From contig JBEKZX010000011.1 in assembly GCA_049509455.1 (NCBI GenBank), positions 1 to 45,767 on the forward strand: DNA of 45,767 nt. Reading direction: 5' to 3'. Each line of letters starts with the position of its first letter. Position 1 is the first letter of the stretch. This document shows, piece by piece, positions 1-45,767 of this stretch. Position numbers and translations under genes: made by a program. The notes below the pieces were generated by a model that had not been told where the DNA came from, made no database searches, and was given only the letters and a program-made list of their open reading frames with translations. The stretch is from Conexivisphaerales archaeon. Lineage in GTDB: Archaea > Thermoproteota > Nitrososphaeria > Conexivisphaerales > DTJL01.

Positions 1-250
1 TATGCTCTCCACGCCTCACGCGCCGGAGCGAATCGCCGCCGTCCGCCGCAGGAAGACTGCATTCTGGTTCCCTCTGAAGCTAATCCCATCTTTTCCAGTA
101 GCAACAGATATCCGAAAGTACCAGTCTATCCCCGTTTGGCGGTCCGGCCATGTCCTGCATTACTGATTCATCGATGACGATGAAATAGCGGGGTTCTTCG
201 ATGAACTCCCGAAGAGCTGGTGACCGAACGACTCGGTACCGTTTGCCGGA

Positions 251-622
251 TTACTTGATGTTCGCCCGTTGAGCTAGCTTCACTATCAGGAAGATGACCA
301 AAGCCACGATGATGAAGGTCAGGACGCTATTGGCAAAGTCGCCGATGCCGAACGGGCCAGCCATGTATGTGTTGATGTTGGTGCCTTTCGGGAGAGCATA
401 CGATACGATGGGCATTACCAAGTCGGTAACCAGGGACTTGACCAGGGCTCCAAGGTAGACGCCGAGGATGAATGCAACCGCCAGTCCCAGCACCTTGTAG
501 TCTTCCAGGAAGGTCTTGAACTCATTCAGGAACCCCTTCTTGGGAGTAGGTGCAGGAGCAGGCGTGAGCAGCTTCCGAATCTCTCGAAGTTCCGCCAGGA
601 TATCGTCATCTGAAGCAGGCAT
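251..622 (-). CDS. mscL: Large-conductance mechanosensitive channel
   Basis: EFKTFL..VLGLAVAFILG..LVKSLVTDLVMP and FANSVLTFIIVALVIF motifs. Confidence 0.9.
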   Translation of the reverse strand: MPASDDDILAELREIRKLLTPAPAPTPKKGFLNEFKTFLEDYKVLGLAVAFILGVYLGALVKSLVTDLVMPIVSYALPKGTNINTYMAGPFGIGDFANSVLTFIIVALVIFLIVKLAQRANIK

Positions 623-673
623 AATATCATATCACAAAAGCTTCGGGCGGCTATAAATACATTCTTCCTCATG

Positions 674-847
674 GGCTTTGGCACATTACTTGAGTGTAGC
701 TGGCATTCTTGCGATTATCGATAGGTTGTGCGTAATCACCTTCAGCCTGAGCTCGTTCTTCTGACCTCTCCTCTTCTTCGAGTAGAGCGTGTGCCTGAAC
801 CTCCTCTTGACTGTCGATACGGCTGTCTCCGTTAGACTCCTTCGATG
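674..847 (-). mobile_element. IS5-family (IS903-like) remnant: transposase C-terminus plus right end
   Basis: HRRSLTETAVSTVKRRF..QKNELRLKVITHNL resembles the IS5 DDE C-terminal motif; GGCTTTG at 674-680 resembles the start of the IS903 terminal repeat. Confidence 0.6.
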
Positions 848-1024
848 GCACCTCTTCAGGGAGCTGGAAGCGATCCTGTCGAACTTGAGGCCCACGCCGT
901 CGAGCCTCTTGCACACCCCCGCCACTTCCCTCATGGCTTCCGAGGTCAAGGGACGCTCGGCACCCAATCCCTCCATCGGGATCGTCTTGCCGGCCTCCCC
1001 ATGCCTTAGAATGAAGATGCCCAC
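848..1024 (-). pseudogene. sixA: Truncated SixA-like histidine phosphatase, fused in frame to the transposase fragment
   Basis: GTG start, IFILRHGEA (RHG motif) and FDRIASSSLKRC; homology stops after about 59 aa. Confidence 0.75.
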
Positions 1025-1082
1025 GAGACCACTTGGCGTTAATTGAGAGCAGGCCGAGTTCCAGTAATCTAGCGACGTGTGG

Positions 1083-2582
1083 TCACGCATCGAAGTATAG
1101 GTAGAACTCGTATGGATGGGGCCTGATGCTTATCGCCCTATGGTCCCTCAGCTCTCTCTCGACGATGTCGTCCAGTACCTCCCTGGGGAAGATGGGCCTC
1201 AGGTACTCGGAATCACTGAGCATGGCCTCCGTTGCCTCTACGAGGCTTCCCGGCAACTGCTTGATGCCGAGCTCCCTGCGCTTCTCGGGCGAGAGATCGT
1301 AGATATTCCCGTCGACCGGATCGCCGCAGTCGAGCTTCTTCACGATGCCGTCGAGCCCCGCTGCTAGGATGGCCGACTCGGCGAGATAGGCGTTGCAGCT
1401 CGAGTCGGGCGTCCTGAACTCGACCCTCTTCGACTTCGGGTCCTTAGTAGTGTATGTAGGTATCATGACGTTGGCGCTCCTGTTGCTCCGGCTCCACGCG
1501 ATGTAGACCGGAGCTTCGTAGCCCGGAACCAGCCTGTGATATGAGTTGGTCGTGGGATTCGTGATGGCCGTGAGGCTCCTGCTATGGTTCAGGAGGCCCC
1601 CCATGAAGTAGCGGGCGGTCTGGCTCACTTCCGCATAGCTCTCCGACTCGTCGTAGAACGTGTTCTCGTCGCCGGCATCCGAAAGATGTGCCGCATCGCC
1701 CGCGCCGCCGCTCTTTCTCCAGAGGCTGACGTGGACGTGCATGCCCGATCCGTTGTCCATGGCGATGGGCTTGGGCATGGCGGTGACAATCTTCCCCCTG
1801 CTGGCCGCGACGTTCTTGGCGACGTACTTGACCGTCGAGATGTTGTCCGCCATCGCCGTCAGAGTATCGCGCCTGACGTTGAACTCAACCTGGCCTGCCG
1901 TGGCGACCTCATGGTGGTGCGCCTCGACGGGCACGTGGAAGTCATGCGCTAGGTAGAGGCTCGTCTCGTTCCTGAACTCCTGGAGGGTGTCTTGGGGGGA
2001 GGTCGGGTGATATCCTTCCTTGAAGCGGATGGGATAGCCGTCACCCTGGTTCCAGGCGGCCTCCTTCGACTCTATGGCGTAGGACTGTCCGCGATAGGGG
2101 TCGAGGACGTCCCAGGTAACCCTGTCCAGCACGAACACCTCAAGCTCAGGACCCCAGAGGCCGTAGCTGAACCCCTTGTCCTGGGTGTACTTCTCGGCTG
2201 TCTGCGCAATGGCGCGAGGGTCCTTCGAGTACCTCCCGCGACGACGGTTCATATACACGTCTCCGATCATCCTGGCCATCTTCTGCTCCGGCGGTGACCA
2301 AGGGATGATGGCGTAAGTGTCCGTGTCGGGCTTGAGCATCATATCGGAGTCTCCAATCCCGGTGTAACCCCTGATGCTAGACCCGTCGATCTTGGGGTAG
2401 CCTTCCTCGATGTTCTCTTCCGTTATGTGGTATGACGGCACGGTGATGTGGTTGATCCTCCCAGGAAGGTCAATGAACTGCAGGTCTACGAACTGAATGC
2501 CTGCCTTCTTGACCGCTTCGACGACCTCGGGGGCGCTCATCTTGAACGGAACGAATTTGTTTCCATCTATCTTGAATGGCAT
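1083..2582 (-). CDS. glnA: Glutamine synthetase type I
   Basis: DGSSIRG, HHHEVATAGQ, PKPIAMDNGSGMHVH, LVPGYEAP, RVEFRTPD motifs. Confidence 0.97.
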   Translation of the reverse strand: MPFKIDGNKFVPFKMSAPEVVEAVKKAGIQFVDLQFIDLPGRINHITVPSYHITEENIEEGYPKIDGSSIRGYTGIGDSDMMLKPDTDTYAIIPWSPPEQKMARMIGDVYMNRRRGRYSKDPRAIAQTAEKYTQDKGFSYGLWGPELEVFVLDRVTWDVLDPYRGQSYAIESKEAAWNQGDGYPIRFKEGYHPTSPQDTLQEFRNETSLYLAHDFHVPVEAHHHEVATAGQVEFNVRRDTLTAMADNISTVKYVAKNVAASRGKIVTAMPKPIAMDNGSGMHVHVSLWRKSGGAGDAAHLSDAGDENTFYDESESYAEVSQTARYFMGGLLNHSRSLTAITNPTTNSYHRLVPGYEAPVYIAWSRSNRSANVMIPTYTTKDPKSKRVEFRTPDSSCNAYLAESAILAAGLDGIVKKLDCGDPVDGNIYDLSPEKRRELGIKQLPGSLVEATEAMLSDSEYLRPIFPREVLDDIVERELRDHRAISIRPHPYEFYLYFDA

Positions 2583-2763
2583 GGTCTGGTCGACCTGTTT
2601 CTTGAATGCAGCCTTATCTTCCTAGTCAAATATAAGGTTAGCCAGTCATTCGGTAGACGCTTGACCATCAGAACGCTCTATGATAGCACATGTGTCTAGA
2701 AGCGCCACGGCCTCGCGGGCCCAAAGTGTATGTTTGTGCATTGACTCCTCCCCCCTAGTTTCT

Positions 2764-3219
2764 TCAAAGGAGGCGGAAGTCTTCCTTTACGGTAGTAAGC
2801 ACCACGTGGGTGTTGGTCCTTTCGGCGTGCGGAAGAGAGAGAAGTTTCTTAGTGAAACCGCTCAGATCCTCCCTCGACTTGAACTTGGCTATAATGAACA
2901 TGTCGGTCAGTCCGGTGGCGTCGTAGACGGCGCAGACCATGGGCCACTGGGCGATCTCCTTCTCCGTCTCAAGTAGCTTGCCTTTGGAAACGGTCATCTC
3001 GGTGACGACGGTCATCGTGTATCCCAGCTTCTCTTGGTCTAAGACCGCCGAATATCCCTTAATGACGCCTGCCCTCTCCAGCTTCTTCGTCCTCGAGAGA
3101 ACCGTCCCCACGGCAAGGCTGAGCCTCTCCGCCACCTTCCTATAGCTAAGGCGCGCGTCGCGCAGGTACTCCCTGAGTATCCGCATGTCTAGCTCGTCCA
3201 TCTCCGCCTGATTATCCAT
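2764..3219 (-). CDS. Lrp/AsnC family transcriptional regulator
   Basis: N-terminal HTH (DELDMRIL..DARLSYRKVAERL) plus RAM domain. Confidence 0.92.
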   Translation of the reverse strand: MDNQAEMDELDMRILREYLRDARLSYRKVAERLSLAVGTVLSRTKKLERAGVIKGYSAVLDQEKLGYTMTVVTEMTVSKGKLLETEKEIAQWPMVCAVYDATGLTDMFIIAKFKSREDLSGFTKKLLSLPHAERTNTHVVLTTVKEDFRLL

Positions 3220-3382
3220 GCAAAAGAAAGGCCCCGAACTGAGTATTTATTCATTGTTCGCCCCTTCCAGATGGAGGCGGGCCAGCGAGCTCTGGGCTGG
3301 ACCGCACACCTTTCACTCGCTTGGTGAAACAGAAGATTTAGATAGCTCAGGCCTAAATGCCCAAAAACAGTAGAAGCGAAGG

Positions 3383-4339
3383 TTGAGCGAAGATCATCCA
3401 TATGACAAGGCCGTCACCGAGGCCGTCGACAAGGTCCTCCCCAGCGTAGTCACTATCTCAACCATGCAGGTTGTCGAAGACCTGTTCCGGGTCCACCCCG
3501 TGCAGGGGATGGGCAGCGGCGTCGTCGTCCACCCCGAGGGGTTCATAGCGACCAACAACCACGTGGTCGTCAACTCCCGTGAGTTGACGATCATGACGAC
3601 CGGCGGCAAGCAAATCGGGGCCATAGTAGTGGGGGTCGACCCCTCCACCGACGTGGCCGTCGTCAAGGTCGAGGACAAGAACCTCCCAGTCGCGGAGATC
3701 GCCGACTCCGAAGAGCTCAAGATCGGCCAGACGGTGCTGGCCATCGGTAACCCCTTCGGTTTCTTCCTAGGCGGCCCCACCGTCACGAGAGGCGTCGTGA
3801 GCGCCGTGCACAGGGACATCAGCCTCGGAGAGAACATCTTCGAGGACCTGATCCAGACGGACGCGGCCATCAACCCTGGGAACAGCGGCGGCCCCCTTGT
3901 GGACCTCCACGGCCACGTGGTGGGCCTCAATACTGCCATGATCCCCTACGCCCAGGGAATCGGCTTCGCCGTGCCCGCGACGATAGTAAAGAAGGCCGTG
4001 GATGACCTCATTCTCTATGGGAAGGGCATGAGGACCTGGCTAGGGATCGCCGGCTTCACCGTCGACAAGAACGTCGCCGCGCACTACAGGTTGCAGGTGA
4101 ATGAAGGTGTGGCGGTGGCAGGCGTGGCGAAAGGAGGTCCAGCCAACAGGGCGGGGGTAAGCCCCGGAGACGTCATAACGGGCCTGGACTCGAACCAGAT
4201 AAGGACGATCAAGGAGCTGAGAAAGTACGTCAGGTCTCGCAAGCCAGGCGACGAGCTGCTCATCGAGCTGTTGAGGAACTCGAGGAAGTACCAGGTGAAG
4301 GCGGTTCTTTCTCAAGAATGGGCGCCCTCCTCCCGCTAA
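3383..4339 (+). CDS. htrA: HtrA/DegP-like serine protease with PDZ domain
   Basis: TNNHVV, DVAVVK, QTDAAINPGNSGGPL triad motifs; C-terminal PDZ. Confidence 0.92.
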   Translation: MSEDHPYDKAVTEAVDKVLPSVVTISTMQVVEDLFRVHPVQGMGSGVVVHPEGFIATNNHVVVNSRELTIMTTGGKQIGAIVVGVDPSTDVAVVKVEDKNLPVAEIADSEELKIGQTVLAIGNPFGFFLGGPTVTRGVVSAVHRDISLGENIFEDLIQTDAAINPGNSGGPLVDLHGHVVGLNTAMIPYAQGIGFAVPATIVKKAVDDLILYGKGMRTWLGIAGFTVDKNVAAHYRLQVNEGVAVAGVAKGGPANRAGVSPGDVITGLDSNQIRTIKELRKYVRSRKPGDELLIELLRNSRKYQVKAVLSQEWAPSSR

Positions 4340-4388
4340 GGAGAAGAGAATTCAGATTGGAAGAAATGGGAAGACGAGGCCTGACCGT

Positions 4389-4575
4389 CTAGGGGACGAC
4401 CCAGTTCTGGCCGGCTCTTCGCTTGAGGTCAAAACGCTTCCTGTACTTCTCCCTCATGTTCCTCTTTGGAATGTTAGAGACCCTAACCCTGCCCTGTAAC
4501 TTGGGTGTCTGACTGCGGACTGACAGGTGCCATGTGGCAATTCCCGGCCTTGGTCAGCGACCCGTGCGTTGGCAA
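4389..4575 (-). CDS. rps30e: 30S ribosomal protein S30e; two exons (4541-4575 and 4389-4521)
   Basis: TTG start gives MPTHGSLTKAG; another frame gives VRSQTPKLQGR..KRFDLKRRAGQNWVVP*; removing 4522-4540 leaves 168 nt encoding 55 aa with GSLTKAGKVRSQTPK restored. Confidence 0.93.
4522..4540 (-). other. Putative 19-nt bulge-helix-bulge (BHB) intron in rps30e mRNA
   Basis: GGC/GUC exon helix, CGGG/CCUG 4-bp central helix, 3-nt bulges AAU and UCA, UGCC/GGCA intron stem; predicted cuts restore the reading frame. Confidence 0.85.
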
Positions 4576-4582
4576 CTCCTTT

Positions 4583-4621
4583 ACCTCCTTTACGAATTGC
4601 GTGATTCAGGCCACTATATAA
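4583..4621 (-). promoter_or_regulatory. TATA-like box and Shine-Dalgarno site of rps30e
   Basis: TTATATA (4615-4621) and AAGGAGGT (4583-4590) upstream of the TTG at 4575. Confidence 0.65.
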
Positions 4622-4793
4622 TTCTAGCTCTCCAAGTCGGTCGAACAAGCCCAGCAAGACGGGCCAGGCTTCAGATGGCAGACGGCCAGCACGATGGGCT
4701 GCGTAGCCCTCGAGATGGACGCCCCGTTGGAGGCTGCTGAAGGGCCCTTGACAAGGTTTTAAACGAGTCCGGGGCTACCATGGAAGGGGCTAG

Positions 4794-6068
4794 ATGTATC
4801 GTTTGAAAGCTAGGCTCTTCCTGTGCGAGGCCGGGCTGGCTCTCCTTGACGAGAAGGGCGAGCCGCTCGCCGCAGCGAGGTTCCAAGACGACCTCTACCG
4901 GAAGTTCAAGACACTGAGCGTCGGCCTGAGTGTCGAAGAGTTCGATACGATTATGGACTCCGCAAAATCCAAGGGCGTCCAAGACCTGGTGGTCCCGTAC
5001 CCTGAGTTGGGTCCTCTGGCCGAGGAGAAGGGCTTCAAGGTCACCATAAAAGCCGAAGACCGAGAGAACCTGGAGAGCATCAAGGACATGGTCATGGTGA
5101 AGTCCGGGCTGGCCTACAGCGCCGAGGAGGTGCTTGAGATAATCAGGGAGTTCGCCGTTCGGGACAGCGAAGAGAAGATCCGCGAAGCCGCGGCCCATCC
5201 CGACCTGCAGATAGTCCAGTCCATCAACAGCGTGGACGAGCTGGACAAGATATCCAACCTTGAAGCCATGAGAGTGAGAGAGTGGTATGGCCTCCACTTC
5301 CCGGAACTGGACGGCCTGGTCCAAGACCCCATGGCGTACTGCAGGATCGTCGCCGACGTGGGGCTCAGGTCCAACTGCACTGCGGAGAAGCTCCAGCCCA
5401 CGGGCTTCAGCGAAGCGAAGATCTCCGCCATCCTGGAGGCCGCCGACAAGTCCAAAGGCGGAGAGCTGCGCCCCGAAGACCTTGATGCACTGCTGCTCCT
5501 GGCCGCAGAGGCCGTCTCCACGGGGAAGCTCAGGGACAAGATGCTCCGCCACGTCGAGAGGAACATGGCCAAGCTCTGCCCCAACCTCACCGTAATGGCG
5601 GGAGCGGGGATTGGCGCACGGCTCATAGCCAAGGCGGGGAGCCTCAAGCGCATGGCCGAAATGCCGGCCTCGACCGTGCAGGTCTTGGGCGCCGAGAAGG
5701 CCCTGTTCAGGGCCCTCAAGACGGGCGGGAGGCCCCCCAAGCACGGCATCATATTCCAACATCCCGCCATCCATGCCGCACCCATCTGGCAGAGAGGGAA
5801 GGTGGCCCGTCTCCTGGGCGCGAAGCTTGTGCTCGCCGCCAGGATCGACTACTACTCCGGCAAGCTAAACCAGCAACTCGTCGATAAGATGAATGCAAAG
5901 CTCGAGGAGATCAAGAAGAAGTACCCTGAGCCAAAGCCCGGACAGCCCAGAAAGGAGCAGGAGCAGAGGGGCGACCGGAGGGGCTACAGGGAGAAGAGGG
6001 ACCATCGCAACCGCGGCGGCTTCAGCGGAAGAGGAAGGGATGACTCTAGAGCCGGACGCGGACGCTGA
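4794..6068 (+). CDS. nop5: Box C/D sRNP scaffold protein Nop5 (Nop56/58)
   Basis: EWYGLHFPEL, QVLGAEKALFRAL..PPKHGIIFQHP, ARIDYY motifs. Confidence 0.96.
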   Translation: MYRLKARLFLCEAGLALLDEKGEPLAAARFQDDLYRKFKTLSVGLSVEEFDTIMDSAKSKGVQDLVVPYPELGPLAEEKGFKVTIKAEDRENLESIKDMVMVKSGLAYSAEEVLEIIREFAVRDSEEKIREAAAHPDLQIVQSINSVDELDKISNLEAMRVREWYGLHFPELDGLVQDPMAYCRIVADVGLRSNCTAEKLQPTGFSEAKISAILEAADKSKGGELRPEDLDALLLLAAEAVSTGKLRDKMLRHVERNMAKLCPNLTVMAGAGIGARLIAKAGSLKRMAEMPASTVQVLGAEKALFRALKTGGRPPKHGIIFQHPAIHAAPIWQRGKVARLLGAKLVLAARIDYYSGKLNQQLVDKMNAKLEEIKKKYPEPKPGQPRKEQEQRGDRRGYREKRDHRNRGGFSGRGRDDSRAGRGR

Positions 6069-6723
6069 AGGCCTCTACTGGGCCCAGCTCAGAGAGAAGC
6101 GTTGGCCCGCCACCCTCAGCTTGGCACCGGGGAGGTCCGTCTACGGAGAGCTGGTGCTAAAGGGCAAGGGAAAAGAGTTCCGCGTCTGGGATCCCTTCAG
6201 GAGCAAGCTGTCGGCGGCCCTACTGAAGGGCCTTGAGCTGATGCCCATCCGCAAGGGCTCCAGGGTCCTCTACCTCGGCGCCTCTACGGGGACAACGGTC
6301 AGCCACGTATCCGACATAGTGGGCGACGGCGGCTTCGTCTTCGCCGTGGAGTTGGCCCACAGGGTAGCCAGAGAGCTCCTGGAGAACGTGGTCAGGTACA
6401 GGAAGAACGTGGTGCCGATAATCGAAGACGCCCGCAACGTCGACGCCTACAAGGTCGTTTACGGCCGGGTGGACGTAGTGTATTGCGACATCGCCCAGCC
6501 GGACCAGACCTCAATCGCGCTGATCAACTGCCGGAGGTACCTGAAGAAGGGCCACCTCCTCCTCGTGGTCAAGGCGAGGAGCATAGATTCGACGCGAGAC
6601 CCGTCTCAAATCGTCCAAGAGGAGGCTCAGAAGGTGCGAGAGGGCGGCCTTGAAGTCCTGCAGACCATGGAGTTGGACCCCTTCGACAAAGACCACGGGA
6701 TGATCCTCGCGGTTACGCGCTGA
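6040..6723 (+). CDS. flpA: Fibrillarin-like rRNA/tRNA 2'-O-methyltransferase
   Basis: RVWDPFRSKL, VLYLGASTGTTVSHVSD, YCDIAQPDQ; likely ATG at 6040 (track ORF starts at 5893). Confidence 0.96.
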   Translation: MTLEPDADAEGLYWAQLREKRWPATLSLAPGRSVYGELVLKGKGKEFRVWDPFRSKLSAALLKGLELMPIRKGSRVLYLGASTGTTVSHVSDIVGDGGFVFAVELAHRVARELLENVVRYRKNVVPIIEDARNVDAYKVVYGRVDVVYCDIAQPDQTSIALINCRRYLKKGHLLLVVKARSIDSTRDPSQIVQEEAQKVREGGLEVLQTMELDPFDKDHGMILAVTR

Positions 6724-7750
6724 GGTCGGCCTTCCGGTCGGTGGAGGTCGCCCTCCTCTTGGGGGTGTCCTCCGAGGGGTCGTCGACTCCCTTCTCGTTT
6801 ATGATGAAGACCACCTCCCTTTCGGGATGGTACGGCGAGTCCACCATGCGGGCGATCCTGCTCTTAGACGCCTTGCGCAGGTAGATCCTGTAGGTGCTTG
6901 TGTGCGCCACAACGTGGCCGCCGACGGCCCTGGTGGGGTCGCCGAAGAAAAAGTCGGGGGCCGCCTGCACTTGGTTTGTGACGACGACGGCTATGTTGTA
7001 TATCTCTGCTAAGCGAAGTATGGTGTGCATGAACTTGTTGAGCCTCTGCTGCCTCTCGGCCAGGGTCCCCCTGCCGAGGTACTCCGCCCTGAAGTGGGCG
7101 ACGGCGGAGTCGATGACCACTAGCTTTACCTTGGACTTCTCGATCAGGGATCCCAGCTCCCTCACGATTAGCTCCTGGTGGGCGCTGTTGTAGGCCTTCG
7201 CCACGATTATCCTGTCGAGGACGGAGGCCACGTCGAAGCCACGTGACTCGGCGATTTCGGCGATCCTCTCGGGCCTAAAGGTGCCTTCAGTGTCGACGTA
7301 GATGGCTCCCCCTTCGAGGCCCCCTTTATCACGCGTCTGCTGAACCATGACGGACAGCGTGTGGCATATCTGCGACTTGCCGCTCCCGAATTCACCATAG
7401 AATTCGGTGACTGCACCGGTCTCTATCCCTCCGGCCAGGAGGTCGTCAAGGTTCTTCGAGCCGCATCCGATGCGGTCTATGTTCTTCCTTCGAGTATAGA
7501 GCTCCTTGGCCGAAACGAAGTCCTTCTCTAGAAGGTTCAGCTCGATGAGCCTCGCCCTGGACTTATTGATGAGCTCGGCGGCCTTCGCGTTATCCCCGTT
7601 CAAGCAGTCGGCGACGTCACCCACGCCTCGGGCCGCGAGGTCCATGAGGCTGTAGATCCCTGCCTCGTGAAGCTTCTGCTTTGTTACGGGACCCACCCCC
7701 TCGAGCGTGTCGAGCTCGAGGTCCTCTTCGACAGCCATGGCTAATTCCAA
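6713..7750 (-). CDS. radA: DNA repair and recombination protein RadA
   Basis: N-terminal HhH, GEFGSGKSQ Walker A, FRAEYLGRGTLAERQQ, RIARMVDSP. Confidence 0.97.
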   Translation of the reverse strand: MELAMAVEEDLELDTLEGVGPVTKQKLHEAGIYSLMDLAARGVGDVADCLNGDNAKAAELINKSRARLIELNLLEKDFVSAKELYTRRKNIDRIGCGSKNLDDLLAGGIETGAVTEFYGEFGSGKSQICHTLSVMVQQTRDKGGLEGGAIYVDTEGTFRPERIAEIAESRGFDVASVLDRIIVAKAYNSAHQELIVRELGSLIEKSKVKLVVIDSAVAHFRAEYLGRGTLAERQQRLNKFMHTILRLAEIYNIAVVVTNQVQAAPDFFFGDPTRAVGGHVVAHTSTYRIYLRKASKSRIARMVDSPYHPEREVVFIINEKGVDDPSEDTPKRRATSTDRKADLSA

Positions 7751-7788
7751 GCCTCATAACGGCGTGGCGTTATTAAGGGTATAGTCCT

Positions 7789-9108
7789 CTACGGGTAGAG
7801 GCGGTTCATGGTCCTAGGGAAGATCGAGGTGGTCCTGATATGCTTGAGGCCCAACATCCATCTCATTACCCTCTCCACCCCCATGCCGAAGCCGGCGTGA
7901 GGCGGAAGCCCGTACTTCCTCAGCTCCAAGTACCACGTCATGGAGGCAGGATCGATGCCGAAGTCCTTCACCTTCCTGTAAAGGACGTCGTACTCGTGTA
8001 TCCTTTGACCACCCGTCGCGATTTCTCCGTACCCCCCAGGGGCGAGCAGGTCCGCGCTCATGGTGGCCTCGGGCTTGTCGGGGTCGCTGACGTGGTAGAA
8101 GCTCCGGGCCTTGACGGGGTAGCCCGTGACGAAGACGGGGGCCTCGAACTCCATGGAGACTACCCTTTCGGCATCCGTGCCCAAGTCCTCCCCCCATTCC
8201 ACGTGGATGCCCTTCCCCTCGGAGATCCGAAGGGCCTCGTCGTACGTTATCTTGGGGAAGGGAGGCTCGGGCACCTTGACGGCCCTGCCCAGCGTTTCGA
8301 GCTCAGCCTTGCATCCCTCACTGACGCCGCTGGTGATGGAATGGACCAGCTCCTCCTCCACCTTCATGAGGCCGGCCAAGCCGGTGAAGGCCAGCTCGGC
8401 CTCAATCATCCAGAACTCGGTGAGGTGACGGCTCGTCTTCGACTTCTCGGCCCTGAAGGCGGGCTGCAGGATGAAGACCTTGTCGAACGAACAGATGGCG
8501 GCCTCCTCGTAGAGCTGAGCGCTCTGGCTGAGGTACGCCGTCTGATCAAAGTACTTTACCGGGAAGAGGGTGGAGCCCCCCTCGACGGCGGCCTTAACCA
8601 GTATGGGCGGCTGGATGAGAGTATAGTCGCGCTGAAAGAAGTACTGCGTCGTGACGTCCACGACCTTGGACCTAATCTTCAGGATGGCGGAGGTCTTGGG
8701 GCCCCTGATGGCGAGGTGGCGGAGGTCGTAGAGCGTCCTAGGGGACCTAAGAGCACTGCGGGTAATCGGCCACTGATCGCTGGGGCTGATGATTTTGAAA
8801 TCCTTGACGGAGACCTCCTTCCCTCCGGGGGCGCGGGGGTCGTCCCTGATTACGCCCTTGGCGTAGACCGCGGATTCTACCGTCGCGCTGCGAGCTGCCT
8901 CCCAGGCCGCTTCCGGGGCTGCGCCCTTCTTGGCAGCGAGCTGGATGTAGCCGGAACCGTCCCTGAGCCTGAGGAACACCAGGCCTCCGACGACGTTGCT
9001 CACGCTCACCCAGCCCAAGAGCTCCACGGTAGTGCCGCCGTGAGCCTTCAACGCCTCGGACGCCGTATGGCTGCGATCAGGCATGCTCTGTTTCGTCTTT
9101 CCCACCAA
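7789..9108 (-). CDS. asnS: Class IIb aminoacyl-tRNA synthetase, most likely asparaginyl
   Basis: OB anticodon domain; YLSQSAQLY, FRAEKSKTSRHLTEFW, PHAGFGMGVER; Asn versus Asp specificity is not certain. Confidence 0.75.
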   Translation of the reverse strand: MVGKTKQSMPDRSHTASEALKAHGGTTVELLGWVSVSNVVGGLVFLRLRDGSGYIQLAAKKGAAPEAAWEAARSATVESAVYAKGVIRDDPRAPGGKEVSVKDFKIISPSDQWPITRSALRSPRTLYDLRHLAIRGPKTSAILKIRSKVVDVTTQYFFQRDYTLIQPPILVKAAVEGGSTLFPVKYFDQTAYLSQSAQLYEEAAICSFDKVFILQPAFRAEKSKTSRHLTEFWMIEAELAFTGLAGLMKVEEELVHSITSGVSEGCKAELETLGRAVKVPEPPFPKITYDEALRISEGKGIHVEWGEDLGTDAERVVSMEFEAPVFVTGYPVKARSFYHVSDPDKPEATMSADLLAPGGYGEIATGGQRIHEYDVLYRKVKDFGIDPASMTWYLELRKYGLPPHAGFGMGVERVMRWMLGLKHIRTTSIFPRTMNRLYP

Positions 9109-9167
9109 GGTAGGGGATAACTTAGTCTGCGGGGTGGTTTTAAACCTTGCAGATTTCTGGGTTGCCG

Positions 9168-9756
9168 TTGAGACTTCAGAAACCTCACGATCTTTGCCGT
9201 GCCCACGAAAGTAGTCGACGAAGCGAGAAATCGGGAGGCGCTGAAGCTACTGGTCGAGCAATGCCGAGGCAGGCTGGCGGCATGGGGGAACCTGGAAGGG
9301 TCGGCGTGGCCGACGGCTTCATCGAGGTGAAGGAGGACGATGGTGTCGACGGCGGCGTTCGAGGCCCGGTGAGTGGATGCGGAATGGGTCTCCTCGGCAC
9401 TGAGATCTGATGCTGGTCTCCGTGGCGTGACATCCTACTCCGCCGAGGCGGCCTCGAGAGAGGTGACAGCCATGTTCCCCGAGGCATCCAGGACGACCGG
9501 CGCCCTCTGGAAAACGGTGACCGCCGAAAGGCCGAATGCGAAGATGTAGAAGCTGTCCCGGAGGCCATGCCCCCCGTCGCCTTCGGAAAGGGATGAAACG
9601 GGAGAGCTGTCGAAGGCCTAGGCGCAGGTCAAGCGGCCGAAGATGGTAGAATCAGTTGCCTTGGATGCGTTCAATATCGAGCTGGGCAGAGGGTTCATCA
9701 ATTACGCGCACGTGGACACTTTCGCCTCGAAGCTGAGGTCTACAGAAACTCGTTGA
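9168..9756 (+). pseudogene. Degraded protein-coding gene of unknown family
   Basis: TATA-like TTTTAAA near 9138-9144; protein-like segments mainly in one frame broken by four in-frame stops and apparent frameshifts. Confidence 0.5.
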
Positions 9757-10903
9757 TTACGGTCGCCGTAGTGGCAAGACCGTCGGTCCTCTTGACCACG
9801 TCGGAGAGCTGCTCAGCGCGCCTCCTGAAGGAATCGTCAGCCAGGATCTCGTTGATGGACGAGGCCATCATCTGTGGCGTCACAGTCAAGGGGTTTAGGG
9901 CCCTGGCGAAGCCTAGCTTCTCCGCTTTCACGGCGTTGCCCCATTGCTCCCCATGATATGGAATGGGAAGGAAGAGCCCGGGCACTCCCCTGATCATGAC
10001 CTCGGCGATCGTCGTGTGGCCGCCCCGGGCGATGACGAGGTCGCTGGAGGCGATGAGGTCCTCCTTGATGGAGCACCATTCGAACAGCGTAAACCCATCG
10101 AGGGACTGGGGCCGAGGGTCACCGCAGGGGTCCCCGAAGGAAACGACTAGGCTTATGTCGTTGCCAAGGAGAGGCGCCACTTTCCGAATCAGGTGCAGCA
10201 TTCCAACCCGGCTGCTGGTGGGGCCGCTAATCTGGGCGAAGACCAGCTTTCGTCCGGAGGCGTAGTCGGTGCGCGTCCGGGAACGGGTCTCCGCGGAGAC
10301 CTCTTTAGCCTTCATGAGGAAGCCCACGTACTGAAGCTTCCCCCCCGCCATCCGGACGTTCCAAAGCTGCTTCTCGGACAGTGTGTGGGGAGGAGGGAGG
10401 TCCGGGGCTAGTATAACGCTGCTCCTGTCCCAGGCCAGCGCAAGTAGCTCGGCCGATATCTTCTCTATCGGAGACTTGAGGCCACCGGCGACCGGCGGCA
10501 AGGAAATCCGCAGCTGGTTGATGATAAGGACGCATGGGAGGCCGTGGAGCCAGGCCGCGACCACCGAGGAAAGCCGAGAGTCGGAGACCACGAGCTTGGG
10601 CTTCATCTTCACCATGATGTCGCGCTCGAGCACGGTCTGGCGAGCGAAGTTCACATAGGCGTAGGGGAACCGGCGAAAAGTCTTCTTGAAGGCCATCCTA
10701 CCGGCCTCGCCCCACTCTACGTCCACGGGCGGGACCTCCGTGGAGGGAAGCCCCTGTCTCAGGAGGAACTGGAGCCCCTCTCCCCAGCAGGTAAAGTAGC
10801 TGTAAACCTCCGGCAGCAGGGCCTTGGCGACCATGGAGGACCTCGAGACGTGGCCCAGCCCTGAGCCATAGACCCCGAAATGGACCCTGCTACCGGGGCT
10901 CAA
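9740..10903 (-). CDS. GT-B glycosyltransferase (GT28/MJ1255-like)
   Basis: GSGLGHVSR, VIARGGHTTIAE, PIPYHGEQ. Confidence 0.85.
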   Translation of the reverse strand: MSPGSRVHFGVYGSGLGHVSRSSMVAKALLPEVYSYFTCWGEGLQFLLRQGLPSTEVPPVDVEWGEAGRMAFKKTFRRFPYAYVNFARQTVLERDIMVKMKPKLVVSDSRLSSVVAAWLHGLPCVLIINQLRISLPPVAGGLKSPIEKISAELLALAWDRSSVILAPDLPPPHTLSEKQLWNVRMAGGKLQYVGFLMKAKEVSAETRSRTRTDYASGRKLVFAQISGPTSSRVGMLHLIRKVAPLLGNDISLVVSFGDPCGDPRPQSLDGFTLFEWCSIKEDLIASSDLVIARGGHTTIAEVMIRGVPGLFLPIPYHGEQWGNAVKAEKLGFARALNPLTVTPQMMASSINEILADDSFRRRAEQLSDVVKRTDGLATTATVINEFL

Positions 10904-11510
10904 GAGACAACTTCCTTACCGGGCCGCAGGGGGCGGTCTCTTCGAATACGATCGCTTGGAATGTTGAAAGCCCGACCTCATGTGAAAGCCATAGGTCAGG
11001 TGTGGCTCCCGCCTTCATGCAAGCGTAAGAAAGATAGGTGTCGATGTCCCAGCCCTCCTCGACAGGGACCTGCGGCAGGAGCAGCCCCGATCCCCCCCTC
11101 CACCGCACGATCACCCCGTCCCGGCCTATGACGACCTCTTTTCTGTAATCCTTTGGCGACGTCACTTCCAGCCGGACGGGCTCGGTGAGGACGCTCACCT
11201 CAAACGTTAATCCCGAGAGCTCGTCAGGCGTGACGGGCTCGAATCGTGGGTCGCCCACCGCCGCGTCAACGGCGGACTCCTTCACGGCGTCGATCAGGGC
11301 CTCGCTGGGATATGGCCTCCCGATGCAGCCGCGCAGCTCGCAGGCCGGATGCAAGCGAATGGTGACGAAGGCTCCCCTCTTCTCCCGGAGCCGAGGGGAC
11401 GCCGTCGAAGGGGGAACCTGTCCGGGCACCTTCAGTAGAGACTCTACGGCATGCCTGGCCGCCTTCACCAGATAGGTCCCTTCCTCGAGGGAGTAGTCCT
11501 CCGACGTCAA
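10890..11510 (-). CDS. AMMECR1-domain protein
   Basis: GAFVTI..LRGCIG, EVSVLT, GLLLPQV..YLSYACMKAG. Confidence 0.93.
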   Translation of the reverse strand: MTSEDYSLEEGTYLVKAARHAVESLLKVPGQVPPSTASPRLREKRGAFVTIRLHPACELRGCIGRPYPSEALIDAVKESAVDAAVGDPRFEPVTPDELSGLTFEVSVLTEPVRLEVTSPKDYRKEVVIGRDGVIVRWRGGSGLLLPQVPVEEGWDIDTYLSYACMKAGATPDLWLSHEVGLSTFQAIVFEETAPCGPVRKLSLEPR

Positions 11511-11986
11511 CCTTTCAAAGCCTCCTTGACCTGTTCATCGAACCGGGTGAGGCGGAACCAGTGACCGCCCTCCCAGTACATGTGATGACAAGACCCACAC
11601 TGATAAAACCTCTCCTGGCGTGCGTAGACACCCGACGGAACTTGGGATCCGACCTTCGCCTTCTCGACGGGGACCACTTCACCGTTACAGAGCGGGCACC
11701 GGGAGCCGTTCGGGTCGAGAGTAGGCTTCAGTCCCGTCTCCCTGAATACCTGGGCGGCCACGGCGGCGTCGCCCTTCTTCGAGATGAGTACGCAGGGCTG
11801 ACCCCTCCGCCGGGCCATCCCATGTAGCTCCACGTCCGCCGTCAGGAGGACTCGGCCTTCGTCCTTGCCGAGCACCAGCAGCTCCAGGTCCCCCTTATCG
11901 GGGTAGTAGGTGACATCCAGGCCGTAGAGCCGAAGCTTCCTGGCGAGCGAGCCTAGCATCCCGTCGGCGATGAATCTGATGGACAA
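11507..11986 (-). CDS. Mut7-C RNase domain protein
   Basis: RFIADGMLGSLARKLRLYG, SRCPLCNG, C..CHHMYWEGGH. Confidence 0.92.
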   Translation of the reverse strand: MSIRFIADGMLGSLARKLRLYGLDVTYYPDKGDLELLVLGKDEGRVLLTADVELHGMARRRGQPCVLISKKGDAAVAAQVFRETGLKPTLDPNGSRCPLCNGEVVPVEKAKVGSQVPSGVYARQERFYQCGSCHHMYWEGGHWFRLTRFDEQVKEALKG

Positions 11987-12013
11987 CGTCGACGCCCCTG
12001 AGGGATTCTCCCT

Positions 12014-12586
12014 CTAAGGCTTCTCGGGCGTTTCAGTGCGGCATTCTTCGCAGATGTACTTCCCGTCCATCTCCACTAGATAGTCGGACCACTGGTTGCA
12101 CAGATCGCAGTAGCCTGATACAAAGCCAGGCGTCCTGCGACTCTCCCCCGTGAGGATCCGTGCCTTCTCGGAAACAATGTCGACCAGCTCCGGCGTCACG
12201 CTGAGGATGTCCGACATAGAGATTATCCCCACGACCTTGTTTCTGTAAACGACGCCCAGCCTTTTGATTCCGAGCTTCCGCATCATCCTGGCCGCCTCTG
12301 TGACCTCTTTTGACGCGTCGACGGTGTAGAGGGGCGTCGACATCACGTCCTTGGCCTTGGTGGCGCTGGGCTGGAGGTCTCTGGAGACGACCTTCTTGAC
12401 CATGTCGCCGTCCGTCACGACGCCTTCGACCTTGTCGCCGTCGATTATCACGACGCTGCCGACATTGGACTCCACCATCTTCTTGGCCAGGTCGGAGATG
12501 GTATCTTCCTTCGAACCCGACACCAGCGGGGAGTTCATGACGTCCCGGACGAAAATCTTCAGCGAGATGTGCCGTACCAGTGCCAT
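12014..12586 (-). CDS. CBS-pair protein with C-terminal Zn-finger
   Basis: Two CBS repeats plus CDLC..CEEC; likely ATG at 12586. Confidence 0.9.
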   Translation of the reverse strand: MALVRHISLKIFVRDVMNSPLVSGSKEDTISDLAKKMVESNVGSVVIIDGDKVEGVVTDGDMVKKVVSRDLQPSATKAKDVMSTPLYTVDASKEVTEAARMMRKLGIKRLGVVYRNKVVGIISMSDILSVTPELVDIVSEKARILTGESRRTPGFVSGYCDLCNQWSDYLVEMDGKYICEECRTETPEKP

Positions 12587-12645
12587 TTGCCCTACGGATG
12601 GGTACACCAGACTATCTCTTTTTAACGGTTTTCCCCGAACAGAGC

Positions 12646-14571
12646 CTAGGCCTCACCGGGGCTGATGGAAGGGATACCCTTCAGGACCCGCAGTTGGCGA
12701 AGCCTCCCCGTGGGGAGCGCCCGGACGAATTCGTCGATGTGAAGGCTCTCGGCGAAGGCCTTGGGCTCGCCATCGAGGTGCTCCGCGAGCTCTCTCTTCA
12801 GCTTCTTGGCGGCATCGGGCGTCGGCAGGTGGCCAGGGACCAATTCTATCACCAGCTGGCAGCGGCTGACGAGAGCGGTCGCTGGACCGCTGAAGAGCAT
12901 CAGCTCGCCGTCCAAGAGGCCCACACCCACCGACACCTTCAGCTCGACGCCCTTCAGATACTTCCGCTCCCCTTCGACTACGAAGCTGCCCCTCGGGAGG
13001 TACTGACCGGAGGGCGCACCTCTCAGCACCTGTTCGGGCCTGACGTAATAGGCATCGGCCGACGTGAGGCCTTCTCTCCAGGCCCTGCTATAGGAAACGG
13101 TGGCCTCGGCGACCTCCTCTACGCTACCTTCCCCTGCCTTCTGGCCACCCTTGAGTATGAAGAAGGCGGAGCCCGGCATCTCGGTGTGGAAGACCAGGTC
13201 CAACGGCTCCAGCTGCTTGCGAACGAGGATACTGTTGCTGCCAGCGTCGCGACCCCCGATGGCGAAGTATCCTTCGGAGGTGTAGAACCATCTAAACTTC
13301 TCGAACCATTTCCTCTCCTTCCTCTGCCTGATGGAGACCCTTGCCACCTTTTCCCTGTCGATGGATGAAGAGAGCTCCTCCCTCCTCTTCTCGAGTCGCA
13401 AGATGGCCTCCTCCAGCTTCACCGCGGAGGACTCCATCTCCCTGGCTTCGGTGAAGATGTGCGACGCCAGGGCGTAGGGGGATGCGATCTGGAGGCGCCG
13501 CCCTGCAAAGGACCATGCGCCGACCTCCCTTTCGTAAAGGTAGGCAGATGAGATGGCCTTGAGGTCGGCAGCGGCCTTTTCGTAGTCCGTCGACCCTGCC
13601 ATGAGTGACGAAGCGACGGCCTTAAGACCCGAAGACCTCGCATGAAGGGCCTCCAACTCCTTCTTCTTCGAAGAGATGCTGGATTCGAGCTTCTTCAGGT
13701 CATCCGAGGCCGTCTTGACACTCTCCGACGCAAGCCCCTGAATGACCATGGGGGTGAAGAATTCGTCCATGGCGGCCAGTATGCTAGAGTATGCCTTCTC
13801 GGTGATGGAGGGTAGCCCGAGTCGGACCGACGAAACCTCAATGGGGGAGCCCCCGGAGAGGTAGACGAAAGTCTCACCTTTCGCGGACTCTGCGAAGATG
13901 GCGGCAAAAGCGTCGGCGAGCAGGCCCACCTCGGATTCGGAGATGGAGGAACCGCGCCTACCCTTGGCGATGCCGGAGCGCCTGAGGGCCTCTTCGACTA
14001 TGCGTCGTGGTATCGCTATTCCGCGCCCGAGGAGGCGCTCGACAAGCTCGTCCTGGGCCAGGACCCGTCTCAGCTCCGTCCCGTCGACCCTGCTCAGCGG
14101 AAGAGACCGGGAGATGGGGGGCTCATATCTGATGCCTGGCCTCACGACTCTATCCTTCACCTCCAACGTGTTTAGGCAGGCGAGCACGACGGACCGGGCG
14201 TCCAGAAGGATGATGTTTCCTGCGCCGAAGAACTCCCCCACTAGGGTAAGGTCGCCGTCGAGGAGCGAAAACGTCAGGACGAGCATCCGCTCGCCCTCGG
14301 GCGCCCTAGCAGCCACGAACTTGGCCCGGATCAGCCGGGCCCTGAGACTGGACACGAAGCTGTCGGCGGGAGCCCTGGGAAGCTCCGCTGCGGTGACCCA
14401 GGCGCCTCTTCGCGGGGATAAGATGAGGGAGGCCTCGGGCATGTCGCTCTTGTGAAGCTTGACGATGACGCTGGACGAGCCGGTGAGGTAAATGTTATTA
14501 ACGTAATACCCGCCTAGGATCGAATCGAGTTTGCCTGCCAAGGACCCAAATTCCAAGCCTCCCAAGTCCAA
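12646..14571 (-). CDS. rqcH: Rqc2/NEMF (NFACT) ribosome quality-control protein
   Basis: KWFEKFRWFYTSEG..IGGRDA..N, TVSYSRAW, SGQYLPRGSF; likely TTG at 14571 (track ORF starts at 14685). Confidence 0.9.
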   Translation of the reverse strand: MDLGGLEFGSLAGKLDSILGGYYVNNIYLTGSSSVIVKLHKSDMPEASLILSPRRGAWVTAAELPRAPADSFVSSLRARLIRAKFVAARAPEGERMLVLTFSLLDGDLTLVGEFFGAGNIILLDARSVVLACLNTLEVKDRVVRPGIRYEPPISRSLPLSRVDGTELRRVLAQDELVERLLGRGIAIPRRIVEEALRRSGIAKGRRGSSISESEVGLLADAFAAIFAESAKGETFVYLSGGSPIEVSSVRLGLPSITEKAYSSILAAMDEFFTPMVIQGLASESVKTASDDLKKLESSISSKKKELEALHARSSGLKAVASSLMAGSTDYEKAAADLKAISSAYLYEREVGAWSFAGRRLQIASPYALASHIFTEAREMESSAVKLEEAILRLEKRREELSSSIDREKVARVSIRQRKERKWFEKFRWFYTSEGYFAIGGRDAGSNSILVRKQLEPLDLVFHTEMPGSAFFILKGGQKAGEGSVEEVAEATVSYSRAWREGLTSADAYYVRPEQVLRGAPSGQYLPRGSFVVEGERKYLKGVELKVSVGVGLLDGELMLFSGPATALVSRCQLVIELVPGHLPTPDAAKKLKRELAEHLDGEPKAFAESLHIDEFVRALPTGRLRQLRVLKGIPSISPGEA

Positions 14572-14878
14572 GAAGAGCCAACCCCCGCAAAACCCAGTAG
14601 GTATGGCCCCTCTAGATAAAGTGTACTGGGGCAGGTGCGCTATGGCTACGCTGGCGGGCCTTGTCTCAGGGGAGACATTCGGCATGCTCTCCCAGCCGTC
14701 GGGAGGCCTGACCGTCCTAATCGTGTTCTATCTTTTCAGCGTCCTGCTTTCCCGAGCCCTCGTCGCCGATACCGTAGGCATTGAGAGACAACTGTACACC
14801 CAGGGAATCGGGACGTATCTTCTCCTCTGGTTCATGATCTTCTCCCTTTACGCCACCTTCGTCCTTTACCACGCCTAG
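14531..14878 (+). CDS. Small three-TM membrane protein, possibly EMC6/Rab5ip-like
   Basis: DKVYW followed by three hydrophobic segments; YTQGIGTYLLLWFMIFSLYAT. Confidence 0.55.
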   Translation: MPAKDPNSKPPKSKKSQPPQNPVGMAPLDKVYWGRCAMATLAGLVSGETFGMLSQPSGGLTVLIVFYLFSVLLSRALVADTVGIERQLYTQGIGTYLLLWFMIFSLYATFVLYHA

Positions 14879-15151
14879 CCCCTGCGCGTAGAGGAGCCAC
14901 GTCCTGACGTAGGCCTGGTCGATGGCGTCCAGCAGGACGCCTCCCTGTATCCTTTCCAGCTGCCCGGTGTAGGGCCTGGACCGTCCGTCGCCGGAGTTCT
15001 GCTCGAAGTTGGAGATACCCTTTAGCGCCATGGTGACCCCCTGCCTTTCGTCTGGTGGGAGCTGAGAGCCAGCGACCTTGGCAAGAGCCGACTCCCGGTC
15101 CACCTTGGCCAGCTCGACCCACTCCCTCAGCAAACCGTCGTCAACGTTCAA
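14717..15151 (-). CDS. Hypothetical protein
   Basis: TTG start 1 nt after the stop of the RadA paralogue; the last 162 nt are antisense to the neighbouring gene. Confidence 0.5.
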   Translation of the reverse strand: MNVDDGLLREWVELAKVDRESALAKVAGSQLPPDERQGVTMALKGISNFEQNSGDGRSRPYTGQLERIQGGVLLDAIDQAYVRTWLLYAQGLGVVKDEGGVKGEDHEPEEKIRPDSLGVQLSLNAYGIGDEGSGKQDAEKIEHD

Positions 15152-15152
15152 G

Positions 15153-15872
15153 TCAGAAGTCCACTATCCCGCCGGGACCGATGGCGAACTCCGCCCTGCT
15201 TCGGGTTTCAAGGTCGATCGCAAGCCATCTCCCCCCGTTCCTGCTCAGGCTAATACGGGTGTGTATATATGCGGCTGTGTGGTCGAATCCCTGCGCCGAC
15301 GTAGTGTCCGTGTCGGGGTTGTAGCGGACCCCGTTGGTGACGACGATGAGAGTCCCTCCCGTCAGGGCGTTGAAGGCCAGCTCTCTGCAGAAGAGAGAAA
15401 GGCGGCCCGTGTCCCTGGAGAGTTCGCTCCCACCGTAGAAGAGGTCGCTAAGTGAGTCCACCATTACCGCCGAATAGGCCCCGCTCGCCAATGCCGAAGT
15501 CACACTGGAAACGACCTTGTCGACGGACCTGGCGCCTAGTACGTCGATGTTTGCCAAGACTGCCTCGGGTTCACGGTTCCTGAGCGAAGAGATTTGGTGT
15601 ATCCGCTCCGGCCGAAAGGTCCCTCCCGTGTCGACGAAGAGGAGCCTTCCCCCATTTGAGGGGAAATTCACGGCCAGCGTGAAGAGGAGCTGTGATTTGC
15701 CCGTGCCGCTTTCCCCAGAGATCTCGGTGAGCCTCCCGTAGGGGATACCCCCACCCATCAGGGAATCGAGTGCCCGGGATCCCGTGCTGAGCTTCGCTAC
15801 TGGAGACACCGAAGCAGGATGCAGCGACGCTGAGGGAGGGAAGGCGCCCGACGAATCGTCGCTCTCGCTCAA
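15153..15872 (-). CDS. RadA paralogue (aRadC/RadB-like ATPase, no N-terminal domain)
   Basis: LSTGSRALDSLMGGG, GESGTGKSQL, VDTGGTFRPERI. Confidence 0.88.
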   Translation of the reverse strand: MSESDDSSGAFPPSASLHPASVSPVAKLSTGSRALDSLMGGGIPYGRLTEISGESGTGKSQLLFTLAVNFPSNGGRLLFVDTGGTFRPERIHQISSLRNREPEAVLANIDVLGARSVDKVVSSVTSALASGAYSAVMVDSLSDLFYGGSELSRDTGRLSLFCRELAFNALTGGTLIVVTNGVRYNPDTDTTSAQGFDHTAAYIHTRISLSRNGGRWLAIDLETRSRAEFAIGPGGIVDF

Positions 15873-16014
15873 CGCACTCCCTCCCGACCGATGGCTCTGA
15901 CACGTAGCGAGGCTAAAAACATATGTGCCTGCCGACTCCCGAGGGCGAAGTCACATGCGAAGCGTGGCGAAGGACAGAAGGCTTTTATCTGCGTGGGTTT
16001 TGCCTCTTGGCAGC

Positions 16015-16281
16015 TTGAGCGACAATCTCACGGGAAACTCATCCATGAAGAAACCACTGATGGTTCTGCAGAAGGCGATAAGCAAGCCCGTGAGGGTCCG
16101 GCTGAAGAACTCCGAGGAGTACAGGGGCGTAATGGTCAACATCGACCCCTACATGAACGTCTTCCTGTCCGACGCCGCCGAATTCGACGGTGGCGGCTCC
16201 ATGGTGACCAATTATGGAAAGGTGGTCATCCGAGGGAACAACGTCCTCTTCGTGATGGTTGAAGAAGCCCTCAAGATCTGA
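16015..16281 (+). CDS. Sm-like (Lsm/SmAP) protein
   Basis: KPL..L..VRVRLK..YRG..IDPYMNV, VVIRGNNVLFV; start TTG 16015 or ATG 16045. Confidence 0.93.
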   Translation: MSDNLTGNSSMKKPLMVLQKAISKPVRVRLKNSEEYRGVMVNIDPYMNVFLSDAAEFDGGGSMVTNYGKVVIRGNNVLFVMVEEALKI

Positions 16282-17155
16282 CCGGCCCGTCAAGGATATT
16301 GGCTATGGCGGCCTCTGCGTCGTAGGCCGTGCCATATCGCCTGTTAAAGAACCTGACGATGTTGTTCACATCTCTCCTGACGTGGTCGCGGGCGTTCGGG
16401 TGGGTGATACTGACGGCCTGCGGCCAGTCGATCAGGACGGCCCGGTGTTCGGCGGTAAGGAGAACGTTGTACTCGCTGAGATCTCCATGGACGATGCCGG
16501 CGGCGTAACAGCCTTCGATGGCCAGGATGATAGAGGAGAGCACCGCCTTAGCGTCGTCCAGCGCTCTGACCTTGTACAGAGGGATGCCCAGCTCCATCTC
16601 CATCAAGACGGTGTGGTAGATGAAATCCCTGACCCTGGGGACCGGTAGCCCGGCTCCCTCGAGGCTCTTTAGAACCTTCGCTTCCCTGGCGGCTGCCTGA
16701 ATGCTGGCCGCCAGCCATGCGTGCTCCTCCCCGGTGGCGTAGCCTCTCTTCCTTTTGATGTCCCTGAAGCTGATTCGCCCCAGCCTAAAGAATTTCAGGG
16801 CAAAGATCCGTTCGTCCTTGTCCAAGGCTTCGATGACATCGGACTCCTTGCCCATAGCTATCGACGGTCCCAGCCTTGACAGAAGGCCGGCCTCCGCGTA
16901 CGAATGAAGGGCGAGGACGTCCAGGCCTTCGCCGAGGAGCTTGTAGCCCTGTGAGTCACCATTGACTAGCCCTAGCTTCTCCAGCTTGGACAGGTGGAAC
17001 TCGGCCCGTTCCAAGGGCTGGGCGCTCAACCCTGCAATCACGCCCAAAGGCACCCTGTCGAAGTTCTTCAGGGCGCGCACGAACTCCTTGAGGAGCACGT
17101 AGTCCTCCATTTGGAGGAGCTCGGTGGCCTGCGCCGCCTTCCTCACCTCTGACAA
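16271..17155 (-). CDS. rio2: RIO2-type kinase (small-subunit maturation)
   Basis: wHTH N-terminus, GKESDV, FFRLGRISF, HGDLSEYNV, IDWPQ; likely TTG at 17155. Confidence 0.92.
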   Translation of the reverse strand: MSEVRKAAQATELLQMEDYVLLKEFVRALKNFDRVPLGVIAGLSAQPLERAEFHLSKLEKLGLVNGDSQGYKLLGEGLDVLALHSYAEAGLLSRLGPSIAMGKESDVIEALDKDERIFALKFFRLGRISFRDIKRKRGYATGEEHAWLAASIQAAAREAKVLKSLEGAGLPVPRVRDFIYHTVLMEMELGIPLYKVRALDDAKAVLSSIILAIEGCYAAGIVHGDLSEYNVLLTAEHRAVLIDWPQAVSITHPNARDHVRRDVNNIVRFFNRRYGTAYDAEAAIANILDGPVRS

Positions 17156-17239
17156 GCGTCCTTCATCGGCTACATCCTCCTTAAAAGAGTAGTCGGGCAG
17201 TGGCCACAAAACAGTTAAGGAGGGTCCGGCCGCTCGGAC

Positions 17240-18019
17240 ATGAGCGGGATGTTCGAGCCGCGCACTCGGGTAGCGAGGATTGCGTATGGAGCTATGCTCG
17301 CGGCGCTAGTGGCGGCCACAACGAGCGTGCTGACGGTCACAATCCCCTCCACGAAAGGATACTTCAACCTTGGTGACATGATGGTCTACACGGCGGCGGT
17401 GCTCACGGGCCCCGTCGTGGGGGGCTTCGCCGGGGGCGTAGGCTCGGCCCTTTCGGACACTCTGCTGGGTTACTTCTCCTATGCCCCCGGGACGCTGGTG
17501 ATCAAGGGGCTGGAGGGGATGATTGTGGGCTACCTATACAGAAAGCGCGATTCGACGGTCATCCAGAAGCACTGGAGGGCGCTGACGGTGACGATGAGCG
17601 TTGTGTTCTTCTTCCTCGTCGCCTCCATGGCCTCCTTTTACTACACGGGCCAGCTCTACCTCGGAGCGGACCTTGGGCATCTATTGGCCGGCGGATACTC
17701 CTACAGCGCGTATTTTGACGCTTGGCTCGCTGCCGGCGCCCTGGCGTCTCTATTCGTTGCCATAAGGGGGCTGAGGTCGCAGCCGAGATTGGGGTGGACC
17801 TGCTTGAGCATCGTAGTCGGCGGAGCCGAGATGGTGACCGGCTATTTCACGTACGAAGTGTCCCTGCTCGGAGTGCCCGTACCGGCGGCTCTCGTGGAGG
17901 TTCCCTTGAACGTCGCCCAGCTCGTCTTCGGACTAGTAGGCGCGCTGTTCCTTACCCAAGGGGTCGCGGCCGTTCTCAGGAGGCCGTCCGCGCCGACCCC
18001 GCGACCAGCGTCTCCATGA
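17240..18019 (+). CDS. ECF transporter S component
   Basis: GYFNLGD, GGVGSALSDTLLGY..APGTLVIKG; multiple TM segments. Confidence 0.85.
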   Translation: MSGMFEPRTRVARIAYGAMLAALVAATTSVLTVTIPSTKGYFNLGDMMVYTAAVLTGPVVGGFAGGVGSALSDTLLGYFSYAPGTLVIKGLEGMIVGYLYRKRDSTVIQKHWRALTVTMSVVFFFLVASMASFYYTGQLYLGADLGHLLAGGYSYSAYFDAWLAAGALASLFVAIRGLRSQPRLGWTCLSIVVGGAEMVTGYFTYEVSLLGVPVPAALVEVPLNVAQLVFGLVGALFLTQGVAAVLRRPSAPTPRPASP

Positions 18020-19607
18020 AGGACTGGAAGACCTGTTCCGGTGCGCCCGGGCGGCTGGAGAATTCAGGGTGGAACTGCGTAGCCATGTAGAACCTCTTCT
18101 GGGGAAGCTCGAGTATCTCGGCCCTCCGGCCGCCGTCGCTGAAGCCAGAGAAGACGGCGCCCCTTTCCTCCAGCAGCGGGCGGAACTTGGGGTTGATTTC
18201 GAACCGATGCCTATGCCTCCTCCTGATGACGTCGCTGCCGTAGATTATGCGAGCCTTGGTGCCCGGCTTCAGTGTGATATCGTGGCCTCCTAGCCTCATG
18301 GTGCCGCCCATTTCTCGGACGGAGCTCTGCTCGGGGAGGAGGTCCACGACCGGCTCGAGGGTGTCTGGGTCCAGCTCGCTGGAGTTGGCGTTCTTAAGGC
18401 CCACTACGGAACGAGCGAAGGCGACTGTAGCCAGCTGGAAGCCGAAGCAGAGCCCCAGGTAGGGTATGTCGTTCACGCGGGTGTAGTCGGCGACTGCGAT
18501 CTTGCCTTCGCTGCCGCGTTTGCCGAACCCGCCGGGGATCACGACACCGTCATAGTCCTTCAGGCACTCGGGGCTCTCCTTCTCGAACCTTTCAGAGTCG
18601 ATCCAGTCGAGATTCAGGCCGACCCTGAGATTGGCCGCGGCATGGCGGAGGGAGTGGTTCACGCTCACGTAGCTGTCCGCCAAATTGACGTACTTCCCCA
18701 CCATGGCCACCTTCATCGTCCGCGAGAACTCGACGAACCCTGAAATCACGGCGGGCCAGGTCCCCCAGCTCACTTCGCGAGGCGGCAGCTGGAGCTTCCT
18801 GAAGATAGGCTTCATAATCCCGTCTTTGGCGAGGACGGTGGGCAAGAGATAGACCGACTTGAGGTCAGGGTTGGAGATGACGGCGTCTGCATCGACGCTG
18901 GTGAAGAGCGATATCTTTTTCCTGGCGTCGGGAGGGAGGCCCGTCGCGCTTCTGACCACAATGATGTCGGGCTGTATACCGATCCTCCGCAGCTCCTGGA
19001 CGCTGTGCTGCGTAGGCTTGGTCTTTACTTCGCCCACCGGATCGAGCGTGGGAGCCAGCGTGACGTGGATAAAAAGCGTGCCTTCTGGGCCCTCCTCCAT
19101 TCTCATCTGGCGGAAGGCTTCCAGGAAAGGGAGGCTCTCCATGTCGCCCACAGTGCCTCCGCATTCCACCAGGAGGATGTCGACGCCGCTCGAAAGGGCC
19201 AGCTGCCGCAGCCTCTTCTTGATCTCGTCGGAGATATGGGGTATGATCTGGACACAGCTGCCAAGGTAGTTCCCCCTGCGCTCCGCCCTGATGACCTCCT
19301 GATACACCTGGCCGGTTGTGAGGTTGTGCTCGCGGGTCAGGTTGGCGTCAAGGAAGCGCTCGTAGGTCCCCAGGTCCATGTCGCATTCTCCACCGTCGTC
19401 AGTGACGAAGACCTCACCGTGCACGAGGGGGTTCATGGTTCCAGCGTCGACGTTAAGGTAGGGGTCTATCTTGGCGATGGTCACCTTGAGACCGGCGAGC
19501 TTGAGGAGCTTGGCCGTCGAGGCGACTGTTGCACCCTTCCCGAGGCCTGACATAACACCTCCGGTCACAAAGACAAACTTTGGCTTCTGAAAAATGTCTT
19601 CCTGCAC
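17976..19607 (-). CDS. pyrG: CTP synthase
   Basis: VTGGVMSGLGKG, KIDPYLNVDAGTM, GLCFGFQ, RHRHRFE, QFHPEF. Confidence 0.98.
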   Translation of the reverse strand: MQEDIFQKPKFVFVTGGVMSGLGKGATVASTAKLLKLAGLKVTIAKIDPYLNVDAGTMNPLVHGEVFVTDDGGECDMDLGTYERFLDANLTREHNLTTGQVYQEVIRAERRGNYLGSCVQIIPHISDEIKKRLRQLALSSGVDILLVECGGTVGDMESLPFLEAFRQMRMEEGPEGTLFIHVTLAPTLDPVGEVKTKPTQHSVQELRRIGIQPDIIVVRSATGLPPDARKKISLFTSVDADAVISNPDLKSVYLLPTVLAKDGIMKPIFRKLQLPPREVSWGTWPAVISGFVEFSRTMKVAMVGKYVNLADSYVSVNHSLRHAAANLRVGLNLDWIDSERFEKESPECLKDYDGVVIPGGFGKRGSEGKIAVADYTRVNDIPYLGLCFGFQLATVAFARSVVGLKNANSSELDPDTLEPVVDLLPEQSSVREMGGTMRLGGHDITLKPGTKARIIYGSDVIRRRHRHRFEINPKFRPLLEERGAVFSGFSDGGRRAEILELPQKRFYMATQFHPEFSSRPGAPEQVFQSFMETLVAGSARTAS

Positions 19608-19649
19608 AGAACCACTGCGGGTCAGATGTTCTTAAACCCTTTCCCGAGG

Positions 19650-20621
19650 TCATTTCACGAAGGGATACAGCATCTCGGCGAGGTCGGCTATGTCGACGAG
19701 GAGGCGTCGAATGTCCTCCAGCCTGTCGGCGACCTGGACCAGCGTCACGTCCTTTCTCATCTCCTCAAAAGAAGCCTCCGCGGAGTTGGCTTTGGAGAGG
19801 AAGGAGGGATAGGTCGTCCCCTTCCCGCCCAGGAAGTAGGAGGTGGCCATGTCATGTATCTCGGCCAGCCTGGACGCGGCGTCGGCCAGGCTTCGCGCCC
19901 GTGCGTTGTCAAGAGGGAGGAGGGGCTTCAGGCGGGAGGCCAAGGCGAAGGAATGGTCGCCGAGGAGCTCCACATGGTGTGAGGCCAGGCGGTAGTCCAG
20001 GCACTGCACGTTGGTCAGCCCCAGCTTTGCGGCCATTCGGGTGTCAGCCATGGTGCTCCTCAGGAGCCTGACCATCAGGAAGAAGAGGCGGTTTATCTCG
20101 ATGTCCCTCTGCATCACGTCGTCCAGCAGGGACTGATCGTCGACCGAAGCGGCCTCCAGCGCGTCAACGTACATGCTCCTCGCCAGGTTGTTCATCCGGC
20201 GGTAGAGCTTCTCCGGGGGGATGGTGTCGAAGTCTATGAGGAACTGCAGGGTGAGGCTGACGGGTTCCTCGCTGACGACTTCGAGTCCCAGGAGGCCATG
20301 GACCGACTCCCTGAGATACTTCTTCACTTTTGCCACCTGGGCCCGGTCGCCCGAGACGTTGATGATGTTATAGCCGAGCAGGTAGGCCGCGGTAACGTCC
20401 CTGACCACCGCCTGGGGGTCCTCACCGGCCGCCTTGACCGAGACGTAGCTCTTCTCTTCGAGGCTGGCCACCTCCTTGGGGTAGACCAGAAGGGCGCCGG
20501 AGGGCGTTTCCTCCAGGCCCACGACGTCCCCGTGCTGCAGGTGGCTCTTCACCACCCACGCCTTCGGGAGGGAGACCAACAGGGTGCCCCCGCCCAGCGA
20601 CTGCAGTTTCCTGTATTCCAT
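19650..20621 (-). CDS. phoU: Archaeal AbrB-PhoU phosphate uptake regulator
   Basis: RKLQSLGGGTLLVSLPKAW AbrB domain plus PhoU helical repeats. Confidence 0.85.
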   Translation of the reverse strand: MEYRKLQSLGGGTLLVSLPKAWVVKSHLQHGDVVGLEETPSGALLVYPKEVASLEEKSYVSVKAAGEDPQAVVRDVTAAYLLGYNIINVSGDRAQVAKVKKYLRESVHGLLGLEVVSEEPVSLTLQFLIDFDTIPPEKLYRRMNNLARSMYVDALEAASVDDQSLLDDVMQRDIEINRLFFLMVRLLRSTMADTRMAAKLGLTNVQCLDYRLASHHVELLGDHSFALASRLKPLLPLDNARARSLADAASRLAEIHDMATSYFLGGKGTTYPSFLSKANSAEASFEEMRKDVTLVQVADRLEDIRRLLVDIADLAEMLYPFVK

Positions 20622-20668
20622 ATCGCCTTTAAAGCGGTTAGAACCGATATAAATGTCCGTCGTGTCGT

Positions 20669-21745
20669 TCAGAGGGAGGTCAAGGCCTTCGAGTAGTGGG
20701 TGAGGATCAGCGGTCTTTCTCTCACCACAACCGAATCCTCGATGCGTACGCCATACTTCGCCTTGAAGTAGACGCCCGGCTCCACCGTCACCGCCATGTC
20801 CTCCCTCAAGACTTCCTGGCCACCCCGCCTAATGAAGGGCGCTTCATGGACATCCAGGCCGACGCCGTGGCCAGTGCCATGGACGAAGTACTCCTCGAGG
20901 CCCTGTTTCGCCAGATGAAGGCGGACGGCCCTGTCCACGTCGTCCGTCTTGGCTCCGATCCTCACTGCGTCAATCCCCGCCTGCTGAGCCTTCAAGACGG
21001 CGTCATAGGACCTCTTCATCTCGTCGGAGACCGAACCGATGGCGAAGGTCCTCGTGGCGTCGACGACGTAGCCTCCGTATCTGAGGACGTAGTCGCATAC
21101 CACGAAGTCGCCTTCCTCGACCTTCCGTTCGCTGGTGTAGGCGTGTGGGAGGGCGCCGTTCGCCCCTGCTGCCACTATGAGCGGGTTCAACGTGTTGGCG
21201 TAGGCGGGAGGATCCGCCTTCATTCGTATCATTTCCTCCAGGATGGCGGCGGCGACGGTCCTTTCGTCCACACCCGGCGAAAGGAGCTCCTCGGTGATCC
21301 CATAGAGCTTGTCCATGACCTTCCCTCCTTCCACCAGGAACGACACCTCTACATCGTCCTTGACCACGCGACTCTGCAAGATGACGTCAGGGTCAGCCAC
21401 TAGGCCCGACGGCAGGAAGGACGCGAAGCGGTTGAACGTAACGACGTCGACATCGTCGAAGAGAGCCTTCCTGGTGCCCACCTTCTCCTTGACCTTGCTC
21501 ATGAGGTCGGCCCCCCTTTCCCCCCCGATGACTTGGACGTCGGGCGCCGAAGCCCTGGCGCGCTCCAGCTCAAGGGCGGGGACGACGAGGCAGGCGCCGT
21601 CCCCCGTGACGATGACGCTAGCCTCTCCCCAGAAACCCGTGAGGTAGTAGATATTCTGCGGTTCTCCCGCGAGGACCGTTTCGAAGCCTTTGCTCCTGGC
21701 ATAGCCCAGGACGCGGCTGTGCCTACGGGCGTAGTCGACCTTCAT
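20669..21745 (-). CDS. Xaa-Pro aminopeptidase (M24 family)
   Basis: HGTGHGVGLDVHEAP, TVEPGVY..GVRIED. Confidence 0.93.
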   Translation of the reverse strand: MKVDYARRHSRVLGYARSKGFETVLAGEPQNIYYLTGFWGEASVIVTGDGACLVVPALELERARASAPDVQVIGGERGADLMSKVKEKVGTRKALFDDVDVVTFNRFASFLPSGLVADPDVILQSRVVKDDVEVSFLVEGGKVMDKLYGITEELLSPGVDERTVAAAILEEMIRMKADPPAYANTLNPLIVAAGANGALPHAYTSERKVEEGDFVVCDYVLRYGGYVVDATRTFAIGSVSDEMKRSYDAVLKAQQAGIDAVRIGAKTDDVDRAVRLHLAKQGLEEYFVHGTGHGVGLDVHEAPFIRRGGQEVLREDMAVTVEPGVYFKAKYGVRIEDSVVVRERPLILTHYSKALTSL

Positions 21746-21878
21746 AGCGTTTCACCGAAGAGATGGAAGCGGTACCATTATTATCCTTTCCATCGTCTCG
21801 TCCCCGGCCTCTGGAATGGTCACGCGGCTACAGCTTAAATACCGTGGAGGCTGATTCCCCCGTAAGCGCGCAACGAGC

Positions 21879-24800
21879 TTGGTGCACATCAGCAAACTGA
21901 CCGTGAAGGGCTTCAAGTCCTTCCCCCAGAAGCAGGTGACGGTCAGCCTTGAGCTGGGCCTCAACGTCATTACGGGACCCAACGGGTCAGGGAAGTCCAA
22001 CATCATCGATGCGATACGCTTTGCCATGGGGGAGAATAGCGCCAAGTCGCTCAGGCAGAACTCTATGACCGGGCTCATTTACGACCCCGGCACTGGAGCT
22101 ACGGACCTGGCGAGGGTCTCCGTCACCTTTGAGAACGGAGACAGGTCCCTAGCGATAGATGACGATAGGGTTACGGTCGTACGGGAACTGAAGCCCAACG
22201 GCGACAACGCATATTTTATCAACGGGAAGAAGATCGGCAGGAACTACCTAATCGAGCTCTTGGGGGCTGCCCACATCACCCCCGAGGGGCTCAACGTCAT
22301 ACCCCAGGGCGCCATCGGAAGGCTCGCCGAACTGCATCCCAATGAAAGGAGGCAGATCATAGAGTCGGCCATAGGCTTGAAGCATTTCGACGAGAAGAAA
22401 TCCGAGGCGCTGGAACGCCTCAGGGACGCCGACAACCAGCTCGCCGTGTCCTTCGCCAAGCTCGACGAAAGGAGGGGGAGCATAGAGCGTCTTGAGCTGG
22501 AGAGGAACGACGCGCTCAGGTTCAAGCAGCTGGAGTTCGAGGTCAGCAGGCTTCGCAAGGCCATAGCTCGGAAGAGGATAAGCGAGATGGACAACCAGCT
22601 GGACCTGTTTTCCAAGAAAGCGGGCGAGCTGGTGACCCAGCAGGAGCAGGCGAAGGCCAGGATCGCCGAGATGGAGGTCTCGCTGAAGGAGATCGAGGGA
22701 GAGCGGGACGCCTACTACGGCGCCAAGGTATCGGTCCCCAGCAAGGAGCTCATCGACCTGGGGCTCGAGATAGGGAAGATCGACACGCAGCTGAGCGAGC
22801 TCCTCGAGAAGAAGAGGAGGTACGAACTCACTGGCTCGTCACAGAAGGACACCTCGCGCCATCTGGAGGGGATGGTCCGAGCCATCGAGAAGGAGGCCTC
22901 TTCTATCTTGGAGGAGGTGGCAGGCTACCAGCTCGAGCTGCGCAGGCTCGACGACGACGGCCGCGCCGAAGCGGAGAGCAAGACGGCGCTCCTCAGGAGG
23001 AGGGAGAGGCTAGAGGCTAGGAGGCAGAGGCTCGAAGTGAAAGACCTCCACCTGGGGAAAAGGAAGGATAGGGCCGACGCGGCCGTCTCGGGGCTCAGCT
23101 CGAAGGTGAAGTCCCTCTTGGTGGAGCTGGCGGAGGCGACGGGCGCCCACGACGAGCTCGTCAAGAAGTACGAAGAGGTCAACGGCATGGTGGACACGAT
23201 GAGACGTCAGCTGTCCGAGCTGGGCGCCGACATCGTGAGCTCCAAGGAGCTGCTCAAGGAGACGGGCGACAACACCGACGCCTGCTTCAGGCAGCACGAG
23301 AAGCTGGCCGCTGAAATCAGGGCCGCCGACGGTATCCTCTCCAACGCTACGCAGACCATTCTCAGGTATGAGTCAGGAAGGGAAATCGCGGAGAAGTTCC
23401 TGACGGGGGAGTTCAACTCGCAGAAGGTGGAGGAGCTGGCCAGGTCAGGGGTGGTGGAGGGCTACCGTGGAAGGCTTTCAGAGAACATCAATTACAAGGA
23501 GCAGTATGCTTCGGCCGTCAAGGCGGCCGGTCAGGAATGGCTCTCGGCCATGGTGGTGGATGACATGGATGGCCTCCTGCAGCTTGCGGCGCTGTCGAAG
23601 AGGCTGAGGAGTGCCCGCATCAGGATACTACCCGTCTCCGAGCTGCGGAACATGCCGTCGCTCCGCATCCCTTACTCGGAAGGCGTGATGGGTCGCCTGA
23701 GCGACTTCATCGAATGCGAAGACGCCGTCATCCCCGCCATCGAGTTCGTCTTCGGGAACACGGTCCTGAGCAGCACTGCGAAGGCGGCTTACCCGCTTTC
23801 GCGGCGAGGCTTAAGGTGCGTCACCATCCAAGGGGACCTATTCGAAGCCGGAGGCAGGGCCTTGGAGACGGGGAAGGTAAGCGAGCTTTCACTAAAACAG
23901 CTGGGAATCAGCGACCCCGATGAGCTCAAGTACGTGGAGGAATCCCTCAAGGCGTTTAGGATCTCCATTGACCGCAAGAGGAAGGAACTGGATAAACTGG
24001 CCCAGAGCCAGGAAGGATTCGAGAAGAAGAAATTCAAGGTCGCGCTGAGGCTGGAGAACGCCGAGTCCCGGCTCCGGACTTTGGTGCCTCTGGTGGGGCG
24101 CTACAAGCGACTGGAGAAATCGTCAAGGCGCCGCATCGAGGAGCAGGAGGAGGGGGTGGCGAAGCTCAGTAAGAGGCTAGACAAGGCGAGGGCGACCCTT
24201 CCGAGGTTGAGGACGAAGGCCGCGAAGCTGGCGGAGAAGAGGGCGCAGCTGGGCCTCATGTCTTTGGGTTCGGTGGTGGGCGGGATTGACGGGGAACTGG
24301 CTGAGATATCACGTTCGGAGGAGTCGTCGGCCAGGGCTGTCTTAAGCATCAACGCATCGCTGTCGACGCTGCAAACCCGCCTTAACAGCGAACTCAACCC
24401 TAAGGCTTCACAGATGCGAGATTCGTTGACGAAGGCCCGGGAGGACATCCGCGAGGCCGAGGAGAACCTCCCCAAAGTCTTGGAGGGGATCGAGGCGCTG
24501 ACACGACAGAAGAAGGAACTCTCCGAGAGGGAGGCGGAGATACGCGAAGACAGCGAACAGGCGCTCCCCAGGCTGAAGGAGCTCGAAGCCAGGCAGAAGG
24601 GAGTAAGGGACGAGAGCATGTCGATCCAGCAGAGGGTGATCAGGCTGGAGAAGGAGAGGCTGCGGATCGAGAGTTCGGCACAGAGCCTCAGGAACGAAAG
24701 GCAGAACGCGCAGCAGGGGATGGCTGAACTGGGGGTCGAGGAAGAGGTCGAATTCCATCCCGACACGGAGATGCTCCTCTCCATGTTTTCAGAGGAGAGG

Positions 24801-25418
24801 GCATCGCTCCAGGGGATGGTGAACCTGCTGGCGGACCAAAGCTACAAGGAGGCCTTTACGTCATACAAAGAGGCCTCGAGGCGCAGGAACGAGCTGGAGA
24901 AGGACAGGAACGCCATCGTGAAGTTCATCGAGGAGGTCGAGGCCGAGAAGAAGAACACCTTCATGGCAGCATATGAGAAGTTGGACAGGGAGCTGAGGGG
25001 AATATTCACCAAGCTGACGGAAGGATCAGCGTGGATGGAGTTGGAGAATCCAGCTGACCCGTTCTCAGGGGGCGTCTTCCTCATGGCCCAGTTCCCTATG
25101 AAGGCCGCCAGAGAGTCCAGCAGCACAAGCGGAGGGGAGAAGGCAACGGTCGCCGTTTCGTTTCTCCTCGCCTTCCAGTCGGCATATCCTTCGCCCTTCT
25201 ATCTCCTGGATGAAATAGACGCAGCCCTGGACGCTGTCAATGCTGATAAGCTAGGGAGGCTGATGGCCGAATGGTCCTCGAAGTCCCAGATTGTGATAGT
25301 TTCGTTGAAGGAGGCCATGGTTAGCCAGGCTACGAACATGGTGGGCGTCTACGGCATCAACGGCGCGAGCAACGTCGTGCGCCACATTTCCAACGCAGAG
25401 GTGACGGTCAACGCCTGA
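21879..25418 (+). CDS. smc: Chromosome segregation protein SMC
   Basis: GPNGSGKSNIIDA, coiled coils, hinge, SGGEKA, LLDEIDAALD. Confidence 0.97.
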   Translation: MVHISKLTVKGFKSFPQKQVTVSLELGLNVITGPNGSGKSNIIDAIRFAMGENSAKSLRQNSMTGLIYDPGTGATDLARVSVTFENGDRSLAIDDDRVTVVRELKPNGDNAYFINGKKIGRNYLIELLGAAHITPEGLNVIPQGAIGRLAELHPNERRQIIESAIGLKHFDEKKSEALERLRDADNQLAVSFAKLDERRGSIERLELERNDALRFKQLEFEVSRLRKAIARKRISEMDNQLDLFSKKAGELVTQQEQAKARIAEMEVSLKEIEGERDAYYGAKVSVPSKELIDLGLEIGKIDTQLSELLEKKRRYELTGSSQKDTSRHLEGMVRAIEKEASSILEEVAGYQLELRRLDDDGRAEAESKTALLRRRERLEARRQRLEVKDLHLGKRKDRADAAVSGLSSKVKSLLVELAEATGAHDELVKKYEEVNGMVDTMRRQLSELGADIVSSKELLKETGDNTDACFRQHEKLAAEIRAADGILSNATQTILRYESGREIAEKFLTGEFNSQKVEELARSGVVEGYRGRLSENINYKEQYASAVKAAGQEWLSAMVVDDMDGLLQLAALSKRLRSARIRILPVSELRNMPSLRIPYSEGVMGRLSDFIECEDAVIPAIEFVFGNTVLSSTAKAAYPLSRRGLRCVTIQGDLFEAGGRALETGKVSELSLKQLGISDPDELKYVEESLKAFRISIDRKRKELDKLAQSQEGFEKKKFKVALRLENAESRLRTLVPLVGRYKRLEKSSRRRIEEQEEGVAKLSKRLDKARATLPRLRTKAAKLAEKRAQLGLMSLGSVVGGIDGELAEISRSEESSARAVLSINASLSTLQTRLNSELNPKASQMRDSLTKAREDIREAEENLPKVLEGIEALTRQKKELSEREAEIREDSEQALPRLKELEARQKGVRDESMSIQQRVIRLEKERLRIESSAQSLRNERQNAQQGMAELGVEEEVEFHPDTEMLLSMFSEERASLQGMVNLLADQSYKEAFTSYKEASRRRNELEKDRNAIVKFIEEVEAEKKNTFMAAYEKLDRELRGIFTKLTEGSAWMELENPADPFSGGVFLMAQFPMKAARESSSTSGGEKATVAVSFLLAFQSAYPSPFYLLDEIDAALDAVNADKLGRLMAEWSSKSQIVIVSLKEAMVSQATNMVGVYGINGASNVVRHISNAEVTVNA

Positions 25419-26067
25419 AGGAGAGGCACCCGCGGACAGGATCCGCCTGCTCCTCAACCCTGAGCTGGCGACCAAGCAGCGGCCCTGGGACATCTCCATC
25501 CAGCTCCTCCTTGAGGAATTCATCCTCTATCTGAGGAAACAACCCATCCTCGACATGCGACTGGGCGGCCTCGCTCTCCTTACTTCGTCGATAATCTACA
25601 AGCTCAAGGTGGAGAGGCTCTTCTACGACGAGAAGCGCACCTTCAGGAAGAGGCCCTCCGACCTCCAGGAGCCCGTCGAAGCATTGAACATGCCCTTCAG
25701 GCTGCATGCGCCCGTGAGCGACCTCGACGACCTAGTGGTTGCTCTCGAGTCTCTTATGAAAGAGATCTCCAAGAGTCCGTCCTCGCCCATCGAGGAGGGC
25801 GTCTTCCAGCCTGGCCTACAGGACAGGGCCATGGAACAGGACACCGTGGCCATAATGCTCAGAAAGTATTCGGATGAGCTCCTCGCAGGGCTCAGCCGGA
25901 GCGACCCGACGAGCTTCAACGAGCTCACGAAGGGGATGGGGGCCATCGAGGTCGCCAGGGTCTTCATCGTGCTCCTCTTTCTCGCCCATTCCGGGAAGAT
26001 AGTCCTGCTCCAGGAGCAGGACGCCTACGATTTCAGCTTGGTGGGGGTAGGGAAAGCCTTTGCCTGA
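25411..26067 (+). CDS. scpA: Kleisin ScpA, apparently starting at ACG 25411
   Basis: Frame is open 48 codons upstream of the track ATG (25555) and contains PWDISI; GAGGTGA at 25398-25404; C-terminal ARVFIVLLFLA winged helix. Confidence 0.85.
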   Translation, partial: TPEGEAPADRIRLLLNPELATKQRPWDISIQLLLEEFILYLRKQPILDMRLGGLALLTSSIIYKLKVERLFYDEKRTFRKRPSDLQEPVEALNMPFRLHAPVSDLDDLVVALESLMKEISKSPSSPIEEGVFQPGLQDRAMEQDTVAIMLRKYSDELLAGLSRSDPTSFNELTKGMGAIEVARVFIVLLFLAHSGKIVLLQEQDAYDFSLVGVGKAFA

Positions 26068-26590
26068 AGAGCAGGTCGAAGCGCTCATCGAGGCCGCGCT
26101 GTACTCCTCCGGGAAGCCGCTGACGCTGGACGAGCTCTGCCGGGCGGCGGGCACCACGTCGAGGAGGAAGGCGCTGGACGCGGTGCGGCGAATCACGGCC
26201 CGGGTTAACGGGAACTTCAGGGCCCTTGAGGTCACGCAGGTGGGGGAAGGAAGGTATGTGCTCCAGCTGCGGAGGGAGTTCAACCCGGTGGCGAAGAAGT
26301 TTGCTACGCAGCAGCTTCTCACACGCTCCGTCCTCAAGACGCTCACGATGATCGCCTACTTCCAGCCTGTGAGCGGGAGCAAGCTCTCCAGCAAGAAGGG
26401 CTCGCAGGTCTACACCCACCTGAGGATACTCGAGTCAATGGGGTTCATCGGTTCGACGCTGGAGGGTAAGAACCACTTCTACAGGACGACGAGCTACTTC
26501 TCCGAGTACTTTGGGCTCCCTTCCGATCCAGCCTCGATCAAGCACAAGCTCGACGGCCTCTTCGAGCCCGCGGCATCCGGCAAGCCTTAA
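26060..26590 (+). CDS. scpB: Kite subunit ScpB
   Basis: IEAALYSSGKPL, TLTMIAYFQPV, YRTTSYFSEYFGL. Confidence 0.94.
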   Translation: MPEEQVEALIEAALYSSGKPLTLDELCRAAGTTSRRKALDAVRRITARVNGNFRALEVTQVGEGRYVLQLRREFNPVAKKFATQQLLTRSVLKTLTMIAYFQPVSGSKLSSKKGSQVYTHLRILESMGFIGSTLEGKNHFYRTTSYFSEYFGLPSDPASIKHKLDGLFEPAASGKP

Positions 26591-26635
26591 ATGTGCGACG
26601 AATGACCCCTAGGAAACTGAAAGGGGAAGCTCTCT

Positions 26636-27022
26636 TTGCAGAAGCCAATGGAGAACCTGAGGAAGAGAAAGCTCACAGGGGGCCGCCGCGTCCCGTTCAG
26701 GGGAAGGAGAAACTACGAGAAGGACGGCTATTCGACGGAGACGGTCCTGGGAGCGAGGAAGCTAGGCTCCAGGCGTGTGAGGGGAGGGAAGATAAAGATC
26801 ACCGCGGTGAGCATGGACACCGTCAACGTTATGGACCCGACCACGCACACCTCCAAGAAGGTCAAGATATCCCGAGTCCTGAGCAACTCCGCGAACAGGG
26901 ACTACGAGAGGCGAGGCGTCATGACGAAGGGAGCGGTCATTGAGACCGAAGCGGGGAGGGCCAGGGTTACGTCGAGGCCTTCGCAGGACGGCGTGGTCAA
27001 CGCAGTGCTCATCCAAAAGTAA
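26636..27022 (+). CDS. rps8e: 30S ribosomal protein S8e
   Basis: RKLTGG, RVRGG, TKGAVIET..ARVTSRPSQDGVVNAVL. Confidence 0.97.
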   Translation: MQKPMENLRKRKLTGGRRVPFRGRRNYEKDGYSTETVLGARKLGSRRVRGGKIKITAVSMDTVNVMDPTTHTSKKVKISRVLSNSANRDYERRGVMTKGAVIETEAGRARVTSRPSQDGVVNAVLIQK

Positions 27023-27051
27023 TATAGCTCCGTCCGCTCGCGGCACTGCTA

Positions 27052-27345
27052 ATGAAGGATTACGGAAGGCAGATTTTCTGGCTGGACTACTTCGATTCAT
27101 CCCTGAGCAGGGAGTCCGGCAGGAGGGTGAGCCTCCCATTAGCAACCAAGAACCCCACGATAGATGAGCTGGCCGCAGCCGCGAGGAGGCTGGGATACGA
27201 GCCGCATGTGGAGAAGGCCCGGCACCCGACCAGGCCCACGAAGCCCTCCGGTTACATACAGGTGGAGAAGAAGAAGGGCAAAAAGGAGTTCCTTCTCGCC
27301 CTCGCGAAGGCCATGGCCGAAGGAAGGGCCCAGCAGAAACGTTGA
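27052..27345 (+). CDS. srp19: Signal recognition particle 19 kDa protein
   Basis: IFWLDYFDSSLSRESGRRV, HP..PSGYIQV. Confidence 0.93.
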   Translation: MKDYGRQIFWLDYFDSSLSRESGRRVSLPLATKNPTIDELAAAARRLGYEPHVEKARHPTRPTKPSGYIQVEKKKGKKEFLLALAKAMAEGRAQQKR

Positions 27346-27395
27346 TCTGGGCCAAGGGCAAGCTTAATACGGCGCACGCCTGCACCTTACCCGTT

Positions 27396-27620
27396 TTGCA
27401 GGAGATTGGGACCATCATCCGCAAGGCCCGCAGCGGCATGGTCATCGTGAGGCTGACTAAGGAACCCCACGAAGGACAGGTCCTCTTCGACTTCAAGGGG
27501 CGCTCGGTGGGCAGGGTCACCGAGATCTTCGGGCCAGTCAAGGGCGCCTACGCATCACTGACACCCCACACTGACAGGATCGAAGGATTAGTGGGGGAGA
27601 AGGTGTACTCGAGGAATTGA
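27396..27620 (+). CDS. gar1: H/ACA RNP subunit Gar1
   Basis: VGRVTEIFGPVKGAY; likely TTG at 27396 downstream of CTTAATA. Confidence 0.85.
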   Translation: MQEIGTIIRKARSGMVIVRLTKEPHEGQVLFDFKGRSVGRVTEIFGPVKGAYASLTPHTDRIEGLVGEKVYSRN

Positions 27621-28801
27621 GGACGAGGTTAGACAAGGACGGCGAACCCCAGCCGTCGAAGTGCCCTCAGTGCAACTCGCCCCTGATAGGCGACAGGGCC
27701 GCCGGCGAGGTGGTGTGCCCGACCTGTGGCTACGTCCTCCTTGATGAGGTGGAGTTCGAAGGTCCCGAGTGGAAGGCCGTCGACCCCGAAGACAAGATGA
27801 AGAAGAGCCGGGTGGGGGCCCCGCTGACCTATACCCTCCACGATTTCGGCCTGACGACCACCATCGACGGCAGTGGAGTTGATTCCCACGGCAACAGGAT
27901 AATCGGCGACGAGCGGGCGAAGCTTGAAAGGATGAAGACGTGGCAGTTCAGGCTCCGCACCATCGACAGCAAGGAACGGAGCATGTCGAACGTCCTCCAG
28001 AAGATCCATGAGATATCCGTGGGCCTCAACCTTCCCGGCAACGTGTCGGAGACGGCCGCCTACGTATTCAGGCAGTATTCGAAGCCCAACTTCTGTCGTC
28101 ATTGCAGGGAGGATGTGCAGCCCCCGGAGATTCCATTGTGCCTGACTTGCGGAATCGAGATCGTCAGGAAGTGCCCTCAGTGCGGCGTGAGAGGGAGCGT
28201 CGACGAGAGATACTGCCGCTACTGCGGAACCTCTCTGAAGAGCAACTGCGTGAAATGCGGGAAGGAGTATCCCACTGAGCCCTTCTGTCCGCGCTGCGGC
28301 ACCCCCCTCCACAGCAGGTCTAGGGGGAAGCAGGTGGCTGGGGTGGCTTCGGCGGCCATATATCTGGCATGCAGGAAGTGCGAGGTGAACAGGTCACTGG
28401 CGGAGGTGGCCGATAAGTCGTATCTGGACAAGAAGGTGGTGGCGAAGTACTACCGGCAGATGGTGAAGGAGATGGAGATGAGCAGCGTCCCTATGGCCTC
28501 GATTCAGAACCACATCTCCAAGCTCTTCAACAACCTCAACTCCACGATGAGGATGCCCGAGAAGGTGGAGCGGTTGGCCATCAACATGGCCACGAAGGCG
28601 TCGGGGGCTTCGATGAGTAGTGGGAGGTCGCCGGCTGGCCTGGCCGCGGCCTTCCTTTATGTCTCCGCCAACCTCCTCAACGAGCACCTCCCTCAGAGAG
28701 ATGTAGCCGAGGCGGCGGGAATCACCGAAGTGACCATCAGGAAGCGCTGCAAGGAGCTCTTCGAAAACTACAGTATCTCGGTGAAGGTACACTCTGCATG
28801 A
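27617..28801 (+). CDS. tfb: Transcription initiation factor B with internal zinc-ribbon insertion
   Basis: CPQC..CPTC ribbon, PEW..SRVGAP B-reader, two cyclin folds, HTH QRDVAEAAGITEVTIRKR. Confidence 0.93.
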   Translation: MRTRLDKDGEPQPSKCPQCNSPLIGDRAAGEVVCPTCGYVLLDEVEFEGPEWKAVDPEDKMKKSRVGAPLTYTLHDFGLTTTIDGSGVDSHGNRIIGDERAKLERMKTWQFRLRTIDSKERSMSNVLQKIHEISVGLNLPGNVSETAAYVFRQYSKPNFCRHCREDVQPPEIPLCLTCGIEIVRKCPQCGVRGSVDERYCRYCGTSLKSNCVKCGKEYPTEPFCPRCGTPLHSRSRGKQVAGVASAAIYLACRKCEVNRSLAEVADKSYLDKKVVAKYYRQMVKEMEMSSVPMASIQNHISKLFNNLNSTMRMPEKVERLAINMATKASGASMSSGRSPAGLAAAFLYVSANLLNEHLPQRDVAEAAGITEVTIRKRCKELFENYSISVKVHSA

Positions 28802-28878
28802 GCTAAAGTCATATTCAGAAAGAGCTTTTAGGAGGGAAATCGCTCAGATCATTTCGTACAGGCCAACCCGGAGGATTT

Positions 28879-29268
28879 GTGCATTTGCAAGAAGCGGATG
28901 AAGACCTCATCAGCAAGGTTTACCGGCTAGTCATAGAGAACGGCGAACCGGGGATACTTCAGAGCGAGCTCTGGAAGGTGCTCGGGCTGACCAGCAGGGA
29001 CGGCTCAAGGATCGCCTCCCGACTGGAGAAGAGGAAGCTCATAAACAGGGAGAAGGTCTTGGAGAGGGGAAGATGGACCTACAAACTCCTCCCCCTCGTC
29101 ATACCGATCGACACCAGCAGCATCGAGGAGGCCCCATGCATAAGGTGTCCCGACGAAGAGAGATGTTTCATTGACGGGGAGGTCAGCCCACTGACGTGCC
29201 TGAAGATCGAGAACTGGTTCAACCTGGAGTACCAGGTGAAAAACGGCGATGCGCCCGCTTCAAGCTAA
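28879..29268 (+). CDS. TFEbeta / Rpc34-like (winged helix plus 4-Cys cluster domain)
   Basis: GILQSELWKVLGLTSRDGSRI..LEKR and PCIRCP..C....SPLTCLKIENW. Confidence 0.8.
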   Translation: MHLQEADEDLISKVYRLVIENGEPGILQSELWKVLGLTSRDGSRIASRLEKRKLINREKVLERGRWTYKLLPLVIPIDTSSIEEAPCIRCPDEERCFIDGEVSPLTCLKIENWFNLEYQVKNGDAPASS

Positions 29269-29845
29269 GCGGGACCTCTACCGGCGCAAGGCTAGGGAAG
29301 AGGGCTACCGCAGCAGGGCGGCGTACAAGCTCATCCAGCTGGACGACAAGTTTGGGCTCATCCATGAAGGCGACACCATCCTTGACATAGGGAGCGCCCC
29401 GGGCGGCTGGCTGCAGGCTGAATCGGAGCGCGTGGGGCCCAAAGGGCGGGTCATAGGGATCGACATCAACCCCGTCGAACCCCCCTCCGGCAACGTGGAG
29501 ACGCTGATCATGGACATCACCAGCCCCGACGCGGCCGGCGAGCTACGTTCGAAGCTCAAAGATGGAGCCGACGCCGTCTTCTCCGACCTCTCACCCACCA
29601 TGATGGGAGTGTGGGAGGTGGACAGCGGACGGCAAATCGACATGACCAGAGCGGCCTTCGACATCGCCTGCAGCGTGCTAAAGCAGGGGAAGAACGGCGT
29701 ATTCAAGATATTCGAAGGGGAGTTCACGGAGGAGTTTGTGCGGTATGCGAAGCCCAGGTTCAAGGGCACGGATCTTGCGAAGCCCGAGGCCAGCAGGAAG
29801 GCGAGCAGCGAGCTCTACTTGGTGTGCCTCGGCTTCATGGGGTGA
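29249..29845 (+). CDS. rlmE: 23S rRNA 2'-O-methyltransferase RlmE/FtsJ
   Basis: YRSRAAYKL, DIGSAPGGW, SDLSP, KPEASR..SSELY. Confidence 0.95.
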   Translation: MRPLQAKRDLYRRKAREEGYRSRAAYKLIQLDDKFGLIHEGDTILDIGSAPGGWLQAESERVGPKGRVIGIDINPVEPPSGNVETLIMDITSPDAAGELRSKLKDGADAVFSDLSPTMMGVWEVDSGRQIDMTRAAFDIACSVLKQGKNGVFKIFEGEFTEEFVRYAKPRFKGTDLAKPEASRKASSELYLVCLGFMG

Positions 29846-30996
29846 CTGGAGCTGAGCGCGGCTACCACTTCTTCCACGTTCGCAGTAGTCTTTACACCCT
29901 GACCGTCGACGCTGGACCTGACGGCGCGGAATCCGGCCGCGGTCAGCCTCTCAACGAGGTCAGACGGGCTCAAGCTGGCGACGCCCAGCTGATCGGTGAA
30001 GTAGGGTATCTTGAAGTAGAAGGGCGGGAAGCCGATCTCTTCGCGGGCCCTGGCGAACAGAGAGTCGTACTTCTTCATCTCAAGGGAGGCCGATGCCTCG
30101 CACATGGAGTCGAGGAAGGCCTTCTCGTAGAGGTCGCCCACCCAAAGGGGGCCGGATGCCTTGAGCCTCCCCCCGCAGAGCGGGCAGGTCTCTTTCGTGT
30201 GGTCGACGGACTCCCTGTGACCGCACTTGAAGCAGTGCAGGAGGTAGCCGATCCTGTCGAGAGACGCGTTCGCCTCGGTCGGAGATATCCTAACGCGGCA
30301 GTAGACCCGGGCGTAGTGCTGGTCGGCGTGGCAGAGCAGGGGATCGATGACCATGTCGTACACAAGGGCCCTGTGGGCGACGAGCCCCAGGAGCATCCTA
30401 AGCATGGACTCGCGGCTGTAGTCCGTTCGTAGAGCCTGAGCGCCATACTTCCTTCGGGCGACCTCCGGGTGGAGGCCGCTGAGCACGGCCGTGTCAGTGG
30501 CGGTCACTGCCAGCATCCCGCCGTCCACAATAGCCCTGAGGGAGGACTCGACGAACGGAGCGGGAGTTCCGAAGGGGTCGACGTCAATGATGTGGGGTCG
30601 CCCTTGGGGGGAGGAGAGACGAGCCAGGAAGAGATTAGCGTCGACGCCTGATAACTCGACCTTCCCCTCGCAGCCGTTCATATGGGCGGCCCGAGACGCG
30701 GCCTGGATGGCGATGGGGTTCAGGTCGTTGGCCTTGACGGCCGAGACGCTCGGGCATTCGACGGCGATCCGGAGGGACCTCCCTCCTACGCCGGCGAGAG
30801 GGTCCGCGAAGACGGCAGACGAAGAAGTCGTCCTGGAGAAGGCCTCGACCGCGATGACCGAGATGTCCCTGACGACCTTCCCCCGCGGGTTGAAGAATGC
30901 GGGAAAGAGCTCCGGCGGGCCTTTGCCGAGGCTCAGTTCTGGTACGAGGAGCGTCGTCCGGCCCTCCTTGTGCGGAACGAACCCCTCCAGGCTCAC
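29815..30996 (-). CDS. trm1: tRNA (guanine-26-N2)-dimethyltransferase
   Basis: FFNPRG..RDISV, DVDPFGTP, TATDTAVL, CxxC pairs; likely GTG at 30996 overlapping the nth stop. Confidence 0.93.
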   Translation of the reverse strand: MSLEGFVPHKEGRTTLLVPELSLGKGPPELFPAFFNPRGKVVRDISVIAVEAFSRTTSSSAVFADPLAGVGGRSLRIAVECPSVSAVKANDLNPIAIQAASRAAHMNGCEGKVELSGVDANLFLARLSSPQGRPHIIDVDPFGTPAPFVESSLRAIVDGGMLAVTATDTAVLSGLHPEVARRKYGAQALRTDYSRESMLRMLLGLVAHRALVYDMVIDPLLCHADQHYARVYCRVRISPTEANASLDRIGYLLHCFKCGHRESVDHTKETCPLCGGRLKASGPLWVGDLYEKAFLDSMCEASASLEMKKYDSLFARAREEIGFPPFYFKIPYFTDQLGVASLSPSDLVERLTAAGFRAVRSSVDGQGVKTTANVEEVVAALSSSHPMKPRHTK

Positions 30997-31682
30997 GCCG
31001 GAGCCCTCCCACCAGGGACGCTTCCTTGGAAGTAGCGGCAGGCCGAGCTCACCGGACATGCCCCGCAGCGGGGCATCTGGGCCCGGCAGACCCTCCTCCC
31101 GTGAACAATCAGTGCGATGTGCCCCTCTAGCCGTCGACCAGGCGGGATGACGGCCTCCAACGAGGCCCTCACCTCATCGTAGTCCGCGCCGGGAGCCGCA
31201 TAACCCAGTCGCTTCGAGACCCTGTTCACGTGCGTGTCGACGGGGACCACGTCTCTCCCCAGCGAAAAGTCCAAGACGATGTCGACGGTTTTGGGGCCCA
31301 CCCCCTTGAACCCGGACAGCACCCGGCGTACACCTTCGTCGTCGAGCTCGAAGAGGAAGCCCAACCCGCCCGGATAGCGGGCCAATACGCCGGCGGCGAC
31401 ATCCCTTATCCGAATCGACTTGGTGTTGTAGAGGCCGCCCACGCGGATGGATGCGGCAATGAGCTTCGGGTCGGCCCGGGCCAGGGATCCGGGTGTAACG
31501 CCCACGCTCCTGACCAGCGATTCGTAGGCCCTCCTGCTGTTCAAGTCGTTGGTGTTCTGGGACAGAATCGTCTGAATGAGTACTTCGAAGGGCTTTCCCC
31601 TCCGGCGGGGCCGCGTGACGTGGTGGAACCGAACGAGGGTCTCGAGCTCGGGCCAGCCAGGTCCCTTCAAGGCAGACATCAT
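30993..31682 (-). CDS. nth: Endonuclease III family DNA glycosylase
   Basis: ILSQNT, GVGPKTVD, PVDTHVNR, C-x6-C-x2-C-x5-C; likely ATG at 31682. Confidence 0.93.
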   Translation of the reverse strand: MMSALKGPGWPELETLVRFHHVTRPRRRGKPFEVLIQTILSQNTNDLNSRRAYESLVRSVGVTPGSLARADPKLIAASIRVGGLYNTKSIRIRDVAAGVLARYPGGLGFLFELDDEGVRRVLSGFKGVGPKTVDIVLDFSLGRDVVPVDTHVNRVSKRLGYAAPGADYDEVRASLEAVIPPGRRLEGHIALIVHGRRVCRAQMPRCGACPVSSACRYFQGSVPGGRAPA

Positions 31683-31706
31683 CTTAAATAACGCCTGATA
31701 TAATCC

Positions 31707-32276
31707 TTGTCCGTTTTGGCGGCCATTGAGACGAACTCCAGACTGGTCCTCCTGATGGGCAGGCCGGGCTCGGGCAAGACAACGGTAGTCCTGAGGGCCG
31801 TCCTCCTCCTTCGCACCGACGGCCTGTCGGTGGGCGGGATTTGCTCGAGGGAAAGGCGTGCCCATGGCACCAGGGTGGGGTTCGAAATGGTTGACCTGGC
31901 CACGGACAGCCATGAGAGCCTGGCGAGCACAACGGGGACGGGACCGCGAATGGGTCGCTACAGGGTCAACCTGAAGGGGCTGGCCGAGTTCGCCGCCCCG
32001 GCCATCGTAGAAGCCTCCTCCAGGAGCGACGTGATCGTCTGCGATGAAGCGGGGCCGATGGAGCTCCTCAGCCCGGAGTTCCGAAGGGCCGTGGAGGGCC
32101 TCCTGACGGCCAGCAAGCCCTGCCCAGTGGTGGTCCACGCCGAAATGGCGGATCCTCTCTTGGAGAAGCTGAAGAAGTCGGAACAGGCCCAGCTCCTGGA
32201 GGTGACCGACGAGACGCGCAACCTCCTCCCCGAGACCGTGTACAAAAGAATCAGGTCATGGATGAAGGACCATTGA
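31707..32276 (+). CDS. NTPase (THEP1/COG1618 family)
   Basis: GRPGSGKTT, RVGFE, CDEAGPMEL. Confidence 0.9.
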   Translation: MSVLAAIETNSRLVLLMGRPGSGKTTVVLRAVLLLRTDGLSVGGICSRERRAHGTRVGFEMVDLATDSHESLASTTGTGPRMGRYRVNLKGLAEFAAPAIVEASSRSDVIVCDEAGPMELLSPEFRRAVEGLLTASKPCPVVVHAEMADPLLEKLKKSEQAQLLEVTDETRNLLPETVYKRIRSWMKDH

Positions 32277-32974
32277 AGGCCATGGGCGACAGGCTGATAA
32301 TCGGGACGGACGACGCCGGCAGGGGATGCGTCATCGGCCCCCTCTGCATCGGGGGCGTCACTGCGCCAGCCAGCATGGAGGCGAGGTTCCAGGAGATGGG
32401 CGTCAAAGACTCCAAGCTGCTTACGCCGGAGTCGAGAGAACGCTTCTACGGAGAGATCAAGGAAATGGTGCCAAAGTCGATGGTGCTGAAGATCCCGCCG
32501 AAGGAGGTGGACGAATATGTCAGGCACCGCAAGAAGCACACCAAGCTCAACTACCTAGAGGCCATATACATGGCGAGGGTCATCAACGAGCTCGACGGGG
32601 ACGTAGCCTACGTCGACGCTTCCGATACCAACGCGAAAAGGTACGGCGAGCAGATCGGAGAACATCTGACCAGGAGGGTGAAGATCGTTTCCGCGCACTT
32701 CGCCGACCGGATCTTCCCGGTCGTCTCGGCCGCCAGCATCCTGGCGAAGGTCGAGAGGGACAGGGAGGTGGCAGTGCTCAGAAACGAATTCGGCGACTTT
32801 GGCTCAGGATACCCCAGCGACCCTCGCACGATTGAGTTCCTGAAAAGATGGATGGAGGCCCATGACGCAGCGCCCCCTTTCGCGCGCCTGACTTGGAAGA
32901 CTTGGAAGAGGATAAACGTACGAGGAGATGAGTCACGTGACCAGGGGAAGCTGAACGGCCGGGGGGAAGGGTAA
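32258..32974 (+). CDS. rnhB: Ribonuclease HII
   Basis: GTDDAGRG, VKDSK, VSAASILAKV, GSGYPSDP. Confidence 0.95.
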   Translation: MDEGPLKAMGDRLIIGTDDAGRGCVIGPLCIGGVTAPASMEARFQEMGVKDSKLLTPESRERFYGEIKEMVPKSMVLKIPPKEVDEYVRHRKKHTKLNYLEAIYMARVINELDGDVAYVDASDTNAKRYGEQIGEHLTRRVKIVSAHFADRIFPVVSAASILAKVERDREVAVLRNEFGDFGSGYPSDPRTIEFLKRWMEAHDAAPPFARLTWKTWKRINVRGDESRDQGKLNGRGEG

Positions 32975-32980
32975 CACTCG

Positions 32981-33692
32981 ATGTCGGCGATGGAGCACAT
33001 AGGCTGCTGGCTTACCTACGGGCACAAGATAGTCTCGATGGTCCTCATAGCCCTGGCGGTGGTCGCCGGGGACCTCCTGACCATCAACTGAGCCGTCGTA
33101 GGGGACATCTCCAAGAGCCTCTCAGTCAACCTCACTGGCATTACCGTCATCGTGACGCTGCTCTTTGCCATATTGGACTCGATAGGCGCCATCCCCATCT
33201 GCCTGATGTATGACCAGCCCGCCGAGGTCGGATATAGTGGGAAGTTGCTGGGGACCACCCTGGTGACTGTCTTCGCCTTCCTCTTCTTCATACTCTCGAG
33301 GGCCGTCATGCTGCAGAGACTTCACATATCGGTGGCGGACTTAGCTAGGCGGGACCTTGATCTTGATGGTGCTGGCTATGGACACCGTACACAAAGGGCA
33401 TCACGCTAAGACTCTCGAGCCCGACGGAGCCGCCGTCGAACCGCTGGCGTCACCCCCGCTAGTAGGACCGCGCACTATGGCGTCACTCATCGTCCTCGAA
33501 GGAACGAAGTCGCTCCTCGACCTCCTCATGGCGGACATCACACTGGTCGTCCTGACCGGCCTCATTCTGAGGTTTTCTTCGGCCATAGGGAGGCTGTTGG
33601 GAGGGAATGAGCTGAAGGCCGACAGCAGGTTCATAACCATAATTCTGGCAGCTTTAGGCGCTCAAACGATGCACGACGCCCTGTTGGCTTAG
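32981..33692 (+). pseudogene. marC: MarC-family membrane protein, disrupted
   Basis: LFAILDSIGAIP and PLASPPLVGP MarC motifs; in-frame TGA at 33089-33091 and a frameshift near 33345. Confidence 0.75.
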
Positions 33693-33706
33693 GGCGTCAT
33701 CCGGGT

Positions 33707-34780
33707 CTAGCGGTCCCTCTTCCCTTCGACGAATTCCAGGAAGAGGCGCTTGGCGTCTTCATATGGCATCTGTATGGGTGGATGCTTGAAGCAGTAGGCA
33801 GAAAGGCTCGTCAGCGGGCCACTGATCCCCCTGTCCAGAGCGATCTTGGTGCCCCGTATGGCATCGATCATCACGCCGCCGCTGTCGGGGGCGTCGATCA
33901 CGTGCAGCTTGGCCTCGATGGTGACGGGCGTGTTGCCAAAGTACCTCCCCTTGAGCCAGATGTAGCAAATCTTGTCGTTCTTAAGGAACTCGACGTAGTC
34001 GCTGGGCCCGATCCTGGTGGGCACCAGGTAGGGCGTCATGGCCCGGACGGCGGAGGTCTTGCTCTCTCTCTTATCTACAAGCCTGCTTTCCTCGAGCATG
34101 TTGAGGAAGTCGGCGTCGCCGCCGATGTTGAGCTGGTATGTCTCGTCGACCCTGACGCCTCTTTCATACATGAGCCTCACCATGGACTTGTGCAGGACGG
34201 TGGCGCCCAGTTGGCTCATCACGTCGTCGCCGGCGACGGGGAGCCCCTTTTCCTGGAACCTGGCCGACCAAGTAGGGTTGGAAGCCACGAAAACCGGCAT
34301 GGCGTTGATGAGCGCTACGCCAGCCTTCATCGCCTCGTTGGCGTAGAAGTGGACGGCTTCCGTGCTGCCCACTGGGAGGTAGTTGATGAGGATGTCGGCG
34401 CCGGACTCCTTGAGCACGGAGCTGACGTCAGCTTCTGGTCCCGGGGCCACCTTGACGACCTTCGAGAGGTACTTACCGAGGCCGTCTAAGACGTGTCCCT
34501 TCTGCACCCTCACTCCCAGCGTGGGCACGCTGTGGATCGTGGGCGTATTGTTAAGACCGCTGAAAATGGCCTTGCTGAGGTCCTTTCCCACCTTCTCCTT
34601 GTCGACATCGAAGGCGGCGACGAACTCGATGTCGTCCGGCGTGATGCCGCCCAATTCATAGGCGACGAGGCCTATAACATCCTCAGGCTTGGCTTGGGAG
34701 TAATAATGGATACCCTGAATCAGGGCCGATGCACAATTGCCCACTCCGCCGACGGCGACGCGAACTTTGCCCTTGGGCAT
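33707..34780 (-). CDS. ino1: myo-Inositol-1-phosphate synthase
   Basis: GVGNCASALIQG, NYLPVGS, GDDVMSQLGAT, YQLNIGG..DFLNM, DAPDSGG. Confidence 0.95.
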   Translation of the reverse strand: MPKGKVRVAVGGVGNCASALIQGIHYYSQAKPEDVIGLVAYELGGITPDDIEFVAAFDVDKEKVGKDLSKAIFSGLNNTPTIHSVPTLGVRVQKGHVLDGLGKYLSKVVKVAPGPEADVSSVLKESGADILINYLPVGSTEAVHFYANEAMKAGVALINAMPVFVASNPTWSARFQEKGLPVAGDDVMSQLGATVLHKSMVRLMYERGVRVDETYQLNIGGDADFLNMLEESRLVDKRESKTSAVRAMTPYLVPTRIGPSDYVEFLKNDKICYIWLKGRYFGNTPVTIEAKLHVIDAPDSGGVMIDAIRGTKIALDRGISGPLTSLSAYCFKHPPIQMPYEDAKRLFLEFVEGKRDR

Positions 34781-34829
34781 GGACTTTTACGACCATAAAA
34801 GTGTATAAAAATCTATCGTCGAGGCCTTG

Positions 34830-35492
34830 TCAAAGGGAGTCGGCCGTCAGGCGGACGATTTTGGCATAGTAGAAGCCTGGTTCGGCCGTCTTGGATGTGA
34901 AGATCCAGTCAGTGGCCTTCGAGGGGTCGAAACGGACGAACGGCTGTCCGGGGTCCTTGTCCAGCTTAACGTAGAAGTAGAAGTCGGAGCCGTCGAAGTC
35001 TCCCATATGGACGAACGTCCCTAAATGGAGCTCGCCGTCGTTCCTGGAGAGGTAGAACGGAGCGTAGGACTCGTCCATTATGAAACGATAGGCGCCCAGC
35101 TTAAGGAGGCTATTCAAGTCGGTGAGCTCGACGCGCTGCACGTCGTTGTCCACCTCCTCCTCCCCTTCGATGGCTTCCAAGAAGGCCTGAGGCGTCTCCT
35201 TGAGGCTTATGACGGGGGTGTGAAGGTACTGGGTGTAGCTGGCGTCGTCCACGAAAGATGCCTCCTCCAGGTCCCCGTCGAGGCGGTAGCGGACGTATGG
35301 CCTGAAAGACTTCACTACGGTGAAGAAGAAGACGGGTGCCTCCCCCAGCTGCTCCGCATGGCAAGCCAGTGCGAAGTCGCCGGACTTGAGCGGCATGGCG
35401 AACAGAGGACGGGGGATGCGTTCGAAGGCACAAGATAGCCTTGCAAGATCCTTGAGAGACTCGATCTCCCTGAAGATCGGTGCTTCTTTCAT
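34830..35492 (-). CDS. Hypothetical protein
   Basis: 220-aa ORF with plausible codon use filling the gap; no motif recognised. Confidence 0.7.
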   Translation of the reverse strand: MKEAPIFREIESLKDLARLSCAFERIPRPLFAMPLKSGDFALACHAEQLGEAPVFFFTVVKSFRPYVRYRLDGDLEEASFVDDASYTQYLHTPVISLKETPQAFLEAIEGEEEVDNDVQRVELTDLNSLLKLGAYRFIMDESYAPFYLSRNDGELHLGTFVHMGDFDGSDFYFYVKLDKDPGQPFVRFDPSKATDWIFTSKTAEPGFYYAKIVRLTADSL

Positions 35493-35601
35493 AGCTGGAA
35501 CATCGCCTTTCGCATGCCGGTGGCTATTTAAAGTATCCTTAAAGTGTCGAATGGGACCGTCTCAGCAAGATTAATGTCGGGGTTCCGGCAATCTAAAGGC
35601 C

Positions 35602-35997
35602 GTGTCATCTGACGGGACGGCCGGTGAGGGTCCAAACACCGGTCGCATCCTGACGACCCTCCGCGGGGCGGCGTTGCTAGCTGCCGAAATGAAGAAGACC
35701 CCGCTAGGCATGGCCGACAAGCCCCTGATCAGGCGTGCGTACACAGAGGCGGAAGTGGCCGTCTTTCTCCTCAGGATGGTGTCCGAGGACGATGAAGCCC
35801 CTCCTTACAATATGGCCCTAGAGAAGCTGGAGAGGAGCGTACTGGCCACTAAGATGGAGGCGAGCCTGGAGGCGGCCAACGGCTTCGCTAAGGGCGATCC
35901 CGCCTCCGCCCTTATAGACGCGAGGGTGGCCCGGGACTGCGCCGCCGCCATCCTGCATTCCGTCAACCTCGAGTCCAGGAGGGTGACGAAGAGATGA
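35602..35997 (+). CDS. Hypothetical helical protein
   Basis: 131-aa ORF; stop overlaps the next ATG (ATGA). Confidence 0.65.
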   Translation: MSSDGTAGEGPNTGRILTTLRGAALLAAEMKKTPLGMADKPLIRRAYTEAEVAVFLLRMVSEDDEAPPYNMALEKLERSVLATKMEASLEAANGFAKGDPASALIDARVARDCAAAILHSVNLESRRVTKR

Positions 35998-36983
35998 TGC
36001 GCGTGGGGAAGCTGGACAGGGCTACCTTAGAGAGGAACGTCTTGCGGCATTTCATCACCAGCCGGAAGGAGCTCGTCTTGGGGCCCGTCTTCGGCGTGGA
36101 CGTGGCAGTCATCCGGTGCCCGAAAGGATATCTAATCACGTCGACGGACCCAATCACCGGTTTGGTGGACGACATAGGATGGTATTCTGTCCACGTCTCC
36201 TGCAACGACGTGGCCACTAGCGGGAACAGACCGCAGTTCGTGGAGAGCGTGATCATGATGGGCGAAGGCGAGGGGGACGAAAGGGCGGAGGTCATCGCGA
36301 AGGGCATGGCCAGGGCCGCGCGTCAGGTACGCGCCGATATAGTAGGAGGCCATACTGAAAGGACACCGGGCCTGAGCCACAGCATAGTCGCCACCACGGC
36401 TTTCGCCTTCGTCGATGAGTACGTGACCGCAGCTGGAGCCAAGGAGGGAGACGCGATAGTGCTTACGAAGATGGCGGGCATGGAGGGCACCTCCATCCTG
36501 GCCGCGATGTTTAAGGAGAGGCTCTCAACTCTCGGGAGGAGGACCCTGAATGAGGCGAGATGCCTCAGCGAGAGGATGAGCGTGGTAGACGAAGCGGAGG
36601 CAGCCTTCGCAACAGGGGGGGTCCATGCGATGCATGACCCTACGGAGGGAGGCGTGCTGGGAGGGCTTTACGAGATGGGTGTCGGCTCCGGCTTAGGCTT
36701 CCAGCTCGACGAGGGAAGCATACCCATCGCCAAGAGCACGAAGGAGATAACGGCCAGGCTGGGCGTCGACCCGCTGCGGCTCATAGCTTCTGGCTCGATG
36801 CTTATGGCCGTAGCGGAGCGGAAGGTGCCGGACGTTCTTCGCGCGGTGAGGGAAGCTGGCGTCGAAGCATCGGTGGTCGGGGCGTTCGGCGGATCGGAAG
36901 GGACGCTTCTGCGGAAGGACGGGTCTCGGGAGAAGGTCGACGAAACCATCCAGGACGAGCTCTGGCGCATGGCAGGGGAATGA
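35994..36983 (+). CDS. AIR synthase / HypE-like (PurM-fold) protein
   Basis: STDPITG, CNDVATSG, VGGHTE, MHDPTEGG. Confidence 0.88.
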   Translation: MMRVGKLDRATLERNVLRHFITSRKELVLGPVFGVDVAVIRCPKGYLITSTDPITGLVDDIGWYSVHVSCNDVATSGNRPQFVESVIMMGEGEGDERAEVIAKGMARAARQVRADIVGGHTERTPGLSHSIVATTAFAFVDEYVTAAGAKEGDAIVLTKMAGMEGTSILAAMFKERLSTLGRRTLNEARCLSERMSVVDEAEAAFATGGVHAMHDPTEGGVLGGLYEMGVGSGLGFQLDEGSIPIAKSTKEITARLGVDPLRLIASGSMLMAVAERKVPDVLRAVREAGVEASVVGAFGGSEGTLLRKDGSREKVDETIQDELWRMAGE

Positions 36984-37781
36984 TCAGCGCCCAAAGCGCC
37001 GCTGACGTAGTTGGTACGTCCGTATGGCGCGGAGGAAATCCAGCTTTCTGAAGCCAGGCCAGTAGACGTCCATGAAGACCAGCTCGCTGTAGGCCGACTG
37101 CCAGAGGAGGAAGCCGCTTAGCCTGAGCTCACCCGACGTTCGGATTATCAGGTCGGGGTCCGGGTCGGGGAGGTCGGATGTGAAGAGGTAGCCGGAGAAG
37201 GCCTTCTCGTCGATCTTAGAGGGAGAGATGACGCCCCTCTCGACGTCCCTAGCGAGCCTCTTCACGGCGTCGACGATCTCCATCCTCCCTCCGTAGGCGA
37301 TGGCGATGTTGAGGTAAAGCGAATCGTACGCCGCCGACATCTCCTCCAGGCGGAGGACCTTCTCCCCGATGCCCTGGGGGACCAGAGAGAGGTCGCCGAG
37401 CCCATTCACCTTGACGCGGTGCTTCTGGATGGAGCCGTCTGTAAGTAGCTTGTCCAGCCGCTCGCCTATGACGCTAAATATGATTTCGAGCTCTTCCCTG
37501 GGGCGGGCGAGGTTCTCTGTGGAGAGGGCGTATATGGTGAGCGCCTTTACGCCATATTCCAGGCACCAGGTCATTAGGTTCTCGACCTTGTCGGCGCCGA
37601 AGGAGTAGCCTACCCATTTGGGATAGTCGTTGGCCTCGGCCCACCTTCTGTTGCCGTCAAGGATGACACCGATGTGGCGAGGTCGGGGGGACTCCTTCAC
37701 TTGACCGGAGAGCCTGCGAGTGTAGAATCGATAAACTCCGAGGTCTTTGAGGAGGGCGTCTAGGAGCCCATCAACTCTCAT
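36984..37781 (-). CDS. uppS: cis-Prenyltransferase (UppS)
   Basis: HIGVILDGNRRWA, ALSTEN, DLIIRTSGELRLSGFLLWQSAYSEL. Confidence 0.96.
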   Translation of the reverse strand: MRVDGLLDALLKDLGVYRFYTRRLSGQVKESPRPRHIGVILDGNRRWAEANDYPKWVGYSFGADKVENLMTWCLEYGVKALTIYALSTENLARPREELEIIFSVIGERLDKLLTDGSIQKHRVKVNGLGDLSLVPQGIGEKVLRLEEMSAAYDSLYLNIAIAYGGRMEIVDAVKRLARDVERGVISPSKIDEKAFSGYLFTSDLPDPDPDLIIRTSGELRLSGFLLWQSAYSELVFMDVYWPGFRKLDFLRAIRTYQLRQRRFGR

Positions 37782-38919
37782 CGCGGCTCAACGACCGCCT
37801 TTCCTGATAGAAGTTGTAGGCGAAGTAGACCACGACCAGAAGAGCTGCTAGCCCCGCGTAAAGCACGATAATAAAGTCGACGGTATTGGCGGAGCTGGGG
37901 TTGATGAACGCCTCAGCCATCCCGGCTACGGGGGCGTAAAGGAGGACGAGGCTGGTAAGGGCGATGGCGTCTCTCACCAACTTCGTGCTCTTGCGCATAG
38001 CGTCGTAGACGACTGCCACAACGAAGTTGGTGGCGATGGCTATCCAAACCAGGGGCTGGGCGTTGAGGATGAATGTGCCGGCGAACTCGCCGAGGTAGGT
38101 CCAGACCTTCGAGGGATCGGCGAGGAAAATGGCGTACTGCGAGAGCTCTGTCACTTTGACGTACGCCAAGTCAGAGCCGACCACAACCATGATGAGGGAG
38201 GCGATGAACGCGAAGAGCCTGGGGAAGAAGTAGGTGCGCCTCCTGGTCTCTATGATCATCTTGTCGATGTCGAAGGCGCGGATGAGGAAACTCACTCCGA
38301 GGACCAGGGCGATGGCGTACCCATAATACGAGGGGTTCAAGCCGGCGACGGAGACCAGTATGTAGAGCAGCAGGAGGGCACCGGGAACCCCGAGGAAGAA
38401 CTTGGAGTACCTTGGGTCGTAGATGAGCATTTTAGCGTACCTCCCCAACACTTCGTAGGTCTCCTCGACGCTGGCGCTGTGCTTGATCACTATCCGCTTT
38501 ATGCTGACGATGGGGACCAGGGAGCCGAGCAGGGGAGCGAGTCTTTCATCCTCGAAGCCGTCGGAGACGAGCACCAGCCCTTCGGGTTTGGAGTTGCCGA
38601 TGACTATGGTGGCCTCCCTCCTCACTTTCTGGTCGGCTTCGAACCCGCTCTCCGACGTGCCGGTGAGGACTGCGACGTTGCACTCATAGCCCTTGGTGAC
38701 GAGCTCGTCGTACATCTTCACCGTGGCGAAAATGGCGTTGGCGTCCGCCTCCTCCGGGTCGGAGAGGCACAACCTGGTGGCAGCTTCAAGGCACTGCTGC
38801 CGGCCCACTATGGGCGTTTCTAGGCCGGTCTTGTCACCCAAGTCGTTGTCCCTGTCCACGTTGAGGACCAGGAGGCGACCGCGCAGCGCGTCCAATGCGG
38901 TCCTTGTTATGAAAAGCAT
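37771..38919 (-). CDS. DUF373-family membrane protein
   Basis: LVLNVDRDNDLG, DPEEADANAIF, SDGFEDE, C-terminal TM segments; true start may be slightly downstream. Confidence 0.85.
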   Translation of the reverse strand: MLFITRTALDALRGRLLVLNVDRDNDLGDKTGLETPIVGRQQCLEAATRLCLSDPEEADANAIFATVKMYDELVTKGYECNVAVLTGTSESGFEADQKVRREATIVIGNSKPEGLVLVSDGFEDERLAPLLGSLVPIVSIKRIVIKHSASVEETYEVLGRYAKMLIYDPRYSKFFLGVPGALLLLYILVSVAGLNPSYYGYAIALVLGVSFLIRAFDIDKMIIETRRRTYFFPRLFAFIASLIMVVVGSDLAYVKVTELSQYAIFLADPSKVWTYLGEFAGTFILNAQPLVWIAIATNFVVAVVYDAMRKSTKLVRDAIALTSLVLLYAPVAGMAEAFINPSSANTVDFIIVLYAGLAALLVVVYFAYNFYQERRSLSRDES

Positions 38920-38950
38920 CGATTTAAGCTAACTGGACGAGGTGTCTATG

Positions 38951-39742
38951 TCAAGCGTTTGACGACGACAGGTCGTCGTCGTAGAGCACCCTCAGCTCGT
39001 CGAAGGTTAGGCTCTTGCCGCTCTTCATCTTCGCGAGGGCGTCGCTCCTCGCCTTCTCTAGGACGATTCTGTCGACGTCCGCCCTGGCCCGGTTGGAGAG
39101 GGCCTTCTGGCTGGAACGCTCTTTCGCCAGCTGCTCCTTGACAACGGCGATCTTGGCATCTATCTCGCCAAGGGTCCTCTCTAGCTCAATGATATCCACG
39201 TCGACGGCCCTTAGCTCGTCAGAGACCTGCTTCCGTGCTTCGATGAAGTTCCTGATCTTCTGCCTCTTCTCTTTGAGAGCCATGACGACCTCTTCCCTCT
39301 TTGCCTTCACCTCCATCATCTTGCTGGAATTCTCGTCAAGCTGTGACTCGAGCTTGTAGGCATCGTCGCGCAGGTTGAACGCCTTCTTCCAGACGGCCAC
39401 TGACTTCGCCAGCTCCTTGAGCTTGACGAGGACCTCTTGCTCTTGGGCGCGAGTAAGCGGCTGTGTCTGCAGGCGCCACTCCAGCTTCTTGAGCTCGTTT
39501 TCGAGTCCTTCGCCCTTCCGTAGCATCTTCGGCTCCACGCCTTTCATCTGCTCGTCTACCGTCTTGAGCTTGGCGCGGTCGTCCCGTAGTCTCTCCGCTA
39601 AATCCTGGTGGGTGAGGGAAAATATTTCGTTCTTGAGCTCGGCGCGCCGAATCCGGATCTTCTTCAGCTGCTCTATGATGCCCTTGTGCTGGGCGAAAAG
39701 CCCTTCGAGCTTCCCGAACCCGTTATCTTCGGCCATGCCCAC
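38951..39742 (-). CDS. Archaeal coiled-coil protein (COG1340-like)
   Basis: Heptad-rich; LEWRLQTQPLT..E and KSLTFDELR. Confidence 0.75.
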   Translation of the reverse strand: MGMAEDNGFGKLEGLFAQHKGIIEQLKKIRIRRAELKNEIFSLTHQDLAERLRDDRAKLKTVDEQMKGVEPKMLRKGEGLENELKKLEWRLQTQPLTRAQEQEVLVKLKELAKSVAVWKKAFNLRDDAYKLESQLDENSSKMMEVKAKREEVVMALKEKRQKIRNFIEARKQVSDELRAVDVDIIELERTLGEIDAKIAVVKEQLAKERSSQKALSNRARADVDRIVLEKARSDALAKMKSGKSLTFDELRVLYDDDLSSSNA

Positions 39743-39810
39743 TCCCCGCCCTCTACAGAAGGTCTGATATAAGCAAGGCTGTCCGTGGTCGAGAGGTCAT
39801 CCCCGAGCAG

Positions 39811-40278
39811 CTAGCCGCTGGTGAAGTTCCAGAGATAAATTCCCCCCTGAACGGAGAGAAATACGTCGGCGCCGACGGAGGCCTCGGACCATGAAAGGGA
39901 AGAGTTGTCAAAGTAGTACCAGATCCAATACGAAGTGGAGCTGCCGTTCACGCCGAGGATCCCGATGACAAAGGCCTCCGATACGTTTCCGAAGGTGTAG
40001 ACCTCGGCGGTCATGCGGCCTCCCGTGGCGACGTATGTGGCGTTGTAGACGGAGGAGCCCACGGGGACGTACGTGTTATTGTACCAGAGGCGGGTCCCGT
40101 TCCCGAAGTCCACGCCGACGTTCACCGTTTCGCTGACCGATCCCAGCCTGCTTCGAAGGTAGTCGTTCTGGGATCGAAGCGTCGATGCCTCTTGAGAGTA
40201 GAAGAGGGCGGCGTAGGATGTCACCACCAGCCCCAGAAGTAGGATGGTGGAGAAGATCTTCCAGTATGGCCTAGGCGA
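39811..40278 (-). CDS. Membrane-anchored/secreted hypothetical protein
   Basis: Frame is open to 40278 and adds the signal-anchor PRPYWKIFSTILLLGLVV; the first canonical start (GTG 40227) lies inside the hydrophobic helix. Confidence 0.6.
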   Translation of the reverse strand, partial: SPRPYWKIFSTILLLGLVVTSYAALFYSQEASTLRSQNDYLRSRLGSVSETVNVGVDFGNGTRLWYNNTYVPVGSSVYNATYVATGGRMTAEVYTFGNVSEAFVIGILGVNGSSTSYWIWYYFDNSSLSWSEASVGADVFLSVQGGIYLWNFTSG

Positions 40279-40795
40279 GCCTGCTCAGCCTCCTGAACAC
40301 GGACCTGTCGGCCTCGACAACGACGATGGGGGCGACGATCATGAACTGCAGGAAGTTCGAGACCACGTGCACTACGCTCAGCAGGGAGCCCATTATGATG
40401 CCATTCAGCACGCTCTGATAGAAGACGACGCCGTAAACGGCGTTCGTCACAAGGTCATAAGACAGGGTTGCCCCCAGACCCACCACGCCGAACAACCAAG
40501 CGTTGTCCAAGCCGGGGAGCCTCGCCCTGTCCTGGAGCAGGCCGCCCAGCACACCATAGAGCATCTCCATGGGCACCACTGTGAAAAAGATAACCAGGTT
40601 GAACCCGAAGGGGTTGACTGTCCCGTAGACCATCCAAGAGAGGGCGCCGGCAGCCGCCCCGTATATCGGTCCCATCCAGATGCCCGAGAGGAACACCAAC
40701 ATGTCCATGACCTTGACGTTGAGGACGCCTATCAGCGCATAGTCGGTGCTGACGCTGAGGGCGACCATCACTGCAAGGAGGGCCGGCTTGTTCAA
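40271..40795 (-). CDS. ECF S-component-like membrane protein
   Basis: NVKVMDMLVFLSG..GP..GAAAG; about 5-6 TM segments; likely TTG at 40795. Confidence 0.75.
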   Translation of the reverse strand: MNKPALLAVMVALSVSTDYALIGVLNVKVMDMLVFLSGIWMGPIYGAAAGALSWMVYGTVNPFGFNLVIFFTVVPMEMLYGVLGGLLQDRARLPGLDNAWLFGVVGLGATLSYDLVTNAVYGVVFYQSVLNGIIMGSLLSVVHVVSNFLQFMIVAPIVVVEADRSVFRRLSRLA

Positions 40796-40880
40796 TGACG
40801 TTGGATGGATAATCCAACCATCTAAATCCTCCGCGCGCCGCCACCAACCATTAAATAACACGAAAGGAAAAGCATGGGGG

Positions 40881-41501
40881 TTGCTCGCCCGCGAGATGGA
40901 GAAGCTCGTTGAAGAGGAAGCGCCCGGACCGCACCCCTCCTTCACGCTGGGGCATGGCCTCTATGCGCTCTTCTTGATCGCTGAGTCATCCGTGGGCAGG
41001 CAGAAGCTCGCCTCCATTATGTCCATCGGGGAAGGGTCCGCCCGGACGTTGCTGCGCAAACTCACCAAACGAGGCCTTGTGGTGGCGGACCGCTCAGGTT
41101 GTCGTCTGACTCCCAGAGGGGCTTCCGTATACGGAGAGGCGAAGAGGGCCTTTTACCTTTTTAGGCCCAAGCACGGCAGCCTCCCCGGCAAGGTCAGCTT
41201 CGGCGTAGGATTGCGAGGCGGCGGAGGCAAGGCAGAGGGCGTCCAGGAGCGCGATCAGGCGGTGAAGGCGGGGGCCGAAGGTGCCATCACCCTAGTCTAC
41301 AGCGAGGGGAAGCTCTACATGCCGGGCCTATCCAACGTGTCGGAGGAGCACCCGGATCTGGCCGAAAGCATCCTGAATGTTGTGTCGCCCAGCGATGGAG
41401 ACGCCATAATCGTATCCTGGGGCAGCGAAGTGAGCGAAGTCGTCTACGGTTCCCTCAGCGCGGCCTGGTCTCTCTACGAACGCCCTTCAAGCGAAGGATG
41501 A
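40881..41501 (+). CDS. wHTH-containing protein (DUF2111/DUF4443-like)
   Basis: GP.PSF, VGRQKLA..IGEGSARTLL, ERDQAVKAGAEGAITL. Confidence 0.75.
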   Translation: MLAREMEKLVEEEAPGPHPSFTLGHGLYALFLIAESSVGRQKLASIMSIGEGSARTLLRKLTKRGLVVADRSGCRLTPRGASVYGEAKRAFYLFRPKHGSLPGKVSFGVGLRGGGGKAEGVQERDQAVKAGAEGAITLVYSEGKLYMPGLSNVSEEHPDLAESILNVVSPSDGDAIIVSWGSEVSEVVYGSLSAAWSLYERPSSEG

Positions 41502-41780
41502 AGGCTTGACTTCGGTCAATTTCCAGCGGCCATCCTTCTTGGTGGCGAGGACGGGTTTCGCCCCGAAGGCCATCCCCCATTCATAAAAGAGCGCCTTCTC
41601 TTCCTTGGAAATGTACGACCCCTTCTTCACCTGAACCGCTAGGAGTCTCCTTCCGTCGGTGGCGATGAGGTCCACGGGTGTGTGTGATCCGGCGCTCCTG
41701 ATGACGTAGGAGAAGCCTTTGGAGACGAGCATCTTCTTGATCGTATATTCGGCGTTCCTTCCCGATATGTAGTTGCTCAA
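41487..41780 (-). CDS. hjc: Holliday junction resolvase Hjc-like nuclease
   Basis: GRNAE..GF.VIRSAGS..PVDLIA..LAVQVK (PD-(D/E)XK). Confidence 0.8.
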   Translation of the reverse strand: MSNYISGRNAEYTIKKMLVSKGFSYVIRSAGSHTPVDLIATDGRRLLAVQVKKGSYISKEEKALFYEWGMAFGAKPVLATKKDGRWKLTEVKPSSFA

Positions 41781-41830
41781 CGAGGCCCCCTTGCTCGCAA
41801 AGCTATGTCGGGCGTGGATATAAGAATGAG

Positions 41831-42233
41831 CGGTCCTGGGAAGTCATGAGTTGACGCTTCCCCTCGAGGCATCGACTCTGAGGATTAGAAGCATCGTCTG
41901 GTTCCCCCCCAAACGGGCCTCTTCCTTGTTGCGAGTATGTCAGCGGCCTCCGATATGACGCAGAGCTCATAGTACAAACGGACATGGAATCTCGGAAGGC
42001 TGTGACTTGGAAGAAAGCTCAGGCGTCGGAGGGTCGAAGCGGAGGGTCGAAGCGTCGCTCGCCAGACCTATGCGAATGTACCCGTTCGTTATCTCCTTGA
42101 AAGAGCGCACCAGGTCTAGGGACCTCTGCCGATGGAGAACATGACGCCTCACCGCCTTTCCAGCCAGCACTTCATAGATTCTCCGTGGACGCGCTATTAA
42201 GAACCCACATCAACCGATGACTTCCCAGAACCG
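41831..42233 (-). other. 403-bp element closed by a 24-bp imperfect inverted repeat (MITE-like remnant or structured RNA)
   Basis: 41831-41854 and 42210-42233 match 21/24; additional internal stems. Confidence 0.55.
42028..42053. repeat. Perfect 13-bp tandem duplication GGAGGGTCGAAGC x2
   Basis: Read directly from the sequence. Confidence 0.9.
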
Positions 42234-42283
42234 GCGAGGTCAAGGCTTTAAGCACGGCAGAGATTTAGGCAGGGAAGAGGCAC

Positions 42284-43231
42284 ATGCAGCAGGGCATCGA
42301 GGAGCTGCTCTCCGAAAGCAGGGATCTCACCGTAAGGCTTTTCGACCGAGAGCTGGTCTTTTACAAGCCCAGATTCCATAATTCGTCGAAGGACTCTTTC
42401 CCGACGTTTTCGGTCACCGGGACTTCCTGCGCCCTACAATGCGAACACTGTAAGGCCGAGATCCTTCGTTCGATGAGGCCTGCCCCCACCCCGACTGAGC
42501 TCTACGCGGACATGCTGTCGGCCTACGCCGAGGGTGCGAGGGGTTGTCTGGTGAGCGGCGGTTCACGACCGGACGGGTCGGTCCCCATCGAACCCTTCCT
42601 CGACGCCATAGGATCCGCGAAGAAGGAGACGGGGATGAAAGTCGTCGTGCACACGGGCCTGATAAGGAGGAGGACGGCGTCGATGCTGGCGAAGGCGAAC
42701 GTGGACTCGGCGCTCATGGACCTGCTGGGGGACGAGCATTCGATTCGCGACGTCTGTCATTTGGACGCCTCTCTGATGGATTACAGGCGGGCTGTGGCTG
42801 ACTTGGTGAACGCGGGGATCCCATTGACTCCCCACTACATCGTGGGCCTGGGCGCCAGCCCGTCCGCGGTGGACAGAGTGCTCGACATGCTGGAGGACCA
42901 CCGCCCGCATGCCTTCATAGTGATCGCCCTGAGGCCCCTAGAGGCGACGCCCATGGCGCTGGCTTCGCCCCCCACACCGTCGGACGTAGCCTGCGCCCTG
43001 GCGAAGGCAAGGCTGCGACTGAGAGACGTCCCGCTCGCCCTGGGCTGCATGAGACCTGTTGGTCGGCTTCGTGAAGAAATAGACGTCATGGCCATCAGAA
43101 CGGGGATCAACGCGATGGCCCACCCGACGCCAGGCGCCTACGCGGCTGCCGCCGAAGGCGGTTGGAAGGTCAAGGAGAGGATGACCTGCTGCTCGGAAGT
43201 CTTCGTGGACTACTCGCGTCAACCGGCCTGA
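42284..43231 (+). CDS. Radical SAM protein (uncharacterised BioB-like, COG1856-type)
   Basis: CALQCEHC CxxxCxxC motif, LVSGG, LGCMRP. Confidence 0.88.
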   Translation: MQQGIEELLSESRDLTVRLFDRELVFYKPRFHNSSKDSFPTFSVTGTSCALQCEHCKAEILRSMRPAPTPTELYADMLSAYAEGARGCLVSGGSRPDGSVPIEPFLDAIGSAKKETGMKVVVHTGLIRRRTASMLAKANVDSALMDLLGDEHSIRDVCHLDASLMDYRRAVADLVNAGIPLTPHYIVGLGASPSAVDRVLDMLEDHRPHAFIVIALRPLEATPMALASPPTPSDVACALAKARLRLRDVPLALGCMRPVGRLREEIDVMAIRTGINAMAHPTPGAYAAAAEGGWKVKERMTCCSEVFVDYSRQPA

Positions 43232-43977
43232 TCCTCGCCTCCCTGGAAGATGTTGGCGATAGCCCCTGACAGGTCGAGCATGCCGGAGCCTGTGGAGGAC
43301 GAAACGGGCCACAGCCGGCTTATGAAGCCTTTCGAGCTCAAGGTCCTAAGAAGCCCCGAATAGAGGAGGTAGTCGTCGCCCTTCAGCTTGGAGGATACCT
43401 CGTCGAGTATCGTGTCGGGCTGGCGGGCCCAGCCACCGATTCTATCGACGGAGTCGGGAACCAAGTCAGCCTTCGACAGGATAGGAAGGAATGGGACGTT
43501 GAACCTGAGCTTCACCGACGATGCCAGAAGCATCAGTGAAAGGAAGTTCGTCGCGTCCGTCATGAGCCAGGAATCGAATAGGAAGAGGAGGGCGCTTCTA
43601 TCCTGCCCCATCTGCTTGACCAGAAAGGGACCGCTGGGCCTGTAGGCGAAGAGCTCCATCTGGCCGGGGGTGTCAAAGATGACATAGTCGGCATTGTAGT
43701 CATCTATCTCCTCCTGAAGCTCGGACGCCTTCGACGCTATCATGTCGGCAGCCAAGACGAGGCCGCCGTTGGGACCAAGGCCGTACTTCTCCATCAGCTC
43801 ATGAAGATTGACTGAATTTCTGACGTCAACGTCTGGATCATAAGGGAGTCCCTCAGCCCCGGGGTCCAGGTTCACCGTCACCACGTCCCACTCCTTCCCA
43901 ACGAGGAGGTCCTTCAGGGAGTGCGTCAGGAGGCTTTTCCCTGCCCCCGCTGTGCCAACGACGAAGAGATTGCCCAA
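43219..43977 (-). CDS. GPN-loop GTPase
   Basis: GTAGAGKS, NLDPG, GLGPNGG, DTPGQME. Confidence 0.94.
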   Translation of the reverse strand: MGNLFVVGTAGAGKSLLTHSLKDLLVGKEWDVVTVNLDPGAEGLPYDPDVDVRNSVNLHELMEKYGLGPNGGLVLAADMIASKASELQEEIDDYNADYVIFDTPGQMELFAYRPSGPFLVKQMGQDRSALLFLFDSWLMTDATNFLSLMLLASSVKLRFNVPFLPILSKADLVPDSVDRIGGWARQPDTILDEVSSKLKGDDYLLYSGLLRTLSSKGFISRLWPVSSSTGSGMLDLSGAIANIFQGGEDQAG

Positions 43978-44074
43978 GCGAAAGACACCGAATTCCTTGC
44001 TTTGTTCGCCTTCTGCCGGATATTAAGCTAGCTGGGCCACCGCGCCTCCTTCTAGGGGTTTATAGAGGAGAGAG

Positions 44075-44911
44075 GTGCTTCGCCGAATCGTGAGCGCCGC
44101 CTTCACCGCCGTCGTCATCGGCATCGGCAACGAGCTCTTGAACGGAAGGACAGCCAACACGAACGCCCAGTGGCTGTGCGGCGAGATTTACTCCCTAGGA
44201 GGCTCCGTCAAGAGGGTCCTGACCGTCCCCGATGACCTCAAGGAGATCAAGGGAGCCCTACATGAAACCATCCTCGGAGACGCACGATGGATAGTCACCA
44301 CGGGAGGCCTCGGTCCCACCTATGACGACATTACCCTCCAAGGCGTCGCTGCGGCCCTCGGTCGGGAGCTCGTCGAGGACCAGAAGGCGAAGGAGATGAT
44401 AATGGACAGGCTGAAAGAGTACCAGAAGAGCGGCCGCGTGGTTTCTCTGGATTACACGCCGGAAAGGGCGAAGATGGCGATTATCCCCGTTGGATCAAAG
44501 CCCCTTGCCAATTCGGCGGGGACTGCCCCTGGAGTCCTGGTGGAGGTCAATGGGAAGTTCGTGGCCTGCCTGCCCGGCGTTCCGTCTGAGATGAAGGCCA
44601 TCTTCCGGGAGCATCTCGCCCCCTTGATGGCAAAGGGTCGCCTGAAGACCGTCACCGTGGACACCGATATCCGGGGCCTCCCGGAGGCCTCCCTAGCGCC
44701 CACCCTGGCCTCGTTAGCTGAAGATTATCCCCTCGTCTACGTCAAGTCCCATCCGCAGGGTTTCGAGAAGGTCAGCAGGGTGTTAGTGCAGTTGACAGGA
44801 CGGGGCGAATCAGGCCTGCGTGACGTGGAATCGGCGAGAAGGAAGCTGGCCTCCGTCCTGGGCGGGCTCAAGGCCGAATATGAAATGACAACAAGACAGG
44901 ATAATCAATAG
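44075..44911 (+). CDS. CinA N-terminal-like molybdopterin-binding-fold protein
   Basis: IGNELLNG..NTNA, TTGGLGPTYDDIT, GTAPG, LPGVPSEM. Confidence 0.9.
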   Translation: MLRRIVSAAFTAVVIGIGNELLNGRTANTNAQWLCGEIYSLGGSVKRVLTVPDDLKEIKGALHETILGDARWIVTTGGLGPTYDDITLQGVAAALGRELVEDQKAKEMIMDRLKEYQKSGRVVSLDYTPERAKMAIIPVGSKPLANSAGTAPGVLVEVNGKFVACLPGVPSEMKAIFREHLAPLMAKGRLKTVTVDTDIRGLPEASLAPTLASLAEDYPLVYVKSHPQGFEKVSRVLVQLTGRGESGLRDVESARRKLASVLGGLKAEYEMTTRQDNQ

Positions 44912-44937
44912 CCAGTAGTACGGGGTTGTCGACTCTA

Positions 44938-45153
44938 CTACTTCTTCTTGTCGCTGAGCCACCAGGCGAGGTAGTCGTCCTCCATCCTTCGGCGCTTCTT
45001 CCTGTCGTCCTCGCTTCCTTCTCTGATTCTCGCTTTTATGTCATCGAGCTGCTCCCTGGTGACGAAGAGACCGCAGCCCTTGCACTGAAAATGCTTGGTC
45101 GACAGTTCGTAGACCATGTTTCCACCGCATTCGGGACACGCCGTTTGGGACAT
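44938..45153 (-). CDS. Small Zn-finger protein
   Basis: CPECGG..CKGCG with charged tail YLAWWLS. Confidence 0.8.
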   Translation of the reverse strand: MSQTACPECGGNMVYELSTKHFQCKGCGLFVTREQLDDIKARIREGSEDDRKKRRRMEDDYLAWWLSDKKK

Positions 45154-45321
45154 TCAAACGCCCCGGTTTCTGAGAAGGCTCACCAGAAGTCCTCTCCTTA
45201 AACCTTTCCGCGAGCGGATTCTGGCTTGCTTGCCCTCTAGAGCAAACAGATGTATGCCCTCCACCTTCGGCGGGATAGCTTTAAAACACGGCTGGAGGAG
45301 ATAAGGCGAGCAGACTGCTAC

Positions 45322-45767
45322 TTGGATGAGATATACATCGCCGGCGGCCCGGCGTCCGTTCAGCTCGCCGAAGAGACGGCGAAGCTCCTCAGAGCGAAAC
45401 AAATCAATGTCGAGCACAAGCTCTTCCCCGACGGCGAGAACTACTTCAAGCTGACGGGCGACGAAGTGGCCCACGACGTCTTCGTCTTCCAGTCGACCTA
45501 CCCGCCTCAGGATCAGCATATCGTGCAGCTTTTGCTGATGTCCAACAAGCTCCTCGAAGACGGAGTCAAGGTTGTAGCGGTGGTACCGTACCTGGCCTAT
45601 GCCAGGCAGCACCGGACCTTCCTACTGGGAGAGGTCGTGTCTCTCGAGGCGATGGCGCGGCTGATGGTTTCAGCCGGAATCAAGCGTATGATCACCATCG
45701 ACATACACAACGTGGAAGGGTTGGGATTCTTCGACATCCCCGCCCACAGCCTGTCGGCCGTGCCGCT
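45322..45767 (+). CDS. prs: Ribose-phosphate pyrophosphokinase (5' part; runs off the window)
   Basis: FPDGENY, FVFQSTYPPQD, PYLAYARQ, TIDIHN; absent from the track because its stop lies beyond the window. Confidence 0.93.
   Translation, partial: MDEIYIAGGPASVQLAEETAKLLRAKQINVEHKLFPDGENYFKLTGDEVAHDVFVFQSTYPPQDQHIVQLLLMSNKLLEDGVKVVAVVPYLAYARQHRTFLLGEVVSLEAMARLMVSAGIKRMITIDIHNVEGLGFFDIPAHSLSAVP

What the first reader, a model, noticed from the sequence alone, without database searches (positions are those of the whole stretch)
4389..4575. tRNA-type bulge-helix-bulge intron (19 nt) inside the ribosomal protein S30e gene
Seen in sequence (minus strand): GGC-CGGG-AA|U-UGCC-ACAU-GGCA-CCUG-UC|A-GUC. 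This forms a full hBHBh' motif: exon helix GGC/GUC, 4-bp central helix CGGG/CCUG, two 3-nt bulges (AAU, UCA) and intron stem UGCC/GGCA with a tetraloop. Established: the archaeal splicing endonuclease EndA cuts after the second nucleotide of each bulge, and RtcB-type ligase joins the exons. Those cuts excise exactly 4522-4540 and create GGG AAA GTC, restoring GSLTKAGKVRSQTPK and a 55-aa S30e. Unspliced, translation shifts frame and stops at TAG 4483-4485 after 30 aa. The gene keeps a TATA box, a strong SD and an intact exon 2, which argues against a pseudogene. The established precedent for an archaeal mRNA intron is crenarchaeal cbf5; I know of no report in rps30e but cannot search the literature. 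Inference: this lineage splices mRNA with its tRNA machinery, and ORF callers may be missing such genes.
Basis: partly seen in the sequence, partly recalled or inferred. Interest (0 to 1): 0.95.

Follow-up and report, generated by a model that had tools for sequence, protein, structure and literature searches.

The report
tRNA-type mini-intron in S30e gene
The only gene for ribosomal protein S30e in this peat archaeon (Nitrososphaeria/Thaumarchaeota) is broken by a 19-base insert shaped like the introns archaea cut out of tRNAs, so its mRNA very probably has to be cut and rejoined. In the papers I could search, this is shown inside an archaeal coding sequence only for cbf5.

Summary
On the minus strand, 4522-4540 is a 19-nt insert in the only S30e gene of a 95.5%-complete genome.

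- **Effect of removal.** Removing the insert restores a 55-aa protein that passes Pfam Ribosomal_S30. It rebuilds the invariant G-K-V-R. Unspliced, the frame ends after 30 aa.
- **Structure.** The insert folds as a strict hBHBh' motif. Its geometry and cut sites match this genome's own tRNA-Lys intron. The chance of such a motif at a fixed site is about 2e-5.
- **Not an artefact.** Contigs from four independent metagenome assemblies carry the insert without gaps.
- **Relatives.** Two congeners have an uninterrupted gene and one has a 22-nt insert at the same codon. A second family, and 27 further distinct sequences from metagenome contigs, carry 19-20-nt inserts there.
- **Covariation.** Across 33 distinct sequences, 97% of pair cells are paired (76% in shuffles) and 7 of 12 pairs show compensatory changes.
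- **Selection.** dN/dS in the spliced frame is 0.03-0.08.
- **Machinery.** The genome encodes alpha-like and beta-like EndA subunits and RtcB.
- **Second intron.** Many relatives also carry a second intron at codon 7.

No RNA data were available, so splicing itself is inferred. I found no paper on an S30e intron. This scan had noted S30e introns before on other DNA.

The parts
4615..4621 (-). TATA-like box TTATATA upstream of rps30e
   Evidence: Read. The block TAGAATTATATAG is shared with congeners G002 and G003 in alignment A1. Its role as a promoter is inferred.
4583..4588 (-). Shine-Dalgarno-like GGAGGT, 7 nt before the TTG start
   Evidence: Read. Its function is inferred.
4541..4575 (-). 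Exon 1 of rps30e: TTG start, 11 codons plus AA of the Lys-12 codon
   Evidence: In tblastn, 11 of 11 residues are identical to the congener's S30e.
4522..4540 (-). 19-nt BHB intron, from the third nucleotide of the 5' bulge through the second nucleotide of the 3' bulge
   Evidence: It is precisely absent from congeners G002 and G004. It is present without gaps in contigs of 4 independent runs.
4518..4549 (-). Complete hBHBh' motif: h GGC (4549-4547) / GUC (4520-4518); H CGGG (4546-4543) / CCUG (4527-4524); bulges AAU (4542-4540) and UCA (4523-4521); h' UGCC (4539-4536) / GGCA (4531-4528); loop ACAU
   Evidence: MFE fold, covariation over 33 sequences, geometry calibrated on the genome's own tRNA-Lys intron.
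4389..4521 (-). Exon 2 of rps30e: last base of the Lys-12 codon, 43 codons, stop TAG
   Evidence: dN/dS is 0.03-0.08 in the spliced frame.

Best explanation
The 19 nt at 4522-4540 (minus strand) are an archaeal bulge-helix-bulge intron inside the coding sequence of the single-copy ribosomal protein gene rps30e (eS30).

Proposed mechanism:
1. The gene is transcribed with the insert.
2. The pre-mRNA folds locally into hBHBh'.
3. The tRNA-splicing endonuclease cuts after the second nucleotide of each 3-nt bulge (AA|U and UC|A). Here it is probably an (alpha-beta)2 heterotetramer built from the 181-aa and 269-aa EndA paralogues.
4. An RtcB-type ligase joins the exons.
5. This rebuilds codon AAA (Lys-12) and the frame of a 55-aa S30e. 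The intron is released, probably as a small circle.

Shown here: the motif, its exact fit to the protein frame, its conservation by compensatory change, purifying selection on the spliced frame, single copy, and the presence of the enzyme genes.

Inferred: the cleavage and ligation themselves, the endonuclease's quaternary type, and the fate of the intron.

The intron belongs to a family at the same codon in at least two Nitrososphaeria lineages. It is present or absent among close relatives, which fits an old intron with repeated precise losses.
For: **Frame and motif**
- Excision restores Pfam Ribosomal_S30 at 34.1 bits against a cut-off of 27. The unspliced product has no hit.
- The spliced protein aligns without gaps to 20 relatives, with G11 K12 V13 R14 invariant.
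- The MFE fold equals hBHBh'.
- A strict motif at a fixed site and length has frequency 2.2e-5 in this genome.
- The same geometry and cut rule reproduce ARAGORN's boundaries of the genome's own tRNA-Lys intron, start 39 and length 21.

**Single copy, real DNA**
- There is one S30e locus in a 95.5%-complete genome.
- Contigs of 4 runs from 4 studies span the site with 0 gaps.

**Relatives**
- Congeners G002 and G004 have GGG AAA GT uninterrupted. Congener G003 has a 22-nt insert at the same codon with a different sequence but a BHB.
- G332, G382, G385, G409 and G377 of another family have 20-nt BHB inserts there.
- 27 further distinct metagenome S30e sequences have 19-20-nt inserts there (32 of the 33 in A3 with a fully paired central helix, one with a single mismatch). 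Eight non-S30e chance matches to the same search pattern have no BHB.

**Covariation over 33 sequences**
- 97.2% of cells are paired against 76.0% in shuffles (0/500).
- 84 cells have double-sided changes against 26 in shuffles (0/500).
- The covariation score is 0.561 against 0.166 in shuffles, and at most 0.10 when the partner columns are slid.
- 7 of 12 pairs are compensatory.

**Selection and machinery**
- dN/dS is 0.034 between the two intron-bearing congeners and 0.05-0.08 against the intronless ones.
- EndA alpha-like and beta-like genes and RtcB are present.
- 16 of 38 ARAGORN tRNAs carry introns, several at non-canonical positions.
Against: - No RNA-level evidence was available. No RNA run holding this DNA is on record, so no junction read was seen.
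- The outer helix is only 3 bp with one G-U, and it never varies. Its sequence is fixed by coding and by my search pattern, so it gives no covariation support.
- The fold energy of the 46-nt stretch is no better than that of shuffles (z = -0.29).
- The genome is a metagenome-assembled genome of 140 contigs, so a second S30e copy in unassembled DNA cannot be strictly excluded.
Confidence: 0.9

Rival explanations
1. Pseudogene or frameshift: rps30e was inactivated by a 19-nt insertion and is decaying, and S30e is dispensable or supplied from elsewhere.
For: The unspliced frame stops after 30 aa. S30e is a small, lineage-restricted ribosomal protein. The genome is not closed.
Against: - dN/dS is 0.03-0.08 in the spliced frame, including between the two intron-bearing congeners.
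- The Lys-12 codon is rebuilt in all 33 sequences.
- The insert keeps a BHB through compensatory changes.
- There is no second copy.
- Promoter-like and SD-like signals are kept.
Confidence: 0.02
2. Translational recoding: the ribosome bypasses or hops over the 19 nt, as in phage T4 gene 60, without any RNA splicing.
For: A hairpin lies in the gap, and the gene would be read through without RNA processing. Archaeal cbf5 introns were once mistaken for frameshifting (PMC2738675).
Against: - There are no matched take-off and landing codons.
- The invariant Lys-12 codon exists only if AA and A are joined as RNA.
- What is conserved is the two 3-nt bulges on a 4-bp helix, which is the EndA substrate, not merely a hairpin.
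- Insert length varies from 19 to 22 nt and the loop sequence is free.
Confidence: 0.02
3. Assembly or sequencing artefact, or a strain-level indel not present in the living population.
For: It is a short insert in a metagenome-assembled genome.
Against: - Contigs of four runs from four studies carry it with no gaps.
- Homologous inserts occur in 6 other genomes and, in 27 further distinct sequences, on metagenome contigs.
Confidence: 0.01
4. The BHB is an EndA cleavage site used for mRNA turnover or regulation without productive ligation. Alternatively the gene is expressed as two separate peptides.
For: EndA also cuts a BHB in a 5' UTR in Haloferax (PMC7714728), so it has roles beyond coding-sequence repair.
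Against: - In the exon-2 frame the first ATG/GTG/TTG start gives only a 22-aa ORF, so the conserved VRSQTPK part cannot be translated on its own.
- The split codon is always rebuilt to Lys.
- Exon 2 is under purifying selection in the joined frame.
Confidence: 0.04

Closest known systems
BHB intron in the cbf5 pre-mRNA of Crenarchaeota (Watanabe 2002; Yokobori 2009, PMC2738675)
   Same: - A short insert inside a protein-coding sequence, bounded by a bulge-helix-bulge motif.
- Cut by the tRNA-splicing endonuclease, with lineage-specific presence and precise loss.
- Easily mis-called as a frameshift by gene finders.
   Different: - The host gene is rps30e, not cbf5. cbf5 of this genome shows one uninterrupted TruB_N match in a 355-aa open frame.
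- The lineage is Nitrososphaeria (Thaumarchaeota), not Sulfolobales or Desulfurococcales.
- The motif here is a strict hBHBh', whereas most cbf5 introns have relaxed motifs (PMC2738675).
- The cbf5 splice is shown experimentally. This one is not.
BHB introns of archaeal pre-tRNAs, including this genome's own (for example tRNA-Lys UUU on contig C1)
   Same: Same geometry, same cut rule after the second bulge nucleotide, similar size (12-36 nt for most here), and presumably the same enzymes.
   Different: The substrate is an mRNA with no tRNA body. The exon helix is made of codons, so it is constrained by protein coding.
BHB intron in the 5' UTR of Haloferax volcanii HVO_1309 (Schwarz et al. 2020, PMC7714728)
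   Same: An mRNA processed by the splicing endonuclease at a BHB.
   Different: That intron lies in the untranslated leader. This one interrupts a codon and must be removed for the protein to be made at all.
IRE1/RtcB splicing of HAC1/XBP1 mRNA in eukaryotes
   Same: Spliceosome-independent removal of a short (26-nt in XBP1), frame-shifting intron from an mRNA, followed by tRNA-ligase-type joining.
   Different: The endonuclease is different (IRE1, not EndA) and so is the motif (two stem-loops). That splicing is regulated by stress. No regulation is shown here.

Membership tests
Archaeal BHB (EndA/RtcB-spliced) introns | Two 3-nt bulges on opposite strands, separated by a 4-bp helix | tested here: met
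   CGGG/CCUG with bulges AAU and UCA. The central helix is fully paired in 32 of 33 related sequences and has a single mismatch in one.
Archaeal BHB (EndA/RtcB-spliced) introns | Flanking helices h and h' (strict hBHBh' form) | tested here: met
   h is GGC/GUC (3 bp) and h' is UGCC/GGCA (4 bp). All five h' pairs show compensatory changes, while h never varies.
Archaeal BHB (EndA/RtcB-spliced) introns | Cuts after the second nucleotide of each bulge give a functional joined product | tested here: met
   The cuts give GGG AAA GTC and a 55-aa Pfam S30 protein. The rule reproduces the genome's own tRNA-Lys intron boundaries.
Archaeal BHB (EndA/RtcB-spliced) introns | The organism encodes the splicing endonuclease and an RtcB-type ligase | tested here: met
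   There are two EndA paralogues with PF01974 and PF02778, of 181 aa and 269 aa. RtcB PF01139 scores 490 bits.
Archaeal BHB (EndA/RtcB-spliced) introns | Spliced RNA (exon-exon junction) or in vitro cleavage observed | not testable with these tools
   No RNA run holding this DNA is listed. The only runs laid were DNA contigs.
cbf5 pre-mRNA intron family | The intron sits in the cbf5 (TruB-family pseudouridine synthase) gene | tested here: not met
   The host is rps30e. cbf5 of G000 matches TruB_N 1-149 in a 355-aa open frame with no stops. The mechanism is the same but this is not a member of that family.
Self-splicing group I / group II introns | A catalytic RNA core of hundreds of nucleotides | tested here: not met
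   The insert is 19 nt, and there is no Rfam family in 4200-4800.
Programmed translational bypassing (T4 gene 60 type) | Matched take-off and landing codons flanking the gap | tested here: not met
   There is no repeated codon at the gap edges. The Lys codon is split as AA|A.

The most novel reading that the evidence does not exclude
The S30e intron is an ancient feature of Nitrososphaeria, with one or two introns per gene. It is kept because splicing is a control point: output of a ribosomal protein would be tied to the cell's EndA/RtcB (tRNA-splicing) capacity. That would be a prokaryotic analogue of regulated HAC1/XBP1-type mRNA splicing. The unspliced message would yield only a 30-aa peptide.
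Probability: 0.1. Interest if true: 0.85.

Novelty: new member of a known kind. Interest (0 to 1): 0.72.

Why it matters
In the papers I could search, an archaeal intron inside a coding sequence is documented only for cbf5. A 2020 study says so explicitly (PMC7714728).

What this case adds:
- A second host gene, for an essential ribosomal protein, in a different major lineage (Thaumarchaeota/Nitrososphaeria).
- Comparative evidence as strong as sequence alone can give.
- Relatives that carry two introns in a 55-codon gene.

It means the tRNA-splicing machinery has a wider role in archaeal mRNA maturation than the papers I could search document. Gene callers lose or mis-annotate such genes: S30e would be scored as missing or as a pseudogene. 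That distorts ribosomal-protein presence/absence tables used in archaeal phylogenomics.

The presence/absence pattern among close relatives gives a tractable system for studying intron gain and precise loss in prokaryotes.

Tried and rejected
- **RNA evidence.** No RNA holder is listed for this DNA. Only DNA contigs could be laid.
- **Motif-first genome scan.** I enumerated about 91,000 loose BHB candidates of 14-150 nt in G000 and scored whether excision joins coding frames, using three successive scoring schemes. None gave more hits for the true geometry than for a mirror-geometry control. The scan could not separate signal from chance and I dropped it.
- **Comparative scan.** I replaced it with a whole-genome comparison with congener G004, covering 1.54 Mb aligned, 209 indels of at least 10 nt and 47 split-alignment gaps. 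Apart from S30e, the BHB-like hits had 2-bp helices and junction peptides that did not look like protein, so I rejected them as chance. This comparison cannot see introns shared by both genomes.
- **cbf5 intron in this genome.** Not found.
- **Known RNA family at the site.** None. The only hit was Fibro-purF at 16 bits against a gathering score of 60.
- **Fold-energy z-score.** Not significant and not used as evidence.
- **Family-level search of the genome with PF04758.** It found nothing, not even the split copy. The protein search and tblastn were needed.
- **Phylum-wide survey of S30e.** Not done, because of output size and the limit on listed matches.
- **Taxon names.** They rest on record titles of relatives and on a contig-length match to what I recall of Conexivisphaera calida. 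That makes them inference.

Full report
**What is in the sequence.** On the minus strand, a TTG at 4575-4573 follows GGAGGT (4583-4588) and a TTATATA box (4615-4621). The frame from this TTG reads M/L-P-T-H-G-S-L-T-K-A-G and then runs into unrelated residues, stopping at TAG after 30 aa. Deleting exactly 4522-4540 joins GGG AA to A GTC. The result is a 55-aa protein that scores 34.1 bits on Pfam Ribosomal_S30 (cut-off 27). The unspliced product has no hit, and exon 2 alone scores 10 bits. In an alignment with 20 relatives the spliced protein has no gap, and G11, K12, V13 and R14 are invariant. The insert splits the K12 codon as AA|A. No other excision rebuilds that codon.

**The RNA motif.** The minimum-free-energy fold of 4510-4555 is the claimed hBHBh': GGC/GUC, CGGG/CCUG, bulges AAU and UCA, and UGCC/GGCA with an ACAU loop. 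The energy itself is unremarkable (z = -0.29). A better measure is how often a strict motif (4/4 central pairs, h of at least 3, h' of at least 4) occurs at one given position and length in this genome, which is 2.2e-5. I checked the geometry against this genome's own tRNAs. The rule is: on each strand, read 5' to 3', the 4-bp helix comes before the bulge, and the cut falls after the second bulge nucleotide. For tRNA-Lys(UUU) this rule gives intron start 39 and length 21, exactly as ARAGORN calls it, with 5-bp flanking helices.

**Not an artefact and not a spare copy.**
- Contigs from four peat or wetland metagenome runs of four different studies span the site with no gap.
- The genome (2.05 Mb, 140 contigs, 95.5% complete) has no other S30e. 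A Pfam-profile search, a protein search and a permissive tblastn found only this locus, seen as two pieces.
- In the exon-2 frame the first usable start gives only 22 aa, so the conserved part cannot be translated separately.

**Relatives.** All 36 genomes of the order held here were searched.
- Two congeners (G002, G004) have an uninterrupted gene, 91-93% identical, reading GGG AAA GT at the site.
- Congener G003 has a 22-nt insert at the same codon. Its sequence is different, but it is again a BHB: GGGC/GCUC, bulges AAA and CGA, CACCA/UGGUG.
- In a sample of 401 genomes of the class, four genomes of another family (G332, G382, G385, G409) have 20-nt BHB inserts at the same codon. A fifth member, G377, has one as well.
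- Record titles of relatives name Thaumarchaeota/Nitrososphaeria MAGs. The second family's S30e resembles that of Candidatus Gagatemarchaeum. These names are inference.

**A larger family in metagenomes.** I scanned metagenome contigs with a pattern that fixes only the exon flanks and leaves a free gap of 14-40 nt. It gave 47 contigs.
- 27 further distinct sequences are S30e genes with a 19-20-nt insert at K12. Of the 33 sequences in A3, 32 have a fully paired central helix and one has a single mismatch.
- Eight distinct matches are not S30e, and none of them has a BHB. They act as a built-in negative control.
- One contig (L270) encodes an S30e of the window's type. Its intron's inner helix (UGCC.../...GGCA) is like the window's, so this intron type is older than the genus.

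**Covariation.** On the 33 distinct sequences (alignment A3) the BHB structure has 97.2% of cells paired, against 76.0% in shuffles (0 of 500 shuffles reach it). There are 84 cells with changes on both sides, against 26 in shuffles. The covariation score is 0.561 against 0.166 in shuffles, and it is at most 0.10 when the 3' partners are slid by 1-3 columns. Seven of 12 pairs show compensatory changes: two in the central helix and all five in the inner helix. The outer helix never varies. It is fixed by codons and by my search pattern, so it says nothing either way. The intron half of the central helix and the whole inner helix lay inside the unconstrained gap of the pattern, so this test is not circular.

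**Selection on the protein.** In the spliced frame, G000 and G003 (both with the intron) differ by 25 synonymous and 7 non-synonymous changes, giving dN/dS 0.034. Against the intronless congeners dN/dS is 0.05-0.08. The interrupted genes are therefore maintained as coding genes in the joined frame.

**Machinery.**
- The genome encodes a 181-aa EndA with both Pfam domains that matches the catalytic half of dimeric EndA models.
- It also encodes a 269-aa paralogue that matches the other half and, weakly, the beta-subunit models.
- Established knowledge of EndA families says heteromeric (alpha-beta)2 enzymes accept BHB motifs outside the tRNA context (PMC2738675, PMC5829648). That this organism's enzyme is of that type is my inference.
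- RtcB is present. It is interrupted by what looks like an intein and lies beside the beta-like EndA gene.
- 16 of 38 tRNAs called by ARAGORN carry introns, several at non-canonical positions.

**Is S30e alone in this genome?**
- cbf5 is uninterrupted.
- A motif-first scan of the genome could not separate true from mirror geometry and was abandoned.
- I then fetched the whole congener G004 and aligned it to G000. This gave 1.54 Mb aligned at a median 81% identity, 209 indels of at least 10 nt and 47 gaps between adjacent alignments.
- The S30e intron was recovered and was the only indel with a strong BHB that restores an ORF.
- Introns shared by both genomes would be missed. The result therefore says that polymorphic mRNA introns are rare here, not that S30e is unique.

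**A second intron in relatives.** In many of the metagenome sequences, and in G377, the same gene carries another insert of 31-46 nt that splits codon 7 as C|TC. It has central helix GAAG/CUUC or GGAG/CUCC, 3-nt bulges, a 4-6-bp inner helix GCAGC.../...GCUGC and a weak outer helix. Removing both inserts gives P-T-H-G-S-[L/I/V/F]-T-K-A-G-K-V-R. The window's gene lacks this first intron.

**Mechanism and its status.** The best-supported reading is ordinary archaeal BHB splicing applied to an mRNA: EndA cuts at AA|U and UC|A, and RtcB joins the exons. The motif, its fit to the frame, its maintenance by compensatory change, purifying selection, single copy and the enzyme genes are shown. Cleavage, ligation and any circular intron are inferred. 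The rival readings (pseudogene, ribosomal bypass, artefact, cleavage without ligation) each conflict with at least two of these results.

**What is known.**
- Yokobori et al. 2009 (PMC2738675) report cbf5 as the only archaeal pre-mRNA splicing confirmed at that time.
- Schwarz et al. 2020 (PMC7714728) add a 5' UTR intron in Haloferax and state that cbf5 is the only other reported case.
- Five searches of the library found no paper on an S30e intron or on mRNA introns in Thaumarchaeota. Subscription journals are largely outside that library.
- Earlier notes of this scan, which are unchecked AI notes, report BHB introns in S30e of an Asgard archaeon. They also report one in another uncultured archaeon six codons after the start. 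The second note matches the codon-7 site I found independently in relatives.

**Restricted genomes.** Searches flagged some genomes as unpublished: G402, G123, G356, G318, G222, G274 and G458. No claim here rests on them.

**Verdict.** This is a real feature, very probably a spliced BHB intron. It is a new member (new host gene, new lineage) of a known kind of system. The remaining gap is direct RNA evidence.

Noticed in passing
Loci L233, L236, L241, L247, L254, L255, L256, L260, L262, L267, L273, L274, L235, L276 (metagenome contigs) and L280 (G377:C53:1650-2350): In many relatives the S30e gene carries a second BHB-type insert of 31-46 nt that splits codon 7 (C|TC). It has central helix GAAG/CUUC or GGAG/CUCC and an inner helix GCAGC/GCUGC. 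This makes two introns in a 55-codon gene. The window's gene lacks it.
   Followed up: partly
G000 contig C108:22430-25716 (loci L032-L034), outside the window: RtcB is read as one 995-aa open frame, with the Pfam match split into 1-54 and 45-426 about 1.3 kb apart. This looks like an intein. It lies directly beside the 269-aa beta-like EndA paralogue, so the two splicing enzymes are neighbours.
   Followed up: no
window 4573-4575 (minus strand); L001, L008, L004, L006: The S30e start codon appears to be non-ATG across this family: TTG here, apparently CTG in congeners G002 and G003, and ATA in G007 and G008. In each case an SD-like GGAGG lies a few bases upstream.
   Followed up: no
window 4576-4793: rps30e (minus strand) and a Nop56/58-type gene (plus strand, 4794-6068) are divergently arranged around a roughly 220-bp spacer. 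A trypsin/HtrA-like protease ORF (3383-4339, plus strand) ends about 50 nt before the rps30e stop.
   Followed up: no
G000 vs G004 whole-genome comparison (for example G000 C35:23779-23899, C64:12617-12762, C103:6369-6594, C123:700-921; G004 C5:425560-425680, C5:58329-58474): About twenty clean insertions of 115-370 nt are present in one congener and absent from the other. None has a convincing BHB at its ends. They could be small mobile elements or larger introns of another kind.
   Followed up: partly
G000 tRNA set: ARAGORN calls introns in 16 of 38 tRNAs, some at non-canonical positions. Two calls have implausibly long introns (772 and 1333 nt) that may be false. Only 38 tRNAs were found, so some multi-intron tRNAs are probably missed.
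   Followed up: no

What the first reader, a model, noticed from the sequence alone, without database searches (positions are those of the whole stretch)
28082..28315. TFB with a ~75-aa multi-zinc-ribbon module inserted in the first cyclin repeat
Between AAYVFRQYSK and RGKQVAGVASAAIYLACR, which are adjacent in canonical TFB (AAxIYRK..LxRGRS), six CxxC pairs are inserted in frame: CRHC, CLTC, CPQC, CRYC, CVKC, CPRC (28094-28297). That is enough for three Zn sites, similar to double-zinc-ribbon (DZR) modules. The N-terminal ribbon, B-reader, second cyclin fold and BRE-binding HTH are intact. The gene sits in the gar1-tfb position next to TFEbeta, suggesting a main TFB. There are no intein termini. 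Inference: a basal factor carrying a built-in interaction or metal/redox-sensing module.
Basis: partly seen in the sequence, partly recalled or inferred. Interest (0 to 1): 0.7.

Follow-up and report, generated by a model that had tools for sequence, protein, structure and literature searches.

The report
TFB with built-in triple zinc ribbon
In one genus of uncultured peat archaea, a copy of the basal transcription factor TFB carries a conserved, translated 75-residue block of three zinc ribbons inserted in the loop that normally touches promoter DNA just downstream of the TATA box, a layout I found in no other TFB and in no paper searched; what it does is untested.

Summary
ORF 27617-28801 (+) is a complete TFB: N-terminal ribbon, B-reader/linker and two cyclin repeats. 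A clean 75-residue in-frame insertion (C160-R234, 28094-28318) has six CxxC knuckles and matches Pfam DZR.

It lies between helices BH2 and BH3 of cyclin repeat 1. The R-G-K just after it aligns with human TFIIB K152-G153-R154, the loop that contacts the BREd element.

It is not an assembly artefact, intein or untranslated insert:
- Contigs from two other peat-metagenome studies bridge both junctions.
- All five species of the genus carry it, with no indels.
- All 12 Cys are invariant in 23 sequences.
- dN/dS is 0.06-0.21 at near-saturated dS.

Positional orthologues in three sister genera and a second family share the S8e-SRP19-Gar1-TFB-TFEbeta-RlmE order but lack it. A profile-free search of 1.84 billion representatives found no other TFB with it.

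The "main TFB" inference is doubtful. The family has a second, more conserved canonical TFB lineage. This genus has 7 TFB and 4 TBP genes, against about 2 and 1 in its sisters.

Function is inferred only. I favour an added DNA or initiation-complex contact downstream of TATA (about 0.4). Rivals are a protein-docking module, a zinc/redox switch and a tolerated passenger.

This is a new variant of a known kind.

The parts
27342..27620 (+). Gar1 (H/ACA RNP) gene. Its stop overlaps the TFB start (TTGA), so the two are probably co-transcribed and translationally coupled.
   Evidence: PF04410 E 1.8e-7; sequence read
27617..28801 (+). TFB gene, 394 aa, TTG start; the positional orthologue of the gar1-linked TFB of related genera
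   Evidence: gene callers of public sources use the same start
27662..27727 (+). Canonical N-terminal TFB zinc ribbon (C16, C19, C34, C37)
   Evidence: PF08271 E 6.6e-10; Cys invariant in 70 TFBs
27965..28093 (+). Cyclin repeat 1, helices BH1-BH2, up to the insertion point (residues 117-159)
   Evidence: AF2 helices 118-136 and 141-154; aligns to human TFIIB 107-146
28094..28318 (+). 75-residue insertion (C160-R234): three CxxC-x(10-12)-CxxC zinc ribbons
   Evidence: gap in alignment A1; Pfam DZR; AF2 beta-rich, pLDDT 72-81; dN/dS 0.06-0.21
28094..28150 (+). Ribbon 1 (C160, C163, C175, C178): acidic (net about -2), the most variable
   Evidence: dN/dS 0.154
28172..28225 (+). Ribbon 2 (C186, C189, C200, C203): basic (net about +3)
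   Evidence: dN/dS 0.161
28247..28297 (+). Ribbon 3 (C211, C214, C224, C227): basic (net about +3), as constrained as the TFB core
   Evidence: dN/dS 0.055
28322..28330 (+). R236-G237-K238, the equivalent of human TFIIB K152-G153-R154 (BREd recognition loop), directly after the insert
   Evidence: phmmer alignment to full-length human TFIIB; loop function from PMC4529316
28331..28768 (+). Rest of cyclin repeat 1 (BH3-BH5) and cyclin repeat 2 with the BRE-binding helix-turn-helix
   Evidence: PF00382; AF2 helices 240-384; Foldseek hits 1ais_B and 1d3u_B
28879..29268 (+). TFEbeta / RPC34-like gene (winged helix plus 4-Cys FeS domain), the conserved neighbour
   Evidence: C-terminal 74-114 matches human RPC6 273-314, E 1.1e-4; synteny; PMC2770514

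Best explanation
Shown: this is a real, translated, genus-specific domain insertion. A 75-residue module of three Cys4 zinc ribbons (DZR type) sits in the BH2-BH3 loop of cyclin repeat 1 of the gar1-linked TFB paralogue. That is immediately before the R-G-K that corresponds to the TFIIB loop contacting the minor groove just downstream of the TATA box (BREd). Everything else a TFB needs is intact. Inferred: because both ends of the module are anchored in a DNA-contacting loop, the folded module must project from the DNA-proximal face of cyclin repeat 1. I think its two basic ribbons (2 and 3) most likely make extra contacts with promoter DNA between the TATA box and the region that melts, or with the polymerase/TFE surface that faces that DNA. 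This would stabilise or tune TBP-TFB-DNA and pre-initiation complexes formed by this TFB. The place is comparable to that of the TFIIF RAP30/Tfg2 and Pol III C34 winged helices in eukaryotic complexes, for which no archaeal counterpart is described (my own knowledge). In a genus that has multiplied its TBP and TFB genes, the module may also give this paralogue a distinct promoter or partner preference.
For: Family and architecture. Insertion point: query R236-G237-K238 aligns with human K152-G153-R154. A loop of the first TFIIB repeat contacts BREd, and the G153Q:R154A mutant is defective (PMC4529316). Brf2 uses the same region to distort DNA at the downstream edge of TATA, and the authors place the C34 and Tfg2 winged helices opposite this site (PMC4671959). 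The RAP30 winged helix contacts BREd DNA above the protrusion (PMC7111264). Translated and selected: five species have no indels, with dN/dS 0.06-0.21 at dS 0.7-1.9; excluding the Cys codons it is still 0.16. Ribbon 3, which abuts the RGK loop, has dN/dS 0.055, close to the TFB core at 0.02-0.04. All 12 Cys are invariant in 23 sequences. Charge: ribbon 1 is about -2 and ribbons 2 and 3 about +3 each in all 8 sequences. Real DNA: contigs of other studies bridge both junctions. Lineage context: the insert is present in 5 of 5 species of the genus and absent in the syntenic orthologues of 3 sister genera and a second family. TFB and TBP are expanded in the same genus.
Against: No experiment or model places the module on DNA. 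I could not obtain coordinates or model DNA. Net charge is modest, and each Zn(Cys)4 site formally adds negative charge. tRNA promoters of two insert-bearing and two insert-less genomes show the same BRE/TATA and no extra conserved element downstream of TATA. That is a weak test, because it is unknown which TFB serves those promoters. DZR modules have no established activity. The insert-only model has no informative solved look-alike.
Confidence: 0.42

Rival explanations
1. Protein-docking module. The ribbons bind another protein rather than DNA, for example TFEalpha/beta, an RNA polymerase surface (protrusion or clamp), one of the four TBP paralogues, or a regulator. This would give the TFB paralogue its own partner.
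For: Many non-Cys surface residues are invariant in ribbon 3 (EYPxEPF, PLH). The genus has 4 TBP and 7 TFB genes, so pairing specificity could matter. In eukaryotic complexes the equivalent place holds a winged helix that bridges to TFIIE (PMC7111264). The TFEbeta gene is the conserved neighbour, and PMC2770514 proposed that an RPC34-linked TFB paralogue might pair with it.
Against: No partner is identified. TFEbeta adjacency is equally conserved in genera without the insert, and TFEbeta shows no matching lineage-specific change.
Confidence: 0.25
2. Zinc or redox switch. Oxidation of the 12 thiolates, or zinc shortage, unfolds a module seated in the DNA-contact loop. This inactivates the TFB and hands promoters to the canonical TFB paralogues.
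For: Three Cys4 sites sit at a DNA-contact loop. There is a precedent of a redox-sensing TFIIB-like factor, Brf2 (PMC4671959). The habitat is peat and wetland, where redox conditions fluctuate (the fluctuation is my own knowledge). Alternative TFBs are available.
Against: Cys4 zinc ribbons are mostly structural. No reactive-Cys signature or extra Cys is seen. The canonical N-terminal ribbon of every TFB would be equally oxidisable. Nothing here tests it.
Confidence: 0.15
3. Tolerated passenger. A DZR cassette landed in a permissive surface loop and is kept folded only because an unfolded loop would harm TFB, with no function of its own.
For: The insert evolves 3-5 times faster than the TFB core. 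It is confined to one genus. No donor, partner or promoter correlate was found.
Against: dN/dS is 0.16 even without the Cys codons, and 0.055 for ribbon 3, at dS about 1. There has been no length change in any of 23 sequences. The loop is not a neutral place, since it contacts DNA in TFIIB and Brf2.
Confidence: 0.13
4. Not part of the mature protein or not real: an assembly chimera, an intein, or an intron removed from the mRNA.
For: No RNA or peptide data were available.
Against: Contigs from other studies bridge both junctions, and five species genomes carry the insert. There is amino-acid-level purifying selection with invariant Cys. No Hint or intein hit was found, and the insert is too short for one. 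No flanking repeats were found.
Confidence: 0.02

Closest known systems
Canonical archaeal TFB (e.g. Pyrococcus woesei TFBc in 1AIS/1D3U) and eukaryotic TFIIB
   Same: N-terminal zinc ribbon, B-reader, B-linker, two cyclin repeats and the helix-turn-helix of repeat 2.
   Different: A 75-residue triple zinc ribbon interrupts the BH2-BH3 loop of repeat 1. The NCBIfam TFIIB score falls below its cut-off (268.7 against 384). The match is split around the insert, which probably contributes.
BREd recognition loop of human TFIIB (G153/R154) and the minor-groove element of Brf2 (A108/R110)
   Same: The same loop of the first cyclin repeat. The G-K/R dipeptide is retained right after the insert.
   Different: In the known factors the loop is a few residues long. 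Here it carries a whole folded module.
Brf2, a TFIIB-related factor with a redox-sensing cysteine
   Same: A TFIIB-family factor with a built-in regulatory element at the DNA interface.
   Different: Brf2 uses one reactive Cys in a C-terminal 'molecular pin', not zinc ribbons in repeat 1. No redox evidence exists here.
Winged helices of TFIIF RAP30/Tfg2 and Pol III C34 at BREd
   Same: Extra DNA-anchoring modules located at or opposite the DNA just downstream of TATA, next to TFIIB repeat 1. This is a possible functional analogy.
   Different: They are separate proteins with a different fold. The analogy is an inference and no homology is implied.
Pfam DZR (PF12773) / Zn_Ribbon_1 modules
   Same: The tandem CxxC...CxxC ribbons score above the curated cut-offs.
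   Different: DZR modules are usually terminal parts of assorted bacterial and archaeal proteins. Among the hits examined none is a TFB.
TFB with a ~210-residue domain inside its N-terminal zinc ribbon
   Same: Another lineage-restricted, translated domain insertion in a TFB.
   Different: Different place (the ribbon, not the cyclin repeat), a different inserted domain and a different phylum. I did not check it.
Multiple TBP/TFB sets of Halobacteria
   Same: A lineage-specific multiplication of basal-factor genes, seen here as 7 TFB and 4 TBP genes partly in adjacent pairs.
   Different: A different phylum. I know of no zinc-ribbon insert in the haloarchaeal factors (my own knowledge).

Membership tests
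TFB/TFIIB | N-terminal Cys4 zinc ribbon (PF08271) | tested here: met
   38.8 bits against a cut-off of 29, residues 15-54; the four Cys are invariant in 70 homologues
TFB/TFIIB | Two cyclin-like repeats (PF00382) | tested here: met
   97.4 bits, two stretches; AF2 shows the ten helices; Foldseek hits 7nvu_M, 1ais_B and 1d3u_B with E 1e-13 to 1e-9
TFB/TFIIB | Conserved B-reader and B-linker motifs between ribbon and core | tested here: met
   P50, W52, R65, G67, P69, H75, D76, G78, L79 and T81 are invariant with insert-less orthologues
TFB/TFIIB | BRE-binding helix-turn-helix in repeat 2 | tested here: met
   The T370-E371-V372-T373-x-R375-x-R377 motif is invariant and aligns to the P. woesei TFB helix-turn-helix
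TFB/TFIIB | NCBIfam TFIIB subfamily score above the cut-off | tested here: not met
   268.7 bits against 384. The match is split into two stretches around the insert, which probably contributes. This does not affect family membership, which rests on the rows above.
TFB/TFIIB | Supports TBP- and promoter-dependent transcription | not testable with these tools
   Needs in vitro transcription
Housekeeping ('main') TFB of the organism | Sole or most conserved TFB, used at most promoters | tested here: inconclusive
   It is the only member of the gar1-linked orthologue group in the genome. A second, canonical lineage is more conserved between genera (85-88%) and has several copies.
Pfam DZR / zinc-ribbon | Tandem CxxC-x(n)-CxxC ribbons scoring above the gathering threshold | tested here: met
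   PF12773 54.7 bits (cut-off 27.3), PF13240 40.7 (25), PF18912 32.1 (27) for the insert alone
Pfam DZR / zinc-ribbon | Binds zinc, one ion per four Cys | not testable with these tools
   Needs metal analysis. The 12 invariant Cys are consistent with three sites.
Intein | Hint domain with N-terminal Cys/Ser and C-terminal His-Asn plus a nucleophile | tested here: not met
   No Hint or intein family among the Pfam hits listed up to E = 1. The insert ends ...LHSR|S and has 75 residues.

The most novel reading that the evidence does not exclude
The module is a functional addition to the archaeal pre-initiation complex. One version is a TFB-borne zinc-ribbon array that clamps or senses the DNA between the TATA box and the melting region, taking the place that TFIIF and C34 winged helices occupy in eukaryotes. 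The other is an array whose zinc or redox state switches this TFB on and off, so that promoters pass between paralogues of an expanded TBP/TFB network.
Probability: 0.25. Interest if true: 0.8.

Novelty: new variant of a known kind. Interest (0 to 1): 0.55.

Why it matters
TFB/TFIIB is one of the most conserved proteins of archaeal and eukaryotic transcription, and its core is rarely interrupted. This is a natural variant with a folded metal-binding module in the loop that reads DNA next to the TATA box, in a lineage that has also multiplied its TBP and TFB genes. It offers a compact test case for two questions: how basal factors acquire promoter or condition specificity, and whether archaea can fill the TFIIF-like position in the initiation complex by adding a domain to TFB. 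It also warns annotators. One public record calls a member of this protein's 90%-identity cluster only a 'zinc ribbon domain-containing protein', and the NCBIfam TFIIB model misses its cut-off.

Tried and rejected
1. Word-indexed search with the insert alone found only the genus's own cluster, so it was too insensitive to say more.
2. The ESM Atlas shows no cluster of 50 or more members combining TFIIB and DZR. Small clusters are invisible to it.
3. No donor was found in the own genome. The best other match to the insert has E 0.005, although many DZR-bearing ORFs exist. The nearest DZR proteins elsewhere come from Methanobrevibacter, Clostridia and a plant.
4. No RNA holder is listed among the public runs, so expression is untested.
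5. Promoter comparison: upstream regions of tRNA genes were taken from two insert-bearing genomes (G000, G004) and two insert-less genomes (G006, and the equally GC-rich G008). All show BRE plus TATA about 22-30 bases upstream and no conserved element downstream of TATA. An apparent 'AC' after the TATA box in the 8-mer model vanished with a 6-mer model, so I treat it as an alignment artefact.
6. High GC as a correlate was rejected. G008 has 63% GC at the locus and no insert.
7. Complex prediction of the insert with TFEbeta gave no verdict (score 0.00). This is not evidence either way.
8. Fold searches with the insert-only model gave nothing above noise. The best Foldseek match is the PolD DP2 zinc modules (E 0.03), and all VIA-align scores are Z < 3.
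9. No target-site duplication or inverted repeat flanks the insert.
10. Full-text searches for a TFB with a zinc-ribbon insertion found no description. The Gagatemarchaeaceae genome paper does not mention TFB.

Full report
WHAT IS THERE

The ORF at 27617-28801 on the + strand encodes 394 residues from a TTG start that overlaps the stop of the upstream Gar1 gene. Pfam finds the TFIIB zinc ribbon (PF08271, residues 15-54) and the TFIIB repeat twice (PF00382). NCBIfam finds the TFIIB subfamily model at E 5.8e-80, split into two stretches and below its cut-off.

It also hits Zn_Ribbon_1 and DZR_2.

WHERE THE INSERT LIES

Alignment with the closest homologues shows a single clean gap of 75 residues. 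The insert-less proteins read ...YSKKGF ARGRS..., and this one reads ...YSKPNF, then C160 to R234, then SRGKQ.... [quoted passage not shown]

An AlphaFold2 model built on 70 sequences keeps all cyclin helices. BH2 ends at residue 154 and BH3 starts at 240. The segment between is beta-rich with pLDDT 72-81. The model matches TFIIB and TFB chains of solved initiation complexes, and 1AIS and 1D3U.

In the phmmer alignment to full-length human TFIIB, R236-G237-K238 pair with K152-G153-R154. A loop of the first TFIIB repeat makes sequence-specific contact with the BRE downstream of TATA, and the G153Q:R154A mutant is defective in this (PMC4529316). [quoted passage not shown] The module is therefore inserted in the DNA-contacting BH2-BH3 loop, directly before the retained G-K.

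IS IT REAL AND TRANSLATED

Public peat and wetland metagenomes hold the gene. Contigs of two runs other than the likely source bridge both junctions with no difference (27827-29300 and 27578-28532), and two more bridge one junction each.

All five species of the genus carry the insert at 89-91% protein identity. In total 23 distinct sequences from three 90% clusters have the same length and twelve invariant Cys.

Among the five species synonymous divergence is near saturation (dS 0.7-1.9). Even so, the insert has no indel and a dN/dS of 0.06-0.21. Without the Cys codons the value is still 0.16. By ribbon it is 0.154, 0.161 and 0.055, against 0.02-0.04 for the TFB core.

This pattern requires translation of the segment in this frame. 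It excludes an intron or a spacer. No intein family matches, and the insert is too short for one. No repeats flank it. GC and GC3 of the insert equal those of the gene.

WHO HAS IT

The gene order S8e-SRP19-Gar1-TFB-TFEbeta-RlmE is the same in the genus, in three sister genera of the family and in a second family of the order. The TFB of all of those lacks the insert. The downstream 129-residue protein matches the FeS domain of human RPC6, as expected for TFEbeta.

So the insert was gained once, in the ancestor of one genus, in the positional orthologue of the gar1-linked TFB. Relatives are labelled Conexivisphaerales or Nitrososphaerota by NCBI. The peat habitat, 58% GC and about 2 Mb are compatible with the Group I.1c family Gagatemarchaeaceae described in PMC10640624, but I did not test that placement.

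A full HMMER scan of 1.84 billion representative proteins used the insert plus short cyclin flanks as query. It returned the genus's own cluster at E 5e-51, and then only generic DZR proteins from E 2e-14 on. Ten of these hits, chosen by length or match position, were checked against Pfam, and none carries a TFIIB repeat. The ESM Atlas has no TFIIB+DZR cluster. The paper library returned no description. No donor was found.

CONTEXT THAT CHANGES THE READING

The genome holds other TFBs of a canonical type (...YRKALEKGLVRGRSI...), on contigs C20, C102, C70 and C122.

Sister genera have two TFB genes, one canonical and one gar1-linked. Two of them also have weak core-only relatives. Each sister genus searched has one TBP gene.

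The best-assembled genome of the insert-bearing genus has seven TFB genes and four TBP genes. Several lie in adjacent TBP-TFB pairs within ordinary chromosomal surroundings.

The canonical lineage is 85-88% identical between genera. The gar1-linked lineage is only about 60% identical outside the insert. PMC2770514 had already pointed out that the RPC34/TFEbeta gene is often co-transcribed with one TFB paralogue and speculated about specialisation.

HOW IT MOST LIKELY WORKS (INFERENCE)

Both ends of the module are tied into a loop that lies on the minor groove next to the TATA box, so the folded module must sit at the DNA-proximal face of repeat 1. Ribbons 2 and 3 are basic (about +3 each) and ribbon 1 is acidic. 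Ribbon 3, which leads into ...HSRSRGK..., is as constrained as the core.

I therefore favour an added contact with promoter DNA between TATA and the melting region, or with the polymerase/TFE surface facing it. This is the place where eukaryotic complexes put the RAP30/Tfg2 or C34 winged helix (PMC7111264; PMC4671959).

I give this about 0.4. The rivals are a protein-docking role (0.25), a zinc/redox switch with Brf2 as a loose precedent (0.15) and a tolerated passenger (0.13). An artefact or a removed element is practically excluded.

A comparison of tRNA promoters in genomes with and without the insert showed no new element. Fold searches with the isolated module were uninformative.

VERDICT

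- The object is a new variant of a known kind: TFB with a lineage-specific domain inserted in its DNA-contact loop.
- It is confined to one uncultured genus, and its function is untested.

The scan's earlier notes hold no look-alike of this insert. They do record another TFB with a different insertion in another phylum, and extra TBP copies in this same genome.

Noticed in passing
G004:C3:164206-173229 (L125), G004:C3:512244-513930; own genome contigs C20, C29, C50, C70, C78, C102, C122, C139: The insert-bearing genus has multiplied its basal factors. It has 7 TFB and 4 TBP genes, against about 2 and 1 in the sister genera searched. Several lie as adjacent TBP-TFB pairs among ordinary metabolic genes. 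In the window's genome these near-identical copies sit at contig ends and probably break the assembly.
   Followed up: partly
window 27617-27620 and 27342-27345: The listed ORFs of SRP19, Gar1 and TFB overlap by four bases (TTGA), with TTG as the first possible start codon of both Gar1 and TFB. This suggests one translationally coupled transcript. The true Gar1 start may lie about 17 codons further down, because homology begins there.
   Followed up: no
window 27659-27673 and 28169-28183: The first knuckle of the N-terminal ribbon and the first knuckle of insert ribbon 2 are both KCPQC, encoded by the same 15 bases (AAGTGCCCTCAGTGC). All five species share the pentapeptide at both places, with synonymous differences in three of them. 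Sister genera have RCPYC or RCPFC at the N-terminal ribbon. This may be coincidence or a trace of the insert's origin.
   Followed up: partly
window 28787-28798 (C-terminus) and about 28541-28552: Besides the insert, the genus's TFB differs from most of the insert-less orthologues aligned in two ways. It has lost an acidic C-terminal tail of about 10-12 residues that ends in EKEF in seven of them, and it has four extra residues in the loop after the first helix of cyclin repeat 2 (NNLNSTMRMPEK against NNLG-ISPR).
   Followed up: no
own genome C50:843-1331: One TBP copy matches the TBP repeat model only from position 11 in its first repeat. This agrees with an earlier first-stage note of a TBP lacking its first beta-strand.
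   Followed up: no
window 28879-29268: Neither Pfam nor NCBIfam recognises the TFEbeta/RPC34-like protein; there is only a weak MarR_2 hit. It is identified through a match of its 4-Cys C-terminal part to human RPC6. It is 66-94% identical across two families of the order.
   Followed up: partly
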